From: an uncultured Chloroflexia bacterium
GTDB lineage: Bacteria > Chloroflexota > Limnocylindria > Limnocylindrales > CSP1-4
Assembly (NCBI GenBank): GCA_963809375.1
Contig: CAWEJO010000007.1
Span: forward strand, 108,048-172,047
DNA length: 64,000 nucleotides
Reading direction: 5' to 3'
This document shows, piece by piece, positions 1 through 64,000 of the stretch (positions within the stretch are counted from its first letter, which is position 1; every line of letters begins with the position of its first letter). The position numbers were made by a program, and so were the translations under genes. The notes under the pieces are model-generated. The model was given only the letters and a program-made list of their open reading frames with translations. It was not told where the DNA came from and ran no database searches.

Positions 1-170
1 CGTCGCCGACCGCCGCGCGCCTCGCCACTGGCGGCCCGAACAGCCGGAATCCCGCGACGAACGGGCGGTCCTGCGCTACGCTCTCGGCAACACACACCCG
101 CGTCCCTGCGTGCGGCCCCCTGTCCGCGCCGTCTCGGCCCGCGGACCAGCGAACAGGAGTCCCAGGCCAG

Positions 171-2024
171 GTGACCACCACCAAGCCGCACGAACTGCCC
201 GTCCAGGACCTGGACCGCGTCACGATCCGGTTCGCCGGCGACTCCGGCGACGGCATGCAGCTGACGGGCACCCAGTTCACCCGGACCGCCGCGGTGTTCG
301 GCAATGACATCAGCACGCTGCCTGACTACCCGGCGGAGATCCGGGCGCCGGCTGGCTCGATCCCCGGCGTCTCGGGCTTCCAGATCAGCTTCAGCTCGAG
401 CGAGATCCACACGCCCGGCGACGCGCCGGACGTCCTCATGGCGATGAACCCGGCCGCGCTCAGGGCGAACATCGGCGACCTGGCGCCGGGCGGCGCCATC
501 ATCGTCAACGCGGACGCGTTCACCCCGCCGAACCTCGCCAAGGCCGGCTACGCGACGAACCCGCTCCGGGACGACTCGCTCAAGGGCTCGGTCGTCTTCG
601 AGATCCCGATCTCGACGCTCAACGCTCGAGCCCTCGAGGGTCTCGACGTCACGTCCAAGCAGGCCGACCTGACCCGCAACTTCTTCGCCCTCGGCGTGAT
701 GTTCTGGCTGTACGGCCGGACGATGGACACGACGCTTGCCTGGATCGACGAGAAGTTCGGGTCGCGGCCCGTCATCGCCGAGGCGAACCGCCGCGCCCTC
801 AACGCGGGCTACGCGTTCGGCGAGACGACGGAGATCTTCCACACGACCTACCGCGTCGGGCCGGCGACGCTGGCGCCCGGCGAGTACCGCAACATCACCG
901 GCAACGAAGCGACGGCCCTCGGCTTCCTGACCGGCGCGCGGCTGGCCGACCGGACGCTGGTGTACGCCAGCTACCCGATCACGCCGGCGTCCGACATCCT
1001 CCACCAGTTCTCGACGTGGAAGAACCACGGCGTGCGGACGTTCCAGGCCGAGGACGAGATCGCGGCGATGGGCGCTGCGCTCGGCGCCGCGTACGGCGGG
1101 GCGCTCGGGCTCACGGGGACGTCCGGCCCCGGCATGGCCCTCAAGGCGGAGATGCTCGGGCTCGCCGCGATGGTGGAGCTTCCGGTCGTCGTCGTGAACG
1201 TCCAGCGTGGCGGGCCTTCGACCGGCCTGCCGACGAAGGTCGAGCAGAGCGACCTCCTGCAGGCGATGTTCAACCGCAACGGCGACAGCCCGCTCCCGAT
1301 CGTCGCCCCGGCGACCCCGGCCGAGTGCTTCGACTACGCGATCCAGGCGACCCGGATCGCGCTGCGCCACATGACCCCGGTCATCTACCTCTCGGACGCG
1401 TTCCTGGCCAACGGGTCGGAGCCGTGGCGCATCCCCGACGAGACTGCGCTGCCCGACCTGCGGGTCGAGAACCGGACCGAGAAGGCCGGCTTCTACCCCT
1501 ACGCGCGCGACCCCGAGACGCTCGCCCGTCCGTGGGCTGTCCCCGGCACGCCCGGCCTCGAGCACCGCATCGGCGGGCTCGAGAAGCTCGACGTCCTGGG
1601 CACGGTGAGCTACGACGCCGACAACCACCATCGGATGACCGTGCTTCGGGGCGAGAAGATCGCCCGCATCGCCAACGAGCTCGAGCCGCTCGAGGTGTTC
1701 GGGCCGCCCGACGGCGACCTGCTGATCCTCGGCTGGGGCAGCACCTACGGCGCGATCCGGAGCGCGGTCGAGCGGCTGCATGGCCGCGGCAAGCGGGTCG
1801 CGCACGCGCACATGCGCTGGATCAACCCGTTCCCCGAGAACACCCCGGATGTCCTCCGGGCCTACGACCGGATCCTCGTCCCCGAGATCAACATGGGACA
1901 GCTGCGCTGGATGATCCGGGCGACCTACCTCGTCGATGCCGTCGGCTTCAACCTGGTCAGGGGCAAGCCATTCCAGATCAGCGAGATCCTGGCCAAGGCC
2001 GAGCAGATGCTCGGGGACCTGTGA
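171..2024 (+). CDS. korA: 2-oxoglutarate/2-oxoacid:ferredoxin oxidoreductase, alpha subunit
   Basis: 617-aa ORF with TIRFAGDSGDGMQLTG, YPITPASDI and GTSGPGMALK motifs typical of KorA-type oxidoreductases. The beta subunit follows 10 nt downstream. Confidence 0.9.
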   Translation: MTTTKPHELPVQDLDRVTIRFAGDSGDGMQLTGTQFTRTAAVFGNDISTLPDYPAEIRAPAGSIPGVSGFQISFSSSEIHTPGDAPDVLMAMNPAALRANIGDLAPGGAIIVNADAFTPPNLAKAGYATNPLRDDSLKGSVVFEIPISTLNARALEGLDVTSKQADLTRNFFALGVMFWLYGRTMDTTLAWIDEKFGSRPVIAEANRRALNAGYAFGETTEIFHTTYRVGPATLAPGEYRNITGNEATALGFLTGARLADRTLVYASYPITPASDILHQFSTWKNHGVRTFQAEDEIAAMGAALGAAYGGALGLTGTSGPGMALKAEMLGLAAMVELPVVVVNVQRGGPSTGLPTKVEQSDLLQAMFNRNGDSPLPIVAPATPAECFDYAIQATRIALRHMTPVIYLSDAFLANGSEPWRIPDETALPDLRVENRTEKAGFYPYARDPETLARPWAVPGTPGLEHRIGGLEKLDVLGTVSYDADNHHRMTVLRGEKIARIANELEPLEVFGPPDGDLLILGWGSTYGAIRSAVERLHGRGKRVAHAHMRWINPFPENTPDVLRAYDRILVPEINMGQLRWMIRATYLVDAVGFNLVRGKPFQISEILAKAEQMLGDL

Positions 2025-2034
2025 GGCACTTCCG

Positions 2035-3075
2035 ATGACCGACCAGCTCGCGGCCCCCGCCGACCAGCCGATCAAGCTCACCCGCAAGGACTACGCATCG
2101 GACCAGGACCCGCGCTGGTGCCCCGGCTGCGGTGACTACTCCATCCTCGCCCAGGCCCAGAAGACGATGCCCGACTTCGGCGTGCCGAAGGAGAACATCG
2201 TCTTCATCAGCGGCATCGGGTGCTCCGGCCGCTTCCCCTACTACATGAACACCTACGGCTTCCACTCGATCCACGGGCGGGCCCCGACCGTCGCCACAGG
2301 GCTCAAGCTCGCGCGCCCGGAGCTGATGGTCTGGGTGATCACCGGGGACGGCGACGCGCTCTCGATCGGCGGCAACCACATCATCCACGCCATGCGCCGG
2401 AACGTTGATATCAAGGTCGTGATGTTCAACAACCGGATCTACGGGTTGACGAAGGGCCAGGCGTCGCCGACCTCCGAGTTCGGCCAGAAGACGAAGTCGA
2501 CGCCCGCGGGCTCCGCCGACTACCCGATCCACCCGCTCATGATCGCCCTCGCCGCGGAGGCGAGCTTCGTCGCCCGGACGGTCGACACGCAGACCGATCA
2601 CATCCAGCGGGTGCTCGACGCGGCGGGGCGGCATCGGGGCTCGACCTTCGTCGAGGTGCTCCAGAACTGCAACATCTTCAACGACGGGGCCCATCGGGCG
2701 TTCACCGACCGCGACGTCCGGGACGACCGGATGCTGGTCCTCGAGCACGGCAAGCCGATGCTCTTCGGCAAGAACCGGGACCAGGGCCTGCGCCTCGACG
2801 GCCTGCGGCCCGAGGTCGTCCGGATCGGCGAGGACGGGATCACCGAGGCGGACATCCTGGTGCACGACGAGACGTCCGAGGACCCGACGGTCCACAACAT
2901 GCTCGCCCGGATCTACTGGCCCGAGTTCCCGGTGCCGATCGGGGTCATTCGCAACGTCCCGCGCCCGACGCACGACGAGCTGCTGATGGCGCAGATCAAG
3001 ACCGCGGTCGCCAAGCAGGGTCCGGCCGATCTCCACCGGCTGCTGCGCTCGGGCGAGACCTGGACCGTGGCGTGA
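2035..3075 (+). CDS. korB: 2-oxoglutarate/2-oxoacid:ferredoxin oxidoreductase, beta subunit
   Basis: ATG at 2035 (MTDQLAAP...). The track start at 1936 overlaps korA and is probably an artefact. Has the RWCPGCGDYSIL cysteine motif and the TPP-binding VITGDGDALSIGGNH motif. Confidence 0.9.
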   Translation: MTDQLAAPADQPIKLTRKDYASDQDPRWCPGCGDYSILAQAQKTMPDFGVPKENIVFISGIGCSGRFPYYMNTYGFHSIHGRAPTVATGLKLARPELMVWVITGDGDALSIGGNHIIHAMRRNVDIKVVMFNNRIYGLTKGQASPTSEFGQKTKSTPAGSADYPIHPLMIALAAEASFVARTVDTQTDHIQRVLDAAGRHRGSTFVEVLQNCNIFNDGAHRAFTDRDVRDDRMLVLEHGKPMLFGKNRDQGLRLDGLRPEVVRIGEDGITEADILVHDETSEDPTVHNMLARIYWPEFPVPIGVIRNVPRPTHDELLMAQIKTAVAKQGPADLHRLLRSGETWTVA

Positions 3076-3129
3076 CGCCGGCCGCGAGCACGGGCGGAGC
3101 GTGACCCCGGCCGCGAGCACGAGCGGCTC

Positions 3130-3726
3130 GTGAGCGTGCCGGTGGCTCCAGGCGGCGGGGACGAGCCACGTGCCGCCGAAGCGCCACTCGCCGGCGGGGA
3201 GACACGTCCTGCCGGGGAGCCTTTCGCCGGCGGGGACGAGCCACGTGCCGCCGAAGCGCCACTCGCCGGCGGGCCGGTCGCCGTCCTGGCCGACGACCTC
3301 ATCTGGGCGACCCGCCTCGTCGGCCAGCTGACGACGCTGGGCGCCCGCCCGGTCCGCGTCGCGTCTCTCGAGGCGCTCACCGAGCTGCTGTCCGGCAGGG
3401 CATCGCTCGACCGGGCAGCGCGGCCCGGACCCAGGCCGGCCGCGGGACGGGTCGTGATCGACCTCACGGCGCGCGCCTACGACGGCGTCGCCGCCGTGCG
3501 AGCCGCGGCTGCCGCAGGATGGCGCGTCCTGGCCGTCGGCCAGCATGACGACCTCCCGCTCCGGCGGGCCGCCCTGGCCGCCGGCGCCGAGCGCGTCTTC
3601 GCCTACCGCAAGCTCTTCGAGGATGGCCACGCGACCCTCGCTGGATGGCTCGGCGTCCCGGTGCCCGCCGTCGGGTCGCGCGACCTGCCCAGCCACGCTT
3701 CGACCCCGGAGGCACCACCCCGATGA
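3130..3726 (+). CDS. Hypothetical protein with a receiver (REC)-like fold and a repeat-containing N-terminus
   Basis: VAVLADDL ... GRVVIDL ... VLAVGQH ... AYRKL spacing resembles the REC acidic pocket, phospho-Asp and Lys positions. The N-terminus carries a duplicated GGDEPRAAEAPLAGG. The stop overlaps the next start (ATGA at 3723). The start codon is uncertain (GTG at 3130, 3136 or 3142). Confidence 0.45.
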   Translation: MSVPVAPGGGDEPRAAEAPLAGGETRPAGEPFAGGDEPRAAEAPLAGGPVAVLADDLIWATRLVGQLTTLGARPVRVASLEALTELLSGRASLDRAARPGPRPAAGRVVIDLTARAYDGVAAVRAAAAAGWRVLAVGQHDDLPLRRAALAAGAERVFAYRKLFEDGHATLAGWLGVPVPAVGSRDLPSHASTPEAPPR

Positions 3727-4904
3727 TCGACCCCCACGCCCCGGATTCGATCCGCCCGGCGACCCGTCCCACGATCCCGCCGGAACGGTTCGCCGAGCGA
3801 CTGGCGCGGGCGCAGGCCGGGGCACGGGCGCATCGCGTCGACGCGCTGCTCGTGAGCGTCGGCCCCGACCTCGCCTACCTCGCCGGCTACGAGGCCATGC
3901 CGCTCGAGCGCCTGACGATGCTCGTCGTGCCGGCCGACGGCCCGGTCTCGCTGGTCGTGCCGCGCCTGGAGGCGGCGCCCGCGCGGCTGTGTCCGGCCGT
4001 CGCGGGAGGTGCGGCGACGCTCGTGACCTGGGAGGAGACGGACGACGCCGCCGCCGTCGTTCGGACGCTCCTCGGCGAGCGGCGGGCCTGCCTCGGCGTG
4101 TCGGACCGACTGACGGCGATGCACCTCCTCCGGCTCCAGGCGTCCATTCCCGGCGCGGCGTTCATCTCCGCGTCGCTCGTCCTGCGGGACCTGCGGGTCA
4201 TCAAGGATGCCGATGAGATCGCGGTGCTGCGGACGGCCGCCGAGGCCGCCGACCGCGTCGTCTGGGCGATCGCGCGCGGCCGACTGATCGGGCGCACCGA
4301 GGCGGAGGTCGCCCGCGAGGTCCGGGACCGGCTCGTCGACGAGGGCCACGATCGCGGCGAGTTCGCGATCGTCGGCTCGGGCCCCAACTCGGCCTCGCCG
4401 CACCACGAGGCGTCGGAGCGGACCATTCGGGCCGGCGAGCCGATTGTGCTGGACATCGGCGGCCCGCTCGGCGGCTACGGCAGCGACATCACGCGCACGC
4501 TCTGGGTCACCGGTGGCGATCCGGCCCACGGGCCCGACCGCGACTTCCTCAACCTCTACGCGGTCCTGCGCGCCGCCCATGCGGAGGCGACGCACGCGGT
4601 CCGGCCGGGCGTCGCCTGCGAGCGGGTGGACCTGGTCGCCCGCGAGATCATCGCGGCGGCCGGCCACGGCGCCCACTTCATCCACCGCACGGGCCACGGC
4701 ATCGGCCTCGAAGGCCATGAGGACCCATACATCGTGGCCGGCAACCTCGAGGTGCTGGCACCCGGCATGGCCTTCAGCATCGAGCCAGGCATCTACGTGG
4801 ACGGCCGTCACGGCGCCCGGATCGAGGACATCGTCGTCTGCGGCGAGAGCGGCCCCGTCGTCCTCAACGACGTGGAACGCGACCTTCTCGTCGTCCGCGG
4901 CTAG
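3723..4904 (+). CDS. M24-family Xaa-Pro aminopeptidase/dipeptidase
   Basis: ATG at 3723 (MIDPHAP...). Metal-ligand motifs VLDIGGPLGGYGSDITRT, HRTGHGIGLEGHEDP and FSIEPGIY are typical of M24B peptidases. Confidence 0.85.
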   Translation: MIDPHAPDSIRPATRPTIPPERFAERLARAQAGARAHRVDALLVSVGPDLAYLAGYEAMPLERLTMLVVPADGPVSLVVPRLEAAPARLCPAVAGGAATLVTWEETDDAAAVVRTLLGERRACLGVSDRLTAMHLLRLQASIPGAAFISASLVLRDLRVIKDADEIAVLRTAAEAADRVVWAIARGRLIGRTEAEVAREVRDRLVDEGHDRGEFAIVGSGPNSASPHHEASERTIRAGEPIVLDIGGPLGGYGSDITRTLWVTGGDPAHGPDRDFLNLYAVLRAAHAEATHAVRPGVACERVDLVAREIIAAAGHGAHFIHRTGHGIGLEGHEDPYIVAGNLEVLAPGMAFSIEPGIYVDGRHGARIEDIVVCGESGPVVLNDVERDLLVVRG

Positions 4905-5329
4905 GGCCAGGCCATCGGCGGCGCCCGAGACCTTCAGGGCGGGCCGACCTCACCGCGACCTCGCCGCCCCAGTCGGTTCGTGGCTTGGTTCCTCCCGTAC
5001 CAGGACCATTCATCGCCTGAGCACAACGGCGGCGGTCAAGGCTCCAGGAGGACCGCGTCCGGCCTGCCCGAGGACGCCTTGTCAGCGATCTCACGATCCC
5101 CATTCGTAGACGGGCCGACAAGGCGTGGCGGCCGGGGTGCGTGACGAGCGGAAGGGGCAGCGGGCCGCCTTGTGCGACGTGCCTGTGCGTGGGGCATGAA
5201 TGGAGGTGGTAGCGGCACTCGGAATGGCGCGTGCCTCGACGGCCCGAGGCTGGAGCCCGGCCGCCCAAGGCCGCCGGACCGGATCGCCGGATCGCCCGGG
5301 GCCGCCGCCGCCCGCGGCTCAGCCACCGA

Positions 5330-6568
5330 CTACGGGCAGTACTTCGCCGCCTTGCCGATGTAGCGGTAGGGACAGCCCATGGCGTCGATGAACCAGAGCA
5401 TCGAGCTCTTGATCCTGTTCATCTCGGGCTTGATGCGCTCGTCGGCCGGGTAGTCCCACACGCCGAGTTCGACGGTGTAGCTGAACGCCTTCCAGGCGCC
5501 GTATCCCCAGTCGCGCGCAGTGCCGCTGTCGACGTAGTTGCTGCTGCCCTGCTCGGCCTTGTACCCGTTGCGGGCCGCCATCGCCTTCGCCAGGGCGATC
5601 GTGGCGGCATGGTCGTCGACGCTCATGTCCTTCGTCCGCGCCGCCCTCGTGTACCCGTACGGCCACAGGATCAGGCGGCCGTACGTGTGGAACGTCACGT
5701 AGCCCCGGATCTGCTGCTTGCCGTCGATGACTCGTGAGGCGAAGAAGGCCCGCATGGCGGCCGCCTCAGGCGTCGACCAGGGCTTCGGTCCGCGGTAGTA
5801 GGACGCCGTGGGGCGCGCGCTCACCAGCCCGCAGCAGCCCCACCGGTAGCCGTAGTTCCGGTTGATGTCCGTCCCGATCGCGCTCGTCCCCGGCGTCGGC
5901 TGGCGGTTCTTGCGCCACTGGTGGTAGCGCCCGCCGGCGATGTCGTACTCGTTGCCGTCGGGGTTCACCTCGAACACGATGAAGATCGAGCGCGTCCGAA
6001 CGAGGCGCGTGACCCGGGCATCGATGCCGTACCCGTCGACCAGCCAGTGCATCACCGCCAGCGTCGCCTCCGGGCCGAAGTGCTCGTTGCCGTGGGTGCC
6101 ACCGTCGAACAGGATCCCCACCTTGTCCTTCTCGGGGAGGGCGCTTGTCGTGATCTCCACGGCGATGAGGTCGCGGCCCTGGTACGACCTCCCGATGCTG
6201 AACTGGCGGACGATCGCCGGGTGGGCGGCGGCGACCGCCCGGACCTCGGCGACGATCTCGGCGTACGTGTGGTACTTGGTGTCGCCTGGCGGGAAGTCGT
6301 GGCTGGCCGCCGCGCCGGCACTGGGCGCGGCGGCAGCCGGCGTCGCGCCCTGCGCGCCCGCCGCGGGCCCTGCAACCGACGCCTGGCTGTCGCCGGGGTG
6401 GCCGAGCAGGCCCGGGCCCGTGGCGTCGGCCGACCGGGCCGGATCGCCCGCGGCCGCCGGGCCGGCGCCCGCCACGAGCGCGCCCGCGACGAGCGCGCCA
6501 GCCACCAGCCCGACGACCAGCCGTCTGGACGTCGTCGGGCGCCGGGGACCGCGATGCTGGTCGCGCAT
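5330..6568 (-). CDS. Secreted M14-family zinc carboxypeptidase
   Basis: Start taken at MRDQHRG (ATG at 6568), followed by a hydrophobic signal sequence LVVGLVAGALVAGALVAGAG. Has the M14 pattern YHTYAEI ... GGTHGNEHFG ... NPDGNEYD ... HTYG. Confidence 0.85.
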   Translation of the reverse strand: MRDQHRGPRRPTTSRRLVVGLVAGALVAGALVAGAGPAAAGDPARSADATGPGLLGHPGDSQASVAGPAAGAQGATPAAAAPSAGAAASHDFPPGDTKYHTYAEIVAEVRAVAAAHPAIVRQFSIGRSYQGRDLIAVEITTSALPEKDKVGILFDGGTHGNEHFGPEATLAVMHWLVDGYGIDARVTRLVRTRSIFIVFEVNPDGNEYDIAGGRYHQWRKNRQPTPGTSAIGTDINRNYGYRWGCCGLVSARPTASYYRGPKPWSTPEAAAMRAFFASRVIDGKQQIRGYVTFHTYGRLILWPYGYTRAARTKDMSVDDHAATIALAKAMAARNGYKAEQGSSNYVDSGTARDWGYGAWKAFSYTVELGVWDYPADERIKPEMNRIKSSMLWFIDAMGCPYRYIGKAAKYCP

Positions 6569-6758
6569 CCACGCATCGTCGCACGCCGCCGACGGAATGG
6601 GAACCGGGAGGGAACCGGTGGCGCGGCCTGGAAAACGGGCGGCCGACGGCGGTGTCGTCCAACCGGCGCTATGCTTCCCGGGATGGGCCGGCCGCTCGCG
6701 GCCGGTGGAGCCCGGACCAGCTTCCGCGATCGGTCCCGGGCCGTGAGAGAGAATCCTG

Positions 6759-7112
6759 ATGACCGACAACGCCCTCGAGACCCTCGAAGAGCGGCCGGGC
6801 CCCGAGGCGACCGACCAGCGCCCCGGAGCGGGTGGCGCCTGCACGCTCGCCCAGCTCCGGCGATTTATCAAGAGCCGTCCCTACGTGCCGCTCCACGAGC
6901 TGCGCCGGCGCTTCGGGCTCAACGGGGAGGACGATGAGGTGTCCGGCTTCCAGGCCGGCCGATCGACCGTCTTCGTGGGCCTGCCGAGCCGCGAGGGGCG
7001 CATGCTCGCGGACCTCGTCCAGCAGGGCGACGTCGGCTACGAGCTCCTGCTCGATCCGACGAGCCCCATGATCATCGGCGTCTTTCCGATCCGGCCCGTC
7101 CAGCGCGGCTGA
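6759..7112 (+). CDS. Hypothetical protein (117 aa)
   Basis: Clean ORF from an ATG, divergent from the carboxypeptidase gene. I recognise no family. CTLAQLRRFIKSRPYVPLHELRRRFG could be a small winged-helix-like segment. Confidence 0.4.
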   Translation: MTDNALETLEERPGPEATDQRPGAGGACTLAQLRRFIKSRPYVPLHELRRRFGLNGEDDEVSGFQAGRSTVFVGLPSREGRMLADLVQQGDVGYELLLDPTSPMIIGVFPIRPVQRG

Positions 7113-7183
7113 TCCGCGCCTTCGGCTCGCTGGAGCGGCCGCGCGGCACGATCGCCGCCCGGCCGGTCGCGGGTCTCGCTCCG

Positions 7184-7837
7184 TCAGTCGCGCGGCGCGC
7201 GTCGTGGCACGTGGACGCCCTCGAGGGCGAGCAGCTGCTCCTTGAGCGCGAGCAGGTCCTCGCGGTCGCCAGGCCATGAGCCGCCGTAGCCGCCGAGGCT
7301 GCCGTCGCCGGCGATGACGCGGTGGCAGGGGATCAGGAGGCCGATCGGGTTCCGCCCGACGGCGCTGCCGACGGCGCGCGCGGCCCCGGGGGCGCCGATC
7401 CGACGAGCGACCTCGCCGTAGCCCGCAACCTCGCCCGGCGCGATCGTGCGGACCCCGGCGAGCACGCGGCGGTCCCAGTCGGAGACACCCTCGAGCACGA
7501 GCGGGAGCTCGCCGAGCTCATCGGCCGCCGGACCGGGCCGCAGCGGCGGCCCCGGGGACCGACCTCCGAACCGGACCGCCAGGATCTCCTCCAGGCGCTC
7601 AAGGTGGCCACGTGCCGCGGGCTCGGCGTCGGGCCCGGACCGGATCACCTCGCGACCGGTGCGCCGCCGGAGCCCGGCGACGAACCCTTCGTCCGTCGAG
7701 CGGACCTCGAGCCCGACGATCCCGTCGGCGACCGCCGCGGCGTGGACCGGCCCGACCGGGCTCGCGAGGACCGCGACCACGGCAGGCGGCCGCGGCTCGC
7801 CGGCGGACGGCCGGGGGGTCCGTGGGGCTCGTCGCAT
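7184..7837 (-). CDS. ogt: Methylated-DNA--protein-cysteine methyltransferase
   Basis: Active-site PCHRVI motif inside [44 protein letters not shown]. Start taken at MRRAPRT (ATG at 7837); the 8029 start is probably an upstream extension. Confidence 0.85.
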
Positions 7838-7965
7838 GCCGGCATTGTCGTGCAAACGCCGGCGAAGGCGGTCAGAGCGACCGCGAGCACATCGGTGACC
7901 GCCCGGGCTCCCGTCCGCCGCGCCGTCCGCCACCTTCCGCGCGCCGCGTGCAGGCGAGGGGAGAT

Positions 7966-7982
7966 ATACTCCGGGGGAGTAT
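7966..7982. promoter_or_regulatory. Candidate CsoR-type copper-repressor operator overlapping the copA start
   Basis: Perfect inverted repeat ATACTCC-GGG-GGAGTAT (7 bp arms, 3 bp spacer) in an unusually AT-containing patch (GATATACT). It ends inside the copA ATG (7981-7983). Confidence 0.4.
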
Positions 7983-10818
7983 GAGCGCCGACGTCCCCAC
8001 CCTCGCCCCGGACAGCGTCGAGGTCGCATTTCCGGTCGTCGGAATGACCTGTGCCTCGTGCAGCAACCGGATCGAGCGCTTCCTGCGCAGGACCGACGGC
8101 GTCGTCGAAGCCAACGTCAACCTCGCCACCGAGGTCGCCACGATCCGGTTCCTGCCCGGGCAGGTCGCCCCCGGCGATCTCGCCGGTGCCATCGAGCGGG
8201 CCGGGTACGAGGTCCGTCCGGGCGCGCTCGCGGCCGTGAACGCCCTGGTCACCGGCCGCGCCGCGACGGGCACGACCCCGGCAGCCGCCGTCGCGACGGC
8301 CGGCGACGCGCTTGCGATCGACCTCGACGAGACCGACAGCGAGCGCGCCCGCGAGGCGCGCGAGACGGCGATCCAGGCGGCCGTCTCGATCGGGGTCGCG
8401 ATCGGGATCATGGTCCTGATGTTCTGGCCGGGCATCCCGCTCTCGATGGCCGACATCAACCGGCTCGTCCTGTTGCCCGCCACCTTCGTCCAGTTCTGGG
8501 CCGGCCGGCGCTTCTACGAGGCCGCCTGGCGCGCCTTCCGCCACGGCTTCGGGACCAACATGAGCACCCTCGTCGTCGTCGGCACGACCGCCGCGTGGGC
8601 CTACAGCGTGTTCGTGACGATGTACCCGGAGGCCATCATGCGGGCCGGGCTCTCGGGCGAGGCTTATTTCGACTCCTCGACGATCATCATCGGCCTCGTC
8701 CTTCTCGGGAGGTGGCTCGAGGCGCGCGCGCGGGGCCGGACCACAGGAGCGATCCGACGCCTCGTCGGGCTCCAGGCGAAGACGGCTCGCCTTGTCGGCG
8801 GCGCGGGCGAGGGCAGCGGCGCGGGCGATCTCGACGTCCCCGTGGAGACCGTCCAGGTCGGCGACCTTCTGCGGGTCCGGCCCGGCGAGAAGGTGCCCGT
8901 CGACGGCGTCATCACCGACGGCGGCTCGGCTGTCGACGAGGCCATGCTCACGGGCGAGGCGATGCCCGTCACGAAGGGTCCGGGCGACGAGGTGATCGGA
9001 GCGACCCTCAACACGACCGGCAGCTTCGTGATGCGAGCGACCCGCGTCGGGCGGGAGACCGCCCTCGCCAGGATCGTCGAGATGGTGCAGCGCGCGCAGG
9101 GCAGCAAGGCCCCGATCCAGCGCCTCGCAGACCGGATCAGCGGGATCTTCGTGCCGATCGTGCTCGGACTCGGGGCCCTGACGTTCGCGCTCTGGTGGCT
9201 GCTCGGACCCGAGCCCCGGATCACGCTCGCCCTGGCGGCGTTCATCACGGTCGTGGTCGTCGCCTGCCCGTGCGCGATGGGTCTGGCCACGCCCACCGCG
9301 ATCATGGTCGGAACCGGCCGGGGCGCCGAGGCCGGCGTGCTGTTCCGCGGCGGCGAGGCGCTCGAGCAGGCGCACCGCGTCAGCCTGGTCATCTTCGACA
9401 AGACGGGCACCCTGACCCGCGGGACGCCCGCCGTCGCCAAGGTCATCCCCGTCGCCGGTGGACCGGCGCCGACCGATACGGCCCTCCTCCGGCTGGCCGC
9501 CGCGGTCGAAGCGGGCTCCGAGCACCCGATCGCCACGGCGATCCTGGCGGCCGCGCGTGACGAGGGCCTGGCCTTCCCGGGCGGAGCCGGCTTCAGCGCG
9601 ACGGCAGGGGGCGGCGCCGCAGCGATCGTGGGTGGCCGGAGCGTGCTGGTGGGCAGCGGACGCTTCCTCGCCGAGCGCGGCGTCGAGGCGGGGGCGCTCG
9701 CGCTTCTCGTCGCGAGCGGCGACGCCCAGGCCGCTCGCAGCCGCACGCCGGTCCTGGTGGCGGTGGATGGCGTGCCCGCCGGCCTGATCGCGATCGCCGA
9801 CCCCCTCAAGGCCGAATTGGCGGAGGCGGTCCGGGCCCTCGGCGCCCAGGGCATCGACGTGTGGCTCGTCACCGGCGACCACCGGGCCACCGCACTCGCA
9901 GTCGCGACGGCCGTCGGTATCCCTCCCGAGCGGGTCCGGGCGAACATGCTGCCAGGCGACAAGGTGGCGTTCGTGGAGGAGCGACGCGCTGCCGGCGCGG
10001 TCGTCGGGATGGTCGGCGACGGCATCAACGACGCGCCAGCCCTCGCCGCCTCCGATCTCGGCGTGGCGATCGGGACAGGCGCGGACGTCGCGATCGAGGC
10101 ATCCGATGTCACGCTCGTCGGCGGCGATCCTCGCGGCGTGGTGGCTGCGCTGGCCCTCTCGCGGCGCACCCTCGCGGTGATCCGCCAGAACCTGTTCTGG
10201 GCGTTCGCCTACAACGCCTTCCTGATCCCGGTCGCGATGGGGGTCCTCTACCCGGCGTTCGGCATCACGATCAACCCGGCGATGGCGGCCGGCGCCATGG
10301 CGCTCAGCTCGGTCTCGGTCATCTCGAACTCACTCCGCCTCCGGGCCGTGGATCCGCGGCCGTCGGCGATCCTCGCCGACGCCGCGCATGCCCGCCGGGC
10401 GCGCACGCGCGACGCCGCCTACCTCGCGGTGCTGGCCGTCGCGGCCTTCGCGGTCGCGGCCGGCGTGATCGGCGCTGACCGGTGGCTCGACGCCAGCGCG
10501 CGCCGGATCGACGTCGTCGCGACCGCGCTCGGGGCCGGGCCGCAGGTCGTGGTCGTCGCGCCGCGCGAGGACGTGCTCGTGGCGCTGCGCAACGACGGCA
10601 TCGGGGTCCGCGCGTGCTGGGTCCCGGGTGTGCCACGGGTCGAGCTGAACGCGCGGCCGGGCACGACGCAGAGCGCCCGCTTCGCGATTCCCCAGGCCGG
10701 ACGCTACACGCTCACCTGCGCGACGCCCGACACGGAAGGCCCGGGCCCGACCGGCGGGCCGGCGGGTGGCCCGGCGATGCCGTCGGGGATCGAAGCCGTC
10801 GTCTTCGACGTTCGCTGA
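7981..10818 (+). CDS. copA: Copper-translocating P1B-type ATPase with a C-terminal extra TM and cupredoxin-like extension
   Basis: ATG at 7981 (an in-frame GTG at 7948 is possible). N-terminal GMTCASC metal-binding domain, CPC motif ([13 protein letters not shown]), DKTGTLT phosphorylation site, GDGINDAP hinge. About 155 aa follow the usual last TM helix. Confidence 0.9.
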
Positions 10819-10880
10819 CCGCTCGATCCCGCATCCCGGGTTCGACCGGGGCGCGGTCGGCAGGGCGCGACGCCGGTCCG

Positions 10881-12635
10881 TCAGGGGACCGCCGGGTGGA
10901 GGTCCCCGTCGGCCCAGACCTGGTACAGCGCGGCGATGTCGTTGTCGCTCCGATAGGCCCGCGCGAGGATCGGCCCCCGGTCGACGGTCCAGGCGATGCG
11001 CGCGCGCTGGTTCGAGTCGGTCCAGCAGGCCATCGTGCCGAGGATCTCGCCGCCGATCCCCAGGAACCCCGAGGTGCCCCAGCGGCCCTTGGCCGTCGAG
11101 CCCTGGGCGCAGGCCTGGGGATCCCGCGAGAACGCCCGGGTGGACGTCAGCCTCGCGAACGCCGCGTCGAGCGCGCTGCCCGTGGCGTACAGCGTGTAGC
11201 GGACCTCCACGACGCCCTCGCTCGGGCACGCCAACACTGCGCGCTCCGAGCCTGACAGCCCGAAAACCGTGCAGCGCGAGCGCAGGCGCGGCGGGATCGC
11301 CTGGCGGAGGCGCGCCACGTCCGCGGGGTCGCCGAGCCGCGGCGTCGGGCTCGGTGTCGGCGTTGGCCGGGGGGTGGGACGGGGCGTTGGCCGGGGGGTC
11401 GGCGTCGGCGTGGGCGGCGGAGTCGGCGAGGCCGCGGGCGGCGGACTCGTTGGCGCGGTCGTCGGAATGCCCGCCACCTGCCCGGGGTGCAGCGACGGCG
11501 TCGGCCCGACGGCACCCAGTGCGACGAGCCCCAGCCCCAAGCCGAGGACGCCGGCGGCGGCGACCAGGACGAGAAGCGAGGCGGGCCCCACGAGGCGCCG
11601 GACGCCGCTTCGCCGCGCGATGCGCCGGTCGCCGCGAGCTCCCGGGCGACCGGGCGCCGGTGCCGCCAGGGTCGCCGTCGGCCCGGTCCGCCGCGTCGCG
11701 AACCCCGCGGCGGCGCCCCCGCCGGGCGCGGCGTTCTCGTCGATGCCCTCGTCCGCGCCGGGGCCGGCGGCCAGCGCCATGCCGGCCGTCCCGATCAGCT
11801 CCGCCGCGGTCGCGAATCGCTCGGCGGGGTCCTTGGCCATCGCGCGCGCGATGACCGCATCGAGCGCGGCGGGCAGCTCCGGGCGTCGCTGGCGCAGGCT
11901 CGGCGGGGGCGCGTGAACGTGGGCCCACAGGGCCGCCTCGTACGTGTCACGGGGAAACGGCGGCTGCCCGGTCAGCGCGGCGACCATCACGCAGCCGAGG
12001 GCATAGATGTCGATCCGGCCGGCCAGCGCGGCGTCGGGCGGCCCGGGCGCCGGGTCCGCCGCACCCGGGAGCCCGGAGAACTGCTCGGGCGCCATGTAGG
12101 CCGGAGTCCCGAGCGGACCGCCGACCTGGGTGAGCTCCCCCTGGCTCGCCGCGCGCTTGGTCAGCCCGAAGTCGGTCAGGTACGGGACGCCGCGCCCGTC
12201 GAGGCGGATGTTCGCGGGGGTGACGTCCCGGTGGACGATGCCGCGTCGGTGTGCGTCGTCGAGTGCGTCGGCGATCGGCCCAAGGAGCAGCATCGCCTGG
12301 CGTGGCTCGAGCGGGCCGCCCGTCCGCAGCATCTCCGCGAGGTCGGGGCCGTCGAGGTAGCGCATGGCGAGGTAGAGCTGGCCCTCCCACTCGCCGGCGG
12401 CGTAGATCGGCACGACGTGGGGGTGCTCGAGCGACGCCAGCGCGTCCACTTCGCGCAGGAACCGCTCGCGATAGGCGGGATCGGCCGCCAGGTGCGGCGC
12501 GAGGAGCTTGAGGGCGACGCGTCGGCGCGGCCGGACCTGCGTGGCGAGGTAGACGACGCCCATGCCGCCGCGGGCGAGGACCGCGTCGAGCTGGTAGCCC
12601 GCGAAGGTCGAGCCGGCGGGCAGCGGCGTGATCAT
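10881..12635 (-). CDS. Membrane-anchored Ser/Thr protein kinase with an extracytoplasmic C-terminal domain
   Basis: Hanks kinase motifs GGMGVVYLA, VALKLL, HRDVTPANI, DFGLTK and APEQ. These are followed by a TM helix, a Pro/Thr-rich linker and a Cys-containing C-terminal domain. The start overlaps the PP2C stop (ATGA). Confidence 0.9.
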   Translation of the reverse strand: MITPLPAGSTFAGYQLDAVLARGGMGVVYLATQVRPRRRVALKLLAPHLAADPAYRERFLREVDALASLEHPHVVPIYAAGEWEGQLYLAMRYLDGPDLAEMLRTGGPLEPRQAMLLLGPIADALDDAHRRGIVHRDVTPANIRLDGRGVPYLTDFGLTKRAASQGELTQVGGPLGTPAYMAPEQFSGLPGAADPAPGPPDAALAGRIDIYALGCVMVAALTGQPPFPRDTYEAALWAHVHAPPPSLRQRRPELPAALDAVIARAMAKDPAERFATAAELIGTAGMALAAGPGADEGIDENAAPGGGAAAGFATRRTGPTATLAAPAPGRPGARGDRRIARRSGVRRLVGPASLLVLVAAAGVLGLGLGLVALGAVGPTPSLHPGQVAGIPTTAPTSPPPAASPTPPPTPTPTPRPTPRPTPRPTPTPSPTPRLGDPADVARLRQAIPPRLRSRCTVFGLSGSERAVLACPSEGVVEVRYTLYATGSALDAAFARLTSTRAFSRDPQACAQGSTAKGRWGTSGFLGIGGEILGTMACWTDSNQRARIAWTVDRGPILARAYRSDNDIAALYQVWADGDLHPAVP

Positions 12636-13741
12636 GGCAGCGAGGAGTGCCCACCCGGTGGTGGCGATTCCGGAGCCGTCTGCGGCGCGGCCGATTCGGC
12701 GGACGACGATCCTGCCGGCGTCGCCTCGGGTGACCGCGGCGCCCCACCGGGCGACGCCAGCTGCGCACCCGCCGGGGTGAGCAGGTCCGGCGTCGACGAC
12801 GCCGTGCTCTGCACCGGCGTCGCACCGCGAGCCGCCAGGAGCCCGAGTCCGACGAGTCCGCCGCCCGCGACCACGAGGCCCGCGATGGCGAGCGCGCCGG
12901 TTGACCTCGCGCGGCGGCGCCGCGACGGGCCCGGTCGGCCGGCTGTTGCCGGGGCGGCCGCCGGCTGGTCCTGGCGCGGAAGGCCGTCGGGGTCGACGAC
13001 GATGACGGTCACGTTGTCGGGTGCCCCGAGGTCGAGCGTCCGGGCGACAAGGCCGTCGGCAGCCTCCGACGGCGTCCCGTTCGCGAGCAGCGTCGCCATG
13101 TCGTGCTCGGCGACCACGCCGGAGAGCCCGTCCGAGCAGAGGAGCAGCCGGTCGCCGGCGCGCAGCGGGATCTCCCGCAGGTCGGGACGCGGCTCGTCGT
13201 CCGCGCCAAGCGCGCGGAGCACGATGTGGCGCCGCGGGTCCCGCTCGGCATCCTCCTCGCGCAGCGACCCTTCACGGACCAGGGCCGCGACCAGCGAGTG
13301 GTCCTCGGTCAACCGCTCGAGCCGGCCCGCCCGAAGCAGGTACGCCCGCGAGTCCCCGATGTGGGCGACATGGGTCACGTCCTGGCCGATGAGCATCGCG
13401 ACGCATGTCGTGCCCATGCCCCGGCGCGGCGGGTTGCGCTGGGCGTCCGCGACGATGACCGCGTGGGCGTCCTGCAGCGCGCGAACCAGGTCGGCGCCGC
13501 TCTCGATGCGCCCGGCCTCGAGGGCGCCCCGCAGCTCGTCAACGGCGTGGGCCGACGCCACCTCGCCCGCCCGGTGGCCACCCATTCCGTCGGCGACGAC
13601 GAACAGGGGTGCTCGCAGCAGGTAGGCGTCCTCGTTGTGGTCGCGGATCCGCCCGACGTGGGTCCGACCGGCGGCACCCCCCGAGCTCGCGAGCGTGCGT
13701 CCCGGGCCGGGGCTGCCGCGATTGATGCCAGCGTCGTCCAT
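12632..13741 (-). CDS. PP2C-family Ser/Thr protein phosphatase, C-terminally membrane-anchored
   Basis: Start MDDAGINR (ATG at 13741). Motifs RDHNEDAY, VADGMGGHRAGEVAS, LLCSDGL and DNVTVIVV, with a C-terminal hydrophobic helix ALAIAGLVVAGGGLVGLGLL. The 1043-aa track ORF is an artefactual upstream extension. Confidence 0.9.
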   Translation of the reverse strand: MDDAGINRGSPGPGRTLASSGGAAGRTHVGRIRDHNEDAYLLRAPLFVVADGMGGHRAGEVASAHAVDELRGALEAGRIESGADLVRALQDAHAVIVADAQRNPPRRGMGTTCVAMLIGQDVTHVAHIGDSRAYLLRAGRLERLTEDHSLVAALVREGSLREEDAERDPRRHIVLRALGADDEPRPDLREIPLRAGDRLLLCSDGLSGVVAEHDMATLLANGTPSEAADGLVARTLDLGAPDNVTVIVVDPDGLPRQDQPAAAPATAGRPGPSRRRRARSTGALAIAGLVVAGGGLVGLGLLAARGATPVQSTASSTPDLLTPAGAQLASPGGAPRSPEATPAGSSSAESAAPQTAPESPPPGGHSSLP

Positions 13742-13797
13742 GGTGCGGTCCAGCGTACCCGAGGCTCGCCCTTTCGGAATGCAACGCCGCGCCGCGG

Positions 13798-14313
13798 TCA
13801 GGCGATGGCCGGCACGCCCACCAGGAGGACCCCGAGCGCGACGACGGCCGAGACGCCACCCGCGATGCGGCCGGCACGGCGCCCGAAGCCGAAGCGGCTG
13901 AACAGCTGGCTGGCGGCCAGCCCGATCGTCGCCGCCGGCAACGCGAGCAGCGTCGCGAGGAGTCCGGACGGCAGCACGCGCACCCCGCCGCGCAGTGCGA
14001 TCCGGTCGCCCATGGCCGCCGTGAGGATCGTCACGAGGTCGGCCGCGACCACCACGGCCACGATGGCCCCGAGCACCGCCTCGCTCCGCGTCGCCGTCAG
14101 CGTCACCGGGTAGGTGACCGCGAAGACGCCGATGGCGAGCACCGGGAGCGCCATCGCGAGGGGCCCGTCGAGCCCGGTCGGGAGGGGTCGGATGCCGCTC
14201 GTGACGCCCGCCCCGCGGGGCTGGACGAACACGGTCAGCAGGGCGAGCACCGTCGCGAACAGGCCGGCCTCCAGGCCGCGACGCAACCAGGCGGGCAAGC
14301 TGGGCACGCGCAT
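13798..14313 (-). CDS. Hypothetical polytopic membrane protein
   Basis: 171-aa ORF with about 5 hydrophobic helices, on the same strand and just upstream of the PP2C/kinase pair. No family recognised. Confidence 0.5.
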   Translation of the reverse strand: MRVPSLPAWLRRGLEAGLFATVLALLTVFVQPRGAGVTSGIRPLPTGLDGPLAMALPVLAIGVFAVTYPVTLTATRSEAVLGAIVAVVVAADLVTILTAAMGDRIALRGGVRVLPSGLLATLLALPAATIGLAASQLFSRFGFGRRAGRIAGGVSAVVALGVLLVGVPAIA

Positions 14314-14412
14314 CGAAGAATCGTACAGCGGGTTCCCGGGTCACGGGTGCCCTGCCGGCACGGTCGGGGAGCGGCGCCGCGGCGGCCCGGTCGGGGAGCG
14401 GCGCCGCGCCCC

Positions 14413-15684
14413 CTACTCCGCGAAGCGACGGAAGATCGTGACCGCGTTCTGGCCCCCGAACCCGAACCCGTTGACCATCACGGTGTCGACCCTGGCGGGG
14501 CGCGCCACCTTCGGGACGTAGTCCAGGTCGCAGTCCGGGAGATCCGGGTTGTCGAGGTTTGCCGTGGGCGACAGCACCTGGTCGCGGATTCCGCCCAGGG
14601 CGGCGAGGGCGCTCGCGATGCCGGCGGCCCCGACGAGGTGCCCGATCATCGACTTCGGCGACGAGATCGCGCGTCCCGAAGCGGCCGGGCCGAACGACGC
14701 CTTGATGGCGCGCGATTCGGTCACGTCGTTGAGCGGCGTGGACGTCCCGTGGGCGACGATCCAGTCGATCTCGTCGGCGGCGACGCCGGCCTTGGCCCGG
14801 GCCAGCGTCATCGCACGCGACGCGCCGCGGCCCGTCGGCTCCGGGGCGGAGATGTGGAATGCATCGGCCGTCAGCGCGCCGCCGAGGATCTCGGCGATCG
14901 GAGTGGCGCCTCGCGCCTGGGCGTGGGCCAGCGATTCGACGATCACCACGCCGCCTCCCTCGCCCAGCACGAAGCCATCGCGGTCCTTGTCGAACGGGCG
15001 AGAGGCGTGCTCGGGGTCGTCGTTGCGCCTGGAGAGGGCACCCATGTTCCCGAGGGCGGCGATGCCGATCTCGAGGATCGGGGCTTCGCTGCCCCCCGCC
15101 AGCACGACGTCCGCGTCGCCGGTGGCGATCAGCCGGTACGCGTCGTGGAAGCAGATCACCGACGACGCGCAGGCTGCGACCTGGGTCAGCACGGGGCCGG
15201 TGAGCCCGTACCGCATGCTCAGCATGCAGGCGGCCATCGAGCCCGAGAGCGCAGGGATGGCAAATGGCGAGACGAACCGCGGCCCGCGCTGCTCGCGCAC
15301 GTGGGTCCCGTCGATCACCTGCTCCATGCCGCCGCCGCCCGTGTTGACGGCGACGCCGATGCGATCTGCCTCGTCCGGGCTGAGGTCGCTGAGGTCGAGC
15401 CCGGCGTTGGCGATGGCCTCCTGGCCGGCGGCCATCGCGAAATGGATGAAGCGGCTCATCCGGCGCGCCATCTTCGCGTCCATCGCGGCCGTCGGGTCGA
15501 AGCCTTTCACCTCGGCGGCGATCTTCACCTCGAACTCGGATGCGTCGAAGGCGCTGATCCGCCCGACCCCGGAGACGCCCGCGCGAAGGTTGCGCCAGTA
15601 CGTCTCGAAGTCGTTGCCGATCGGCATGACGGCGCCCATTCCGGTGATGACGGCGCGGCGGGCTGGATCCTGGCTGGGCGGCAC
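14413..15684 (-). CDS. fabF: 3-oxoacyl-ACP synthase II (KAS II), paralogue 2
   Basis: RRAVITGMGAVMPIGN N-terminus, active-site ACASS, HGTSTPLND and GHLVGAAG motifs. Start chosen at GTG 15684, preceded by AGGAG 8 nt upstream; the 15930 start is probably an extension. Confidence 0.85.
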   Translation of the reverse strand: MPPSQDPARRAVITGMGAVMPIGNDFETYWRNLRAGVSGVGRISAFDASEFEVKIAAEVKGFDPTAAMDAKMARRMSRFIHFAMAAGQEAIANAGLDLSDLSPDEADRIGVAVNTGGGGMEQVIDGTHVREQRGPRFVSPFAIPALSGSMAACMLSMRYGLTGPVLTQVAACASSVICFHDAYRLIATGDADVVLAGGSEAPILEIGIAALGNMGALSRRNDDPEHASRPFDKDRDGFVLGEGGGVVIVESLAHAQARGATPIAEILGGALTADAFHISAPEPTGRGASRAMTLARAKAGVAADEIDWIVAHGTSTPLNDVTESRAIKASFGPAASGRAISSPKSMIGHLVGAAGIASALAALGGIRDQVLSPTANLDNPDLPDCDLDYVPKVARPARVDTVMVNGFGFGGQNAVTIFRRFAE

Positions 15685-15841
15685 GGGCGAAGCTCCTGCG
15701 GTCTGGGAGGCGCGGTGGTGGCGGACGCGTGGCGTTCGAGATTGTACGGCGCGGCAGGGCCACGCCATTCGCCGCAGCGCTCCCGTGCGCGGGAGGTACG
15801 CTGGGCTCCTGGTCTCATGGCCGAGGGAGGTCCGTCGCCCG

Positions 15842-16168
15842 ATGTTCACGCCGCACGCTGCAGAGGGGTACGTTGTTGCCGCCCCTGGGGTCGAGCTCCG
15901 CACGCTGGCCCACGGCGAGAGAACCCTCATGGCGGAGTTCCGCCTGCACGCCGGCCACGTCCTGCCCGCCCACGTCCATCCCCATGAGCAGACCGGCTAT
16001 CTGGTGAGCGGCCGCGTCCGCCTGCGCATCGGGTCGGAGCAGCGCGAGCTGCTCCCCGGCGACAGCTGGTGCGTGCCCGGCGGCGTCGAGCACGCGGCCG
16101 AGCTCCTCGAGGATTCGGTGGCGGTCGAAGTCTGGTCGCCGGTGCGCGAGGACCTGTTGCCGCGCTGA
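15842..16168 (+). CDS. Cupin-domain protein
   Basis: ATG at 15842. Has the cupin metal motif LPAHVHPHEQTGYLVSG ... PGGVEHAAE. It sits antisense between the two fabF genes. Confidence 0.7.
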   Translation: MFTPHAAEGYVVAAPGVELRTLAHGERTLMAEFRLHAGHVLPAHVHPHEQTGYLVSGRVRLRIGSEQRELLPGDSWCVPGGVEHAAELLEDSVAVEVWSPVREDLLPR

Positions 16169-16204
16169 TGTGCGGCCACCTCGTGCCGTGCCGATGCGCG
16201 GGGC

Positions 16205-17464
16205 TCAGCCCTCGTAGCGCTTGAAGACGACGGCCCCGTTGTGCCCGCCGAGGCCCACGTTGTCCGAGATCGCGTAGCGGATCTCGCGGGGCGTCGTCGT
16301 GCGCGGGATGTTGAGGCGGATCTCCGGGTCCTCGTCGCGGTACGTCGGCACGCCCGGCACGCACTGGTTGTGCACGGCGAGGACCGTGAAGATCGCCTCG
16401 ACCGCGCCCGCCGCGCCCATCAGGTGGCCCGTCAGCGACTTCGTGGCCGAGATGGAGATGTCGTCCACGTGGTCACCGAAGACCGCGCGGAAGGCCTGCG
16501 CCTCGCGAAGGTCGCCGAGCGGCGTCGAGGTGCCGTGCGGGTTGATCATGTCGATCAGGTCGGGCTGCACGTCGTATCGCTCGAGTGAGGCGACCAGGGC
16601 CCGGCGCACCCCGTCGCCCTGCTCGACCGGCTGGATCAGGTCCCATGCGTCGGCGGCAGAGCCGAAGCCGACCACCTCGGCGTAGATCGTCGCTCCGCGC
16701 GCCTTGGCGTGCTCGAGGTCCTCGAGGATCATCGCCCCGGCTCCCTCGCCGAGGACGAACCCGTTCCGGCTGATGTCGAACGGCCGCGAGACCGTCTGGT
16801 CGGGCTCGCCCGGGCGGGGGGTGCCCATGCCACGCATGTTCGAGAAGCCGATGTGGATCAGCTCGTGGAGGGGCGTCTCGGTCGAGCCGGCCACCACGGC
16901 GATCACGTCGCCGCGCCGGATCAGCTCGGCCGCCTCGCCGATGTTGTGCGTTCCGGTCGAGCAGGCCGTGACGATGCACATGTTCGGTCCGCGGATCCCG
17001 GTCTCGATCGCGATCTGGCCCGACGCGGTGTCGGGCAGCATGTTGGCGATGAAGAACGGGCTGACCGCCCGAGCGCCCCTGGTCTCCCAGACCTGGACGT
17101 TGTCCATCATCAGCTTGGAGCCCCCGCCGCCAGAGCCGAAGTAGACGCCGATGTCGTCGCGGTTGGCGTCCGTCACCTCGAGGCCGGAATGCGCGAGCGC
17201 CTTCTTGGCCGCGGCGACGCCGAGAACGACGCCCTTGTCGGTGCGGCGGACCTCCTTGAAGTTCATCCAGGCGTTCGGATCGAAATCCGGGATCTCGCCG
17301 GCCACCTTGCAGTCGTAGGGCTCCGGGTCCCAGTACGTGATCCGCTTGAGACCGGAGATGCCGTGGACCAGGTTGTGCCACGCGGTGTCGAGGTCCGCGC
17401 CGATCGGGCTGACGAGGCCCATCCCGGTGATGGCGACGCGTCGAGTGAAGTCGGGTTTGCGCAC
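16205..17464 (-). CDS. fabF: 3-oxoacyl-ACP synthase II (KAS II), paralogue 1
   Basis: 419 aa with RRVAITGMGLVSPIG, active-site TACSTG, HGTSTPLGD and GHLMGAAG. It starts 31 nt downstream of the fabD stop. Confidence 0.9.
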   Translation of the reverse strand: MRKPDFTRRVAITGMGLVSPIGADLDTAWHNLVHGISGLKRITYWDPEPYDCKVAGEIPDFDPNAWMNFKEVRRTDKGVVLGVAAAKKALAHSGLEVTDANRDDIGVYFGSGGGGSKLMMDNVQVWETRGARAVSPFFIANMLPDTASGQIAIETGIRGPNMCIVTACSTGTHNIGEAAELIRRGDVIAVVAGSTETPLHELIHIGFSNMRGMGTPRPGEPDQTVSRPFDISRNGFVLGEGAGAMILEDLEHAKARGATIYAEVVGFGSAADAWDLIQPVEQGDGVRRALVASLERYDVQPDLIDMINPHGTSTPLGDLREAQAFRAVFGDHVDDISISATKSLTGHLMGAAGAVEAIFTVLAVHNQCVPGVPTYRDEDPEIRLNIPRTTTPREIRYAISDNVGLGGHNGAVVFKRYEG

Positions 17465-17495
17465 GGTGGAGCGTGAACCTCCGGGTCTGTGGGCG

Positions 17496-18482
17496 TCAGG
17501 ACGCAGATGGTGATCCGGCTATCGCCGGGTCGAGGTCGGGATCGGCGAGGCCGGCGGGCGCCGACGGATCGTCCAGGGCGAGCGCCTCGGCTTCGGGCGC
17601 GATGCGGCGGATGAGGCCGGTCAGGACCTTGCCGGGCCCGACCTCGACGAAGCGGGTCACGCCCGCGGCCGTCATGCATTGCACGGCGCCGATCCAGTCG
17701 ACGCCAGAGGTGAGGTGCTCGACGAGCTCGGATCGGCAGGCCTCGGCGGTGCGCAGCGGGCGCGCATCCCGGTTCGCGAGCAGGGGAGCGACGGGATCGT
17801 GGAAGTCCACGTCGGCGAGCACGCGAGCCATGCCGGCTGCCGCGTCCGCCATCAGCGGTGAATGGGCCGCGACGCTCACGGGCAGCACGATCGCGCGCTT
17901 CGCGCCGAGGTCCCTCGCGGCAGCGGCGGCTGCCTCCACGGCCTCGCGGACCCCCGACACGACCACCTGCCCCGGGGAGTTCCGGTTCGCGACTCCGAAG
18001 GTGCCATGCGCCCGCCCGGTCGCCACGAGCTCGTCGAGCCGCTCGTCAGGGAGGCCGATCAGGGCAGCCATCGCGCCGGGGTGACCCTCACCCGAGGCCT
18101 GCATCTGGCGGCCGCGCTCCCGCACGAGGCGCACCCCGTCGGCGAGCGAGATCGCGCCGGCCGCCACGAGCGCCGTGTACTGGCCCATCGAGTGGCCCGC
18201 GTAGAAGGCCGGCTCCAGCGCGGGAAGGCCTCTGGCAGCCCGCCGTTCCTCGAGCCCGCGCAGGAATGCGATCGACGCCGCGAGCAGCGCGGGCTGGGCG
18301 TTCGTGGTCAGGTCGAGGGTCTCGGCCGGGCCGTCCCAGGCAAGCGCGCTGAGCGCCTCGCCCAGCGCCGCGTCCGCCTCGCCGAAGACGGCAGCTGCGG
18401 CGGGCGACGCCTCGGCAAGCGAGCGACCCATCCCGACAGACTGCGATCCCTGGCCGGGGAAGACGAGCGCAAGCGTGATCAT
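17496..18482 (-). CDS. fabD: Malonyl-CoA:ACP transacylase
   Basis: Start MITLALVFPGQGSQ (ATG at 18482, with GAGGAGG just upstream). Active-site GHSMGQY, plus the NSPGQVVVSG motif. Confidence 0.9.
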   Translation of the reverse strand: MITLALVFPGQGSQSVGMGRSLAEASPAAAAVFGEADAALGEALSALAWDGPAETLDLTTNAQPALLAASIAFLRGLEERRAARGLPALEPAFYAGHSMGQYTALVAAGAISLADGVRLVRERGRQMQASGEGHPGAMAALIGLPDERLDELVATGRAHGTFGVANRNSPGQVVVSGVREAVEAAAAAARDLGAKRAIVLPVSVAAHSPLMADAAAGMARVLADVDFHDPVAPLLANRDARPLRTAEACRSELVEHLTSGVDWIGAVQCMTAAGVTRFVEVGPGKVLTGLIRRIAPEAEALALDDPSAPAGLADPDLDPAIAGSPSAS

Positions 18483-18618
18483 GGGCCTCCTCGTCGTGGC
18501 GCGACGACATCTGGGGTATCGAAGGTGGGGACGACGCAAGCGTACGCTGGCGCGGCCCGACCCCCGGCTGAACGTGTGCAAGGCTGCATCGATCGGCCCG
18601 CTGCGCTAGGCTCAGCGC

Positions 18619-19320
18619 ATGACCGAACCGGATCTCGCAGCCCGCGCGATCGGCGAGGCGCCCGCCGCGTTCGCCACACCGGGCAACGGCGAAGCGCCCG
18701 CCGACGCCACCGCCTCCCGCCGCCCCGCCGCGCGGCGCTCACCGGCGCGCCACCGGAAGGTGCCGGGCACCGACAACCGGGTCACCACGGCGCGGCTGGA
18801 GGCGATGGCGGACGACGTCCTGCTCGCCCCGGTCGCAGCCGCGGTCCGCCGACTGCCGAACCCGCGCGAGCTCTCGCAGCGGGTGGCGTTCGGGAAGGCG
18901 CTCTGGCGCGAGCTCGTGATCGGGTTCGCTGCCCAGCTCGGCGAGCTGCGCCTGGGCTTCACGCAGCTGGCCGCCCTCTACACGATCGCCGACGGCGGCA
19001 CGACGACGATCGCCGACCTCGCGGACGCGCTCAATCGCTCCCCGTCGGCGACCTCGCGGCTCGTCGACGGGCTCGTGCGGCGGCGCCTGATGGAGCGCCG
19101 CGAGGAGCCCGACGATCGACGCATGCGGTCGGTCTGGCTGACCGAGCGTGGGCGCGCGCTCGTCGCTCTCGTCGATCGCTCCCGGGCGAGCCAGTTCCTG
19201 GCGGTCGTGCGACCGCTGCCATCGTCCGAGCGCGCGGTTGTCGCCATGGGTGTGGCCGCCCTGGCGACGCGCGCCGTCTCGCGCCGGGGCCGCCTCATCA
19301 AGCAGCGGCCGGAGCGATAG
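18619..19320 (+). CDS. MarR-family transcriptional regulator
   Basis: Winged-HTH segment LAALYTIADGGTTTIADLADALNRSPSATSRLVDGLVRRRLMERREEPDDRRMRSVWLTERG. The start is uncertain (ATG at 18619, or ATG at 18805 giving 171 aa). Divergent from fabD. Confidence 0.8.
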   Translation: MTEPDLAARAIGEAPAAFATPGNGEAPADATASRRPAARRSPARHRKVPGTDNRVTTARLEAMADDVLLAPVAAAVRRLPNPRELSQRVAFGKALWRELVIGFAAQLGELRLGFTQLAALYTIADGGTTTIADLADALNRSPSATSRLVDGLVRRRLMERREEPDDRRMRSVWLTERGRALVALVDRSRASQFLAVVRPLPSSERAVVAMGVAALATRAVSRRGRLIKQRPER

Positions 19321-19428
19321 GCGCCGGGACGATCCGCCCGGTCCAGCGGGCCCAACCGCGACGACGGCCCGGAGTCCGCCGACCGGGGCGGGCGACCCGC
19401 CCTGTGCGCTTCCGCAGAACGGCGTGCG

Positions 19429-20874
19429 CTACCCGCAGAACGTCCGGACCACGTCGTACAGGACCGGCAGCCCGAACCGCAGCGCCTCTACCGGGACCCG
19501 CTCGTCGTCGCCGTGGAAGAGCTCCAGGAACGAGTCATCGGGGCCCAGGCGAAGGGGCGAGAAGCCGTAGGTCGGGATGCCAAGGCGAGCCGTGTGCTTG
19601 GCGTCCGTCGCGAACGGCGCCATGACGGGCAGCGGCATGGCCTCGGGATCCGCGGCGCGAAGGGCGGCGGTCATCACGTCCCACAGCGGCCCTGCCGCGG
19701 GCGCCTCCACGGGCGCGCCCCAGAGCCGCAGCGTCGGCTCCACGAACGGCGCGAGGTCGTCGCCCAGGCGGCCGCGCAGCTCCGTCGCGGCGGCATCGGG
19801 CGTCGTCCCCGGCAGGACGCGGACGTCGACCGTCATCGCGGCCGCCCCGGGAATCACGTTGTGACGAGTCCCGACGTGGAGGACGTTGGGCGAGAAGGTC
19901 GTCCGCAGGAGCGCCCGCGCCGCCCGCCGGTACGCCTCGGTGCAGAAGGCCGCCAGGGCCGCTTCGGCTGTGCGCGGATCCTCGTCCGCCAGGCGGGCGA
20001 GCCAGCCGGCCTGGGCGGCCGGCAGGGCGGCTGCCGCGCCCTCGAAGAAGGCCCGCATGACGTCCGTCGCCCGGGCGGGTCCGGGGACGGCAAGACGGCG
20101 GGCGGCCTCGCCGGCCCGCAGGAGCGCCGAGGCTTCGGCGGGTCCCTCCAGTGACAGGCCGTCGCCGGGCATCGATCCGTGGCTCCAGCGGCCCCGGACG
20201 GCGAGGTCGTAGATCGCGAAGCCGCGCTCGGCGACCTGGATCGGGTAGAGGCGGCTGCCGGCCACCGTGATCGAGACGCCACCACACTCGTTCAGCGCGC
20301 CCGCCGCAGCCAGCAGCCCGGGGTGGTGATCGACGAGCCACCCGGCACCCTCGATGCCGCCGGCCTCCTCGTCAGCGGTCGCGGCGAAGATGACGTCGCG
20401 CGCGAGCCCCGGGATCGGGTCGGTCGCCGGATCGCGGCCGGCTGCGCGGGCCTCCGCGGCGAGGAGGCGCATGACCGCGACCTCCAGCGCGACCATCCCC
20501 TTCATGTCCAGCGCGCCGCGACCCCAGATGTGGCCGTCGACCAGATCACCGCCGAACGGGTCGTGCGTCCAGCCCTCGGGCGGGGCGGGCACCACGTCGG
20601 TGTGGGACAGCAGCAGGAGCGGCGCACCGCCGGTGCCGTCGCCACGGAGCCGGGCGACGAGCGAACCGCGGCCCGGGAACGGCTCGAACACCTGGCTCGG
20701 GATGCCGGCGTCGGCGAGGACCGCGGCGAGGTGGCGCGCGGCGAGGATCTCGTCACCGGGCGGGTTGACCGTCCGGAGGCGGATCAGCGCCTGAAGCTCC
20801 TCGACGAGCTCGTCGTGCGCACGGTCGAGCGCCCCCGCTTCGATGGTCGCGGACGGACGGACGGTGGCCGTCAT
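19429..20874 (-). CDS. M20-family metallopeptidase (ArgE/DapE/CPG2-like)
   Basis: LLLLSHTDVVPA ... GHIWGRGALDMKG ... ADEEAGG motifs typical of M20 dipeptidases/deacylases. Confidence 0.85.
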   Translation of the reverse strand: MTATVRPSATIEAGALDRAHDELVEELQALIRLRTVNPPGDEILAARHLAAVLADAGIPSQVFEPFPGRGSLVARLRGDGTGGAPLLLLSHTDVVPAPPEGWTHDPFGGDLVDGHIWGRGALDMKGMVALEVAVMRLLAAEARAAGRDPATDPIPGLARDVIFAATADEEAGGIEGAGWLVDHHPGLLAAAGALNECGGVSITVAGSRLYPIQVAERGFAIYDLAVRGRWSHGSMPGDGLSLEGPAEASALLRAGEAARRLAVPGPARATDVMRAFFEGAAAALPAAQAGWLARLADEDPRTAEAALAAFCTEAYRRAARALLRTTFSPNVLHVGTRHNVIPGAAAMTVDVRVLPGTTPDAAATELRGRLGDDLAPFVEPTLRLWGAPVEAPAAGPLWDVMTAALRAADPEAMPLPVMAPFATDAKHTARLGIPTYGFSPLRLGPDDSFLELFHGDDERVPVEALRFGLPVLYDVVRTFCG

Positions 20875-21287
20875 CCGCCGCCGCTGCCCCTGGCGACGAT
20901 CTCGCCGACGAAGGCGATCACGGTGAGGATCGTCGGCACCGCGACCAGGAGCGCCACCATGAGGAACAGCAGCCGGAGCATGCGCCTCTCGTCGGCGCGT
21001 CGGCCGGCGTCGGCGTCGTCGACGCCGCCCGGCGCGAACCAGGCGTCGAGCCCACGCGGCCGGTCGGGGGCGGCGAAGACGGGTGGCTCCCCGGCGGGCG
21101 GGCCGGCCTCGGGATCGACACCGGACGCCGCGTTCGCCGGCTCCGGCCGGACGCGTCCTCCTTCGGCCGGGCCCAATTGGGCGGTTTCCGCCGCCGTCGT
21201 GGCCGGTCGGGCCCCGCCGGGAGCGTTCCCGCCATCGTCGGCGCGGGCCGTCGCGTTCGGCTTCGACTCGTCGATCATCGACGCCAT
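20871..21287 (-). CDS. Hypothetical protein with a C-terminal TM anchor
   Basis: 138-aa ORF. Its stop overlaps the M20 start (ATGA). The N-terminus is low-complexity and is followed by one hydrophobic helix, LLFLMVALLVAVPTILTVIAFV. Confidence 0.4.
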   Translation of the reverse strand: MASMIDESKPNATARADDGGNAPGGARPATTAAETAQLGPAEGGRVRPEPANAASGVDPEAGPPAGEPPVFAAPDRPRGLDAWFAPGGVDDADAGRRADERRMLRLLFLMVALLVAVPTILTVIAFVGEIVARGSGGG

Positions 21288-21396
21288 GATGCCGCGCCCG
21301 CCGGCGGGCCGCTCGGCGGTCCCTTGGGCTCCCGCAGATGCGAGCCGCCCGCGCGGACCGCCGGCCGGGTGCCGCCCGGCGATCGGCGGCCGGGCC

Positions 21397-23136
21397 TCAG
21401 CCGCGCGCGTCGAGCGCCTGCCGCATGCGCCCGCCGGTCGTGACCGCCCCTTCGGAGGCGGACGACACGAGCGCGGCGTACTTGGCCATGACGCCGCCCC
21501 CGTAGCGTGGCGCGGGCGGGGTCCAGGCCGCCCGGCGGGCCGCGAGCACGTCCGGCGCGACGTTCAGGTCGAGCGCCTTGCGATCGACGTCGATCTCGAT
21601 CTCGTCGCCGTCGGCCACGAACGCGATCGGGCCGCCGAGGGCGGCCTCCGGGGCGACGTGACCGATCATCAGGCCGTGGGTGCCGCCCGAGAACCGGCCG
21701 TCGGTCAGGAGCGCGACATGCTCGCCCAGGCCCTCGCCGACGAGCGCGGCAGTGACCGACAGCATCTCCTGCATGCCCGGACCGCCGACCGGGCCCTCGT
21801 AGCGGATCACGATGACGTCGCCCGGCTGGATGGTCCCCTCCTTCACCGCCGCGAAGCAGGCGTTCTCGCTGTCGAACACCCGGGCGGGCCCCGTGTGCGC
21901 CCGCCGCTCGTGGCCGGCGAGCTTGATCACGCAGCCGTCGGGCGCGAGCGTGCCGTGGAGGATCGTCAGGCCGCCCGAGGCCTTCAGCGGGCGCTCGATC
22001 GGCAGGATCACGTCCTGCCCGGGCGTCTCGACGGCGGCCGCCGCGACCTCCCGCAGGGTGCGGCCATCCACGTTCGGGGCGTCGCCGTGGAGGAGGTTGC
22101 GCTTGAGCAGCTCGCGCATGACGAGGCTCACCCCGCCGGCGTCGTAGAGCTCGCTCGCCGAGTAACGTCCGCCGGGCTTGAGGTCGGCGACGATCGGGGT
22201 CCGGTCCGCGATCGTCGAGAACTCGTCGATCTCGAGCGCCAGGCCGGCCTCGCGCGCGATCGCCAGGAGGTGCAGCACGCCGTTCGTCGAGCCCCCCGTC
22301 GCGGCGACGGCCGCGATCGCGTTCTCGAGCGCCCGCTTGTCGACGAAGGCCCCGGGCCGCAGGTCGCGCCGGACGAGATCCATCACGAGCTCCCCGCAGC
22401 GTCGCGCGGCGGCGTCCTTCGCCGGATCCTCGGCCGGAATGCCGTTGAGCCCGGCCGGGGAGAGCCCCAGGAACTCGAGGACCATCGACATCGTGTTCGC
22501 CGTGTACTGGCCGCCGCAGGCGCCCGCGCCGGGGCAGGCGACGTTCTCGATCTCGTACAGCTCGTCGAGCGTCATCCTGCCGGCGCGGTAGGCCCCGATG
22601 GCCTCGTAGACGGACACCACGTCCACGGTCCGGCCCTTGTACATGCCCGGGTAGATCGTGCCGTTGTAGAGGACGAGCCCGGGGATGTCGAGGCGCAGCA
22701 GCGCCATCGCGGCACCCGGCATCGTCTTGTCGCAGCCGACCAGCGCCACCAGGCCGTCGAACAGGTGGCCGCGGGCGACGAGCTCGATCGAGTCGGCGAT
22801 CACCTCGCGGCTGACGAGCGACGCCTTCATGCCCTCGGTGCCCATCGTCACGCCGTCGCTGATCGAGATCGTCCCGAACTCCATCGGCGTCCCGCCGGCC
22901 GCCCGGATGCCCTCCTTGACGAACTCGGCGAGCCGGCGCTGGTTGTAGTTGCACGGCATCGTCTCGATCCAGGTCGTGGCCACCCCGACGATCGGCTTGG
23001 CGAGGTCGTCGTCGGTGAAGCCGATCGCCTTGAGCATGGCGCGCGCCCCGGCCCGATCGGGGCCGTCGGTGAGCGCCGCGCTGTGGCGCTTGGCCGGGTC
23101 GGTCGGCTGGCCGTAGGGGAGCGGGCGGTCGGTCAT
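21397..23136 (-). CDS. ilvD: Dihydroxy-acid dehydratase
   Basis: 579 aa with GARAMLKAIGFTDDDLAKPIVGVATTWIETMPCN, CDKTMPG and SDGRFSGGTHG motifs. Confidence 0.95.
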   Translation of the reverse strand: MTDRPLPYGQPTDPAKRHSAALTDGPDRAGARAMLKAIGFTDDDLAKPIVGVATTWIETMPCNYNQRRLAEFVKEGIRAAGGTPMEFGTISISDGVTMGTEGMKASLVSREVIADSIELVARGHLFDGLVALVGCDKTMPGAAMALLRLDIPGLVLYNGTIYPGMYKGRTVDVVSVYEAIGAYRAGRMTLDELYEIENVACPGAGACGGQYTANTMSMVLEFLGLSPAGLNGIPAEDPAKDAAARRCGELVMDLVRRDLRPGAFVDKRALENAIAAVAATGGSTNGVLHLLAIAREAGLALEIDEFSTIADRTPIVADLKPGGRYSASELYDAGGVSLVMRELLKRNLLHGDAPNVDGRTLREVAAAAVETPGQDVILPIERPLKASGGLTILHGTLAPDGCVIKLAGHERRAHTGPARVFDSENACFAAVKEGTIQPGDVIVIRYEGPVGGPGMQEMLSVTAALVGEGLGEHVALLTDGRFSGGTHGLMIGHVAPEAALGGPIAFVADGDEIEIDVDRKALDLNVAPDVLAARRAAWTPPAPRYGGGVMAKYAALVSSASEGAVTTGGRMRQALDARG

Positions 23137-23302
23137 GCGCAGGGTCCTCGCGGGCGAAGGGCGATCGGGATGGCGCGAAGTGTAGGCCGCCGGCAGGGCG
23201 GCCGGCTCGGACGGCCCGGGACACGGCCCCGGAGGGCGGATGCTGCGGGCGCCAGGACCCGCGCCTCGCGCCAGCCGGACGCAGCCGCCGTGGTCGTCTG
23301 CG

Positions 23303-24532
23303 TCAGTGGACGCAGCCGCCCAGATCGGCTGCCTTGAGCCTGCCGATGCCCGGAATGGCGTCCTGCAGGACGACCACCGGGTCCAGCGCGTACCCGACGT
23401 TCGGATCCGACCGGGACTCCGCGAAGATCACGCCGCCGATCGTGCCGTCGGCCAGGACGAGCGGGCCGCCGCTGTCGCCCGGCTCGACCGCCGCCCGCAG
23501 CTCCAGGACATCCCGGACGACGACCTTGTCGTCGTAGATGTCGCGGCCGCGTGCCCGAAGGGAGGCGGTGACGCCCGCCGGCACGATCGCCAGCGGCGCG
23601 GCATTCGGGTGGCCGAGGGCGGCTCCGGTCGCACCCCGCTCGGGCGACGACTTCGCGAACGTCAGGGCCGGCAGGCTGAGGCCGGGCGTGCGGAGCACCG
23701 CGATGTCGAGCTCCGGGTCGAAGAGCGTCACGATCCCGTCGGCCTCGGTGCCGGACTCGTCGGCCGCCACGCGGACGTCGGTCGCGCCGGCGACGACGTG
23801 GGCGTTGGTGAGGAAGTAGCCCGGCGCGATCGCGAACCCGGTGCCCGTGAACCGCCGGCCGCAGGCCGACGAGTCGATCCGCACGGTGCTGCGGCGGGCC
23901 GCGGCGGCGATCTGACGCGCCTCTGCCAGGTCCGGCGTCTCGACCGGCGCTGCAGGCGCGGGCTCGAGCCCGCTGAACGCCCGGGGAAGCCCCGACGCGT
24001 CGATGATGACCGACAGGTCGCCCACGACTTCCTGAGGCGCCGGGAGGATCGCCATCAGGCCGCGGACTGCCATGGACCGCTGGGCTTCGCGCGCGAGCTG
24101 CGGCAGCGGCCCCGTCGCCATGAGCCCACCGACGAGCCAGGCCAGCAACAGTGCCTGGCCGATGCCGAACAGCGCCCCGATCGCCGAATCGAAGGCCCCG
24201 GCGAGGCCCCGCCCGAGCCGCTGGCGAAGCAGGATCCCGCCGCTCGAACCGATGGCCTCCGCCATCGCGACCACGAAGAACGCCGCGCCGACCGCGATGA
24301 GCGCACGGACGAACGGGTCGAGGTCGCCCAGGGTTCCGACCAGGAGCGGTGCGCCGACCACCACGACGACGATCCCGGCAGCCGCCCCGATGAGGCCGAG
24401 GATCTGGGGGAGCGCGCCCGACCGCCAGCCGAGGATGCCGAACACGAGGGCGGCGACGAGCGTGGTCGCGTCGACGAGGTTGACCGGGATGCTCACGGGC
24501 CGATTGTGGGCCGCTGCGCGGGTTCGCGTCAT
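23303..24532 (-). CDS. CvpA-domain membrane protein fused to a trypsin-like serine protease (MarP-like)
   Basis: Four N-terminal TM helices, then a chymotrypsin-fold triad context: TNAHVVAG (His), an Asp region and GDSGGPLV (Ser). This is the architecture I recall for mycobacterial MarP (Rv3671c). Confidence 0.8.
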   Translation of the reverse strand: MTRTRAAAHNRPVSIPVNLVDATTLVAALVFGILGWRSGALPQILGLIGAAAGIVVVVVGAPLLVGTLGDLDPFVRALIAVGAAFFVVAMAEAIGSSGGILLRQRLGRGLAGAFDSAIGALFGIGQALLLAWLVGGLMATGPLPQLAREAQRSMAVRGLMAILPAPQEVVGDLSVIIDASGLPRAFSGLEPAPAAPVETPDLAEARQIAAAARRSTVRIDSSACGRRFTGTGFAIAPGYFLTNAHVVAGATDVRVAADESGTEADGIVTLFDPELDIAVLRTPGLSLPALTFAKSSPERGATGAALGHPNAAPLAIVPAGVTASLRARGRDIYDDKVVVRDVLELRAAVEPGDSGGPLVLADGTIGGVIFAESRSDPNVGYALDPVVVLQDAIPGIGRLKAADLGGCVH

Positions 24533-24812
24533 GCCTCGATCGTCGGGTGGCGCCGGGCGATCGAGCCTCGCCGAAGTGGGCTCGCGCCGAGGCCTCGGTG
24601 GCGTGACCCCTATCGTCGGGCTCGAAGGCGGCCTGGACCGTGCTGCTGTCGGTCATCGCGCACGGGCTCAGCGTGGGGCCGCTGGCCGCGCGGTACGGCC
24701 GGCGCACGACGGAGCTGCCGTCGGACGCGCCCGAGATCGAACCGGGACCCGCGCGCGTCCACTGGGCCGGCGAGGGGCCGACAGGGCCGCTGGCGCAGCA
24801 GCTTGCGTTGCG

Positions 24813-27170
24813 TCACTCCCTCGCGAGCATGGCGACGGCTTCGCGCTCGAGGTCGACGTACGGCTCGCCGCTGACGTCGACCGCCACCCGGTGGATCGTC
24901 CCGCCGGTGAACCTGTGTGGCGCCACGCCGGCGTAGTCGTCGGTGACGGCCTCTCCGCCGTCGCGGCCGACCGCCAGGCCCTCCCCCGCGAGCGAGAACA
25001 TGCCCGGCTGCGTCTTGATCCGGCCCTCGCCGACCTTCCGATCGCCGTGGTACAGCGAGAGGATGCCGGTGGACACGTGCGGCGGATCCTCGCCGTCCTT
25101 CTCGAACGAGGCCGAGAGGATCAGGTTCGTACCCGTGGGAACGTCCTCGGTCGCGTCGATCTTCTGCTCGAACATCCCGACGAAGTTGTTGACGTAGTGG
25201 AGGCGGTTGTCCCTGACGTACAGGCTGTGGCCGCCGAAGCGCGCGCCCTGCGAGAACAGGACGCCCTGGGCGCCCGCTGCGGGGATGTCGACCAGGGCCC
25301 CGATGCTGAACGACCGGTTGCGAAGGTTGACGGCCTGCGCCTCGGGGACCTCCGCGAGGTCCGGATAGTAGACGTAGCGGCTGCGCGGTGCCGTCAGCTG
25401 CGGCCGCGGCGTCACGATGATCTCGAGCGCCGACCGGTCGTCGAGCGGGAACGCCCCATTCCGGCCGGCCTCGGCATACCAGAGGTTGACCAGTTCGCGC
25501 AGCTTATCCGGCTGATCGGCGGCCAGGTCGTGGAGCTCCGACCGGTCGGTCTCGACGTGGTACAGCTCCCACGTGTCGTCGTTGAAATGGCCCCAGCCGG
25601 CGATCGTGGGGTGCGTGGTGACGGCCTTCCACCCCTGGTGCCAGATGCCACGCGACCCGAGCATCGAGAAGAACTGGGTCTGCCGCGCGGACGGCGCTGC
25701 GGGGTCGTCGAAGCTGTAGCGCATGCTCACGCCGTCGAACGGGACCTGCACATGTCCCTTGATCCGGGTCGGCATCTCGACGCCCAGGACGTCGAGGACG
25801 GTCGGCACGAGGTCGATCGCGTGGTGGTACTGCGTCCGGATCTGGCCGGCGGCGGCCTTGTTGCCGGGCCAGCTGATGACGCACGGGTCTGATGTCCCGC
25901 CGTTGAACTCGTAGCGCTTCCACATCTTGAATGGCGTGTTGAAGGCCATGGCCCAGCCGTTCGGGTAGTGGTTGTAGGTCTTCGTCCCGCCGAGCTCGTC
26001 GAGCATCGCCAGGTTGGCCTCGAGGTTGTCCGGGATCCCGTTGAAGAACAGGTTCTCGTTGACCGACCCGTCCGGGCCACCCTCCCCCGAGGCGCCGTTG
26101 TCCGAGACGACGATGACCAGCGTGTTCTCGCGCTCTCCCGTCTCCTCGAGGAAGTCGAGCAGGCGGCCGAGCTGGTGGTCGGCGTGGGACAGGAACCCGG
26201 CGTAGACCTCGGCCATCCGGGCGAACAGCCGCTTCTCGTCGTCCGAGAGCGTCTCCCAGGGCTTGGTGTACTCGACTGCCGGGAATTGCTTTCCATCGGG
26301 GCCGTGGCGCGTCTCGGCGGTGCCGATCGGGTTGATCTGCGGCAGCTCGGTGTCCGCCGGGACGATGCCAAGCTCCTTCTGGCGCACGAGGGTCTGCTCG
26401 CGCATGGCCTCGTAGCCCATGTCGAACCGACCCTTGTACTTCTCGATCCACTCCTTGGGCGCGTGGTGGGGGGCGTGGGCCGCGCCGGGTGCGTAGTAGA
26501 GGAAGAACGGCTTCTCGGGCGCGATGACCTTGGCGTCCTTGATGAACTCGATCGCCTTGTCCGTGATGTCCGCGGAGAGGTGGTAGCCCTCCGCGGGCGT
26601 CGCCGGTGCGTCGACCGGGTGGTTGTCGTAGACCAGGTCGGGATACCACTGGTTGGTCTCCGCACCCAGGAACCCGTACCAGCGCTCGAAGCCGCGGCCG
26701 GTCGGCCAGTTCCGGCGCGTCGCTGCGACGTTCATCTCGGCGGTCGGGCAGAGGTGCCACTTGCCGACCATGTACGTGTTCCAGCCACGTTCGGCGAGGA
26801 TCTCGGACAGCATCCCGTTCTCGGGCGGGATGACGCCGCTCGCGTTCGGGAAGCCGCTGGAGCCCTCGGTGATGCAGGCCATGCTGTTGCGGGTGTGATT
26901 CCGCCCGGTCAGGAGGCAGGACCTCGTCGGCGAGCACAACGCGGTGGTGTGCCACTGGGTGTACCGGAGGCCGTCGGCCGCGAGCCGGTCGATGTTCGGC
27001 GTCTCGATCGGGCCGCCGTAGCAGCCCATCGCGGAGAAGCCCACGTCGTCGAGCACGACGTACACGACATTCGGCGCGCCATCAGGCGCCGTCGGGGCGC
27101 CGAATGGCGACCAGTCGGGGACCGAGTCGCGGATGTCGACGTTGATCGTGCCCTTGAACTGCGTGCTCAT
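24813..27170 (-). CDS. Cys-type (formylglycine-dependent) arylsulfatase, large AtsA-like form
   Basis: 785 aa with N-terminal VVYVVLDDVGFS and sulfatase signature CSPTRSCLLTGRNH. GGGAG lies 7 nt upstream of the ATG at 27170. Confidence 0.9.
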   Translation of the reverse strand: MSTQFKGTINVDIRDSVPDWSPFGAPTAPDGAPNVVYVVLDDVGFSAMGCYGGPIETPNIDRLAADGLRYTQWHTTALCSPTRSCLLTGRNHTRNSMACITEGSSGFPNASGVIPPENGMLSEILAERGWNTYMVGKWHLCPTAEMNVAATRRNWPTGRGFERWYGFLGAETNQWYPDLVYDNHPVDAPATPAEGYHLSADITDKAIEFIKDAKVIAPEKPFFLYYAPGAAHAPHHAPKEWIEKYKGRFDMGYEAMREQTLVRQKELGIVPADTELPQINPIGTAETRHGPDGKQFPAVEYTKPWETLSDDEKRLFARMAEVYAGFLSHADHQLGRLLDFLEETGERENTLVIVVSDNGASGEGGPDGSVNENLFFNGIPDNLEANLAMLDELGGTKTYNHYPNGWAMAFNTPFKMWKRYEFNGGTSDPCVISWPGNKAAAGQIRTQYHHAIDLVPTVLDVLGVEMPTRIKGHVQVPFDGVSMRYSFDDPAAPSARQTQFFSMLGSRGIWHQGWKAVTTHPTIAGWGHFNDDTWELYHVETDRSELHDLAADQPDKLRELVNLWYAEAGRNGAFPLDDRSALEIIVTPRPQLTAPRSRYVYYPDLAEVPEAQAVNLRNRSFSIGALVDIPAAGAQGVLFSQGARFGGHSLYVRDNRLHYVNNFVGMFEQKIDATEDVPTGTNLILSASFEKDGEDPPHVSTGILSLYHGDRKVGEGRIKTQPGMFSLAGEGLAVGRDGGEAVTDDYAGVAPHRFTGGTIHRVAVDVSGEPYVDLEREAVAMLARE

Positions 27171-27974
27171 CCCATCACTCCCGTGTCGGGGTCAGCTGCC
27201 CCTCATCGCGCCACATTCGACGCCTCGTCTGGCTTGTCAGAACGACCGATCAGCTCCTCCGGTTTGGACCCCGACCTGCGGCGAGCCCAGGAGGAGAGAA
27301 GGCTTGCTCTGCCGTCCCCGGTGGGCGAGGCGACGAGGGTCTGCGGCTGCGTCGTGGCCGTCGAGCCGCTCCAACAGGTGGTCGCTCCCGATGTCCTCGG
27401 GCGTACCACCGGCAGGTTGAGCTTGCTGCCCGGCACGAGCGGCATGACGCGAGGGATGTCGACGGTGCCGGGGTGCGGTGTCATGGCTCTCGGGCAGTGT
27501 ACGGGGCCACGGTCGACGCGTCGTTGACTGTGCTTGGACCCTCGCGCCGGTTGCTCTGCCGGGCAGCCATCCGGCGGGCGTGGTGACATCAGGCGGGCCC
27601 CGAGCAACTTCGGACGACCTGTGCCCCATCGTCCGATGACGGGCGAGACGAACACGCGCGAGACCTGCTGGGCGGACGGCTGGACAGCCTGGCCGCCTCA
27701 GTACTCGTCGTCGAGTACGACGCCCAGGGCCCGAATGCGGCGAGATACGTCGCGCAGGTCTCATCAGCTGACGTCCGCACACGCTGCGCAGAGTCCGCGG
27801 TCGCACCTGCAATCGTGTCGCTGGTGCGGAGCGACGCCCGGCCGCTCTGCCCTTTGTCCGCCGTTACTCCGGTCGCATCCACGATGAGGGGCGGGCACCG
27901 GCATGGACCTCCGACCGTCATGCTAGGCAGACGAGCGACCCGAACGCCGCCGGCAACCGGAGTACCCTGACTCG

Positions 27975-29330
27975 ATGAACCCGCCAGGGGCATCCCTCTC
28001 GACGGCTGGACTGACCGGCCCGCCGGCGTTCCACCTGCTGGCGAAGCCGACCGGCGCGACCTGCAACCTCGACTGCGCGTACTGCTTCTTCCTGTCGAAG
28101 GAGATGCTCTACCCGGGCAGCCGCTTCCGGATGGCGGACGAGCTGCTCGAGACGTACATCCGCCAGCTCATCGAGGCGCACCGGACGCCGCACGTCACCG
28201 TCGCCTGGCAGGGCGGCGAGCCGACGCTCATGGGCGTCGACTTCTTCCGGCGCGCCCATGCCTACGTCGAGAAGTACCGCCGACCCGGGATGCCGATCGA
28301 GTACACGATCCAGACGAACGGGACGCTCATCGACGACGAGCTGGCGGCGCTGTTCAAGGAGCACGACTACCTCGTCGGGATCAGCATCGACGGGCCGCCC
28401 GGCGATGCACGACGCCTACCGCGTGGACCGCGGCGGCGCGCCGACGTCGGAGCGGGTCCTGCGCGGGCTCGAGCTACGCTGCAAGAAGCACGGCGTCGAG
28501 TTCAACACCCTGACGACCCTCCACCGGGCGAACGCCGACCACCCGCTCGAGGTCTACCGCTACCTGCGCGACGACCTCGGCTCGCGCTACATCCAGTTCA
28601 TCCCGATCATCGAGCGGCTGCCGGCGCCGAAGATCGACGTGAGCGCTCGACCAGGTCGGAGCTGTCGCCGGGGCTCGCCCGCGAGGCGCCCTGGCGGTCG
28701 TGGCGCGACCGCCCGCTCTACCGCCAGGAAGGGACCCTGGTCACCGATCGGTCGGTGACCGCGGAGCAGTACGGGTCGCTTCCTCATCGCGGTCTTCGAG
28801 GAATGGGTCCGCCGGGACATCGGCGCGGTCTACGTCCAGATGTTCGACGTCGCCCTGGCCAACTGGCACGGCGAGCCGGGCGGCCTGTGCGTGTTCCAGC
28901 CGACCTGCGGCGGCGCCCTGGCGATGGAGCACAACGGCGACGTCTACTCGTGCGACCACTTCGTCGAGGAGGGCTACAAGCTGGGCAACATCACCGAGAC
29001 GCCGATGGCCGAGCTGGTCGCGTCGCCGGCCCAGCGGAAGTTCGGCCAGGACAAGCTCGACACGCTGCCGCAGTTCTGCCTCGACTGCGACGTCCGCTTC
29101 GCCTGCCACGGCGCCTGCCCCAAGGACCGCTTCATCCGGACGCCGGACGGCGAAGCCGGGCCTCAACTACCTGTGCGCCGGGTACAAGGCGTTCTTCCAC
29201 CACGTCGACGAGCCGATGCGGGCGATGTCGGCGCTCCTCCGCCAGGGCCGGGCGCCGTCGGAGCTGATGGCCGTCTACGCCGCACGCGACGCGGAGATCG
29301 CGGACGGCGGTCGCCACGGCCGGCCGGAAC
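27975..29330 (+). pseudogene. Anaerobic sulfatase-maturating enzyme (radical SAM/SPASM), disrupted by about 4 frameshifts
   Basis: Homologous segments lie in alternating frames. They are: CNLDCAYCFF...ISIDGPP (frame 0, to about 28400); MHDAYRVDRGGAPT...QFIPIIER (frame 1); VTDRSVTAEQYG (frame 0); FLIAVFEEWVRRDIGAVYVQMFDVALANW...YSCDHFV...CLDCDVRFACHGACPKDRF (frame 1); and GLNYLCAGYKAFFHHVDEPM (frame 2). The 3' end is undefined because no stop occurs in the last frame before the next gene. Confidence 0.75.
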
Positions 29331-29419
29331 GATCGCGTGCCCCTGCCGCGCCCGGAGGTGCCACCATTGCCCCGCTGCTGATCGCGTTCGTTGGACCTTC
29401 CCGAAAGGAGCGCCGCCCG

Positions 29420-30100
29420 ATGCCCTGGCACGACCGCCTGGACGTGCTCCGGACGATCCTCGACACGGGGGCGGTCCCGACCTTCTCGGCCCCGGACGCC
29501 GACACCGCGTTCGCGTTCGTGGCCGGCTGCCGGGATGGCGGCGCTCGCGCGATCGAGTTCACGAACCGGGGCGACTTCGCCTATGCCACCTTCGTCGAGC
29601 TCGCCCGGCGGGTCGCCCGCGAGCTGCCCGACACCATCCTTGGAGCTGGCACGATCATCGACGCGCCGACCGCGGCCCTGTTCGTCGCGGCCGGCGCGAG
29701 CTTCGTGGTCGGCCAGTCGTTCTCGCCGGACGTGGCCCGCCTCTGCAACCGCCGGCGCGTTGCGTACATCCCGGGTGCTGGTTCGGCGACCGAGATCGCG
29801 ACCGCCGAGGAGCTCGGCTGCGAGATCGTCAAGCTGTTCCCCGCGGCGGCCTTCGACGGCCCCGCCTTCGTGCGCAGCTTCCTCGCGCCAAGCCCCGCTT
29901 CGCGGCTGATGCCGACGAACGTCCTCGCGACCGAGGAGGCAACCACGGCGTGGTTCGAGGCCGGCGTGGCCTGCGTCGGCGTCGCGGGCCACCTCTACCC
30001 GCAGCAGATGGTCTTGGCCTCGGACCGGACCGCGATCGCCGCCCGGACGAGGACCTACCTCGGCTGGGTCCGCGCCGCCCGCGAGGCTGCCGCGGGCTGA
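29420..30100 (+). CDS. KDPG/KHG (Eda-type) aldolase family protein
   Basis: ATG at 29420 with GAAAGGAG upstream. Family-like motifs AIEFTNRG, GAGTIID, FVVGQSFS, IPGAGSATEI and VKLFPAA. Confidence 0.7.
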   Translation: MPWHDRLDVLRTILDTGAVPTFSAPDADTAFAFVAGCRDGGARAIEFTNRGDFAYATFVELARRVARELPDTILGAGTIIDAPTAALFVAAGASFVVGQSFSPDVARLCNRRRVAYIPGAGSATEIATAEELGCEIVKLFPAAAFDGPAFVRSFLAPSPASRLMPTNVLATEEATTAWFEAGVACVGVAGHLYPQQMVLASDRTAIAARTRTYLGWVRAAREAAAG

Positions 30101-30268
30101 CCGGGGCGGCCTGGGTCCGCGTTCCGCCCTCCGGAGCCCCCGCCGCGACCCTGCCTCCATCCGACGCGCTGCGCCGACCCGGAGCGCTCCGCGCGACAGG
30201 CCCCGGCGACCCTGCCGTCGAGCCTCCGGGTGGCACGGGCCGCAGCCCCGGGTGCCATGATGGCGGGC

Positions 30269-32293
30269 ATGACCGAACCCTTCAGCATCGACCGCATGCT
30301 TGCCCTCCCCCGCCTGTCGTCGCTTCGCCTCAGCCCGGACGGCAGCCGGCTCGTCGTCGCCGTCGGTCGCGTCGCGCCCGACGGCAAGAAGATGGCCACC
30401 TCGCTCTGGCAGGTCGACCCGGAGGGCCGGCTGCCCGCCCGGCGACTCACGCGCTCCGTCGAAGGCGAGGCTGGCGGCGCCGCCTTCCTCCTCGACGGGT
30501 CGCTGCTCTTCACCTCGAGCCGGCCCGATCCGGACGTCAAGCCCGACCCCGATCGCAAGGTGCACGCGCTGTGGGTGCTGCCGCCCGACGCTGGCGAGGC
30601 GCGCATCCTCGCGGCGCCGGAGGGCGGGGTCGACGGCGTCGTGGCCTCCCGCGGCACGCGCGCGATCGCGTTCGGCGTGGCGCTGCACGCAGGAACCGCG
30701 ACCGTCGACGACGACGCCGCCAAGGAGAAGGCCCGCCGGGACGCCGGTGTCGAGGCGCTCCTCTTCGACGACTTTCCGGTCCGCCACTGGGACCACTGGC
30801 TCGGGCCCCGCCGACGCCGGCTCGCCGCGGCCGCCGTCCCGGCCGGCGACGACCGCATCACCGACCAGCGCGACCTCGAGCCCGACGTGCGCGGCTTCAC
30901 GTTCGAGGAGACGGGCTTCGACATCAGCCCCGACGGCCGGACGATCGTTGCGACGCGGCGGGTGCCGGGCACGTTCCCGGAGACCCTCGACGACCTCGTG
31001 GCCTACGACGTGGAGACAGGGGCGGCCAGGCAGCTGACCACAGGCGACGCCGCCTACCACGAGCCGGCGATCTCGCCCGACGGGCGTCACGTGGCGGCAG
31101 TCCGGTACAGCTACGCGACGCCGCAGGAGAGCGAACGGGCGACCCTGGTCCTGGTGGATCTTGCTACCGGGGAGCAGCAGACCCTCGCCCCGGGGATCGA
31201 TCGGCGCCCGGAGCACCCGGTCTGGGGGCCGGACGCATCCTCCCTCTACTTCATCGCGGACGACCTGGGCCATGCCACGGCCTGGCGGGTCGACCTTCCG
31301 TCCGGCGAGACGACCCGCCTGACGGCCAGCGGGGCAGTCTCCGATCTCTGCCCGTCGCCCGACGGCCAGAGCGTGTTCGCGCTGTGCTCGACGGTCGCGA
31401 CGCCACCTCGCGTCGTGCGCTTCGATGCCCGCGCCGCGGACCAGGACCCGGTCGAGCTGCCCAACGGCATCGACGAGGGCGGCATCGTCGCCCCCGCGGT
31501 CGTCGAGCGGGTCAGCGCGACCGCGGCCGACGGAACCGCCATCGGGTCCTGGCTCGCCCTCCCGGCCGGCGCCTCGGCCGACGCGAAGGCGCCCGTGGTG
31601 ATCTTCGTCCATGGTGGGCCCATCGGGTCGTGGACCGGGTGGCACTGGCGCTGGAACCCCCACGTCCTCGTCGCGCACGGCTTCGCCGTCCTGATGCCCG
31701 ATCCGGCGCTCTCGACGGGCTATGGACAGGCGATGCTCGATCGAGGCTGGGGCCAGTGGGGCGGCACCCCGTTCACCGACGTCATGGCCGCGGTCGATGC
31801 CGTCCTCGAGCGGCCGGAGGTCGACGCAGACCGGGTTGCCCTGATGGGCGGGTCGTACGGCGGCTACATGGCCAACTGGGTGGCCGGGCAGACCGACCGC
31901 TTCCGCTGCATCGTCACCCATGCCTCGCTCTGGGAGCTGCTCGGGTTCCACGGCACGACCGATCACGGGCCGGCATGGGAGCACGAGATGGGGGACCCCT
32001 ACGCGGATCCCGCCGCCTACCTGCGCTTCTCGCCGCGCGAGCACCTTGCGAACATCCGCACCCCGATGCTCGTCATCCACGGTGAGCGCGACCACCGGGT
32101 CCCCATCTCCGAGGCCCTGATCCTGTGGACCGACCTGCGGCGGATGGGCGTTCCCGGCCGCTTTCTCTACTTCCCCGACGAGAACCACTGGATCCTGAAG
32201 CCGCAGAACGCGCGCGTGTGGTACGCGACGGTGCTCGCCTTCCTCGACGAGCACCTCAACGGCATCCCGTTCGAGCGGCCCGAGCTGCTGTAG
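30269..32293 (+). CDS. S9-family serine peptidase (prolyl oligopeptidase/acylaminoacyl-peptidase type)
   Basis: N-terminal beta-propeller-like region (LSPDGSRLVVAV, ISPDGRHVAAV, PSPDGQSVFAL). C-terminal alpha/beta hydrolase with nucleophile GGSYGGYMANW and IHGERDHRVP. The start is uncertain (30230, 30257 or 30269). Confidence 0.85.
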   Translation: MTEPFSIDRMLALPRLSSLRLSPDGSRLVVAVGRVAPDGKKMATSLWQVDPEGRLPARRLTRSVEGEAGGAAFLLDGSLLFTSSRPDPDVKPDPDRKVHALWVLPPDAGEARILAAPEGGVDGVVASRGTRAIAFGVALHAGTATVDDDAAKEKARRDAGVEALLFDDFPVRHWDHWLGPRRRRLAAAAVPAGDDRITDQRDLEPDVRGFTFEETGFDISPDGRTIVATRRVPGTFPETLDDLVAYDVETGAARQLTTGDAAYHEPAISPDGRHVAAVRYSYATPQESERATLVLVDLATGEQQTLAPGIDRRPEHPVWGPDASSLYFIADDLGHATAWRVDLPSGETTRLTASGAVSDLCPSPDGQSVFALCSTVATPPRVVRFDARAADQDPVELPNGIDEGGIVAPAVVERVSATAADGTAIGSWLALPAGASADAKAPVVIFVHGGPIGSWTGWHWRWNPHVLVAHGFAVLMPDPALSTGYGQAMLDRGWGQWGGTPFTDVMAAVDAVLERPEVDADRVALMGGSYGGYMANWVAGQTDRFRCIVTHASLWELLGFHGTTDHGPAWEHEMGDPYADPAAYLRFSPREHLANIRTPMLVIHGERDHRVPISEALILWTDLRRMGVPGRFLYFPDENHWILKPQNARVWYATVLAFLDEHLNGIPFERPELL

Positions 32294-32340
32294 CCGCTCC
32301 GCCGCCCGAGCGGTCGGGCCGGCGCGGCAAGCGGGCGGGA

Positions 32341-32988
32341 TCAGAGGGGAAGCGGCGCCCCCTCCAGCGGCGTCCCGAGCCGGGTATCGACCCGGTCCGG
32401 GTGGGCGGCCTCGAAGGCGCGGATCTCGGGGAGCTTGGCCTGGACGTACCCGATCTCGTCGGTGCCCGCCAGGAGGATCCGCTTCGAGAACGGGTCGATC
32501 TCGAAGGCGAGCGTCGAGCCGTCGGGCAGGAGGATCCCCTGCTCGGAGAGGTCGACCGTCAGCGCCGCGTCGGGGTCGGCCTCGACCATCGCGAAGAGGC
32601 GCGCGTGCACCTCGGGCGCCACGACGATCGGCAGGACCCCGTTCTTGAGGGCATTGCCCCGGAAGATGTCGGCGAACGACGTGGAGAGGATCGCCCGGAT
32701 GCCCCAGGCCGCGAGCGCCCACGGGGCGTGCTCTCGCGACGAGCCCGTCCCGAAGTTGTCCCCGACGAGGAGCACGTTTCGGCCGGACATCCCCGGTTGG
32801 TCGAGGACGAAGCGCGGCTCCCGCAGCGTGCCGTCCTCGTTGAACCGCCAGTCGCGGAAGAGCGCGTCCGCGAGGCCGGCCTTGTCGGTCACCTTGAGAT
32901 AGCGGGCCGGGACGATCTGGTCCGTGTCGACGTTCTCGGCCGCGAGGGGCACGATCCGGGAGGTGAACTGGCGGTACGGCTCGGCCAT
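32341..32988 (-). CDS. leuD: 3-isopropylmalate dehydratase small subunit
   Basis: 215 aa with ENVDTDQIVPARYLK and GDNFGTGSSREHAPWAL. It lies 4 nt downstream of leuC. Confidence 0.95.
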   Translation of the reverse strand: MAEPYRQFTSRIVPLAAENVDTDQIVPARYLKVTDKAGLADALFRDWRFNEDGTLREPRFVLDQPGMSGRNVLLVGDNFGTGSSREHAPWALAAWGIRAILSTSFADIFRGNALKNGVLPIVVAPEVHARLFAMVEADPDAALTVDLSEQGILLPDGSTLAFEIDPFSKRILLAGTDEIGYVQAKLPEIRAFEAAHPDRVDTRLGTPLEGAPLPL

Positions 32989-32992
32989 GCCG

Positions 32993-34441
32993 CTAGCTCC
33001 CGCCGCCGACGACCGCCGGCCGTTCGACGCCCGGCAGCGTCCGCGGGTCGGTCACGACGCCCGCGATCGCGCTCGCGACGGCGGTGAGCGGCGAGGCGAG
33101 CAACGTCCTCCCGCCCTTCCCCTGGCGCCCCTCGAAGTTCCGGTTGCTCGTGCTCACCGCGAACTGCCCGGGCGTGAGCTGGTCGCCGTTCATGGCGATG
33201 CACATCGAGCAGCCCGACTCGCGCCACTCGGCCCCGGCCGCCCGGAAGATCTCATGGAGGCCCTCGCGCTCCGCCTGGGCCTTCACCTGCTGGCTGCCGG
33301 GCACGACCATCAGGCGGACGCCCGCGGCGGCGTGGCGACCCCGGATCGCCTCCGCTGCCTGGCGCAGGTCGCTGATCCGGCTGTTGGTGCACGATCCGAT
33401 GAAGACGACGTCGACCTTCTGGCCCGCGATCGGCTGGCCGGCCGCCAGGCCCATGTACTCGATCGCGTGCTCGAGGCCGCGCCGGGCCTGGGGATCGGCT
33501 GCAGCGGCAGGGTCCGGCACCGTTCCCGAGACCGGGATGCCCATCCCCGGGTTCGTGCCCCAGGTGATCATCGGCTCGAGGGAGCCGGCGTCGACGACGA
33601 TCGTCCTGTCGAACGTGGCCCCGTCGTCGGTCGGGAGCGTCCTCCAGCGGGCGACGGCCGCGTCCCACGCCGCGCCCTGGGGCGCGTGGCGGCGTCCGCG
33701 GATGTACTCGAAGGTCGTGTCGTCCGGCGCGACCAGCCCGGCCCTCGCCCCGCCCTCGATCGACATGTTGCAGACGGTCATCCGCTCCTCCATCGAGAGC
33801 GCCCGGATCGCCTCGCCGCGGTACTCGAAGACATGGCCGGTGCCGCCGCCGATCCCGATCTCGGCGATCAGGGCCAGGATGACGTCCTTGGCGCCGACAC
33901 CGGGCCGCAGCCGCCCGTCGACGCGCACCTCGCAGGTCTTCGGCCGGCGCTGGAGGAGCGTCTGGGTGGCAAGGACCATCTCCACCTCGCTGGTCCCGAT
34001 CCCGAACGCGAGCGCCCCGAAGGCGCCATGGGTCGCCGTGTGCGAGTCGCCGCAGACGATCGTCATGCCCGGCTGGGTGAGCCCGAGCTCCGGCCCGATC
34101 ACGTGGACGATGCCCTGGGTGTCCGACCCGTAGGCGTGGATCGGGATGCCGAAGTCACGGCAGTTGGCCTCGAGCATGGCGACCTGGCTGGCCGCCATGG
34201 CATCGATGATCGGCAGGCCGCGCGGCGTGGTCGGCGTCGAGTGATCGGCCGTCGCCACGGTCCGGTCGGGACGTCGGACGGGGACGCCCCGGGCGCGCAG
34301 CCCGGTGAATGCCTGCGGGCTGGTGACCTCGTGGACGAGGTGGAGGTCGATCGCGAGGACGGCGGGGGCGCCTTCGTCCTGGGTCACGACATGGTCGTCC
34401 CAGATCTTCTCGACCAGGGTGCGCGGGCGGTGATCGGACAC
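32993..34441 (-). CDS. leuC: 3-isopropylmalate dehydratase large subunit
   Basis: [13 protein letters not shown]-terminus and aconitase-family Cys motifs ([20 protein letters not shown]). Start chosen at GTG 34441 with GGAG 7 nt upstream; the track start at 34615 is probably an extension. Confidence 0.95.
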
Positions 34442-34635
34442 GGCGGGGCTCCGGGGTGCGTGCGTCTCGGAAGCCGAAGGGTAGCAGAGGGTGCCGCGCC
34501 CGCACCTGCGCCCGCGCCTGCGCCTGTCCGCACCTGCGCCTGCACCGGCACCGGCATGGCCCGCACCGACGGCGCGCGGGCGACGGGGCGGCCCGACGCA
34601 AGCGGCCGGAACCACAGGCCGGAGACGCCCGGCCG

Positions 34636-36099
34636 TCAGCGCCCCGCGAGCACCGGGCTGTCGGCCAGGGCCGTCACGACGTCGCCGAGCGATGCGGACA
34701 GGATCCGGGCGAGCGGCAGGTCGACGTTCCTGAGGTCGTCGCAGGCGCGGTGGTAGCAGGGGTCCGCGGCAAGGCCCGGCGTCCCGCCGGCGGCCGCCTC
34801 AGCCGGCGTCACGGCCTCCGAGGCCCCGGAGAAGACGCCCCCGATGGCGATCCCGGCCTGGTCAAATGGCCAGTGGTCCGACGAGGCACCCAAGGCGACG
34901 TCGACCGGGGCTCCGCCGGCCCGCCGGACGGCGGCCGCGAGGAGGTCGTGGATCCCGTCCGAGCCAACCGTCGGGGAGGCTTCGTGATACACGCCCGCGA
35001 AGCCGTTCGGGGAGCCGATCATGTCCGCGTTGAGGTAGGCGATGATCGCCTGCCGCTCGACGTCCGAGCGGGTCCGCACGTAGCGCGACGATCCGTGCAA
35101 CCCGAGCTCCTCGCCGCTCCAGAACGCGAGCCGGATGGTCGCGACCGGGCGTGTGCCGGCGAGCGCCCGGGCGATCTCGAGCAGCGCGGCGACGCCCGAC
35201 CCGTCGTCGTTGATGCCGGGGCCGTCGACGACCGAATCGAGGTGCGCACCGAGCATCACGACCGACGCGGGGTCGCTGCCCGGCAGCTCGGCGATGATCG
35301 ACGGGCTCGGCGTCGACGCCGTGTGGGCGTGGGTCGTGAGGCGGGCCGTCCCGCCGGCCGCGGCGATGGCGGCCAGCGCCTGGGAGGCGGGCAGCGACGC
35401 CGCCGCGGCCGGGATCTCGAGGCCGTGTGGATCGATCAACGTCGGGCGCAGGACGGCGCCGGACCCGGCCGCCATCACCGCCACGAATGCGCTCGCTCCG
35501 GCCTGCTGCGCGGCGAGGACCGCGTCGCGCCGGTAGCAGGGCCCCGACCGGACGAGCACGACCGCATGGGCCGGCAGCGTCCCGTAGTGGGTGGCGAGGC
35601 AGCCGCTCCCCGTGCCCGGAGCGCCGTGGGGATCCGCGTCGATCGCCACGACCGGGCCCTCGACCGTCCCGGGCGGAGCGAAGATGAGGGGGACGACGTC
35701 GGCGACCCCGAACCTCCGTCCGCCGGCCTCGAGGGACGACGAGCCGTCATCGACGAACGCGACGTCCGTCCACGCGTCCTCGGTCACCGTCCAGCCGGCC
35801 GTCTGGAGGATCGACTCGACGCGCGCTGCGGCGGCCGCGTAGCCCGGCGTGCCGGCGGCCCGGTAGCCGGGGTTCGGCGTGGTCGCGTCGGCGAGCTCGT
35901 GCAGGCGGTCGCGCAGCCCGCCTTCCGTGATGGCGGCGGCGACGGCGCGCGGATCCGGGCGCGGCGCCTCGGTCCCCGCCGGCTGGCCGCAGGCCCCGGC
36001 GAGCGTCATGGCGGCGAGCGCGAGGACTGTTGCGATGGAGCGCCGGCGGCCGCGCCGGACTCTCGGCGGGGACGCCCGGGCCGCGGCTCGCGATGCCAT
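34636..36099 (-). CDS. M28-family aminopeptidase, predicted lipoprotein
   Basis: Lipobox LAGAC after a basic N-terminus. M28 zinc motifs [25 protein letters not shown] and [12 protein letters not shown]. Confidence 0.85.
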
Positions 36100-36246
36100 T
36101 GCTTCATCGTAGCGACGGCGACGGCGCGGACACGGGCCGGGGCACGAGCCGGACGCGCCCGCCGTTCGCTCGTCCGCCGCCGCTCGGCCCGGCGACGCAT
36201 GCTCGCGTCGCGCCCCGTCCGCCGAGTCGCGCGGCCCGGGAATCGG

Positions 36247-36275
36247 AACGGCCGCCGGTCAGACCGACGGCCGTT
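36247..36275 (-). terminator. Strong hairpin downstream of small-ORF pair 1 (candidate terminator)
   Basis: AACGGCCGCCGGT-cag-ACCGACGGCCGTT gives a 13-bp stem with one mismatch. It lies 36 nt after the B1 stop. The minus-strand tail has only a short U run (CCGAUU). Confidence 0.4.
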
Positions 36276-36310
36276 GCGGATGCATGACGCTCACCCGGTC
36301 GAATCCCGGG

Positions 36311-36409
36311 TCAGTGCCACCGCTGCCCGGCCTCCAGCACGAAGGCGGAGGAGGCGAGGGCAGTGAGTGCGAAGAGGATCCGGAACGCGCTGACACGAAG
36401 CTGCTTCAT
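36311..36409 (-). CDS. Small hydrophobic protein B1 (32 aa): MKQLRVSAFRILFALTALASSAFVLEAGQRWH
   Basis: Hand-translated; too short for the ORF track. The ATG is 1 nt after the A1 stop (TGAcATG). It is a paralogue of B2, sharing F.R.L.ALT......VL.AGQRW-aromatic. Confidence 0.55.
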   Translation of the reverse strand: MKQLRVSAFRILFALTALASSAFVLEAGQRWH

Positions 36410-36410
36410 G

Positions 36411-36500
36411 TCAGTACCAACGGATCCCGGCACCCAGGGCGAGAGCGAGCGAGGCAAGCACCATCACGACAGTGGTGAAGCGCGCCAGGAACAGCTTCAC
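36411..36500 (-). CDS. Small hydrophobic protein A1 (29 aa): VKLFLARFTTVVMVLASLALALGAGIRWY
   Basis: Hand-translated. GTG start with GAGAGG 9 nt upstream, directly downstream of riboswitch 1. It is a close paralogue of A2, and many differences between them are synonymous (Leu, Gly and Arg codons). Confidence 0.6.
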   Translation of the reverse strand: MKLFLARFTTVVMVLASLALALGAGIRWY

Positions 36501-36535
36501 GGTTGGGAACCTCTCAGAAGGCGTGGCGCCCGCTT

Positions 36536-36622
36536 CCCTGGCAACCGGGCGTTCTCCAGCCGGCCGGACCGGAGACCCCTGGCTTTGCGTCCCCGCCTCA
36601 CGGCGGGTTTGCCCCTGGCAGG
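36536..36622 (-). promoter_or_regulatory. c-di-GMP-I (GEMM-I) riboswitch aptamer, copy 1
   Basis: Minus-strand RNA: CCUGCCAGGGGCAAACCCGCCGUGAGGCGGGGACGCAAAGCCAGGGGUCUCCGGUCCGGCCGGCUGGAGAACGCCCGGUUGCCAGGG. It contains the GEMM-I blocks CAGGGGCAAACC, a hairpin with a GNRA loop (GUGA), and GGGACGCAAAGCC. Confidence 0.75.
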
Positions 36623-36657
36623 TCGACGGGCGAAGGACGGAAGGTCCATCAGCGCGG

Positions 36658-36663
36658 ACGCTA
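36658..36663 (-). promoter_or_regulatory. Candidate -10 hexamer TAGCGT for riboswitch unit 1
   Basis: TAnnnT-type hexamer exactly 35 nt upstream of the conserved CCUGCCAGGGG. The same hexamer occurs at the same distance in unit 2, although the flanking sequence has diverged. Confidence 0.3.
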
Positions 36664-36807
36664 CAGTCGGTCGGCTGGTCGCGCCATGGTACTAATCGGT
36701 AGTTCGGGGGAGCCACCTCGGGTGATGTGCACCCGCGCACCGGCGCCTCGGGCTCGGGGTTCTCCCTGAGCCGGGCATCGTCGCGTCCCGTGGCATGGCC
36801 GGAAATC

Positions 36808-36839
36808 GCTGGAGGCCACCGACGACGGTGGCCTCCAGC
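36808..36839 (-). terminator. Perfect 13-bp hairpin downstream of small-ORF pair 2 (candidate terminator)
   Basis: GCTGGAGGCCACC-gacgac-GGTGGCCTCCAGC, 35 nt after the B2 stop. The minus-strand tail is GAUUUCC. Confidence 0.5.
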
Positions 36840-36873
36840 TTGTCGTGCGAGATGTCCGGGACAGACCCCCGGC

Positions 36874-36999
36874 TCAGAACCATCGCTGCCCGGCAGCGAG
36901 CACGTAGACCACGCTCGTCAGGGCTGCGAGCGTCCGGGCGAACCCGGCGATCGGGGAGCCCCACGCGCGCTTCGTCGCACTCGTGGACCGCGGCGCCAT
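36874..36999 (-). CDS. Small hydrophobic protein B2 (41 aa): MAPRSTSATKRAWGSPIAGFARTLAALTSVVYVLAAGQRWF
   Basis: Hand-translated. The ATG is 16 nt after the A2 stop. It shares its C-terminal half with B1 and ends in the same AGQRW-aromatic-stop motif. Confidence 0.55.
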   Translation of the reverse strand: MAPRSTSATKRAWGSPIAGFARTLAALTSVVYVLAAGQRWF

Positions 37000-37015
37000 C
37001 GTTCGAACCCCGGGC

Positions 37016-37168
37016 CTAGGGGACGATGCTCAGATCGACACTGCCCGGATCGACACCCCCGACGACGGACGCGGCCATCGCGCACCAGCGGATGCCGGCC
37101 CCGAGCGTCAGCGAAAGTGCGGCCAGGATCATCACGACCGAGGTGAAGCGCACCAGGATCTGCTTCAC
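37016..37168 (-). CDS. Small hydrophobic protein A2 (50 aa): VKQILVRFTSVVMILAALSLTLGAGIRWCAMAASVVGGVDPGSVDLSIVP
   Basis: Hand-translated. GTG start with GAGAGG 6 nt upstream, directly downstream of riboswitch 2. The first 29 residues align with A1; it reads through the position of the A1 stop. Confidence 0.6.
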   Translation of the reverse strand: MKQILVRFTSVVMILAALSLTLGAGIRWCAMAASVVGGVDPGSVDLSIVP

Positions 37169-37200
37169 TACGAACCTCTCTGCGTTCGAGGACCCGTCGC

Positions 37201-37287
37201 CCCTGGCAACCGGGCGGTCTCCGGCCGGCCGGACCGAAGATCCCTGGCTTTGCGTCGCCGCCTCGCGGCGGGTTTGCCCCTGGCAGG
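37201..37287 (-). promoter_or_regulatory. c-di-GMP-I (GEMM-I) riboswitch aptamer, copy 2
   Basis: Minus-strand RNA: CCUGCCAGGGGCAAACCCGCCGCGAGGCGGCGACGCAAAGCCAGGGAUCUUCGGUCCGGCCGGCCGGAGACCGCCCGGUUGCCAGGG. It has the same 87-nt length and blocks as copy 1, with a GCGA tetraloop. The substitutions in the distal helix preserve pairing. Confidence 0.75.
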
Positions 37288-37322
37288 TGGGATCGGGGAA
37301 GGCCGTCTGGCCTCCGCCGTGA

Positions 37323-37328
37323 ACGCTA
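37323..37328 (-). promoter_or_regulatory. Candidate -10 hexamer TAGCGT for riboswitch unit 2
   Basis: Same hexamer and same 35-nt distance to the aptamer as in unit 1. A GTACC.TGGC motif lies 24 nt upstream in both units. Confidence 0.3.
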
Positions 37329-37357
37329 TTCCCCGTTTGGCGCGCCGGCCACGGTAC

Positions 37358-37922
37358 CTATGGTGCGGGTTCGGCGTCCGCTCGGGCGATGTGCGGCGCG
37401 GCACCGCGGCGCATCGCGGCAACGATGATGACCACCACGCCGACGCCGATCAGGATGTCGCCGACGCTGAAGATGTTGGCGCCGGGCATCCAGCGCGGCA
37501 TGGCGAACACGTCGGTCAGGAGCTCCAGGTTCGGATGCGCCACGGCGGCGCTGTTCGAGTACTCGGTGCCGAGGACCCGGCCGAGCGCCGCCAGGGCGGA
37601 AGCGCCCGCGGGCATGTAGCCGCCGTTCGCGACGATCGCGGCCAGGTTGCAGGCGGCGCCCGCCACCAGGATCGGGACGCCGGTGACCCGCCAGTTCGCG
37701 GCGATCGCCAGCAGCACCGCCACGGTCGACAGCGACGTAGAGGGGCGGGCCGAGGCTCCCGACGCGCTCGGTGACGGCAGGCGAGAACAGGATGACCTGC
37801 CCGAGGAGCCCGAAGACGAAGACCGGCGCCCACCGGAACTGGAGTCCGGCCAGGTTGCCGAGGCGGCCGCCGAGGAGCAGGCCGAGGACGAGACCCACCG
37901 GGATGGCGTACAGCATGAACAC
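37358..37922 (-). pseudogene. DUF5317-like polytopic membrane protein, interrupted by one frameshift (or a sequencing indel)
   Basis: The N-terminal part MFMLYAIPVGLVLGLLLGGRL...RFRWAPVFVF...GPPLYV lies in the frame of the 37922 ORF. The C-terminal part LSTVAVLLAIAANWR...AAIVANGGYMPAG...AMPRWMPGANIFSVGDILIG lies in the frame of the 37358 ORF. The junction is near 37731-37741. The family assignment is from memory. Confidence 0.55.
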
Positions 37923-38424
37923 GGCGCGTCACCTGGGGGCGGCTGCTGGGTTGACCCATCGCGGATCCCGCCCGCGCGAGGGTTCGGCCGGACCGCCCGG
38001 CCAGTCGGGTGCAGTCTCCCGCCCGGCCGCTGCCCGGTCCGTCGCCCGAAAGTCCCACGCGGGCTGGTTCGGGTCCTCCCCCCGGGTGGGGCGGCGCTGC
38101 CCCGGCGCGCGTGGAAGTACTTTCGTCCCGGTGCGCGAGCGCCGGCATTGCCCGGAGAATGCTGGTCTGGGCCCACCATGGGCCGGTCCGGACGCGCTTG
38201 GCCGCGCCCCGGAGTGCCGCCCCCAGCTTGCCGGGGAGATGCCCGACCAGCCCGCAATCGCAGATTCGCCGCCCGTGAGGCGTGCCGCGACCCGGCCGAC
38301 CCAGCTCGGTCCGGAGATCGAGCACTTCGCCGGCTCGGCGCGCGTCGCCGACCTCGGCCCCGACCCGGCGGACCCTGGCTTCCACGCCGACGACGAGCCG
38401 GGCGCGCCGCCGTCCCCGTCATCG

Positions 38425-40968
38425 ATGCGCTCGGCCCAGGTTCGGGTCGCGATCGTCGCCGGGCTCGTCGCGGGAGCGGCGGCGCTCCTGTCCGTCCTCC
38501 TGCTGCCGCACATGCGGCCGTTCGGGGCGCCCTACCACGTGCCGTGGTGGCTGGTCGCGCTGGGCTTCTTCATCGCGGACTGGAAGGTCCTCCACGTCCA
38601 CTTCCGGCGCGAGACGCACGTGTTCACGATGATCGAGGTCCCCGTCGTGGCTGGCCTCTTCCTGCTCGCGCCGGCCGAGTACCTGCTCGCCGCCGTCACG
38701 GGCGGCGGCCTCGGGCTCCTCGTCACGGGGCGGGGCTCGTGGCTGAAGATGGCGTACAACCTGGCGCTCGCGGCCCTGATCGGGATCGTGATCCTGGCCA
38801 TCTTCCAGCTGTTCACCGACCACACGCCCCCACCGTCGCTTGCCGACTGGGTCGCCGCGGTCCTGGCGACCCTGGCGGCAGCCGTCCTCGCCGCGATCCT
38901 CACCGCGACCGTGATCACGGCTTCGGGCGGAGCGCCGCAGTTCCACAAGCTGCCCGAGATGATCCGGTTCGGCAGCCTGATCGCGGTCGCGAACACCAGC
39001 CTCGCGCTCCTGGCGATCACGGTGATGTGGCAGGACCAGGCAGCCATCGCCCTGGTCGCCCTGCCCCTGCTGGCCCTCTTCTTCGTCTACGGCGCCTACC
39101 TGTCCGAACGCGAGAAGCATCAGCGCCTCGAGCTGCTCTACCAGTCGAGCCGGATCATGCAGCACAGCCCGGAGCTGGACTCGGCGATCATGGCCGTGCT
39201 CGAGCACGCCCGCGAGATGTTCCGCGCGGAGACTGCCGAGATCCTGCTCTTCCCGCAGCCCGGCTCGGGCGAGGCGCTCCGGACGGTCGCCCGGAGCGAG
39301 GGCGAGCCCGAGGTGATGGTGCCGGTGCCGTTCGATCCCGACGATCCGCTGGCCCGGCGGACGGCGACCGAGGGCCGCGCCTTCTTCCCGGTCGACCCGC
39401 GCGGAGCGACCGACAGCCAGGTGATGCTCAGCCCGCTCGCGGGCGACTCGGGCATCTTCGGGATGATGCGGGTCGCCCACCGCCTGACGGCCGGGACGAG
39501 CTTCGACACCGACGACCTGCGCCTGCTCGAGACGCTCGCCAACCAGGCGGCGGTCGCCCTCGAGAACGGCCAGCTCGAGCAGTCTCTCGCCGAGCTGTCG
39601 CGCCTCAAGGAGCAGCTCCGGTTCCTGGCCTACCACGATCCGCTCACCAGCCTGCCGAACCGGATCTCGATGGCGGAGGAGATCGACACCCGCCTCTCGA
39701 CCCCGGGTGCGGAGCCCCCCACGATCCTGTACATCGACCTCGACGACTTCAAGGTCGTCAACGACTCGCTCGGCCACCACGCCGGCGACGAGATCCTCGT
39801 CGCGGCGTCCGACCGGATCCGCAACTGCCTTGGCCCGGGCGACGTGGCGGCCCGCCTCGGCGGCGACGAGTTCGCCGTGCTCCTCACCGAGGGCGAGCGA
39901 TTCGACAGGTCGACCGCGACGAGCGCGGCGCTCCTCCGGGTGCTCCGCTCGCCGTTCGTCCTCAACGGCCAGGAGATGACCATCGGGGCGAGCATCGGGA
40001 TCGCGACGTGGCGGGCGGGCCAGTCGGCCGACGAGCTGCTGCGCGACGCCGACGTCGCCATGTACGCCGCCAAGACCAGCGGCAAGCGCCGCATCGCCCG
40101 GTTCGACCCGTCGATGCACGCCGCCCTCGTCGCCCGCCACACGCTCTCGGTCGAGCTCGCGCGTGGGCTCGAGCGCGGGGAGCTCGAGGTCCACTACCAG
40201 CCGATCGTGGAGCTCGTCTCGGGCCGCATCACGGCGATCGAGGCGCTCGCCCGCTGGCGCCATCCGGTGCGCGGCCTGATCTCCCCCGACGAGTTCATCG
40301 CGATCGCCGAGGAGACCGGCTCGATCAACACGCTCGGCCGGATCGTCCTCGTCCAGGCCGCGGCCCAGGTCGCCCGCTGGAGCAGGCTGCCCGACATCGG
40401 GCCCGACCTGCGGGTCTCCATCAACGTCTCGCCGGTGGAGCTGCTCCAGGTCGACTTCGTGGGTGACGTCCGGTCGGCCCTCGAGATCGCCGGCCTCGCC
40501 TCCGACCAGCTGATCCTGGAGGTCACCGAGACGGTCATGCTGCGCGACACGCAGCCGACGATCGCCAAGCTCGACGAGCTGACGAGGATCGGCGTCGGCG
40601 TCGCCGTCGACGACTTCGGGACCGGCTACTCGTCGCTGGGCTACCTGCGCCGGTTCCCCGTCAGCGTCCTCAAGATCGCCCGGGAGTTCGTCCCGCCGTC
40701 GCACTCGCAGACCGCCGAGGCTGACTGGGCCGTCGCGAGCACGATCATCGCCCTTGGCCGGGCGATGAACCTGCGGGTCGTCGCCGAAGGCATCGAGGAG
40801 GCGGTCCAGCTCGACCGGCTCCGGGCCATGGGCTGCGAGTTCGGCCAGGGGTACCTCTTCCTCCCGCCGCACGACGCCGCCACGATCGAGCCCTACCTGC
40901 GGGGCGTCGTCGAGCTCGACGGCGGCGCGTCGGTCGCCACCCGGGCTGCCCGCGAGCCGGCCGCCTGA
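38425..40968 (+). CDS. Membrane-bound GAF-GGDEF-EAL protein (diguanylate cyclase/phosphodiesterase)
   Basis: About 8 TM helices, then a GAF-like region. The GGDEF domain has RLGGDEFAVLL and the EAL domain has YQPIV ... AIEALARW ... DDFGTGYSSL ... KIAREF. The start is uncertain (ATG at 38425, ATG at 38240 or further upstream); the track start at 37771 overlaps the divergent gene. Confidence 0.9.
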   Translation: MRSAQVRVAIVAGLVAGAAALLSVLLLPHMRPFGAPYHVPWWLVALGFFIADWKVLHVHFRRETHVFTMIEVPVVAGLFLLAPAEYLLAAVTGGGLGLLVTGRGSWLKMAYNLALAALIGIVILAIFQLFTDHTPPPSLADWVAAVLATLAAAVLAAILTATVITASGGAPQFHKLPEMIRFGSLIAVANTSLALLAITVMWQDQAAIALVALPLLALFFVYGAYLSEREKHQRLELLYQSSRIMQHSPELDSAIMAVLEHAREMFRAETAEILLFPQPGSGEALRTVARSEGEPEVMVPVPFDPDDPLARRTATEGRAFFPVDPRGATDSQVMLSPLAGDSGIFGMMRVAHRLTAGTSFDTDDLRLLETLANQAAVALENGQLEQSLAELSRLKEQLRFLAYHDPLTSLPNRISMAEEIDTRLSTPGAEPPTILYIDLDDFKVVNDSLGHHAGDEILVAASDRIRNCLGPGDVAARLGGDEFAVLLTEGERFDRSTATSAALLRVLRSPFVLNGQEMTIGASIGIATWRAGQSADELLRDADVAMYAAKTSGKRRIARFDPSMHAALVARHTLSVELARGLERGELEVHYQPIVELVSGRITAIEALARWRHPVRGLISPDEFIAIAEETGSINTLGRIVLVQAAAQVARWSRLPDIGPDLRVSINVSPVELLQVDFVGDVRSALEIAGLASDQLILEVTETVMLRDTQPTIAKLDELTRIGVGVAVDDFGTGYSSLGYLRRFPVSVLKIAREFVPPSHSQTAEADWAVASTIIALGRAMNLRVVAEGIEEAVQLDRLRAMGCEFGQGYLFLPPHDAATIEPYLRGVVELDGGASVATRAAREPAA

Positions 40969-41086
40969 CCACCTGCGGCCCACGGCCCGCGGCAGCCTAC
41001 GCCCGACCGCGGCAGTCGATGGCCGCCACCGAACGTCTCCGGGCAGTCCGGTGGGGTCCCGTACGGATGTCCCATCCGCGACGTGG

Positions 41087-41114
41087 TTGACGAGTGCAGG
41101 ATCCCTGCTATAGT
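41087..41114 (+). promoter_or_regulatory. Sigma-70-type promoter for the ilvB leader
   Basis: TTGACG (41087-41092), a 16-nt spacer, then TATAGT (41109-41114). These near-consensus hexamers stand out in very GC-rich DNA, about 390 nt upstream of ilvB. Confidence 0.55.
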
Positions 41115-41154
41115 CGTCCAACTCGTCGCACCAGCGGCGGGGAGCACGAACCCG

Positions 41155-41367
41155 GTGTCGATCTCAGTGGGCTTCTTCGGTGGAAACGCGGGCCGACCCG
41201 TTGCCGTCCTCGTGACGCGCGACGGCCGCCGCGTGAACGTGCCCCTCGACGAGCTTCCCCCCGACACGCGGATCGTACGGCGCTCGATCGTTCTCTCCCT
41301 TCTGGGCCTTCTGGGCCTTATTACCGGCTCCCGGCGGGAGCCTGGAGGGCGGCGGACGGGGCGCTGA
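41155..41367 (+). CDS. Candidate ilv leader peptide ORF with a Ile/Val/Leu-rich control run
   Basis: Frame of the 41083 ORF. The possible GTG start at 41155 has GGGGAG 10 nt upstream, but the start is uncertain. The run RIVRRSIVLSLLGLLGLIT (41269-41325) uses codons that are rare here (GTA, GTT, CTT x3, ATT). It stops at 41365-41367. Confidence 0.35.
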   Translation: MSISVGFFGGNAGRPVAVLVTRDGRRVNVPLDELPPDTRIVRRSIVLSLLGLLGLITGSRREPGGRRTGR

Positions 41368-41396
41368 GGCGCAACGAACACCAGGACCGACCAGGA

Positions 41397-41429
41397 CCCT
41401 CGCCGGGAGACCGGCGGGGGTTTCTTCTT
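41397..41429 (+). terminator. Intrinsic terminator (attenuator) in the ilvB leader
   Basis: CCCTCGCCGG-GAGA-CCGGCGGGGG forms a 10-bp stem (one G-U pair) with a GNRA loop, followed by TTTCTTCTT. It lies 78 nt upstream of the ilvB ATG. Confidence 0.65.
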
Positions 41430-41506
41430 GTCCGGCGGCCGCGGGCGCGGCCAGTGCCGCGGTCAGGGGGACGCGGCGGGACCGCGAACGCAGGAGGTTG
41501 CACGCC

Positions 41507-43399
41507 ATGGCGATCACGAAGGGCGACCGGTCGGCCGAGCCCTCGCAGACGCGGCCAACGGCCACGGCGCCGGCACGCCGGAGCCACCTGCCGGGGGCGG
41601 GCACGCCCGAGGCCGATGCCGTCGAGGAGGCCCGCCGGGAGATGTTCTCGGAGGCGCGGGGCCGCCGGCGCGAGCGCGCCCGGATCGGCGCTGACGTCGT
41701 CTGCGAGGCGATCCTGCGCCAGGGCGTCGACGTGCTGTTCGGCTATCCGGGCGGCGTGATCCTGCCGCTCTACGACGTGCTCGCCGATCACCCCGAGCTG
41801 CGCCACGTGCTCGTCCGCCACGAGCAGGGCGGCGCCCACGCCGCCGACGGATATGCGCGCGCCACGGGCAAGGTCGGCGTCTGCCTCGGCACCTCGGGAC
41901 CCGCGGCGACCAACCTCGTCACCGGGATCGCGACCGCCCAGCTCGATTCGATCCCGATGGTCGCGATCACCGGCAACGTCGCCTCGCCGCTGATCGGCAA
42001 GGACGCGTTCCAGGAGATCGACATCACCGGGATCACGCTCCCGATGACCAAGCACAACTACCTGGTCCGCAACGCCGATGAGCTGCCCCGGGTCTTCGCC
42101 GAGGCGTTCCACATCGCCCGCAGCGGCCGACCCGGGCCCGTCCACATCGACATCACGAAGGACTGCCTCCAGCAGGAGACGAACGCGCCCCACCCGACCG
42201 ACGAGGAGGTCATCGCCGGGCTGCCGGGCTTCCGGCCGAACCTCGACGGCCACCCCCGCCAGGTCCGCCTCGTCGCCGAAGAGATCGCCCGCGCGCGGCG
42301 GCCGGTGATCCTTGCCGGCCACGGCATCCTCATCGCCGACGCGATGGACGAGCTCCGCGAGCTCGCCGAGAAGACCCGCATCCCGGTCGCCTGGACGCTC
42401 CTCGGCGTCGGGGCGATGGACGAGCAGCACCCGCTCGCCTACGGCTACATGGGCATGCACGGCTGGAAGCACGTCAACCGGGCCATCCAGACCGCCGACC
42501 TGCTCATCGCCCTCGGGATGCGCTTCGACGACCGGGTGACCGGCAGCGTCAAGACCTACGCGCCGTACGCCCGGATCGTCCATGTCGACATCGACCCCGC
42601 CGAGATCGGCAAGAACGTCAGCGTCGAGGTCCCGGTCGTCGGCGACGTGAAGCGCGTCCTCGCCGCGCTCATCCCGCAGGTGGCCGAGGTCGATGAGGCG
42701 GAGCGCGCCGACTACTTCGCCCAGCTCGCCGACTGGCGCCGCGACTCCGAGCGGACCAGCTGGCACGGCTCCGGTGCCTGGCGGGACGGCCTCCTGTCGG
42801 CCGACTTCGTGGTCGCCCAGATCGGCGAGGTCACCGGCCACGACGCGACGCTGGTCGCCGACGTCGGCCAGAACCAGATGTGGACCGCCCGCTACGCCGG
42901 GTACCGCCGGCCGAACAGCCACCTCTCGTCCGGTGGTCTTGGCACGATGGGCTACGCGATGCCGGCGGCCATGGGGGCCGCGCTCGGCCGGCCCGACAAG
43001 TCGACCTGGGCGATCGTCGGCGACGGCGGCTTCCAGATGACCGTCCAGGAGCTGGCCACGCTCGTCCAGGACCGGATCCCGGTCCGGATCGCGATCCTCG
43101 ACAACAAGAAGCTGGGCATGATCCGCCAGTGGCAGGAGCTCTTCTACGAGGGCAACTACCACTCGGCGAGCCTGTTCGGCCCGGACTACCTCAAGCTCGC
43201 CGATGCGTACGGCATCCCGGCCTGGAAGGTGACCACGCCCGACGAGGTCCACGCGGCCGTCGAGGCCGCCGAGGCCACCGACGGGCCTGCCCTCGTGTGG
43301 TTCGAGGTCGCCGCCGAGCAGAACGTCTACCCCATCATGCCGGCCGGCAAGGGCCTCTCCGACATGATCGTCGAGAAGGCCGGAGGCCCCGAGGAATGA
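41507..43399 (+). CDS. ilvB: Acetolactate synthase large subunit
   Basis: ATG at 41507 with AGGAGG 9 nt upstream. Motifs [14 protein letters not shown]-binding [16 protein letters not shown] and VGDGGFQM. Confidence 0.95.
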
Positions 43400-43961
43400 G
43401 CCCCGATCCAGCCGCCCACGCCGCGCCACCCGCCCGCTACGTCCCGGGCTCGGGCGAGCAGCGCCGGCACGTCCTCGTCGCGATCGTCAACAACCGGACC
43501 GGGGTCCTCAATCGCGTCGCGTCCCTGATGCGGGCCCGCAACTTCAACATCGAGACGCTCGCCGTCAGCCACCTCGACGATCCCACGATCTCGCGGATGA
43601 CGATCACGCTCCGCGGCGACGACGTCCACGTCGAGCAGGCCGCAAAGCAGCTCTACCGGCTCATCGATGTCCTCAAGGTCCAGGACGTGACCGACGAGCC
43701 GACCGTCCAGCACGAGCTCGCCCTGGTCAAGGTCCGGGCCACGGACCGCACCCGCGGCGAGCTGATCTCCATCGTCGAGATGTACAAAGGCCGGATCGTC
43801 GACATGGCGCCCGACTCGGTGATCATCGAGACGACCGGCACCGAGTCCGAGGTCGACGCCCTGATCGCGCTCGTCCGCGGCTACGGCATCAAGGAGCTGG
43901 TCCGGACCGGGACGGTCGTGATGTCCCGCGGATCCCAGTCGATCGAGGAGGCGACCAAGCG

Positions 43962-43965
<4 letters not shown>
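43396..43965 (+). CDS. ilvN: Acetolactate synthase small (regulatory) subunit
   Basis: The ATG at 43396 overlaps the ilvB stop (ATGA). ACT-domain sequence [33 protein letters not shown]. Confidence 0.9.
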
Positions 43966-45013
<1,048 letters not shown>

Positions 45014-45014
<1 letters not shown>

Positions 45015-46642
45015 TGAGCACCCCAGTACCGTCGGGCCCGTTCGTCCCCGAGGGTTCCGTCCGGATCTTCGACACCACCCTGCGGGACGGCGAGCAGGCC
45101 CCCGGAGCGGGCCTGACGGCCGCCGAGAAGCTCGACGTCGCCCGCCAGCTCGTGCGCCTCAAGGTCGACGTCATCGAGGCCGGCTTCCCGGCCGCGTCGC
45201 CGGGTGACTGGGAGGCCGTCAACAGGATCGCCCGGGAGGCACGGGGCGTCTCGATCGCCGCGCTGGCGCGCTGCCGCGACGGCGACCCGCAGAAGGCGAT
45301 CGAGGCGATCCGCGTCGCCGAGCGGCCCCATCTCCACGTGTTCATCGCGACCTCCGACATCCACCTCAAGCACAAGCTCCGGATGTCCCGCGACGAGGCG
45401 CTCGCCGAGGCGGTCCGCTGGGTCCGCTACGGGCGCCGCGAGCTGGGGCGCGACGCCGAGATCGAGTTCTCGGCCGAGGACGCGTCCAGGACGGACATCG
45501 AGTTCCTGCTCGCGGTGTACGCCGCCGTCGTGGAGGCCGGGGCCTCGACGGTCAACATCCCGGACACCGTCGGGTACGCCATCCCGGCCGAGTTCGGGTC
45601 CCTGACCGCGCGGGTGGTCGACCTCGTCGGGCGGGACGCGACCATCTCGGTCCATTGCCACAACGACCTCGGGCTCGCCACGGCCAACACGCTGGCCGCC
45701 GTCCAGGCGGGCGCCCGGCAGGTCGAGGTCACCATCAACGGCCTCGGGGAGCGCGCCGGGAACGCGTCGCTCGAGGAGGTCGTGATGGCCCTCCGGACCC
45801 GGCCGACGCAGTTCCCTGATCTCGGCAGCCACGTCCAGACCGAGCAGCTGACGGCCGCCAGCCGGCTGGTCAGCAACCTGACGGGGTTCGCCATCCAGCC
45901 CAACAAGGCAGTCGTCGGCGGCAACGCCTTCGCCCACGAGTCGGGCATCCACCAGGACGGCGTGATCAAGAACCCGCTCACGTACGAGATCATGACCCCG
46001 CAGTCGGTCGGCCTCACCGGCAGCCAGCTGACCATCGGCAAGCTGTCGGGCCGCAAGGGGCTCCAGCGCAAGCTGCACGACCTCGGGCACGAGGTGGTCG
46101 GCGACGCACTCGACATCCTGTATCGCGACGCGATCGCGCTCGCCGACGCGAAGAAGGAGGTCACCGACGCCGACCTCCTCGCCCTCGTCGAGCAGCGCAC
46201 GGCCGCGAGCACGCGGCCTACCATCGTCCTCGACGACTGGAGCGTCACCTCCGGCCGGAAGGGACGTGCCCATGGGTCGGCTGTGGTGACCCTCGACGGC
46301 GAGGCGCGCGAGGGGGCCGCGACGGGCAACGGCCCGGTCAACGCCCTGTACCGTGCGGTCGACGACGCGATCCGGCCGATCCTCGGCTGGGAGCCGACGC
46401 TCGTCGAGTACGAGATCAAGGCCGTGACCGCGGGCGAGGACGCCCAGGGACGCGTGTTCGTCCGCTGCCGGCGCTCGACCGACGAGAGCCCGAGCCCGGT
46501 GGTCGTCTCGGGCCACGGGCTGTCCACCAACATCATCGAGGCTTCCCTCGAGGCCTACGTCGTGGCGGCCAACAAGCTGCGGGCGGCCGAGCATGGGGAG
46601 GGAGTCGTGACCACCGGCCGCGTCGCCACCCAGTCGTCGTGA
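45014..46642 (+). CDS. leuA: 2-isopropylmalate synthase
   Basis: VRIFDTTLRDGEQAPG and HCHNDLGLATANTLAAV motifs, with a C-terminal LeuA-dimer regulatory domain (GNGPVNALYRAVD). ATG at 45014 has GGGAGG 5 nt upstream; GTG at 45011 is also possible. Confidence 0.9.
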
Positions 46643-47817
46643 CCGCGGAGGGCAGCCTCGCCCCCGGCGGCCCGCTCGCCGCCGACCCGGCGACGTACCG
46701 GCTGGTCGCGATCCCGGGCGACGGCGTCGGTCCCGACGTCCTGGCCGCCGCACGCCGTGTCCTCGACGCCGCGGGTCGCCGGTTCGGGTTCGCCGTGGAG
46801 TGGCAGCCGATCACGGTCGGCGGCGCCGCGATCGACGCGTATGGCGTGGCGATCCGTGACGAGGACCTCGCCGCGGCGGCTGACAGCGACGCCGTCCTGC
46901 TGGGCGCCGTCGGCGGCCCGAAGTGGGACGACCCGACGTCGCCGGTCCGGCCCGAGCAGGCGCTCTTCGCGCTGCGCGGGACGCTCGGCCTGTTCGCCAA
47001 CCTGCGCCCGGTCAGCGTCCACCCGACGCTCGTCGCGGCCTCCCCGCTGCGCCCCGAGCTCCTCGAGGGGGTCGACCTGCTGATCGTGCGCGAGCTGACC
47101 GGCGGGCTCTACTTCGGGGCCCGCTCGGAGGCGACCGGCGGCCCGCCCGGCACCCGGTCGGCGAGCGACACGCTGCCGTACTCGGACTTCGAGGTCGAGC
47201 GCGTCGTGCGCCTGGCCTTCGAGCTCGCCCGCGGGCGCCGCCGGAAGGTCACCAGCGTCGACAAGGCCAACGTCCTCGCGACGTCACGGCTGTGGCGGCG
47301 CGTCGCCCACGAGGTCGCGGCCGAGTTCCCCGACGTGGCCATCGAGGACCGCCTCGTCGACGCCTGCGCCATGCAGATCGTCCGCGCGCCGGCCTCCTTC
47401 GACGTGCTCGTGACCGAGAACCTCTTCGGCGACATCCTGTCCGACGAAGCGTCGGTGCTCGCCGGCTCGCTCGGCATGCTGCCCTCGGCGTCCGTCGGGA
47501 CGCGGCGCACCGCCCACGGCCTCCACGGCCTGTACGAGCCGATCCATGGCTCCGCCCCGGACATCGCCGGGATGGACGTCGCCAACCCGATCGGGACCGT
47601 CGCGTCGGCCGCGATGCTGCTGCGCTGGTCGCTCGGCCAGGCGGCGGCCGCTGACGCGCTCGAGGCTGCGATCGGCCGGGCCCTCGATCTCGGCTATCGC
47701 ACTGCCGACCTGTGGCCGCGCGAGCCAGCCCTGGCGGAGCGCTGCACGCGCGTCGGCACCCTGGGGATGGCGGACGCGATCGTCGCCGGGATCGACATCG
47801 CCGGGGCGGCCGCCTGA
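46639..47817 (+). CDS. leuB: 3-isopropylmalate dehydrogenase
   Basis: The GTG at 46639 overlaps the leuA stop (GTGA). Motifs IPGDGVGPDV, NLRP and NLFGDILSDEAS. Confidence 0.95.
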   Translation: MTAEGSLAPGGPLAADPATYRLVAIPGDGVGPDVLAAARRVLDAAGRRFGFAVEWQPITVGGAAIDAYGVAIRDEDLAAAADSDAVLLGAVGGPKWDDPTSPVRPEQALFALRGTLGLFANLRPVSVHPTLVAASPLRPELLEGVDLLIVRELTGGLYFGARSEATGGPPGTRSASDTLPYSDFEVERVVRLAFELARGRRRKVTSVDKANVLATSRLWRRVAHEVAAEFPDVAIEDRLVDACAMQIVRAPASFDVLVTENLFGDILSDEASVLAGSLGMLPSASVGTRRTAHGLHGLYEPIHGSAPDIAGMDVANPIGTVASAAMLLRWSLGQAAAADALEAAIGRALDLGYRTADLWPREPALAERCTRVGTLGMADAIVAGIDIAGAAA

Positions 47818-47879
47818 CGGCGGTCGCCGCAAACACCGGCCGACCCGATCCCGACCGACGCAGCACCCGGAGACCCGCC

Positions 47880-49601
<1,722 letters not shown>

Positions 49602-49611
49602 GGCAACCCAC

Positions 49612-50136
49612 GTGAGCGCGACGGGATTCCGGCTGGTTCGCTGGACGATCTCGACCGGGAGCAACGCCTCGACGCGCGCGGCGGTCGTCCTCGCCGCGGG
49701 CGATCACCAGTGGGAGGCAACGGCCGACGGCGCGGGCGCCATCGGGACGCTGTACGACGCGGTCGACGCCGCCCTCGAGGGCGTGCTCGGCGGGCGGGCC
49801 CGGCTCGTCGCGTTCGACGTGCACGCGATCGGCGAGACGGCCCAGGCCGATGCGCTCGTCGAGCTCGCCATCGAGCCCCCGAGCTCCGCGACCGGCGAGC
49901 GTGCCGCCGGCCGCTACCCGGGCAGCGCCCGTCACGTCAACCTGGTCGCCGCCTGCGCCGAGGCGTACCTGGCGGCGATCGGGGCGCTGCTCGACGACGA
50001 CGCCTGGGCGGGGGCGACCGAGGCGGCCGGCAACAGCCGGCTGGCGGAGGTGCGCGCGCAGGCGGCCCGCGCCTCGGCGCGCGCCGAGCTGGACGACGCC
50101 GTCGCGCCGGAGCCGATCGACTGGTTCAACCGCTAG
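49612..50136 (+). CDS. Standalone LeuA-dimer/allosteric-domain-like protein
   Basis: GTG at 49612 with GAGG 8 nt upstream. FRLVRWTISTGSNAS..AVVL......EATADGAGAIGTLYDAVDAAL.....RLVAFDVHAIGETAQADALVEL ... NLVAACAEAYLAAIGALL parallels the C-terminal domains of leuA and cimA in this window. It has no catalytic TIM barrel. Confidence 0.5.
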   Translation: MSATGFRLVRWTISTGSNASTRAAVVLAAGDHQWEATADGAGAIGTLYDAVDAALEGVLGGRARLVAFDVHAIGETAQADALVELAIEPPSSATGERAAGRYPGSARHVNLVAACAEAYLAAIGALLDDDAWAGATEAAGNSRLAEVRAQAARASARAELDDAVAPEPIDWFNR

Positions 50137-50225
50137 GGCGACCCGCTGGACGCGACCCCTCGCGACCCTCCGGTTCCCCGGCCGAGTCCGGGCAGCCCGT
50201 GGCGTCCGGCCCGTATGCTGCACAG

Positions 50226-51092
50226 GTGGACGACGTGCGACCGGCGGTGATCGCGTTCTCCGGCGAGCCGGGGTCCTTCGCCGAGGACGCCGTCCGGGCC
50301 TGCTTCGGCGACGGGCTCGCCACCCTGCCGGTGGTCGGCTTCCGCGCCGTCTTCGAGGCGGTCACGTGCGGCGACGCGGCCGCCGGGATCATTCCGATCG
50401 AGAACCTCGTCAACGGCACCGTCCGTGAGAACTACGACCTCCTCCTCGAGTTCGAGCTCGACGTCCTGGCCGAGGTGGTCGTGCCGGTCCGGCTCTGCCT
50501 GGCGGCGCTGCCGGGCGAGACGATCGACGGGATCGAGCGCGTCTACTCGCACATCCAGGCGCTGGGACAGGCCGACCTCTTCCTGCGCCAGCGCCCGTGG
50601 ACGCTGCTCACGACGTACAACACCGCCGGAGCGGGGCGGTCGATCGTCGATCGCGGGGAGCGCGGCGCGGCAGCCGTGCTGTCGCCGCGCGCGGCCGCGC
50701 TCTACGGCCTGACGGTGCTCGCCGCCGACATCCAGTCGCGGCCCGACAACCGGACCCGCTTCCTGCTCGTCGCGCGGCCCGGCGCCACCGTCCCCCCGAT
50801 CAGCCCGGCCGTCGCCGACCCGGACGGCGCGGTCCGGATCACCCTCGTCGTCGGTGTCCGCAACGAGCCAGGGACGCTGCTGCGCGTCCTGCAGGTCTTC
50901 GCCGACCACGACCTGAACATGTCGACGCTCGAGAGCCGACCGGCCCGCAACCGGCCGTGGGAATACGTCTTCTGGATCGACCTCGACGCCGACGCGACCG
51001 CGCCGGCGGCCCGCGCCGCCCTCGACGAGCTGCGCGGCGTGACGACCTCGCTACGGGTCCTCGGCAGCTATCGCCGCGGCGCCCAGGGATAG
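50226..51092 (+). CDS. pheA: Prephenate dehydratase
   Basis: GTG at 50226. PDT domain (IAFSGEPGSFAED, IPIENLVNGTV, DNRTRFLLV) followed by an ACT domain with the ESRP motif (TLESRPARNRPWEYVFWIDL). Confidence 0.85.
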   Translation: MDDVRPAVIAFSGEPGSFAEDAVRACFGDGLATLPVVGFRAVFEAVTCGDAAAGIIPIENLVNGTVRENYDLLLEFELDVLAEVVVPVRLCLAALPGETIDGIERVYSHIQALGQADLFLRQRPWTLLTTYNTAGAGRSIVDRGERGAAAVLSPRAAALYGLTVLAADIQSRPDNRTRFLLVARPGATVPPISPAVADPDGAVRITLVVGVRNEPGTLLRVLQVFADHDLNMSTLESRPARNRPWEYVFWIDLDADATAPAARAALDELRGVTTSLRVLGSYRRGAQG

Positions 51093-51192
51093 CGCCCGGG
51101 CGTCGGATGTTCCATGGCCCCGGCCGTTCGAGGGCGCAGGCCGCGGCCGCGACCTGGCGCGGGCGGGGGAACCGCGGGTCGCCGGCCGGTGT

Positions 51193-51771
51193 ATGAGGTC
51201 CGTCGAACACGTGGAGGGCCGTCCGCTGGACGACGCTGAGCTCATCGAACGCGCGAGGCAGGACGACATGGCCGCGTACGCCGAACTCGTCCGCCGGTAC
51301 CAGGCGCCGGCGCTCCGAACGGCGGCGCTGCTGGCCGCCGATGCCGACGATGCGGAGGAAGCCGTCCAGGACGCCTTCGTCAAGGCGCACCGCGCGCTCG
51401 GGCGCTTCCGCGACGGGGCCCCGTTCCGGCCATGGCTCCTGCAGATCGTGGCCAACGAAGCCCGCAACCGGCGTCGCTCCGCCGGCCGGCGCCGCGGCCT
51501 CGCCCTGCGCGTCGCCGAGGACCTCACCTCGTCCGACGCGGCCCCGTCGCCCGAGGTGGTGGTCCTCGGCCGCGAGGCCCGCGAGACGCTCCTCGCGGCC
51601 GTCAGCCGCCTTGGCCCGGACGACCGCCTCGTCATCGGCTACCGCTACTTCATGGACCTCTCGGAGGCCGAGATGGCCGACGCCCTGGGGGTCGCGCGGG
51701 GCACGGTCAAGTCGCGGCTGTCGCGGGCGATCGCGCGATTGCGGGCCGTCCTGCCGGAGACGCCGCGATGA
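51193..51771 (+). CDS. ECF-type sigma-70 family factor
   Basis: Region 2 (AYAELVRRYQAPALRTA ... DAEEAVQDAFVKA ... FRPWLLQIVANEARN) and region 4 (DLSEAEMADALGVARGTVKSRLSRA). Confidence 0.85.
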   Translation: MRSVEHVEGRPLDDAELIERARQDDMAAYAELVRRYQAPALRTAALLAADADDAEEAVQDAFVKAHRALGRFRDGAPFRPWLLQIVANEARNRRRSAGRRRGLALRVAEDLTSSDAAPSPEVVVLGREARETLLAAVSRLGPDDRLVIGYRYFMDLSEAEMADALGVARGTVKSRLSRAIARLRAVLPETPR

Positions 51772-52784
51772 GCGGGCACGGCCGCGAGACGGCGGCGTGG
51801 CTGGCCGCTCTGTCGGACGCGGAGCTGGCGGCGGCCCTCGCCGACCTGGGGCGCTCGCTCGCAGCCCCGGCGCCCGTGGACCTGCCGGGCTCGGTGGTGG
51901 GCAGGCTCTCGGAGGGGCGCGACGGCGCCCCTCGCCGGAGCGGAACCTCGCCACGCCGGCCGCGCTCGTCGGGCTGGCCAGGCCCGTCCGGCTGGACGCG
52001 GTGGCTGCCGGGCCACCTGCCTCATGGCGCATCCGTTCGCCGGGCCGTGGTCCTTGCCGTGATCGCCGCGCTGGTCCTGGCGGGGATCGCCGCGGCCCTG
52101 GGCTTTGGCCTGCCCGGGATCCGGATCATCTTCGGGCCGGGGCCAAGCGCGGTACCGTCGGCCGTCCCTTCCTCCGGGTCGGGCGGCTCGCGGGCCCCGG
52201 GAACCTCGGCGGGTTCGGCGGGCGCAGGCGCCTCTGCGGGGGCGACAGCCGGCGCCGCGGCTGCCGGCGCAACCCCGCCCACGGCCGAAGGGTCGCCCCA
52301 GCCTCTCGGCGCCGGCCTCGCGCTGGGCCAGCCGGTGTCGCTGGCCGACGCACGGGCGGCGGCCGGCTTCCCGGTCGGCGTGCCGTCGCTCTCGGGCCTG
52401 GGACCGCCGGACGGCGTGTGGATCGATCCGAGCAGCGCTCCGCCGGTCGTTTCCCTGGCCTGGCGGTCCAGGCCTGCGGCCGCGGGGACCGCCGGCGTGG
52501 GCGTCCTCCTGAGCGAGCTGCCCGGGCGGATCGAGACCGCGTACTTCGGGAAGTTCGTGAACTCCGGCACGACCATCACGCCGACCGCCGTGGGTGACGG
52601 AGGCTGGTGGATCACCGGTGCGCCGCACGAGGTGGCGTTGATCGGACCGGACGGGAACGTCCGCTTCGACACGGTCCGCCTGGCCCGCAACGTCCTGCTC
52701 TGGACTGCTGGCGGGGTGACGTTCCGGCTCGAGACGTCCCTCGACGAAACAGGCGCGCTCGAAGTAGCACGCTCGGTCCATTGA
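51768..52784 (+). CDS. Putative membrane-anchored anti-sigma factor / hypothetical
   Basis: The ATG at 51768 overlaps the sigma stop (ATGA). It has a single TM helix (AVVLAVIAALVLAGIAAALGF) followed by an extracytoplasmic domain. The assignment rests on position and topology only. Confidence 0.45.
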   Translation: MSGHGRETAAWLAALSDAELAAALADLGRSLAAPAPVDLPGSVVGRLSEGRDGAPRRSGTSPRRPRSSGWPGPSGWTRWLPGHLPHGASVRRAVVLAVIAALVLAGIAAALGFGLPGIRIIFGPGPSAVPSAVPSSGSGGSRAPGTSAGSAGAGASAGATAGAAAAGATPPTAEGSPQPLGAGLALGQPVSLADARAAAGFPVGVPSLSGLGPPDGVWIDPSSAPPVVSLAWRSRPAAAGTAGVGVLLSELPGRIETAYFGKFVNSGTTITPTAVGDGGWWITGAPHEVALIGPDGNVRFDTVRLARNVLLWTAGGVTFRLETSLDETGALEVARSVH

Positions 52785-52905
52785 GGTCGGCGCGACGGCG
52801 TGGCGCGCTGTTCGCGGGCATGGTCCGCGAACGAGGGTCCGGCGGGAACCGGCACGTTCGCCGCGGTGTACAAGGCGTGACGTTCCCCACCAGGAGGCTC
52901 CTCCC

Positions 52906-54258
52906 ATGCGCCGCGTCCCGATCGTCCTCCTCGCCGGCCTGCTGGCGGCCGGCTGCGCCGCCGCGAGCACCACCCCTCCGGGCGCCGGCCCGGCGACCGT
53001 CCCTCCGCCGGCACCGACCCGGTCGAGCACGCCTCCCGCCGCGTCGGGCGCTCCGGCGGTGCCGCCAGCTGCCGGAGCAACGCCGCCCGCCGCCCCACGC
53101 GCCGCAACCGACCTCATCCTGGCCCGGCGCGCCGACCATCTTGCGATCCTCGACGGCGGCAACCTCGAGCGCCTCTTCGAGGTGCCGGCCGGCGTCGGCA
53201 CGCCCGACTGGCTGACCGTCTACACGGCCACCCCCGACGGGGCCGGCACCCGCGTGTCGCGGCTGCGCGTCGAGGACGGCGGGGCCGCCCAGCGCCAGCA
53301 GTCGATCCCGGGCCGCTTCGTGCCGGCCACGCTGGGCCCGGCCGGGGCGACCGTCGGCCTCTCCGGGGACGGGCGCACGCTCGTCCTGGTCGATCCGGCG
53401 CCGCCGGCGGGGCACAGCCGGCTGGCGATCCTGTCGACCGCGCTCGACGCGCCGGCGAGGATGGTCACGCTGGCGGGCGACTTCACGTTCGACACGATGA
53501 CACCGGACGGACAGCGGCTGTACCTGGTCGAGCACCTCGCGAAGGAGGCGGGCGGCGACTACGTGGTGCGCTCCTACGACATGGCGAAGCGCGCCCTCGA
53601 TCCGGGCATCGTCGCCGCCAAGAGTGACAGCGGCGAGGCGATGGCCGGCACGCCGATCGAGCAGGTGATTGGCACCGGCGGCTGGGTGTTCACCCTGTAC
53701 ATCGGCCCCGACGGGCCGTTCGTCCACGCCCTGAGCACGATCGACCGGGTCGCCATGTGCATCGACCTGCCGGTGTCGCCGGGGGCCGACGCGGCGACAC
53801 CCGGTTGGGCCCTCGCCGCCGACGCCGGCCGCACGGTCCTGTACGCCGTGAACGCCAGCCTCGGGCGGATCTACCAGATCGACCCGGCGGCTCCGACCGT
53901 GGTGCGCGCGGCCGACCTGGCGACGGCGGGCACCCCGGTCATGACCCTGGCCAAGTTCGATGGGCCGCCCGGCGCGGCAGGGACGAATGCAGCGCTGTCG
54001 CCGGACGGCTCCACGCTCTACGTGGTCGCCCCGACGGGGGTGCTGGCGGTCTCGACGGGCGACCTGAAGGCGCGCGCCCGCCTCCTCCCCGACCGCGCGG
54101 TCGCCGGGATCGGCGTCTCGGCGGACGGACGGGCCATCTATGCGCTTGGCCGCGACGGCCGGATCCTGAGCGTGGACTCGGTGACCGGCACGCCGCTCGG
54201 CGTCCTGCAGGGCACGGGCTACGACGCCATCCTGCGCGTCGTCGGCGCACACCCCTGA
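52906..54258 (+). CDS. Lipoprotein with YVTN/beta-propeller-like repeats
   Basis: Lipobox LLAAGC, then repeated segments of the type DG.TLYVV/..GRAIYAL (LSPDGSTLYVVA, VSADGRAIYALG, MTPDGQRLYLVE). Confidence 0.6.
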   Translation: MRRVPIVLLAGLLAAGCAAASTTPPGAGPATVPPPAPTRSSTPPAASGAPAVPPAAGATPPAAPRAATDLILARRADHLAILDGGNLERLFEVPAGVGTPDWLTVYTATPDGAGTRVSRLRVEDGGAAQRQQSIPGRFVPATLGPAGATVGLSGDGRTLVLVDPAPPAGHSRLAILSTALDAPARMVTLAGDFTFDTMTPDGQRLYLVEHLAKEAGGDYVVRSYDMAKRALDPGIVAAKSDSGEAMAGTPIEQVIGTGGWVFTLYIGPDGPFVHALSTIDRVAMCIDLPVSPGADAATPGWALAADAGRTVLYAVNASLGRIYQIDPAAPTVVRAADLATAGTPVMTLAKFDGPPGAAGTNAALSPDGSTLYVVAPTGVLAVSTGDLKARARLLPDRAVAGIGVSADGRAIYALGRDGRILSVDSVTGTPLGVLQGTGYDAILRVVGAHP

Positions 54259-54460
54259 CGCCGGGCGTACGGTCAGGCGCGACAGCGCGGCGGGGCGCGC
54301 GCGAGCGCGCGGGGAGCGGGCGCGGAAGCGCGGCCGCCCGCCCCTGCCGCCCGCCCCTGCCGCCCGCCCGCCGCGACCCCGCCCGCCGCGACCGGCGGGT
54401 GATACCCTCGGCTCCCGGGCCGGACCGGACGGTTCGGCAGCGCGGCGGCGGAGGTTGGCG

Positions 54461-56134
54461 ATGGCTGGGACATTCAGGGACGCGATGGCCCAGGGCTACG
54501 CCCTCGCCGAGCCTGGCATCGTCCTCGGGGCGCCGATGGACGGCACGACCGCCATCCCCGACATCCGCGTCCAGGTCGCCGTGTCGATGCTCAACCGGCA
54601 TGGCCTCGTCGCTGGAGCGACGGGCACCGGCAAGACCAAGACGCTCCAGCTCATCGCCGGCCAGCTCTCGCTCGCGGGCGTGCCCTGCTTCATCGCCGAT
54701 ATCAAGGGCGACGTCTCGGGCATGGCCGCCCCGGGCGACGCGACCAACCCGAAGGTGACCGCGCGCGCCACCGAGCTCGGCTATGACTGGCAGCCGGCCG
54801 GCCACCCCGTCGAATTCCTGTCGCTGTCGGGGGCGCTCGGCGCCCAGGTCCGGGCCAGCGTCCACAGCTTCGGGCCGCTCCTGCTCGGGCGCGTCCTCGG
54901 CCTCAACGAAACGCAGACGAGCATCCTCTCGCTCGTCTTCAAGTACTGCGACGACCACGACCTGCCGCTCCTGAACCTCGACGACCTCTCGACCACGCTC
55001 AAGTACCTCGGCAGCGACGATGCGAAGGAGATCCTGGCCGACTACGGCGGCATCTCGCCCGCCAGCCTCGGCGTCATGATCCGGGCGATCATCGGGATGG
55101 AGCAGCAGGGTGCCGACGTCTTCTTCGGCGAGCCGGAGTTCGACGTCGACGACCTCCTGCGGGTCACGCCCGATGGCCAGGGCATCATCAGCCTCCTCGA
55201 GCTGTCCGACGTCATGGACAAGCCTTCGCTCTTCAGCACGTTCATGCTCTGGATGCTGGCCCAGCTCTACGAGGCCCTGCCCGAGGCAGGCGACCTGCCG
55301 AAGCCGAAGCTGTGCTTCTTCTTCGATGAGGCGCACCTCCTGTTCGACGACGCCTCCAGCGAGCTGCTGTCCCAGATCGAGCGGACTGTCAGGCTCATCC
55401 GCTCGAAAGGCGTCGGCGTCTACTTCATCACCCAGGTGCCGACGGACGTGCCGTCGTCGGTGCTCGCCCAGCTCGGGAACCGGGTGCAGCACGCGCTCCG
55501 CGTGTTCACGCCCGATGACGCGGACAACCTGAAGAAGACCGTCCGAACCTTCCCGATGACCGACTTCTTCGATACGGGCACGACGATCACCTCGCTCGGG
55601 ATCGGCGAGGCGCTCGTGACGGTTCTCTCTCCAAGGGGCGTTCCCACAGCCCTTGCGCCGACCCGGCTGGTGCCGCCCAATTCGCTGATGGCCGCGCTCC
55701 CCCCGGACCAGCTGGAGCAGCGGATCGTCGGCGGCGCGCTCTACGCGAAGTACCACGAGACAGTCGACCCGCAGAGCGCGCACGAGATCATCACGGCCCG
55801 CATCGCGGCGGCGAAGGCGGCCACGGCCGGGATGGCGGCGGCCGGGCCGGGTTCGGCCACGAGCCCGACGGCCGAACGGAAGGCGATCGAGGCGCGGGCG
55901 AAGGAGCTCGAGCGGATCCGGATCCAGGCCGAACGCGAGGCACGGGCCCAGGCCAAGGAGCAGGCCCGCCTGGACGCCGCGGCCCAGCGCGAGGCGGACC
56001 GCCAGGCCCGCGAGCACCAGCGGGTGGTCGAGCAGTCGATGCGCTCGATGACGCGGGTTGCGACATCGCGGGCCGGCCAGGACGTCCTGCGGGGCGTCTT
56101 CGGGACGCTCTTCGGGGGCCCGAAGCGGCGCTGA
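54461..56134 (+). CDS. HerA-like/DUF853 (YjgR-type) P-loop ATPase
   Basis: ATG at 54461 with GGAGG 6 nt upstream. Walker A GATGTGKTKTLQ, Walker B-like LCFFFDEAHLLF, and a charged coiled C-terminus. Confidence 0.85.
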   Translation: MAGTFRDAMAQGYALAEPGIVLGAPMDGTTAIPDIRVQVAVSMLNRHGLVAGATGTGKTKTLQLIAGQLSLAGVPCFIADIKGDVSGMAAPGDATNPKVTARATELGYDWQPAGHPVEFLSLSGALGAQVRASVHSFGPLLLGRVLGLNETQTSILSLVFKYCDDHDLPLLNLDDLSTTLKYLGSDDAKEILADYGGISPASLGVMIRAIIGMEQQGADVFFGEPEFDVDDLLRVTPDGQGIISLLELSDVMDKPSLFSTFMLWMLAQLYEALPEAGDLPKPKLCFFFDEAHLLFDDASSELLSQIERTVRLIRSKGVGVYFITQVPTDVPSSVLAQLGNRVQHALRVFTPDDADNLKKTVRTFPMTDFFDTGTTITSLGIGEALVTVLSPRGVPTALAPTRLVPPNSLMAALPPDQLEQRIVGGALYAKYHETVDPQSAHEIITARIAAAKAATAGMAAAGPGSATSPTAERKAIEARAKELERIRIQAEREARAQAKEQARLDAAAQREADRQAREHQRVVEQSMRSMTRVATSRAGQDVLRGVFGTLFGGPKRR

Positions 56135-56436
56135 CCGGCAGCCCGCGCCCGGCGGCCTTGCCGCGGGTCAGCGGACCGGTCGACTCGTGCTCTGCCGCAG
56201 CTCGCGGCAGCTCGGCCGCCGCCCCTCGGCGACGACCCACGTCGGCGAGGCCGCGGGCAATGCCGAGGTGCCCCCGTCGACGTGACCGGCCTCGCGCCGT
56301 TTCACCGCCCGGCCCACGGTCCGCCGGGGGGCCCGCGACCGGGCGCGCGTAGAATTCCGCCACTCGCCGACGATCTCGCCCCGCGACGCGGACACCGCTC
56401 CGCTCCACCACCCCGCCGCCCGCAGGAGCCGACGCC

Positions 56437-57882
56437 ATGGCCACCGCCACGAACCTGGTCCCCCACAAGATCTTCCTGGCCGGCCGCTGGGTCGACTCGC
56501 CGGACCTGCTCACCGTGGAGAACCCCGCGCGCCCCGGGGAGCCGGCAGGCCTGACGTACTCGGCGACCGCCGAGCAGTACGAAGCGGCGGTGAGCGCCGC
56601 GGTGGCGGCCTTCGAGATCACCCGCCACCTGCCGGCCTATGAGCGCGCGGCGATCCTGCGCGGCATCAGCGCCGGGATCAGGGCGCGTCGCGAGGAGCTC
56701 GGCCGGCTCATCTCCCTCGAGGCAGGCAAGCCGATCCGCGATGCCCTGGTCGAAGTCGATCGGGCGGTCCTGACCTTCCGTCTCGGGGCCGAGGAGGCGG
56801 AGCGGATCGGCGGCGAGGTGATCCCGCTCGACCTGATGGCCTCCAGCAAGGGTCGGATCGGGATCACCCGGCGATTCCCGGCTGGTCCGGTGGCCGCCAT
56901 CTCCCCGTTCAACTTCCCGCTCAACCTGGCGGCGCACAAGCTGGCGCCCGCCATCGCGGCCGGGTGCTCGATCGTCCTGAAGCCGCCCTCCAAGGATCCG
57001 CTCGTGATGCTGGCGGTCGGCGAGATCATCGAGGAGGCCGGAGCACCGGCCGGCTCGGTGAGCATCCTGCCGATGAGCCGCGAGCTCGGCGACCGCCTCG
57101 TCGCCGACGACCGGTTCGCCGTCCTGACCTTTACGGGGTCACCGGCCGTCGGGTGGTCGATGAAGGCGCGGGCGGGGCGCAAGAAGGTCATCCTCGAGCT
57201 CGGCGGGAACGCTGGCGTCATCGTCGACCAGTCGGCCGACCTCGACTGGGCGGTCCGAAGGATCACGGTCGGGGCGTTCGCCTACAGCGGACAGGTCTGC
57301 ATCAGCGTGCAGCGGATCTTCGTCCACGACGCCGTGTACGACGCGTTCATGGAGAAGTTCGTGGCCGCGGCCGGCGCGCTCCGGCTGGGCGACCCGACGT
57401 CGCCCGAGACGGACCTCGGGCCGATGGTGGACGAGAAGGCCGCCGCCCGGACCCAGGCCTGGGTGGACGAGGCGGTCGCCGCGGGTGCCCGCGTGCTGCT
57501 CGGCGGAACCTCTGACGGGACGTACTTCCCGCCGACGATCCTCGTCGACGTGCCGCGCGCCGCGCGCGTGTGCTCCGAAGAGGCATTCGCCCCCCTCGTC
57601 GTGATCGAGCGCTTCGGGACCTTGTCCGACGCGATCGCGGGCGTCAACGCGTCGCGCTTCGGGCTGCAGGCGGGCGTCTTCACCAACGACCTCGGCGGCG
57701 CGTTCGACGCGTTCGCCGCGCTCGAGGTGGGCGGCGTGATCCTCAACGACATCCCGACCTACCGGATCGACCACATGCCCTACGGCGGCGTGAAGGACTC
57801 CGGGCTCGGGCGGGAGGGCCTGCGCTACGCCGTCGAGGACATGACCGAGATCCGGATCCTGGTGGTCGCCCGGCCGCAGTAG
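56437..57882 (+). CDS. NAD(P)-dependent aldehyde dehydrogenase
   Basis: 481 aa with FNFPLNL, ELGGNAG and catalytic-Cys context GQVCISVQRIFV. The substrate cannot be determined. Confidence 0.9.
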   Translation: MATATNLVPHKIFLAGRWVDSPDLLTVENPARPGEPAGLTYSATAEQYEAAVSAAVAAFEITRHLPAYERAAILRGISAGIRARREELGRLISLEAGKPIRDALVEVDRAVLTFRLGAEEAERIGGEVIPLDLMASSKGRIGITRRFPAGPVAAISPFNFPLNLAAHKLAPAIAAGCSIVLKPPSKDPLVMLAVGEIIEEAGAPAGSVSILPMSRELGDRLVADDRFAVLTFTGSPAVGWSMKARAGRKKVILELGGNAGVIVDQSADLDWAVRRITVGAFAYSGQVCISVQRIFVHDAVYDAFMEKFVAAAGALRLGDPTSPETDLGPMVDEKAAARTQAWVDEAVAAGARVLLGGTSDGTYFPPTILVDVPRAARVCSEEAFAPLVVIERFGTLSDAIAGVNASRFGLQAGVFTNDLGGAFDAFAALEVGGVILNDIPTYRIDHMPYGGVKDSGLGREGLRYAVEDMTEIRILVVARPQ

Positions 57883-57921
57883 GGGCGACGCGCCGGCCGG
57901 GCGGCGCGTGGGACGGGGAGC

Positions 57922-58866
57922 TCAGCTGTCCGCGATCCAGCGGGCCGCGAGCCGCGGGCCGTGCCGCGGCACCGCGATGCGGCCGGCCTCGATGAGGCGG
58001 ATCACGCGCCCCCGCTGGCCCGCGAACGGGGCCAGCAGCTCGAGCATCCGCTCGTCCGTCCCGCGCTCCTCGCCGGCCAGGGCGAACGTCACGACGGACG
58101 GCAGGTGGTAGTCGCCGACGCTCACCGCGTCGGGGTCGCCGAATGCTCGAAGCCCAACCTCGGCGGCGGTCCACGGCCCGACCAGCGGCACGGCGCGCAG
58201 CCGGGCATACGCGTCGGGCAGGGCCATGGCCGTGCACTCCTCGAGCCGGCCCGCGCGGGCGGCCGCAAACCGGATCGCGTCGGCGCGCCGTCGCTCGAGA
58301 CCGAGCGGATGGTAGGCGTAGCCGGGCAGGCCTGCGAGCGTCGCGGGCCCGGGCGGGACCCTGAGTGGCGCGACCCGCCCCGACCCGGTCCACGGTCCGG
58401 GCGCCGGCTCGCCATGGCGGCGGGCGAGCAGTACCAGGGCATGCCGCGCCTCCTCGCCGGTCACCTTCTGCTCGCAGATCGCAGGGACCAGCGCCTCGAG
58501 CACGCGGTCTGTTCGCCCGATGCGAAGGCCGGGCAGCCGGCGCGCAAGGTCGCGCAGCAGCGGGACGTCCGCGATCATGGCGTCGAACTCCCCGCGGTCG
58601 TCGAGCCCGCCGAGCAGGGCAGGCGCCTGCTCGACAGCCCAGGCCGCGCCCGGGCCCCAGGCGTCGACCCGAATGCGGGATGTCCCGTCCGGGCGCAGCC
58701 AGGCCGTCACCGGTCCCTCGGGCGTGCGAGTCGCGCGCCACGCCGATCCGTCGCTCGAGAATCGCAGGGCCAGGTCCTCGCGGCCGCGACCGTGCACGCC
58801 CAGCACGAGCCGAAGGTCGACCTGGCCAGGCAGGTCGACGGTGCGGCGGGTCGGCTCGGTCGTCAC
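57922..58866 (-). CDS. HhH-GPD DNA glycosylase (AlkA-like 3-methyladenine glycosylase II)
   Basis: GTG at 58866 overlaps the upstream gene's stop (GTGA). Has the helix-hairpin-helix LRAVPLVGPWTAAEV followed by the catalytic-Asp context VSVGDYHL. Confidence 0.7.
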   Translation of the reverse strand: MTTEPTRRTVDLPGQVDLRLVLGVHGRGREDLALRFSSDGSAWRATRTPEGPVTAWLRPDGTSRIRVDAWGPGAAWAVEQAPALLGGLDDRGEFDAMIADVPLLRDLARRLPGLRIGRTDRVLEALVPAICEQKVTGEEARHALVLLARRHGEPAPGPWTGSGRVAPLRVPPGPATLAGLPGYAYHPLGLERRRADAIRFAAARAGRLEECTAMALPDAYARLRAVPLVGPWTAAEVGLRAFGDPDAVSVGDYHLPSVVTFALAGEERGTDERMLELLAPFAGQRGRVIRLIEAGRIAVPRHGPRLAARWIADS

Positions 58867-59882
58867 CCGGCTCCCGGCGATGCGTCGCCGATCCGGACGA
58901 TCCAGCGACCCCGGGCCTGGCCGGCGAGGATCCCGTCGAGGGCGGTCGAGAGGCGGTCCAGGTCGACCTCGGTCAGGCCTTCGCCGAGGCCGTTCGGCCG
59001 GAGATCGGTGGCGAGGCGCTCCCAGGTCGCCCGCCGCTCGGCGATCGGCACCGGCACCGAGTTGATGCCGACCAGCGCCACGCCCCGCAGGATGAACGGA
59101 AAGACCGTCGTCGCGAACGGCGCGCCGCCGGCGTTGCCGCACGCGGCCAGCGTGCCGCCTGACGCGATGGTCCGGAGGGCCCACGGCAGGGTCGCTCCGC
59201 CGACCGTGTCGACGACGCCCGCCCAGCGTTCCGATTCCAGCGGGCGGGGCGAATCTCCGGCGTCGTCGCGGGCGAGGATGCCGGCGGCGCCGAGGCCCCG
59301 GAGCCGGCTCGCTTCGTCCGGCTTGCCCGTCAACGCCCAGGTCTCGTGGCCGCGCGCCGCCAGGATCCCGACGGCGACCGTCCCCACGCCGCCCGAGGCG
59401 CCGGTCACGAGCACGGGTCCGCGGCCGGGAGCGAGGCCGCGCCGCTCCAGCTCGATCACCGCCAGGGCCGCCGTGAAGCCGGCCGTGCCGAGCGCCATCG
59501 AGAGGCGCGGCGTCAGCCCGGCCGGCAACGGCACGATCCAGGCCGCCGGCACTCGCTGGTACTCCGCGAAGCCGCCGTGGCGGCTGACGCCGAGTTCGTA
59601 CGCGTGGGCGATGACCTGCGAGCCGACCGGGACGTCTGGCGTCGTGCTTCCGACGACCTCCCCGGCGAGGTCGATCCCGGGGATCAGCGGGTCGATCCGG
59701 GCGACCCGGCCGTTCGCGATCGAGGCCAGGCCGTCCTTGTAGTTGACGCTCGACCAGGTGACCCGGATCTCGACCTCGCCCGGCGGGAGCTCCGCTTCGT
59801 CGAACGTCTGGACGCGCCGCCCGAAGGCGCCCGCGCCCTGCCCGGCGACGAAGGCGCGAAACGTGGCGGGGATCGCGGTCAT
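58863..59882 (-). CDS. MDR-family NADPH:quinone/enoate reductase (YhdH/AcuI-like)
   Basis: ATG at 59882 (MTAIPATF). VNYKDGLA and VTGASGGVGTVAV motifs typical of the YhdH subgroup. Confidence 0.8.
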   Translation of the reverse strand: MTAIPATFRAFVAGQGAGAFGRRVQTFDEAELPPGEVEIRVTWSSVNYKDGLASIANGRVARIDPLIPGIDLAGEVVGSTTPDVPVGSQVIAHAYELGVSRHGGFAEYQRVPAAWIVPLPAGLTPRLSMALGTAGFTAALAVIELERRGLAPGRGPVLVTGASGGVGTVAVGILAARGHETWALTGKPDEASRLRGLGAAGILARDDAGDSPRPLESERWAGVVDTVGGATLPWALRTIASGGTLAACGNAGGAPFATTVFPFILRGVALVGINSVPVPIAERRATWERLATDLRPNGLGEGLTEVDLDRLSTALDGILAGQARGRWIVRIGDASPGAG

Positions 59883-60392
59883 GGTCCGGCCTCGCAGTTC
59901 GGGAGATGGGCGTCCATCATGCCGCGTCCGACCATGCCGCTCCGCCACCGTCCGTCGGTCCCGGCGTGCTCGGTCCCCGGCGCGGTCGGCGGCCGACCCC
60001 GGCCGTCGGCGGTCACCCGGTCGCCGGCCCACCCCGGCCGCCAGCGCGGTCGGCGGCCCACCTCGGCCGGGCGGGCAGCGGCCGCCTCCTCAGGGTATCT
60101 CCCTAGCCCATTCGGCGAGTCGGTGACGGGGGGCACCGGTCGCCCGGTCCGGCGGCGCGCCGCGACCCCGGCTCCTATCGGAGGCCGCGTCCGCGCCTGT
60201 ATGGGACCAAGGTACGGCCGAACCCCCACCCGAGGTCCAGTAGATGGTCCCCGCCCGGTGGGATCGAATGAGGAGCAACGCCGAGGGGCGCAGACGCCCC
60301 ACCGCGCAGACGACAGCAGCCGGGCGAGACGGGCCCGGAACAATCCTCGGGAGCACCCGGGTACCGCCCGCGCACCCGCCGAAAGGGAGCAC

Positions 60393-60986
60393 ATGGACAA
60401 CGAGATCACCCAGCACACTCACCCTCGACGCCGGCGCCGCCTGGCCGCCCTGCTGCTGCTCTCCCTCGTGAGCGGCAGCGTCGGCGCAGGCGCGCTCTCG
60501 CTGGCGGTCTTCACCGACTCGCAGGCCTCGAGCGGCAACCTCTTCACCACGGGCACGGTCATCCTCGGCGTCGCCCCGGCGAATGCCGCGATGACGTCGA
60601 CGAACATGCTGCCCGGCGACACGGTCAACGGCTCGATCGTCGTCTCGAACACGGGCACCGCGACGCTCCGCTACGCGATGACGTCGGGCTGGACGAACCT
60701 CGACACCAAGAACCTCATGAACCAGATGACCCTGACCGTGAAGGCACCCGGAACGAGCTGCGCGCTGTTCGACGGCGCGACGCTCTACACGGGCACCGCC
60801 AACGGGGCCCTGTTCGGCAGCCCGCTGTCCGGCGGCCAGGCAGGCGATCGCACCCTCGCCTCGGGCGCCAACGAGACGCTCTGCTTCCGCGCCGAGCTCG
60901 CGCTCAACACGCCTGACGCGTACCAGAACGCGACCACCACCGGCACCTTCACGTTCGCGGCCGAGCAGACCGCCAACAACCCGTAG
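60393..60986 (+). CDS. TasA/camelysin (M73)-like secreted protein with a SipW-type signal peptide
   Basis: ATG at 60393 with AGGGAG upstream. The signal is RRRRRLAALLLLSLV...ALSLAVFTDSQASSGNLFTTGTV. Further matches are PGD.V.GSIVVSNTG and the C-terminal YQNATTTGTFTFAAEQTANN, which parallels the TasA pattern. Confidence 0.75.
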   Translation: MDNEITQHTHPRRRRRLAALLLLSLVSGSVGAGALSLAVFTDSQASSGNLFTTGTVILGVAPANAAMTSTNMLPGDTVNGSIVVSNTGTATLRYAMTSGWTNLDTKNLMNQMTLTVKAPGTSCALFDGATLYTGTANGALFGSPLSGGQAGDRTLASGANETLCFRAELALNTPDAYQNATTTGTFTFAAEQTANNP

Positions 60987-61073
60987 CTCGCCGTCCTGGC
61001 CCACGCTCCGCGGCTGGCCCACGTGTGGGTCGGCCGCGGTAGCCCATCTTCGGCTGGGAGCCCGCCCGAACCG

Positions 61074-61841
61074 ATGACCACCCTCCGCTGGACTCGCCGC
61101 GTGCTCGACGGCGTGCTGATCGCCGCGATCCTCTGCGTCGTCGCGATCGCCGCCATCACGCTGACGGCGCAGACCCTCGGCGGGCGCTCGCTGATCCTGG
61201 CGGGCGGCTCGATGGAGCCGACCATGCCGCGCGGCTCGTACGTGCTGGCGCTGCCGGTCGCCCCCGACGCCTACCAGGTCGGCGACGTCGTGACGGTCGC
61301 GAGTCCCGGGACGACGCCGTACACCCACCGAATCGTCCGGACGGTCTCCCTGCCGTCCGGCCTGCACGTCGAGACCAAGGGCGACGCGAACGCGGCGCCT
61401 GAGGCCGTCGTGATCCCCGTGGCCAACCTTGCCGGACGCGTCGTGATGGTGGTCCCCGTGCTCGGCTTGCTCGCCTCGGTGCTCTCGAATCCGGTCGGGC
61501 TGGCCGGCTTCCTGCTCCTGTGCGGGATGGTCCTGATCCTGATCTGGGTGATCGAGGAGATCGAGGAGCACGAGTGCCCGGCCTGCGCCGCCGCCCGTGG
61601 CGCGGCCGCTCGAGCCGCGCGCGCGAATGGCGCCGCATCGCCCGGAATGGCCGGGATCGCGACTGACGGATCGCCGCTTGCCCCGGCGCTTGCCCCCGCC
61701 GACGTCTCCGGGCTGCTCGCGGCCGGGCCCGGACTCGCCCTGGCCGCTGCAACCGCCGTGGGGACGGCCACCGGTCGCGACGGAGGTCCCGGCGAGGTCA
61801 CGGGCATCGCGGCGGGGTCCTCCCGCGAGGATGCGGCATGA
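61074..61841 (+). CDS. SipW-type (S26B) signal peptidase I with a long Ala/Gly-rich C-terminal tail
   Basis: ATG at 61074. It has an N-terminal TM helix, a catalytic-Ser box GGSMEPTM, a His box YTHRIV, TKGDAN, and a second TM helix. About 95 low-complexity residues follow. Confidence 0.8.
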   Translation: MTTLRWTRRVLDGVLIAAILCVVAIAAITLTAQTLGGRSLILAGGSMEPTMPRGSYVLALPVAPDAYQVGDVVTVASPGTTPYTHRIVRTVSLPSGLHVETKGDANAAPEAVVIPVANLAGRVVMVVPVLGLLASVLSNPVGLAGFLLLCGMVLILIWVIEEIEEHECPACAAARGAAARAARANGAASPGMAGIATDGSPLAPALAPADVSGLLAAGPGLALAAATAVGTATGRDGGPGEVTGIAAGSSREDAA

Positions 61842-62563
61842 GCCTCCGCAGGGCAGGCTCCAGGCGTGCCACCCGGCTCCGGGTCGCGCTGCTCGTCGCC
61901 CTGTCCACGCTCCTGTCGTTCTCGGCGACGAACATCACGCTTGCGACGTTCACCGCCTCGCGATCGGTCGGTGGCAACGCGTTCACGACCGGCACCTGGG
62001 CCAAGCGCTACTACCTGCACAACAACCCGAGCCCTCCGACCGGCAACACGACCACGCAGTTCTACGTGCCGATGAGCTCGACCCAGCCGACCGCCGGGAC
62101 GCTCTACAACTACGACACGAACTGCTCGGCGAACTCGCCCGGGCGCGACCTCCAGCGGACGAACCAGGGCATCTACGAGACGCGCGACTGCCGGATCGCC
62201 AACTGGGTCGCCGCGACGCTGATCGCGCCCCTGACGATCAACGGCGCCGCGCGCGTCGTCGTCTGGTCCGCGCCCCGCGCCTTCTCGACCTCGGCAACCG
62301 GCAACCTGACCGCCGGACTGGTCGACTACAACGTCGGCGCGGGGACGGTCTCGCTGATCACGAGCGTCGGCCTCACCCAGGCGAACTGGCAGGGCGGCTC
62401 GGGAACCTGGGTCCAGAAGACCCTCACGTTCCCGTCGGTGAGCTACGTCATCCCCGTCGGACATCGGCTCGAGCTGCGGATGACGGCCACGACGGCGGCA
62501 TCGCGAACGATGTGGGTCGCCTATGACACGGCGGCCTACCAGAGCTACCTGCAGCTGCCGTAG
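61838..62563 (+). CDS. Second secreted protein with a SipW-type signal peptide (possible accessory or minor fibre subunit)
   Basis: The start overlaps the peptidase stop (ATGA). The signal RLRVALLVALSTLLSFSATNITLATFTASRSVGGNAFTTGTW shares the (A/T)FT..S...GN.FTTGT motif with the first gene. Confidence 0.65.
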   Translation: MSLRRAGSRRATRLRVALLVALSTLLSFSATNITLATFTASRSVGGNAFTTGTWAKRYYLHNNPSPPTGNTTTQFYVPMSSTQPTAGTLYNYDTNCSANSPGRDLQRTNQGIYETRDCRIANWVAATLIAPLTINGAARVVVWSAPRAFSTSATGNLTAGLVDYNVGAGTVSLITSVGLTQANWQGGSGTWVQKTLTFPSVSYVIPVGHRLELRMTATTAASRTMWVAYDTAAYQSYLQLP

Positions 62564-62676
62564 CCCGGTGCGCGCGGCCCTCGCCGGGGCGCGTGGGTCG
62601 CCGCCGGGGGGCGGCCTGCAGCTGCCGTAGCTCGGTGGGCGCGCGGCCCTCGCCCGGGGCGCGTGGGTCGCCGCCG
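62548..62676. repeat. Tandem direct repeat (about 60 nt x2, period 67 nt) spanning the stop codon of the preceding gene
   Basis: CCTGCAGCTGCCGTAGC(C/T)CGGTG(G)GCGCGCGGCCCTCGCC(C)GGGGCGCGTGGGTCGCCGCCGG occurs at 62548-62607 and again at 62615-62676. Confidence 0.8.
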
Positions 62677-62694
62677 GCCGGGCGATCGTGCCCC

Positions 62695-63429
62695 TCAGCC
62701 TCGCAACGACCCGCCGGGCTTCCAGTCGTGGACCTCCACGTCACCGAGACCGCGCGCATCGAGCTCGGCGCGCAGCTCGACGGGCGTGCCGGCGAGGATC
62801 GGGAACGTCCCGAAATGGATCGGGGCGACCGCGTCGACGCCCAGGAGCTCGACCGCCAGGGCGGCTTCGCGGGGCCCCATCGTGTAGTGGCCGCCGATCG
62901 GCAGGAGCGCCAGGCTCGGCCGGTAGAGCTCGCCGATCACGCGCATGTCGCCGAACACGTTCGTGTCGCCGGCATGGTAGATCGTGTAGCCGTTCTCCAG
63001 CCGCACGACGAAGCCGGCCGGCTCGCCGAGGTAGAGCGTCGTCCCTGCGTCCTGGCTCCAGTCGCCGGCCGAGTGGTCCGCATGGACCATCGTGACCGCG
63101 ATCTCGCCGGCCGCGAAGGTTCCTCCCTTGTTCATGCCGACGACGGCGTCGCTCCCGCCCGACAGTCGCCGCGAGACCCACAGGCTGAGCTCGTGGATGG
63201 CCGGCCAGACGGGCCCGAAGCGGGCCGCGATGGCCAGCGCGTCGCCGAAATGATCGGCGTGCCCGTGCGTGACGAGGAGCAGGTCGCAGGCCTTCACGGA
63301 CGTCGCGGGCATGGGGCTCATCGGGTTGCCGAACCACGGGTCGATGAGCACCGTCTGGCCGCCCGGCGTGGCGATCTCCACGCACGCGTGACCGTACCAG
63401 GTGAGCGTCGTCTGACGGTCGAGTCCCAT
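62695..63429 (-). CDS. Metallo-beta-lactamase-fold hydrolase (UPF0173-like)
   Basis: ATG at 63429 with GGAGG 8 nt upstream. Motifs TWYGHACVEI, LLVTHGHADHFGD and YHAGDT. Confidence 0.8.
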   Translation of the reverse strand: MGLDRQTTLTWYGHACVEIATPGGQTVLIDPWFGNPMSPMPATSVKACDLLLVTHGHADHFGDALAIAARFGPVWPAIHELSLWVSRRLSGGSDAVVGMNKGGTFAAGEIAVTMVHADHSAGDWSQDAGTTLYLGEPAGFVVRLENGYTIYHAGDTNVFGDMRVIGELYRPSLALLPIGGHYTMGPREAALAVELLGVDAVAPIHFGTFPILAGTPVELRAELDARGLGDVEVHDWKPGGSLRG

Positions 63430-63601
63430 GCGTCGCACCTCCGTGTGCGCATGGTAGCCATGCCGCATGCGGGCGGGCATGGGGCGTCGCTGGTCGCGAC
63501 GGGCCGTCTCTGCGGACCGCTCCCCGGACGCGATCGACCGGGCGTCCGGCGCGCTCGTCCCGGCGGCGGCCCGCCAACGGGCTCCCGACTACACTTCGGC
63601 C

Positions 63602-63946
63602 GTGCCGTCCGAGCAGATCGCGCGCAATCTCGCATTCGTGAACTGGACCGTCCTGGCCGGGCTCGGCGTCGGCTCGATGGCGGCGGTCGTCCTGCTGCGC
63701 CTGCGCAGCGGCGCGACGAAGGGATTCCTCGGGTTCACCGCGTTGTGCGCGGCCGGGTTCGCCCTGCTCGCCTGGCTGTCCGATGGTGCGCTCCCGGCGG
63801 GCACCGCCGCGGGCTCGCCGGTCGCCGTCGACGCCGCGTGGGACGTGCCGCGTCGCGTCGCGCTGGCTCGCCTTCGGCATCGGGGCGCTCATCTCGTCCG
63901 ATCGCGATCTTCCGGGGTCGGCGCGCGGCGCTGCTGCTGGCGATGA
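63602..63946 (+). CDS. Possible membrane protein; frame unclear toward the window end
   Basis: From GTG 63602: VPSEQIARNLAFVNWTVLAGLGVGSMAAVVLL...FLGFTALCAAGFALLAWL. After about 63860, hydrophobic segments appear in other frames (WLAFGIGALI; ALLLAMTEVAGVTLLAAGAF), so the boundaries are unreliable. Confidence 0.25.
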   Translation: MPSEQIARNLAFVNWTVLAGLGVGSMAAVVLLRLRSGATKGFLGFTALCAAGFALLAWLSDGALPAGTAAGSPVAVDAAWDVPRRVALARLRHRGAHLVRSRSSGVGARRCCWR

Positions 63947-64000
63947 CCGAGGTCGCCGGCGTGACCCTGCTGGCCGCGGGCGCCTTCACCTGGGGCGGCT

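Follow-up and report, generated by a model that had tools for sequence, protein, structure and literature searches.

Genes placed behind a riboswitch are among the most direct guides to the targets of a second messenger, and the locus described here raises the question of what is being controlled when the sole cargo of two c-di-GMP riboswitches is a pair of peptides too small for annotation. The locus lies in a 64,000-nt stretch of a contig from an uncultured Chloroflexia bacterium, referred to below as the window. An earlier note, made from the letters of the window, had described four small hydrophobic open reading frames (ORFs) in two A/B pairs as an unrecognized peptide family belonging to a second-messenger-linked small-membrane-protein module. 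The reading favored here is that A and B are translated, paralogous, single-pass membrane micro-peptides organized in c-di-GMP-riboswitch units, and that they probably modulate a neighboring DUF5317 membrane protein and a GGDEF-EAL enzyme. Taken as a whole, this reading has about an even chance of being correct.

All four minus-strand ORFs are present in the sequence and in the ORF list as previously given. In the first unit, A1 (36411..36500) starts with GTG, encodes the 29-aa peptide VKLFLARFTTVVMVLASLALALGAGIRWY and fits the family consensus, and B1 (36311..36409), a 32-aa canonical B-type gene with an ATG start that fits the B consensus, is indeed coupled to A1 through the junction TGAcATG. 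In the second unit, A2 (37016..37168) is a long A-type variant that reads 50 aa from a GTG and carries a 21-aa tail after GAGIRW, while B2 (36874..36999) is a divergent B-type gene of 41 aa from its first ATG, the putative start, and ends in AAGQRWF. The GAGAGG reported upstream of both A genes was located on the same strand at 36510..36515 (9 nt 5′ of the A1 GTG) and at 37175..37180 (6 nt 5′ of the A2 GTG), where it reads as a Shine-Dalgarno (SD)-like sequence. A1 and A2 differ at 15 of 28 codons, seven of them synonymous and eight conservative, in keeping with the synonymous drift that had been noticed between them. The C-terminal end ascribed to all four ORFs held in part: AG-x-RW is shared, but the aromatic or Cys residue said to follow it is not, that residue being variable or absent. 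In a six-frame scan of the full 64 kb, A1, B1 and B2 were the only hydrophobic ORFs ending in G-x-R-W-x-stop, A2 having the G-x-R-W motif 22 codons ahead of its stop; the sole further match (17499-17513, plus strand) is preceded by no hydrophobic stretch. A2 alone is found in the public protein collection, where it is identical to an existing entry (P0001); the collection has no call for A1, B1 or B2. B2 retains the AG-Q-RW end, with Ala in place of the preceding Glu and an Arg within the hydrophobic stretch, and a strain-level relative (L001) conserves it apart from two substitutions at the N-terminal end. A2-like extended variants recur in P0008, in the second unit of L002 and in about 10% of A genes; to judge by these comparisons the extension is a recurrent variant and no accident.

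The four ORFs belong to a broad family. A search of 5.8 billion proteins returned 42 small homologs, and an exhaustive HMM search of public data returned small ORFs in 227 clusters at 50% identity, so that the family comprises at least 227 sequence clusters from soils and sediments. The carriers are almost all Limnocylindria-type Chloroflexota, and every one of them is a metagenome-assembled genome (MAG) or a metagenome contig. The possibility that the motif is a domain of larger proteins was considered and rejected, as the longer HMM matches that were sampled proved to be ORF calls over-extended through the riboswitch or read-through beyond the motif. Public databases accordingly hold many spurious “proteins” that are translated copies of the A/B riboswitch, an artifact that should be fixed. 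Type A peptides are about 29 aa long with the consensus VKANLARFT...ALTLGAG(I/M)RW (with gaps, VK..LARFT..........ALxLGAG(I/M)RWx), and type B peptides are about 33 aa long with the consensus ...KAQAFR...ALASSALVLEAG(Q/H)RW, also written ...FR.L.AL.ALASSA.VLEAGQRW(H/K/R). The two types align colinearly with common K, R, A, A, L, A-G and R-W positions and are therefore paralogs; the distance from the A stop to the B start is mostly 1-4 nt. That the family was unrecognized also stands: neither the four peptides nor the two consensus peptides have a significant family in Pfam or NCBIfam, the best match of the peptides in a PDB profile search (E 0.68, the SecG transmembrane helix) is a chance match, and a literature search found no paper on the A/B family.

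Protein-level selection, which the earlier note had argued from A1 and A2, is borne out by these abundant homologs and by the pattern of substitution. Among 91 distinct A genes, per-site differences at codon positions 1, 2 and 3 are 0.22, 0.119 and 0.368, third positions varying most, and pN/pS is 0.43; in transmembrane (TM)-type B genes the corresponding differences are 0.33, 0.20 and 0.50. Synonymous variation is found even in the codons of the invariant G-A-G and R of A and of the invariant A-G of B. Comparison of sequences across the family thus establishes coding selection as well as breadth, and it identifies A1, B1, A2 and B2 as genes, not chance ORFs. One class of ORFs does not follow the general plan. 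Fifteen of 48 ORFs 3′ of A, termed B′ variants, have just the (I/L)EAG(Q/H)RW end on a non-hydrophobic and poorly conserved body, and such sequences are hard to reconcile with a purely transmembrane role for B.

Each unit in the window begins with a c-di-GMP-I aptamer on the minus strand. The aptamer 5′ of A2 (37202..37288) is a full-length match to Rfam RF01051 at 54.9 bits (gathering score 35), and the aptamer 5′ of A1 (36536..36622) matches RF03167, the GGC variant, at 61.5 bits (gathering score 59), an overlapping weaker match from the same clan (CL00126) having been suppressed. Like known members of both families, they are full-length covariance-model matches above the gathering score. 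Many copies of the A/B riboswitch score best against RF03167, yet they have A, not G, at the position that defines the variant. GGCAAACC and ACGCAAAGCC cores are present in these riboswitches; the unit 2 aptamer carries ACGCAAAGCC, with the canonical A where the GGC variant has G, and the unit 1 aptamer is read as ordinary class I because the canonical ACGCAAAGCC is present there too. In the Rfam consensus alignment, CAGGGC and ACGCAAAGCC of the window aptamers place G and A at the first two ligand-contact positions. We take these contacts to be G20, A47 and C92 in Vc2 numbering, with C92 only loosely placed, and on this presumed mapping the window aptamers are without the G47 of the GGC variant. 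A metagenome scan keyed on the A coding sequence alone, ignoring the riboswitch, found an aptamer 5′ of 113/113 A genes with at least 230 nt of testable upstream sequence (106 by regex and seven by Rfam). Separately, all seven metagenome loci reached through proteins gave Rfam matches. This co-occurrence with GEMM-I makes the riboswitch link of A genes obligate across the loci compared, and it upholds the second-messenger-linked module first proposed.

Each A-B pair would form a separate short transcription unit consisting of a class I aptamer, SD, A, coupled B and a terminal hairpin, and in this genome the unit has been duplicated in tandem. The hairpin that closes unit 2 (36809..36838, minus strand; −32.8 kcal/mol, z = −6.3 vs shuffles) folds with a 14-bp stem, followed by CGAUUUCC, and in L001 its stem is kept with a changed loop; a U-rich consensus scan does not call it, so it is taken here as a putative terminator. 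Unit 1 ends in a comparable hairpin (36247..36275, minus strand; −26.6 kcal/mol, z = −3.9) followed by CCGAUUCC, for which a terminator role is likewise presumed. No promoter-like sites were found on either strand between 35800 and 37800. The genes that lie 3′ of the units differ by locus (M28 peptidase, leuC, ilvB), with the hairpin in between.

Two further genes keep company with the units. Directly 5′ of unit 2 is a DUF5317 membrane-protein gene (37358..37922, minus strand), in which a surplus C at about 37734 shifts the reading frame in this assembly; it appears in the ORF list as two overlapping frames, and the indel was placed by alignment. In L001 the orthologous gene is unbroken, and its 196-aa product matches PF17248 (2e-24; 86.7 bits vs a gathering score of 25). 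DUF5317 is found directly 5′ on the same strand in 67/86 genome loci (9/86 are without it and 10 more are untestable) and directly 5′ in 73/78 metagenome loci. Divergent from it is a gene for a multi-TM GAF-GGDEF-EAL protein (38041..40968, plus strand), whose approximate start is taken from the 975-aa L001 orthologue and whose Pfam matches are GAF_3 (4.5e-12), GGDEF (1.8e-40) and EAL (8.4e-66). An orthologue is present in 64/86 family loci; of the 25 top-ranking tblastn matches, 19 are genome loci, and in these the orthologue is 52-58% identical. The synteny of the A/B units with both genes is conserved across these loci, and by this comparison DUF5317 and the GAF-GGDEF-EAL protein are two further conserved members of the module. 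Fusion of the two proteins, which would have given a Rosetta-stone link, was set aside as too weak, having been seen in only two stop-free MAG-contig cases (L083 and L106), one of them with an inconsistent domain order. The Pfam-annotated neighbors at 10 loci are DUF5317, GAF-GGDEF-EAL, housekeeping leu/ilv genes, hrcA-grpE-dnaK and similar.

DUF5317 is a widespread membrane-protein family, and the literature search found no paper that mentions it and none that ties Limnocylindria, an abundant uncultured class of Chloroflexota, to c-di-GMP; the present locus bears on both. The protein has an invariant Asp pair 18 positions apart (T-D137 and G-D155), and Asn, Ser and Tyr are likewise invariant in a loop that is predicted to lie outside the cytoplasm. 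Its NIFSVGD segment resembles FNxAD, and one JGI record calls a homolog “lipoprotein signal peptidase”; these were the prompts for a protease idea. An LspA-like or GxGD-like aspartyl protease was tried and rejected: hhalign against E. coli LspA gave a probability of 1.3%, the best Foldseek match in the PDB had an E of 7.5 (AF2 model, pLDDT 81) and the PDB profile search was empty. The rejection concerns homology only and leaves room for hydrolase activity in general.

In what way might the peptides and these neighbors be connected? Mean flank charges are +2.0 at the N-terminus and −0.3 at the C-terminus of A, and +2.6 and −0.3 in B, from which we infer single-pass insertion with the N-terminus inside and the C-terminus outside. 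The invariant AG-x-RW would then be placed at the outer membrane face, on the same side as the predicted position of the invariant polar loop of DUF5317. Conserved synteny is what suggests a partnership in which A/B peptides bind and modulate DUF5317, and the multi-TM GAF-GGDEF-EAL enzyme could be modulated through DUF5317 or directly. Because the peptide genes always lie behind a c-di-GMP riboswitch, mostly with a c-di-GMP enzyme and the unstudied DUF5317 protein as neighbors, they look like the output or feedback arm of what may be a self-contained c-di-GMP module, with cellular c-di-GMP setting peptide output via the riboswitch. A complete relay can be drawn tentatively, although in this closed form it is rather doubtful: c-di-GMP would steer its own membrane synthase/phosphodiesterase, the aptamer setting the A/B dose, AG-x-RW docking on the DUF5317 loop and GGDEF-EAL activity shifting in response. 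If true, the relay would add a previously undescribed kind of feedback circuit to second-messenger signaling and would give DUF5317 its first function. 

The same architecture can be read in another, improbable way, in which A and B are free-standing, signal-peptide-like precursors with A-G as a small-residue site, which DUF5317 cleaves or exports as an intramembrane hydrolase, freeing a short (I/M/Q/H)-R-W-x product or a helix fragment as a cue that passes between cells or into the cell. An n-h-c architecture with N-in/C-out charge bias fits such precursors, A-G is conserved on both sides, the motif outlasts change in the body, and DUF5317 offers both its invariant Asp pair with the Asn, Ser and Tyr of the predicted extracytoplasmic loop and the signal-peptidase label of the JGI record. 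Several features speak against processing, beginning with the lack of detectable kinship between DUF5317 and LspA or a solved protease in the comparisons above. There is no lipobox Cys, the residue after A-G being I/M/V/L in A and Q/H/R in B and never Cys, and the tail after W varies from 0 to 18 aa, so a defined C-terminal product is unlikely. The conserved neighborhood holds no C39/ABC exporter, Opp system or Rgg-type receptor, and the non-TM B′ variants could not take the same route to a membrane protease.

It is also quite unlikely that A and B are pore-forming or depolarizing effectors or toxins, like the type I toxins TisB and Fst, with their dose gated by c-di-GMP so that growth is slowed or the envelope remodeled, and with DUF5317 unrelated or protective. 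Their size, one hydrophobic helix, tight post-transcriptional control and tandem units are typical of small toxic peptides, and the GUG start with a sequestered SD suggests deliberately low translation. The loci are nevertheless held in stable vertical synteny between housekeeping leu/ilv genes throughout the class and are not patchy or mobile, as toxin-antitoxin loci usually are. No antisense RNA or antitoxin candidate was noticed in passing, and a terminal motif this strongly conserved points to a specific partner, not generic membrane damage.

Conservation of the terminal motif lends itself to a further suggestion, which we regard as very unlikely: that E/G-A-G-x-R-W ends, possibly as dimers, bind c-di-GMP, with Arg contacting guanine and Trp stacking on it, making the peptides membrane-tethered receptors or buffers. 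Proteins typically contact c-di-GMP through Arg and aromatic residues, the top-conserved feature of the family is a short Arg-Trp motif that is preceded by Glu in B and kept in B′ variants, and the genes adjoin the enzyme that both makes and breaks c-di-GMP. The charge distribution, however, predicts a C-terminus outside the cytoplasm, and to our knowledge AG-x-RW fits no defined c-di-GMP-binding signature (RxxxR/DxSxxG, RxxD).

The favored reading, in which translated peptides are dosed by c-di-GMP, requires a step at which the aptamer acts, and the start of A is constrained at the nucleotide level. Non-modal synonymous codons make up 15/328 (4.6%) at codons 2-8 of A, compared with 339/796 (42.6%) at codons 11-27. 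Codons 1-8 being nearly without synonymous variation, the ORF probably contains part of the RNA control element, and what is conserved at the N-terminus of A would be largely the RNA and to that extent not the protein. GTG is the start codon in 84/91 A genes. A start-codon hairpin (GUGAAGC/GCUUCAC) can be folded from the first 26 nt of A1, structure prediction gives GUGAAG/CUUCAC pairing for each of the two window units, and the GAGAGG of unit 2 is predicted to form a local hairpin with a CCUC that lies 5′ of it. A consensus fold of 107 sequences (RNAalifold) contained the aptamer and a residual part of the start hairpin, with no conserved long-range alternative pairing. Covariation of the start-codon hairpin is not significant (81% of positions paired, a value reached by 166/500 shuffles). 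ViennaRNA ensembles with P1 forced and with the 5′ P1 strand blocked were compared for 82 sequences running from aptamer to ORF; in 72 of them the SD was equally accessible in the two states, and no direction could be called. Control is most likely exerted at translation initiation, because the aptamer is not followed by a U-tract terminator, the SD and GUG lie in small local hairpins and synonymous sites hardly change over the first 24 nt of A; with no consistent change in SD accessibility and no hairpin covariation, the translational step is plausible rather than demonstrated. If this is true, the expression platform overlaps the first 8 codons of its own cargo, and the control element over these codons offers a clean, tractable case of dual RNA and protein constraint. 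That the ORFs are mere by-products of RNA elements, such as an expression platform or leader ORFs that count for the act of translation and not for the peptide made, and have no function as proteins is hardly credible even with A codons 1-8 conserved as nucleotides, a start codon inside a predicted hairpin and poorly conserved B′ bodies, given that A codons 11-27 and all TM-type B genes drift synonymously with their amino acids kept, that many different codons encode the invariant G-A-G-x-R-W, and that the downstream genes differ between loci behind a separating hairpin, which leaves a leader without a shared target gene.

Several known systems resemble parts of this arrangement. Compared with canonical c-di-GMP-I riboswitches, the expression platform here appears to reach into the ORF that it controls. 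The A/B peptides match no known small membrane subunit (KdpF, CydX, AcrZ and similar) by Pfam, NCBIfam or PDB profile. MgrB, acting on PhoQ, is a small membrane-protein feedback regulator of a membrane sensor, and the logic proposed here is similar, with a single-pass peptide of 30-50 aa that is driven by the output of a pathway and acts on a membrane signaling protein of the same regulon. There is no sequence relationship between MgrB and A/B, the A/B units use a riboswitch, not a transcription factor, and the A/B interaction is a proposal. The SHP and ComS pheromone precursors and the enterococcal signal-peptide-derived pheromones are very short ORFs of Firmicutes, and like SHP/ComS the A/B peptides combine a basic N-terminus with a hydrophobic core and an information-bearing part at the extreme C-terminus. 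Unlike them, A/B loci have no Rgg/RRNPP receptor, PptAB or Opp genes nearby, the residue after RW is variable, and the helix is conserved, not the C-terminus alone. Partners of double-glycine or RiPP peptides (C39-peptidase ABC exporter, radical SAM, lanthionine synthetase) were also absent from the Pfam-annotated neighbors at the 10 loci.

The closest precedent is the unrelated CD1980.2 family of C. difficile, described in a 2026 preprint. That preprint reports proteins of 58 aa with no homologs outside C. difficile, riboswitches that are OFF switches acting by premature termination, and a role in sporulation. In both systems, class I c-di-GMP riboswitches have as their only cargo small hydrophobic proteins that occur in multiple copies and are encoded directly 3′ of the aptamer, and both sets form paralog families that were missed by annotation. 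Compared by description, the A/B peptides are shorter (29-33 aa), come from another phylum and have another motif. They also differ in comprising two paralogous types in coupled pairs, in their fixed synteny with DUF5317 and a GGDEF-EAL enzyme, and in aptamers that are not followed by a terminator, and a sporulation role does not apply to them. The general concept thus has a precedent in C. difficile, and A and B constitute an undescribed family of 29-33-residue membrane peptides. Taken together with the 2026 C. difficile report, the A/B units suggest that the route from c-di-GMP riboswitch to membrane micro-protein recurs, with independent origins in two phyla.

The window's minus-strand array begins with a gene for a DUF5317 (PF17248) membrane protein (37922-37358), followed by two units. 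Unit 2 comprises a c-di-GMP-I aptamer (37288-37202; RF01051, 54.9 bits), GAGAGG and the GTG-started A2 (37168-37016, 50 aa), B2 (36999-36874, 41 aa from its first ATG) and a hairpin with a 14-bp stem (36838-36809; -32.8 kcal/mol, z = -6.3). After a spacer of ~190 nt, unit 1 repeats the order with its aptamer (36622-36536; RF03167, 61.5 bits), GAGAGG and the GTG-started A1 (36500-36411, 29 aa), B1 (36409-36311, ATG start, 32 aa), which begins one base past the A1 TGA, and a hairpin (36275-36247; -26.6 kcal/mol, z = -3.9). An M28/PA-domain peptidase gene (36099-34636, minus strand) comes next, and a multi-TM GAF-GGDEF-EAL gene is divergently transcribed from ~38041. The peptide sequences, GAGAGG sites, TGAcATG junction and synonymous A1/A2 differences described in the earlier note are all present; 15 of 28 codons differ between A1 and A2, seven synonymously and eight conservatively. 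When the whole window was scanned in six frames, only three hydrophobic ORFs ended in G-x-R-W-x-stop: A1, B1 and B2. The tandem units (36311-37288) can be aligned closely over their aptamer cores and the first 28 codons of A but not over the parts further downstream; mean column identity of the two whole units, unalignable parts counted in, is 74%.

Two reading frames at this locus are broken. A 1-nt insertion near 37734 (an extra C in TACGTCGCTG) splits the window's DUF5317 gene, of which public annotation calls only a 121-aa C-terminal part (P0080); in L001, a metagenome contig 96.7% identical to the window, the gene is intact (196 aa). The split stems from a sequencing error or marks a genuine pseudogene. 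In L001 (5267-5370), a strain-level relative, B1 carries a +1 insertion (atccttcctcgc vs atcctcttcgc) and loses its frame after 12 codons, and the other L001/window differences in B1 are synonymous in its frame. This break is probably an assembly error, though it may instead mark decay of B1 in that strain.

A profile of the four window peptides retrieved 42 small proteins of two clear types from a 5.8-billion-protein collection, and 227 clusters reached E <= 1e-3 when 1.84 billion cluster representatives were searched exhaustively by HMM. With no match in Pfam, NCBIfam or PDB, the peptides do form an unrecognised family, as had been supposed. All longer HMM matches inspected were ORF calls extended upstream through the riboswitch, or read-throughs, and the A/B motif is thus not a domain of larger proteins; three riboswitch translations recur in such over-extended 'proteins' (…GKPVARRGRKARDL…, …PGQTRREAGTQSQGS… and …RANPSRGGDAKPG…). 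Gene prediction frequently starts A or B too far upstream in this way; the resulting 'hypothetical proteins' of 60-200 aa begin with aptamer sequence translated in one of three frames (e.g. P0004, P0017, P0019, P0186, P0201, P0264, P0283).

A genome scan using a DNA pattern that included the aptamer core, with one genome per species, yielded at least 119 loci, and among the matches listed 86 loci contained genuine A genes. The protein-level selection proposed in the earlier note is borne out by variation concentrated at third positions (pairwise differences among 91 distinct A genes average 0.22/0.119/0.368 per site at first/second/third codon positions, with pN/pS 0.43; TM-type B genes give 0.33/0.20/0.50) and by the variety of codons used for invariant residues (G-A-G and R in A, A-G in B). 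The two types align without internal gaps and have K, R, two Ala, Leu, A-G and R-W in common, indicating that they are paralogues. The AG-x-RW end held across the family, but the aromatic or Cys residue first thought to complete it did not: the W of A is followed by nothing in 7 genes, by one variable residue in most and by a 5-18-aa tail in ~10%. Long tails also occur in further lineages (P0008, second unit of L002), making the A2 extension a recurrent variant. If an internal ATG is taken as its start, B begins 1-4 nt past the A stop, a spacing that fits translational coupling. Where A is followed by an ORF, in about one third of loci this ORF is non-hydrophobic (e.g. ...NGTLPVVVVVASPARPHPDIVIEAGQRWT) and still ends in (I/L)EAG(Q/H)RW-x-stop (L039, L052, L084, L085, L112, L122, L023, L080, L126, L047, L050, L128). 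The R of this end is always CGC, and the coding signal is weak in one subclade (0.168/0.138/0.205); these ORFs may be variants that still function, or B genes in decay of which the 3' end has been kept.

All seven loci reached via protein identity have a c-di-GMP-I match immediately 5' of A. Since the aptamer core was part of the pattern in the genome scan, metagenome contigs were scanned with the A coding sequence alone. This yielded 125 A genes, of which 113 have 230 nt or more of sequence before them, and an aptamer precedes all 113 (106 by strict regex, the other 7 by Rfam). The riboswitch link of A is obligate, and the second-messenger control first suspected in the window probably extends to the family. 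Both window aptamers read ACGCAAAGCC, with A where the GGC-variant consensus has G in the Rfam alignment, and are therefore treated as ordinary class I, though one scores best with RF03167. That variant model is the best scorer for many aptamers (59-68 bits vs a gathering score of 59), including window 36536-36622 and those of L006-L010, L162, L180, L184, L210, L214 and L223. The canonical A stands in ACGCAAAGCC in the aptamers read in sequence (window, L006-L010), and the variant label is probably a cross-hit from the lineage's short P1b/P2. Several genomes carry the aptamer and A, with or without B, in two or three tandem copies (L041, L050, L058, L067, L069, L138, L147, L182, L184; also a JGI 3300056388 contig).

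The first eight codons of A, which lay outside the search pattern, are almost always GTG AAG GCG AAC CTG GCG CGC TTC (window 36477-36500 and 37145-37168; family-wide in L012-L128), with GTG as start in 84 of 91 genes. Non-modal synonymous codons for Ala, Leu and Arg make up 15/328 (4.6%) in codons 2-8 vs 339/796 (42.6%) in codons 11-27, a contrast of nominal Fisher p 2e-43 in which, the sequences being related, only the effect size should be trusted. A predicted fold, GUGAAG(G)CG-loop-CGCGCUUCAC, would bury the start by pairing GUGAAG with CUUCAC of codons 8-9; the window units have a 7-bp form (GUGAAGC/GCUUCAC), and two ATG-start genes show a matching ACC-to-ATG change. In many members the SD lies in a small predicted hairpin with a covarying anti-SD (GACUC…GAGUC, CCUUC…GAAGG), as it does in window unit 2 (CCUC/GAGG), and no U-tract terminator follows the aptamer. 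Together, the frozen codons, the start and SD hairpins and the missing terminator suggest translational control, ON or OFF, by an expression platform extending into A. Formal tests fall short of confirming it: start-hairpin covariation is not significant overall, RNAalifold finds no conserved alternative pairing, and in silico SD accessibility is no different with P1 forced than with P1 blocked. In consequence, the marked conservation of 'VKANLARF' is largely RNA-level; the protein-level signal of A is its helix and terminal motif.

In Pfam-annotated contexts the order is (DUF5317)-GAF-GGDEF-EAL-DUF5317-riboswitch-A-B, with riboswitch-A-B sometimes doubled or tripled and the whole array flanked by leuCD/ilvBNC/leuA or hrcA-grpE-dnaK. 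Of the 86 genome loci among the matches listed, 67 have DUF5317 as the next gene upstream, in the same orientation, with a median gap of 224 nt containing the aptamer; 10 are at a locus edge and 9 are without it. A GAF-GGDEF-EAL ORF occurs in 64 of these 86, and 73 of 78 testable metagenome loci likewise have DUF5317 upstream. The window GGDEF-EAL protein is 52-58% identical to copies in 19 genome loci among its 25 best tblastn matches. Some genomes have two DUF5317 paralogues around the GGDEF-EAL gene (L007 3598-4167 and 7026-7670; L009 1454-2023 and 4881-5510), riboswitch-A-B following the downstream one only. Two MAG contigs lack an in-frame stop from the EAL end to DUF5317 (L083 2872-4563, L106 1107-4523), which suggests gene fusions; assembly or frameshift artefacts are possible, and the L106 domain order looks inconsistent. 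Among the matches listed, the A-positive loci carry a Chloroflexota label in 79 of 86 cases, chiefly MAGs named Candidatus Limnocylindria/Limnocylindrales or 'uncultured Chloroflexia'; seven come from MAGs of other phyla, on contigs of 2-22 kb that are probably mis-binned. Where the pattern of the genome scan matched in isolates (Streptomyces, Paracoccus and Duganella among them), no A gene was present. The likeliest source of the window is a relative of this Chloroflexota class.

The N-terminal flanks carry a charge of +2.0 (A) and +2.6 (B) and the C-terminal flanks -0.3 in both types, neutral to slightly negative, which under the positive-inside rule predicts N-in/C-out insertion with AG-x-RW at the outer face. 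The C-terminal tails are rich in Asp, Glu and Trp, and the helices in small residues (ALASSAL, LASMAL), resembling helix-packing peptides. An AF2 model of DUF5317 (m3179ed737670; P0043, 185 aa; pLDDT 81, pTM 0.77) has five TM helices. Its invariant residues (N99-G-G-x-M-P, Y121-S-N-S, T136-D137, N149-x-F-S-x-G-D155) are concentrated in a long loop before the last helix (99-152), modelled at lower confidence, which by the same charge rule would also face outward. The model has no Foldseek match in PDB (best E 7.5), and its fold may be undescribed. A and B are best read as accessory peptides, dosed by c-di-GMP, that would bind DUF5317, the TM domain of the GGDEF-EAL enzyme or both, thereby tuning the module by the same logic as small-protein feedback on membrane sensors. 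Given the synteny and topology arguments behind it, this statement as a whole has an even chance of being right. That A and B are translated, riboswitch-controlled membrane peptides is very likely; their partnership with DUF5317 and/or the enzyme, to which synteny and topology point, is a tentative proposal.

Processing or export of the peptides by DUF5317 would suit their signal-peptide-like build and conserved A-G. It is unlikely, as DUF5317 could not be related to LspA or any solved protease, there is no lipobox Cys, neither exporter nor receptor lies nearby, and the tail after W varies. A toxin-like role, with which size and tight control agree, is quite unlikely in view of the stable synteny across the class. 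Binding of c-di-GMP by the terminal motif is very unlikely given its predicted outside location, even though it would account for the 15 of 48 downstream ORFs that retain only (I/L)EAG(Q/H)RW on a non-hydrophobic body. That the ORFs are non-coding or leaders is highly improbable, being contradicted by synonymous drift in codons 11-27 and lacking a common downstream gene to regulate.

The literature search found no paper on DUF5317 and none linking Limnocylindria with c-di-GMP. What is added to the earlier note is the family's breadth, its obligate riboswitch, the DUF5317/GGDEF-EAL company, the host lineage and the RNA constraint in the ORF; the function of A and B we infer. The nearest precedent to these c-di-GMP-linked peptides comes from a preprint of June 2026, which describes seven membrane-associated 58-aa paralogues in C. 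difficile that promote sporulation; five are preceded by class I c-di-GMP riboswitches working as OFF switches via premature termination, and the authors report no homologues beyond C. difficile. The concept is common to both, whereas sequence, size, phylum, pair architecture, partners and apparent control mechanism differ, and the A/B family is therefore best placed beside this recently recognised kind, as a variant of it.

Follow-up and report, generated by a model that had tools for sequence, protein, structure and literature searches.

Two c-di-GMP-I riboswitch aptamers predicted to control conserved micropeptide gene pairs in an uncultured Chloroflexia bacterium

Introduction

Which genes are controlled by two c-di-GMP riboswitch-like elements that lie close together on one strand, and do both elements belong to the canonical class? 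This question is raised by a 64,000-nt stretch of DNA from an uncultured Chloroflexia bacterium (hereafter the window), in which a first-pass annotation had described two paralogous c-di-GMP-I (GEMM-I)-like aptamers in tandem transcription units, with control probably exerted on translation. The riboswitch itself is another member of a well-known class, and two more members are routine. The regulated targets, a conserved pair of micropeptides that the annotation missed, are the more interesting part of the locus.

Results

Direct reading of the minus strand placed both 87-nt elements where they had been described, at 36622-36536 and 37287-37201, with all the claimed blocks present and in the same order: CAGGGGCAAACC, a CCGCC-GNRA-GGCGG hairpin, G(G/C)GACGCAAAGCC, a distal helix and GCCCGGUUGCCAGGG. 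The copies differ in the tetraloop, which is GUGA in 36622-36536 and GCGA in 37287-37201, and in one pair of the distal helix (UCUCC/GGAGA versus UCUUC/GGAGA). When the entire window was run through cmscan with Rfam 15, both elements fell in the c-di-GMP-I clan above the gathering score (GA), as the first-pass annotation had anticipated, and they were the only Rfam sites in the window to do so. The downstream aptamer, of unit 1 (36536..36622, minus strand), which has a P2 with the GUGA tetraloop, matched RF03167 (61.5 bits, GA 59, E 4.5e-12). The upstream aptamer, of unit 2 (37201..37288, minus strand), in which P1 (CCUG/CAGG) is followed by P2 with the GCGA tetraloop and then by P3, matched RF01051 at 37202-37288 (54.9 bits, GA 35, E 5.6e-8). 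Both matches are far beyond chance. One further clan match on 36536-36622 also exceeded its own GA and was suppressed by clan competition; it was most probably RF01051, since RF03167 falls below threshold on the other copy. The c-di-GMP-II model (RF01786), the other family considered in the annotation, gave no match at E<=10 in a permissive local scan of 35500-38500.

The canonical three-helix architecture, with P1, P2 capped by a GNRA loop and P3, is supported by an alignment of 49 related aptamers, in which 89.1% of the cells are paired under this fold, as against 29-47% in slid controls. Compensatory (double) changes occur at 15 pairs, P1 included, and the observed covariation score was reached by none of 500 shuffles. 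P1, formed by the flanks, is extended and covaries, and its 3' strand abuts the Shine-Dalgarno (SD) region. At what we take to be the ligand-contacting positions (G20, A47 and C92 in Vc2 numbering), both copies have the G before the GC of GGCAAAC, the A after ACGC and the C in UUGCC before the P1 3' strand, and among the relatives these columns vary little or not at all. The c-AMP-GMP riboswitch (GEMM-Ib), which needs an A at the G20 position, was rejected, as both copies have G there (CAGGGGCAAAC).

The class of the downstream copy needs closer attention. It could be a c-di-GMP-I-GGC variant (RF03167) of altered ligand specificity, with its paralogue a diverged copy, given that RF03167 is the top-scoring model for 36536-36622 (61.5 bits against a GA of 59) and for many related loci, and that the overall architecture, including the modelled P1, is shared. 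We take the diagnostic feature of RF03167, from its naming and the Rfam consensus, to be a G replacing the A after ACGC, presumably the middle letter of 'GGC'. The consensus of that model is ACGC-G-AAGCC, whereas both window copies and all 49 aligned relatives have ACGC-A-A..., like RF01051; both copies read ACGCAAAGCC (ACGC-A-AAGCC in the upstream aptamer), and the G column of the model is a mismatch in both alignments. The higher score of RF03167 reflects the P1 that it models and the GC-rich stems rather than a change in the binding site, and the copy at 37201-37287 stays under the threshold, at 50.7 bits. The A after ACGC in both copies argues that both are canonical c-di-GMP-I (GEMM-I) aptamers, with the usual ligand-contacting nucleotides and a predicted affinity for c-di-GMP, and that neither is a GGC variant; we rejected that identity for both and consider an altered specificity of the downstream copy very improbable. 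The GGC variant itself is likely to have originated among aptamers of this lineage, since RF03167 is the best model for one copy and many relatives.

Each aptamer is followed by its own set of expression signals. An SD sequence GAGAGG, seen by direct reading, lies 6 nt before the GTG of ORF A (SD at 37175..37180, minus strand) and 9 nt before that of ORF C (36510..36515, minus strand). The first-pass annotation was right about these SDs and about the GTG starts, at 37168 and 36500. The 35-50 nt that it allowed between aptamer and SD or start roughly holds for the start codons and is too long for the SDs, because the starts at 36500 and 37168 already lie 35 and 32 nt past the aptamer ends. The duplicated segment begins some 45 nt before each aptamer and takes in the first small ORF. 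It includes a promoter-like motif and a 5' hairpin of putative function, which for aptamer 2 are TAGCGT (37328-37323) and GGAGGCC-AGAC-GGCCUUCC (37315-37297), together spanning 37297..37328 on the minus strand, and for aptamer 1 TAGCGT (36663-36658) and GGAC-CUUCC-GUCC (36647-36635), spanning 36635..36663 on the same strand. A like layout occurs in about 60 related loci; in folding, the 5' hairpins of the window were not significant on their own. Unit 2 ends in a terminator-like 14-bp GC hairpin followed by CGAUUUCC (36801..36838, minus strand; -54.8 kcal/mol and z -4.5 for a 101-nt stretch), and unit 1 in a 13-bp GC hairpin followed by CCGAUUCC (36239..36275, minus strand; z -2.7). A scan for consensus promoters and terminators found nothing in this region of 73% GC, the unit 2 hairpin included. 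With small ORFs of its own, a strong GC-rich terminator-like hairpin and promoter-like motifs common to both, each segment has the make-up of a separate transcription unit, in line with the tandem arrangement proposed earlier, and such tandem riboswitch-peptide units recur in other genomes.

What do these units encode? In unit 2, ORF A (37016..37168, minus strand) would encode a 50-aa type-1 micropeptide with a C-terminal extension, MKQILVRFTSVVMILAALSLTLGAGIRWC followed by 21 aa (family member P0003). Its identical sequence is called on two other contigs, and extended first-unit peptides of this kind recur in other tandem loci. ORF B (36874..36999, minus strand) would give a type-2 micropeptide of 41 aa that ends in VLAAGQRWF. 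In unit 1, the type-1 product of ORF C (36411..36500, minus strand) has 29 aa, VKLFLARFTTVVMVLASLALALGAGIRWY, and ORF D (36311..36409, minus strand), which begins 1 nt past the ORF C stop, would add a type-2 product of 32 aa ending in VLEAGQRWH. Type-1 peptides start with GTG, follow the consensus (M/V)KANLARFT...ALTLGAGIRW-x, are hydrophobic and typically 29 aa long; the family comprises at least 75 protein clusters, nearly all of 29 aa, and 221 confirmed metagenome loci. GTG serves as start codon in 71 of 72 related units, in which the stop stays at codon 29-30, and a type-2 ORF ending in AG(H/Q)RW-x is present in 62 of the 72. Third positions of codons 10-28 have an entropy of 1.18 bits, whereas second positions have 0.25 bits. 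Because of these clusters, this third-position variation and the 221 loci, we regard the micropeptides as real, strongly conserved genes, with predicted translation products. The association with the riboswitch is equally regular: an Rfam scan of 20 loci gave a c-di-GMP-I clan match above the gathering score for each of their 23 units, and the riboswitch-to-peptide spacing is constant among related units.

The peptides have a basic N-terminus, one hydrophobic helix, a small-residue motif LGAG and a short conserved tail IRW-x. Pfam and NCBIfam searches with the four window peptides and four relatives returned nothing credible, and the window peptides had no Pfam match at E<=0.01. One homologue (P0077) bears the JGI name Flp/Fap pilin, an identity that we rejected: no Pfam family matched at E<=10, and the EY of the Flp pilin processing motif G/XXXXEY is found in 0 of the 75 family sequences. 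Our literature search found neither a description of the peptide module nor a link of c-di-GMP riboswitches to small ORFs, and within the literature searched the module appears to be undescribed.

The first nine codons of the type-1 ORFs behave differently from the rest. Synonymous changes are nearly absent from them, and they fold into a 9-bp hairpin around the GUG start; where the amino acid is invariant, third positions have an entropy of 0.17 bits in codons 2-9 but 1.44 bits in codons 16-25, a pattern that points to constraint on codons 1-9 at the RNA level. In unit 2 the hairpin GUGAAGC...GCUUCAC (37142..37168, minus strand; dG -9.3 kcal/mol) buries the GUG of ORF A, and in unit 1 its counterpart GUGAAGCUG...GCGCUUCAC (36474..36500, minus strand; dG -11.0 kcal/mol, z -2.2) buries that of ORF C. 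No terminator with a U-tract lies between the aptamer and the start, and since the start codon is buried in a conserved hairpin, control of translation, as the first-pass annotation had supposed, is still the best reading.

In which direction would the switch work? Ensemble folding of 50 family leaders gave a probability of 0.08 that the start codon is unpaired when P1 is enforced versus 0.28 without P1; the start codon was more open without P1 in 30 of the 50 leaders and more open with P1 in one. The P1 effect was 0.20 in real sequences versus 0.09 when the aptamer interior was shuffled (Wilcoxon p = 2e-5). The shuffled interiors still differ by 0.09, so this effect is partly generic, and at 73% GC thermodynamic predictions are noisy. 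SD accessibility in the same 50 leaders showed no consistent change between the P1-enforced and P1-absent ensembles. Ensemble folding thus modestly favours a model in which c-di-GMP turns translation OFF. Ligand binding would lock the aptamer and P1 would form, leaving no competitor for the GUGAAG...CUUCAC hairpin, so that the GUG would be buried; in the ligand-free aptamer, G-rich core strands (GCCAGG) might pair with the CCUGGC(G)CG of the ORF and the start codon would open. We do not treat this specific GCCAGG:CCUGGC pairing as established, as its duplex energy does not stand out from that of dinucleotide shuffles (z 0 to -0.9), and covariation cannot test it because both partners are invariant; it is retained as a plausible contributor only. 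An anti-SD role of the conserved 5' hairpin (GAGGAC..GUCCUCC) was rejected, as SD accessibility does not differ consistently between the P1 states and lineages with GUCCACC for GUCCUCC show no matching SD change.

The same aptamers and targets would also be compatible with the opposite polarity, in which c-di-GMP turns translation ON, for instance if P1 and its extension remove a strand that blocks the SD or the start. c-di-GMP-I riboswitches of both ON and OFF polarity are known, the 3' strand of the extended covarying P1 formed from the flanks reaches the SD region, and when P1 is absent the ensemble also shows the start-codon strand paired to the linker and to the 3' strand of P1. However, with P1 enforced the start codon is nearly always paired, being more open in that state in only 1 of the 50 leaders, and SD accessibility has no trend in either direction, so that we judge an ON switch unlikely and keep the OFF switch as our working model.

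The units have conserved neighbours. Directly upstream of unit 2 lies a gene for a DUF5317 membrane protein (37358..37922, minus strand; Pfam PF17248, E 4.5e-22) with a 1-nt insertion near 37734. The gene is intact in a related locus, L001, where it encodes 196 aa, and the window copy is frameshifted relative to it; this may reflect decay of the module in the genome at hand, or an assembly error. Of 62 related loci, 53 likewise have a DUF5317 gene immediately upstream and in the same orientation. Divergent from it is a GAF-GGDEF-EAL gene (37771..40968, plus strand; Pfam EAL 8.4e-66, GGDEF 1.8e-40, GAF_3 4.5e-12), predicted to act in c-di-GMP synthesis or breakdown, whose true start is probably near 38041, because a near-identical contig calls a product of 975 aa. 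In 38 loci a GAF-GGDEF-EAL gene is linked to the peptide genes, the arrangement being one of four, and the module of DUF5317, GAF-GGDEF-EAL and riboswitch-peptide units recurs in many soil bacteria, all of these sequences being metagenomic. The idea that DUF5317 is an LspA-like peptidase (Peptidase_A8) that cleaves the peptides at LGAG|IRW had come from a weak Pfam match and from two names given by JGI. This was rejected: the Pfam match to LspA is at E 0.07-0.08 (13.5 bits, cut-off 25), the hhalign probability is 0.8%, hmmsearch against the PDB gave no match, and a Foldseek search with an AF2 model (pLDDT 85.5) gave a best E of 4.5, with LspA not among the matches. Our literature search on DUF5317 found no papers.

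Discussion

In this work we have followed two c-di-GMP-I aptamers to the genes that they head. We propose, as the probable explanation of the locus, that canonical c-di-GMP-I aptamers each head a unit of two micropeptides and act as translational OFF switches within a DUF5317/GAF-GGDEF-EAL module. Each aptamer would lead its own short transcription unit, and the peptides, here with first members of 29 and 50 aa and second members of the AG(H/Q)RW-x type, are probably the output of a local c-di-GMP circuit or an element that feeds back on it, because the units sit in the conserved DUF5317 + GAF-GGDEF-EAL + riboswitch-peptide module.

The small ORFs might instead be a mere leader, the riboswitch controlling a larger downstream gene (an M28 peptidase here, GGDEF-EAL elsewhere) or premature or Rho-dependent termination. 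This would fit the ten related loci in which a GGDEF-EAL gene follows downstream in the same orientation, and it would fit the constraint on codons 1-9 as RNA. However, downstream of the aptamer only the peptide pair is invariant: in most loci, this window included, the large neighbouring genes are different ones or are found upstream or on the opposite strand. The coding pattern of variation in codons 10-28 and the stop kept at codon 29-30 also argue against a leader, strong hairpins close each unit before the next gene, and the stretch between aptamer and start lacks the U-tract of a terminator. We therefore think a leader role improbable and hold to the peptides as the regulated products.

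Compared with RF01051 and the Vibrio cholerae Vc2 aptamer, the window elements have the same ordered conserved blocks, GNRA tetraloop on P2, P3 and flank-formed P1, score above the gathering threshold and, as far as we take the numbering to correspond, carry the same G, A and C at the three ligand-contacting positions. They differ in their GC-rich stems and long, extended P1, in an expression platform that would lie partly inside the ORF, as the start-codon hairpin, and in their targets, peptides of 29-50 aa where enzymes, adhesins and motility or pilus genes are usual.

Tandem c-di-GMP-I riboswitches have been reported as 347 doublets (PMC9481103). The window resembles these in having two aptamers of the same class on one strand within 670 nt, an arrangement that likewise recurs in other genomes. 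In contrast, it does not present two sensors for one gene, as each aptamer has its own SD, start, two ORFs and terminator-like hairpin, and such loci could be wrongly counted as tandem riboswitches if ORFs of less than 50 codons are left out of the annotation.

Small membrane proteins can modulate larger membrane sensors or enzymes, as MgrB does with PhoQ, and signals derived from signal peptides include the enterococcal pheromones and the Phr/SHP peptides. By analogy with these, the predicted window peptides are short, with a basic N-terminus and one hydrophobic helix, and are encoded beside the gene of a putative membrane signalling enzyme; in contrast, they appear to have no sequence relationship to any of them, and no candidate processing enzyme was identified. 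More tentatively, and with clearly less confidence than in the arrangement itself, we suggest that the peptide pair could be a previously unrecognised c-di-GMP output of Chloroflexota and Actinomycetota, either as membrane micropeptides or as processed, exported signal-peptide-like precursors, which would act on DUF5317 and GAF-GGDEF-EAL and so close a feedback on local c-di-GMP, with an expression platform lying partly in the first nine codons.

A riboswitch is a reliable label for the regulon of its ligand, and here it marks a tightly conserved, unannotated micropeptide pair. The locus would illustrate how a riboswitch expression platform can lie within coding sequence, and it offers a testable entry both to DUF5317, a family of unknown function, and to small proteins of a class missed by gene callers and by surveys of tandem riboswitches.

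Results

The two 87-nt minus-strand elements that the first-pass annotation had read as c-di-GMP-I (GEMM-I) aptamers lie exactly where it placed them, and direct reading of the sequence recovers all the conserved blocks it named. An Rfam 15 scan of all 64 kb at gathering thresholds (GA) matched both to the c-di-GMP-I clan, the downstream copy (36536-36622, minus strand) to RF03167 (c-di-GMP-I-GGC; 61.5 bits, GA 59, E = 4.5e-12) and the upstream copy (37202-37288, minus strand) to RF01051 (c-di-GMP-I; 54.9 bits, GA 35, E = 5.6e-8), and no other site in the window. One more clan match exceeded its own threshold and was suppressed through clan competition; this was most probably RF01051 on the downstream copy, since in a permissive local scan RF03167 on the upstream copy stayed under threshold (50.7 bits). 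In the same scan c-di-GMP-II, which the annotation had named for comparison, gave no match at E ≤ 10 around the aptamers. The duplicated segment takes in each aptamer with about 45 nt of its 5' flank, the Shine-Dalgarno sequence (SD, GAGAGG) and the first small ORF.

The GGC label presumably spells out the three nucleotides that contact the ligand (G20, A47 and C92 in the Vibrio cholerae Vc2 aptamer), with A47 changed to G. The discriminating stretch is GGGACGC-G-AAGCC in the RF03167 consensus and GGACGC-A-AAGCC in RF01051, and both copies carry A at RF03167's G column, a mismatch in both alignments that rules out a GGC identity for either. The c-AMP-GMP variants have A at the G20 position; this identity is likewise ruled out by the G kept there in both copies. 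With G, A and C at the ligand-contacting positions, both read as canonical c-di-GMP-I aptamers, which upholds the original interpretation with the correction that neither is a GGC variant. The high RF03167 score arises because that model includes helix P1 and the GC-rich stems, and RF03167 is also the best model for many relatives, these too having A. Among 49 distinct aptamers, including both window copies, 89.1% of cells in P1, P2 and P3 are paired, against 29-47% with partners slid 1-3 columns; both-sided changes occur in 15 of 28 pairs, and none of 500 shuffles reached the observed covariation score. P1 covaries (CG/UA/UG at 7:96, AU/CG/UA at 5:98) and extends outward as a longer helix in many lineages.

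Three related loci (L024:6876-6968, L025 and L026) have a variant aptamer, 5' of the ORF for a 37-aa peptide (…GAGIRWDALFIGVRW). Its sequence includes GACAGGCAAAC and ACGCAGAACC, and the C that is otherwise conserved ahead of the P1 3' strand is U; RF01051 scores it at just 40.4 bits, so its ligand specificity may be altered.

Downstream of each aptamer, GAGAGG and a GTG start are followed by two very small minus-strand ORFs: ORF A (37168-37016, 50 aa) and ORF B (36999-36874, 41 aa) after the upstream copy, ORF C (36500-36411, 29 aa) and ORF D (36409-36311, 32 aa) after the downstream one. All share a basic N-terminus, a single hydrophobic helix and a C-terminal (G/A/E)AG(I/Q)RW-x, and none matches Pfam or NCBIfam. 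A profile search of a protein collection gave for peptide 1 (ORFs A and C) a family of 75 clusters, nearly all of 29 aa and labelled 'hypothetical', with the consensus (M/V)KANLARFTxxxxxxAS(M/L)ALTLGAG(I/L/M)(R/K)W-x. When reference genomes were scanned for a DNA pattern of the aptamer core, two Chloroflexota MAGs showed the aptamer with KANLARFT...LGAGIRW and ...AGHRWW ORFs downstream, and a metagenome scan confirmed 221 loci, 80 of which were fetched. Among 72 units from 63 sources (62 related loci and the window), 71 start with GTG, a further small ORF ending AG(H/Q)RW-x lies at most 330 nt away in 62, and the distance from aptamer core to peptide is constant; in the 20 loci scanned with Rfam, a c-di-GMP-I-clan match above threshold lies 5' of all 23 units. 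Entropy in codons 10-28 is 0.25 bits at second positions versus 1.18 bits at third positions, a clear coding signal; by these sequence criteria the peptides form a genuine and widely distributed family linked to the riboswitch. Longer forms of peptide 1 duplicate the motif, as in …LGAGIRW-EAVTN-GIRWG (sequences P0009, P0017, P0022, P0023, P0029 and P0041; loci L027, L029, L030 and L098), and this repetition suggests G-(I/V)-R-W as the functional unit.

In the window a DUF5317 gene (37358-37922, minus strand) precedes the units and a divergent GAF-GGDEF-EAL gene lies just past it, and this trio of riboswitch-peptide unit, DUF5317 and GAF-GGDEF-EAL also occurs on unrelated contigs. In 53 of the 62 related loci DUF5317 is the next gene upstream on the same strand (median 291 nt between its match end and the peptide start), and 38 loci carry a GGDEF-EAL orthologue (≥40% identity) in one of four arrangements (19 same-strand upstream, 10 same-strand downstream, 6 divergent, 3 convergent). 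As the large genes shift place while the riboswitch-peptide adjacency is constant, this synteny argues that the peptides are the conserved regulated target. In L039, L042-L044, L048, L058, L060, L064, L070 and L088 the peptide pair is followed directly, on its own strand, by the GAF-GGDEF-EAL gene, whose expression the riboswitch could there also influence. Compared with the near-identical ENA contig L001, the window DUF5317 gene has one nucleotide inserted and one deleted, near 37734 and 37398. These changes split the reading frame, the gene caller giving just a 121-aa product (P0078), and are either a genuine frameshift or an assembly error.

Each unit is closed by a strong GC-rich hairpin and CGAUU(U)CC (z -4.5 and -2.7): a perfect 14-bp hairpin after ORF B (36801-36838, minus strand; then CGAUUUCC) and a perfect 13-bp hairpin after ORF D (36239-36275, minus strand; then CCGAUUCC). 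Both resemble terminators whose U tracts are very short; a consensus terminator scan missed them. Upstream on the minus strand, TAGCGT (37323-37328 and 36658-36663) stands about 8 nt before the 5' hairpin of each unit, with TAG(G/T)ACC (37354-37360 and 36688-36694) about 32 nt further upstream; the pair recurs at similar spacing in about 60 related loci and is probably a promoter or the operator of some factor. Having its own end hairpin and upstream motifs, each copy probably forms an independent transcription unit, in agreement with the tandem units first described. Tandem units occur in at least 8 other loci, most of which match the window in having a C-terminal extension on the first peptide and 29 aa in the second.

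Discussion

A survey of tandem riboswitches counted 347 c-di-GMP-I doublets (PMC9481103). The window pair is not a classical tandem riboswitch, because each aptamer has its own separate ORFs and terminator-like hairpin, and similar loci could be miscounted as doublets wherever a survey passes over ORFs this short. In contrast, a Solirubrobacterales MAG (L020:2960-3110) carries a true tandem, two c-di-GMP-I aptamers about 100 nt apart with no peptide ORF between them.

How does the riboswitch act? Neither sequence reading nor a terminator scan gave a U-tract terminator between aptamer and start, and the expression platform is embedded in the ORF of peptide 1. Codons 1-9 (GTG AAG GCG AAC CTG GCG CGC TTC ACC) are nearly invariant in nucleotides, whereas residues just as invariant further along are encoded by 3-5 different codons (entropy at third positions 0.17 versus 1.44 bits), and GUGAAG:CUUCAC pairing gives a predicted 9-bp hairpin burying the start codon (dG -11.1 kcal/mol for the consensus, -11.0 for ORF C, -9.3 for ORF A). 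In Boltzmann ensembles of 50 family leaders, with enforced P1 as a proxy for the ligand-bound state, the unpaired probability of the start codon was 0.28 with P1 absent and 0.08 with P1 enforced; 30 leaders had the more accessible start without P1 and one had it with P1, and SD accessibility showed no trend. Without P1, the hairpin loop and 3' strand mostly pair with the aptamer ACGCAAAGCCAGG core. Shuffling the aptamer interior retained part of the opening effect (0.09 versus 0.20 for the real sequence; Wilcoxon p = 2e-5) and the aptamer-ORF duplex was no more stable than shuffles, which tempers this result and limits confidence in an OFF switch. We thus favour, with roughly even to moderate confidence, a model in which c-di-GMP would close the start codon and turn translation OFF, the opposite polarity, with c-di-GMP raising translation, being a live rival.

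What could the peptides do? Peptide 1 has the predicted shape of a signal peptide or single-pass membrane micropeptide; the JGI label of Flp pilin on one homologue finds no support in Pfam. A sub-threshold Pfam match to signal peptidase II and two JGI names raised the possibility that DUF5317 is an LspA-like peptidase with the peptides as its substrates, but all stronger tests, structural comparison included, were negative: hhalign against LspA gave a probability of 0.8%, and the family profile had no match in the PDB. A confident AF2 model of a homologue (P0079, mc860b2f771b7; pLDDT 85.5, pTM 0.80) has five helices and short strands and no Foldseek neighbour in the PDB (best E 4.5), so DUF5317 may be a fold without any solved representative. 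A limited literature search found no paper on DUF5317 and none linking c-di-GMP riboswitches to small ORFs. From the synteny, we hypothesize that the peptides could feed back on the neighbouring c-di-GMP enzyme. As riboswitches, the two aptamers are ordinary further members of a well-known class; it is the micropeptide/DUF5317/GGDEF-EAL module, together with the ORF-embedded platform, that gives the find its moderate interest.
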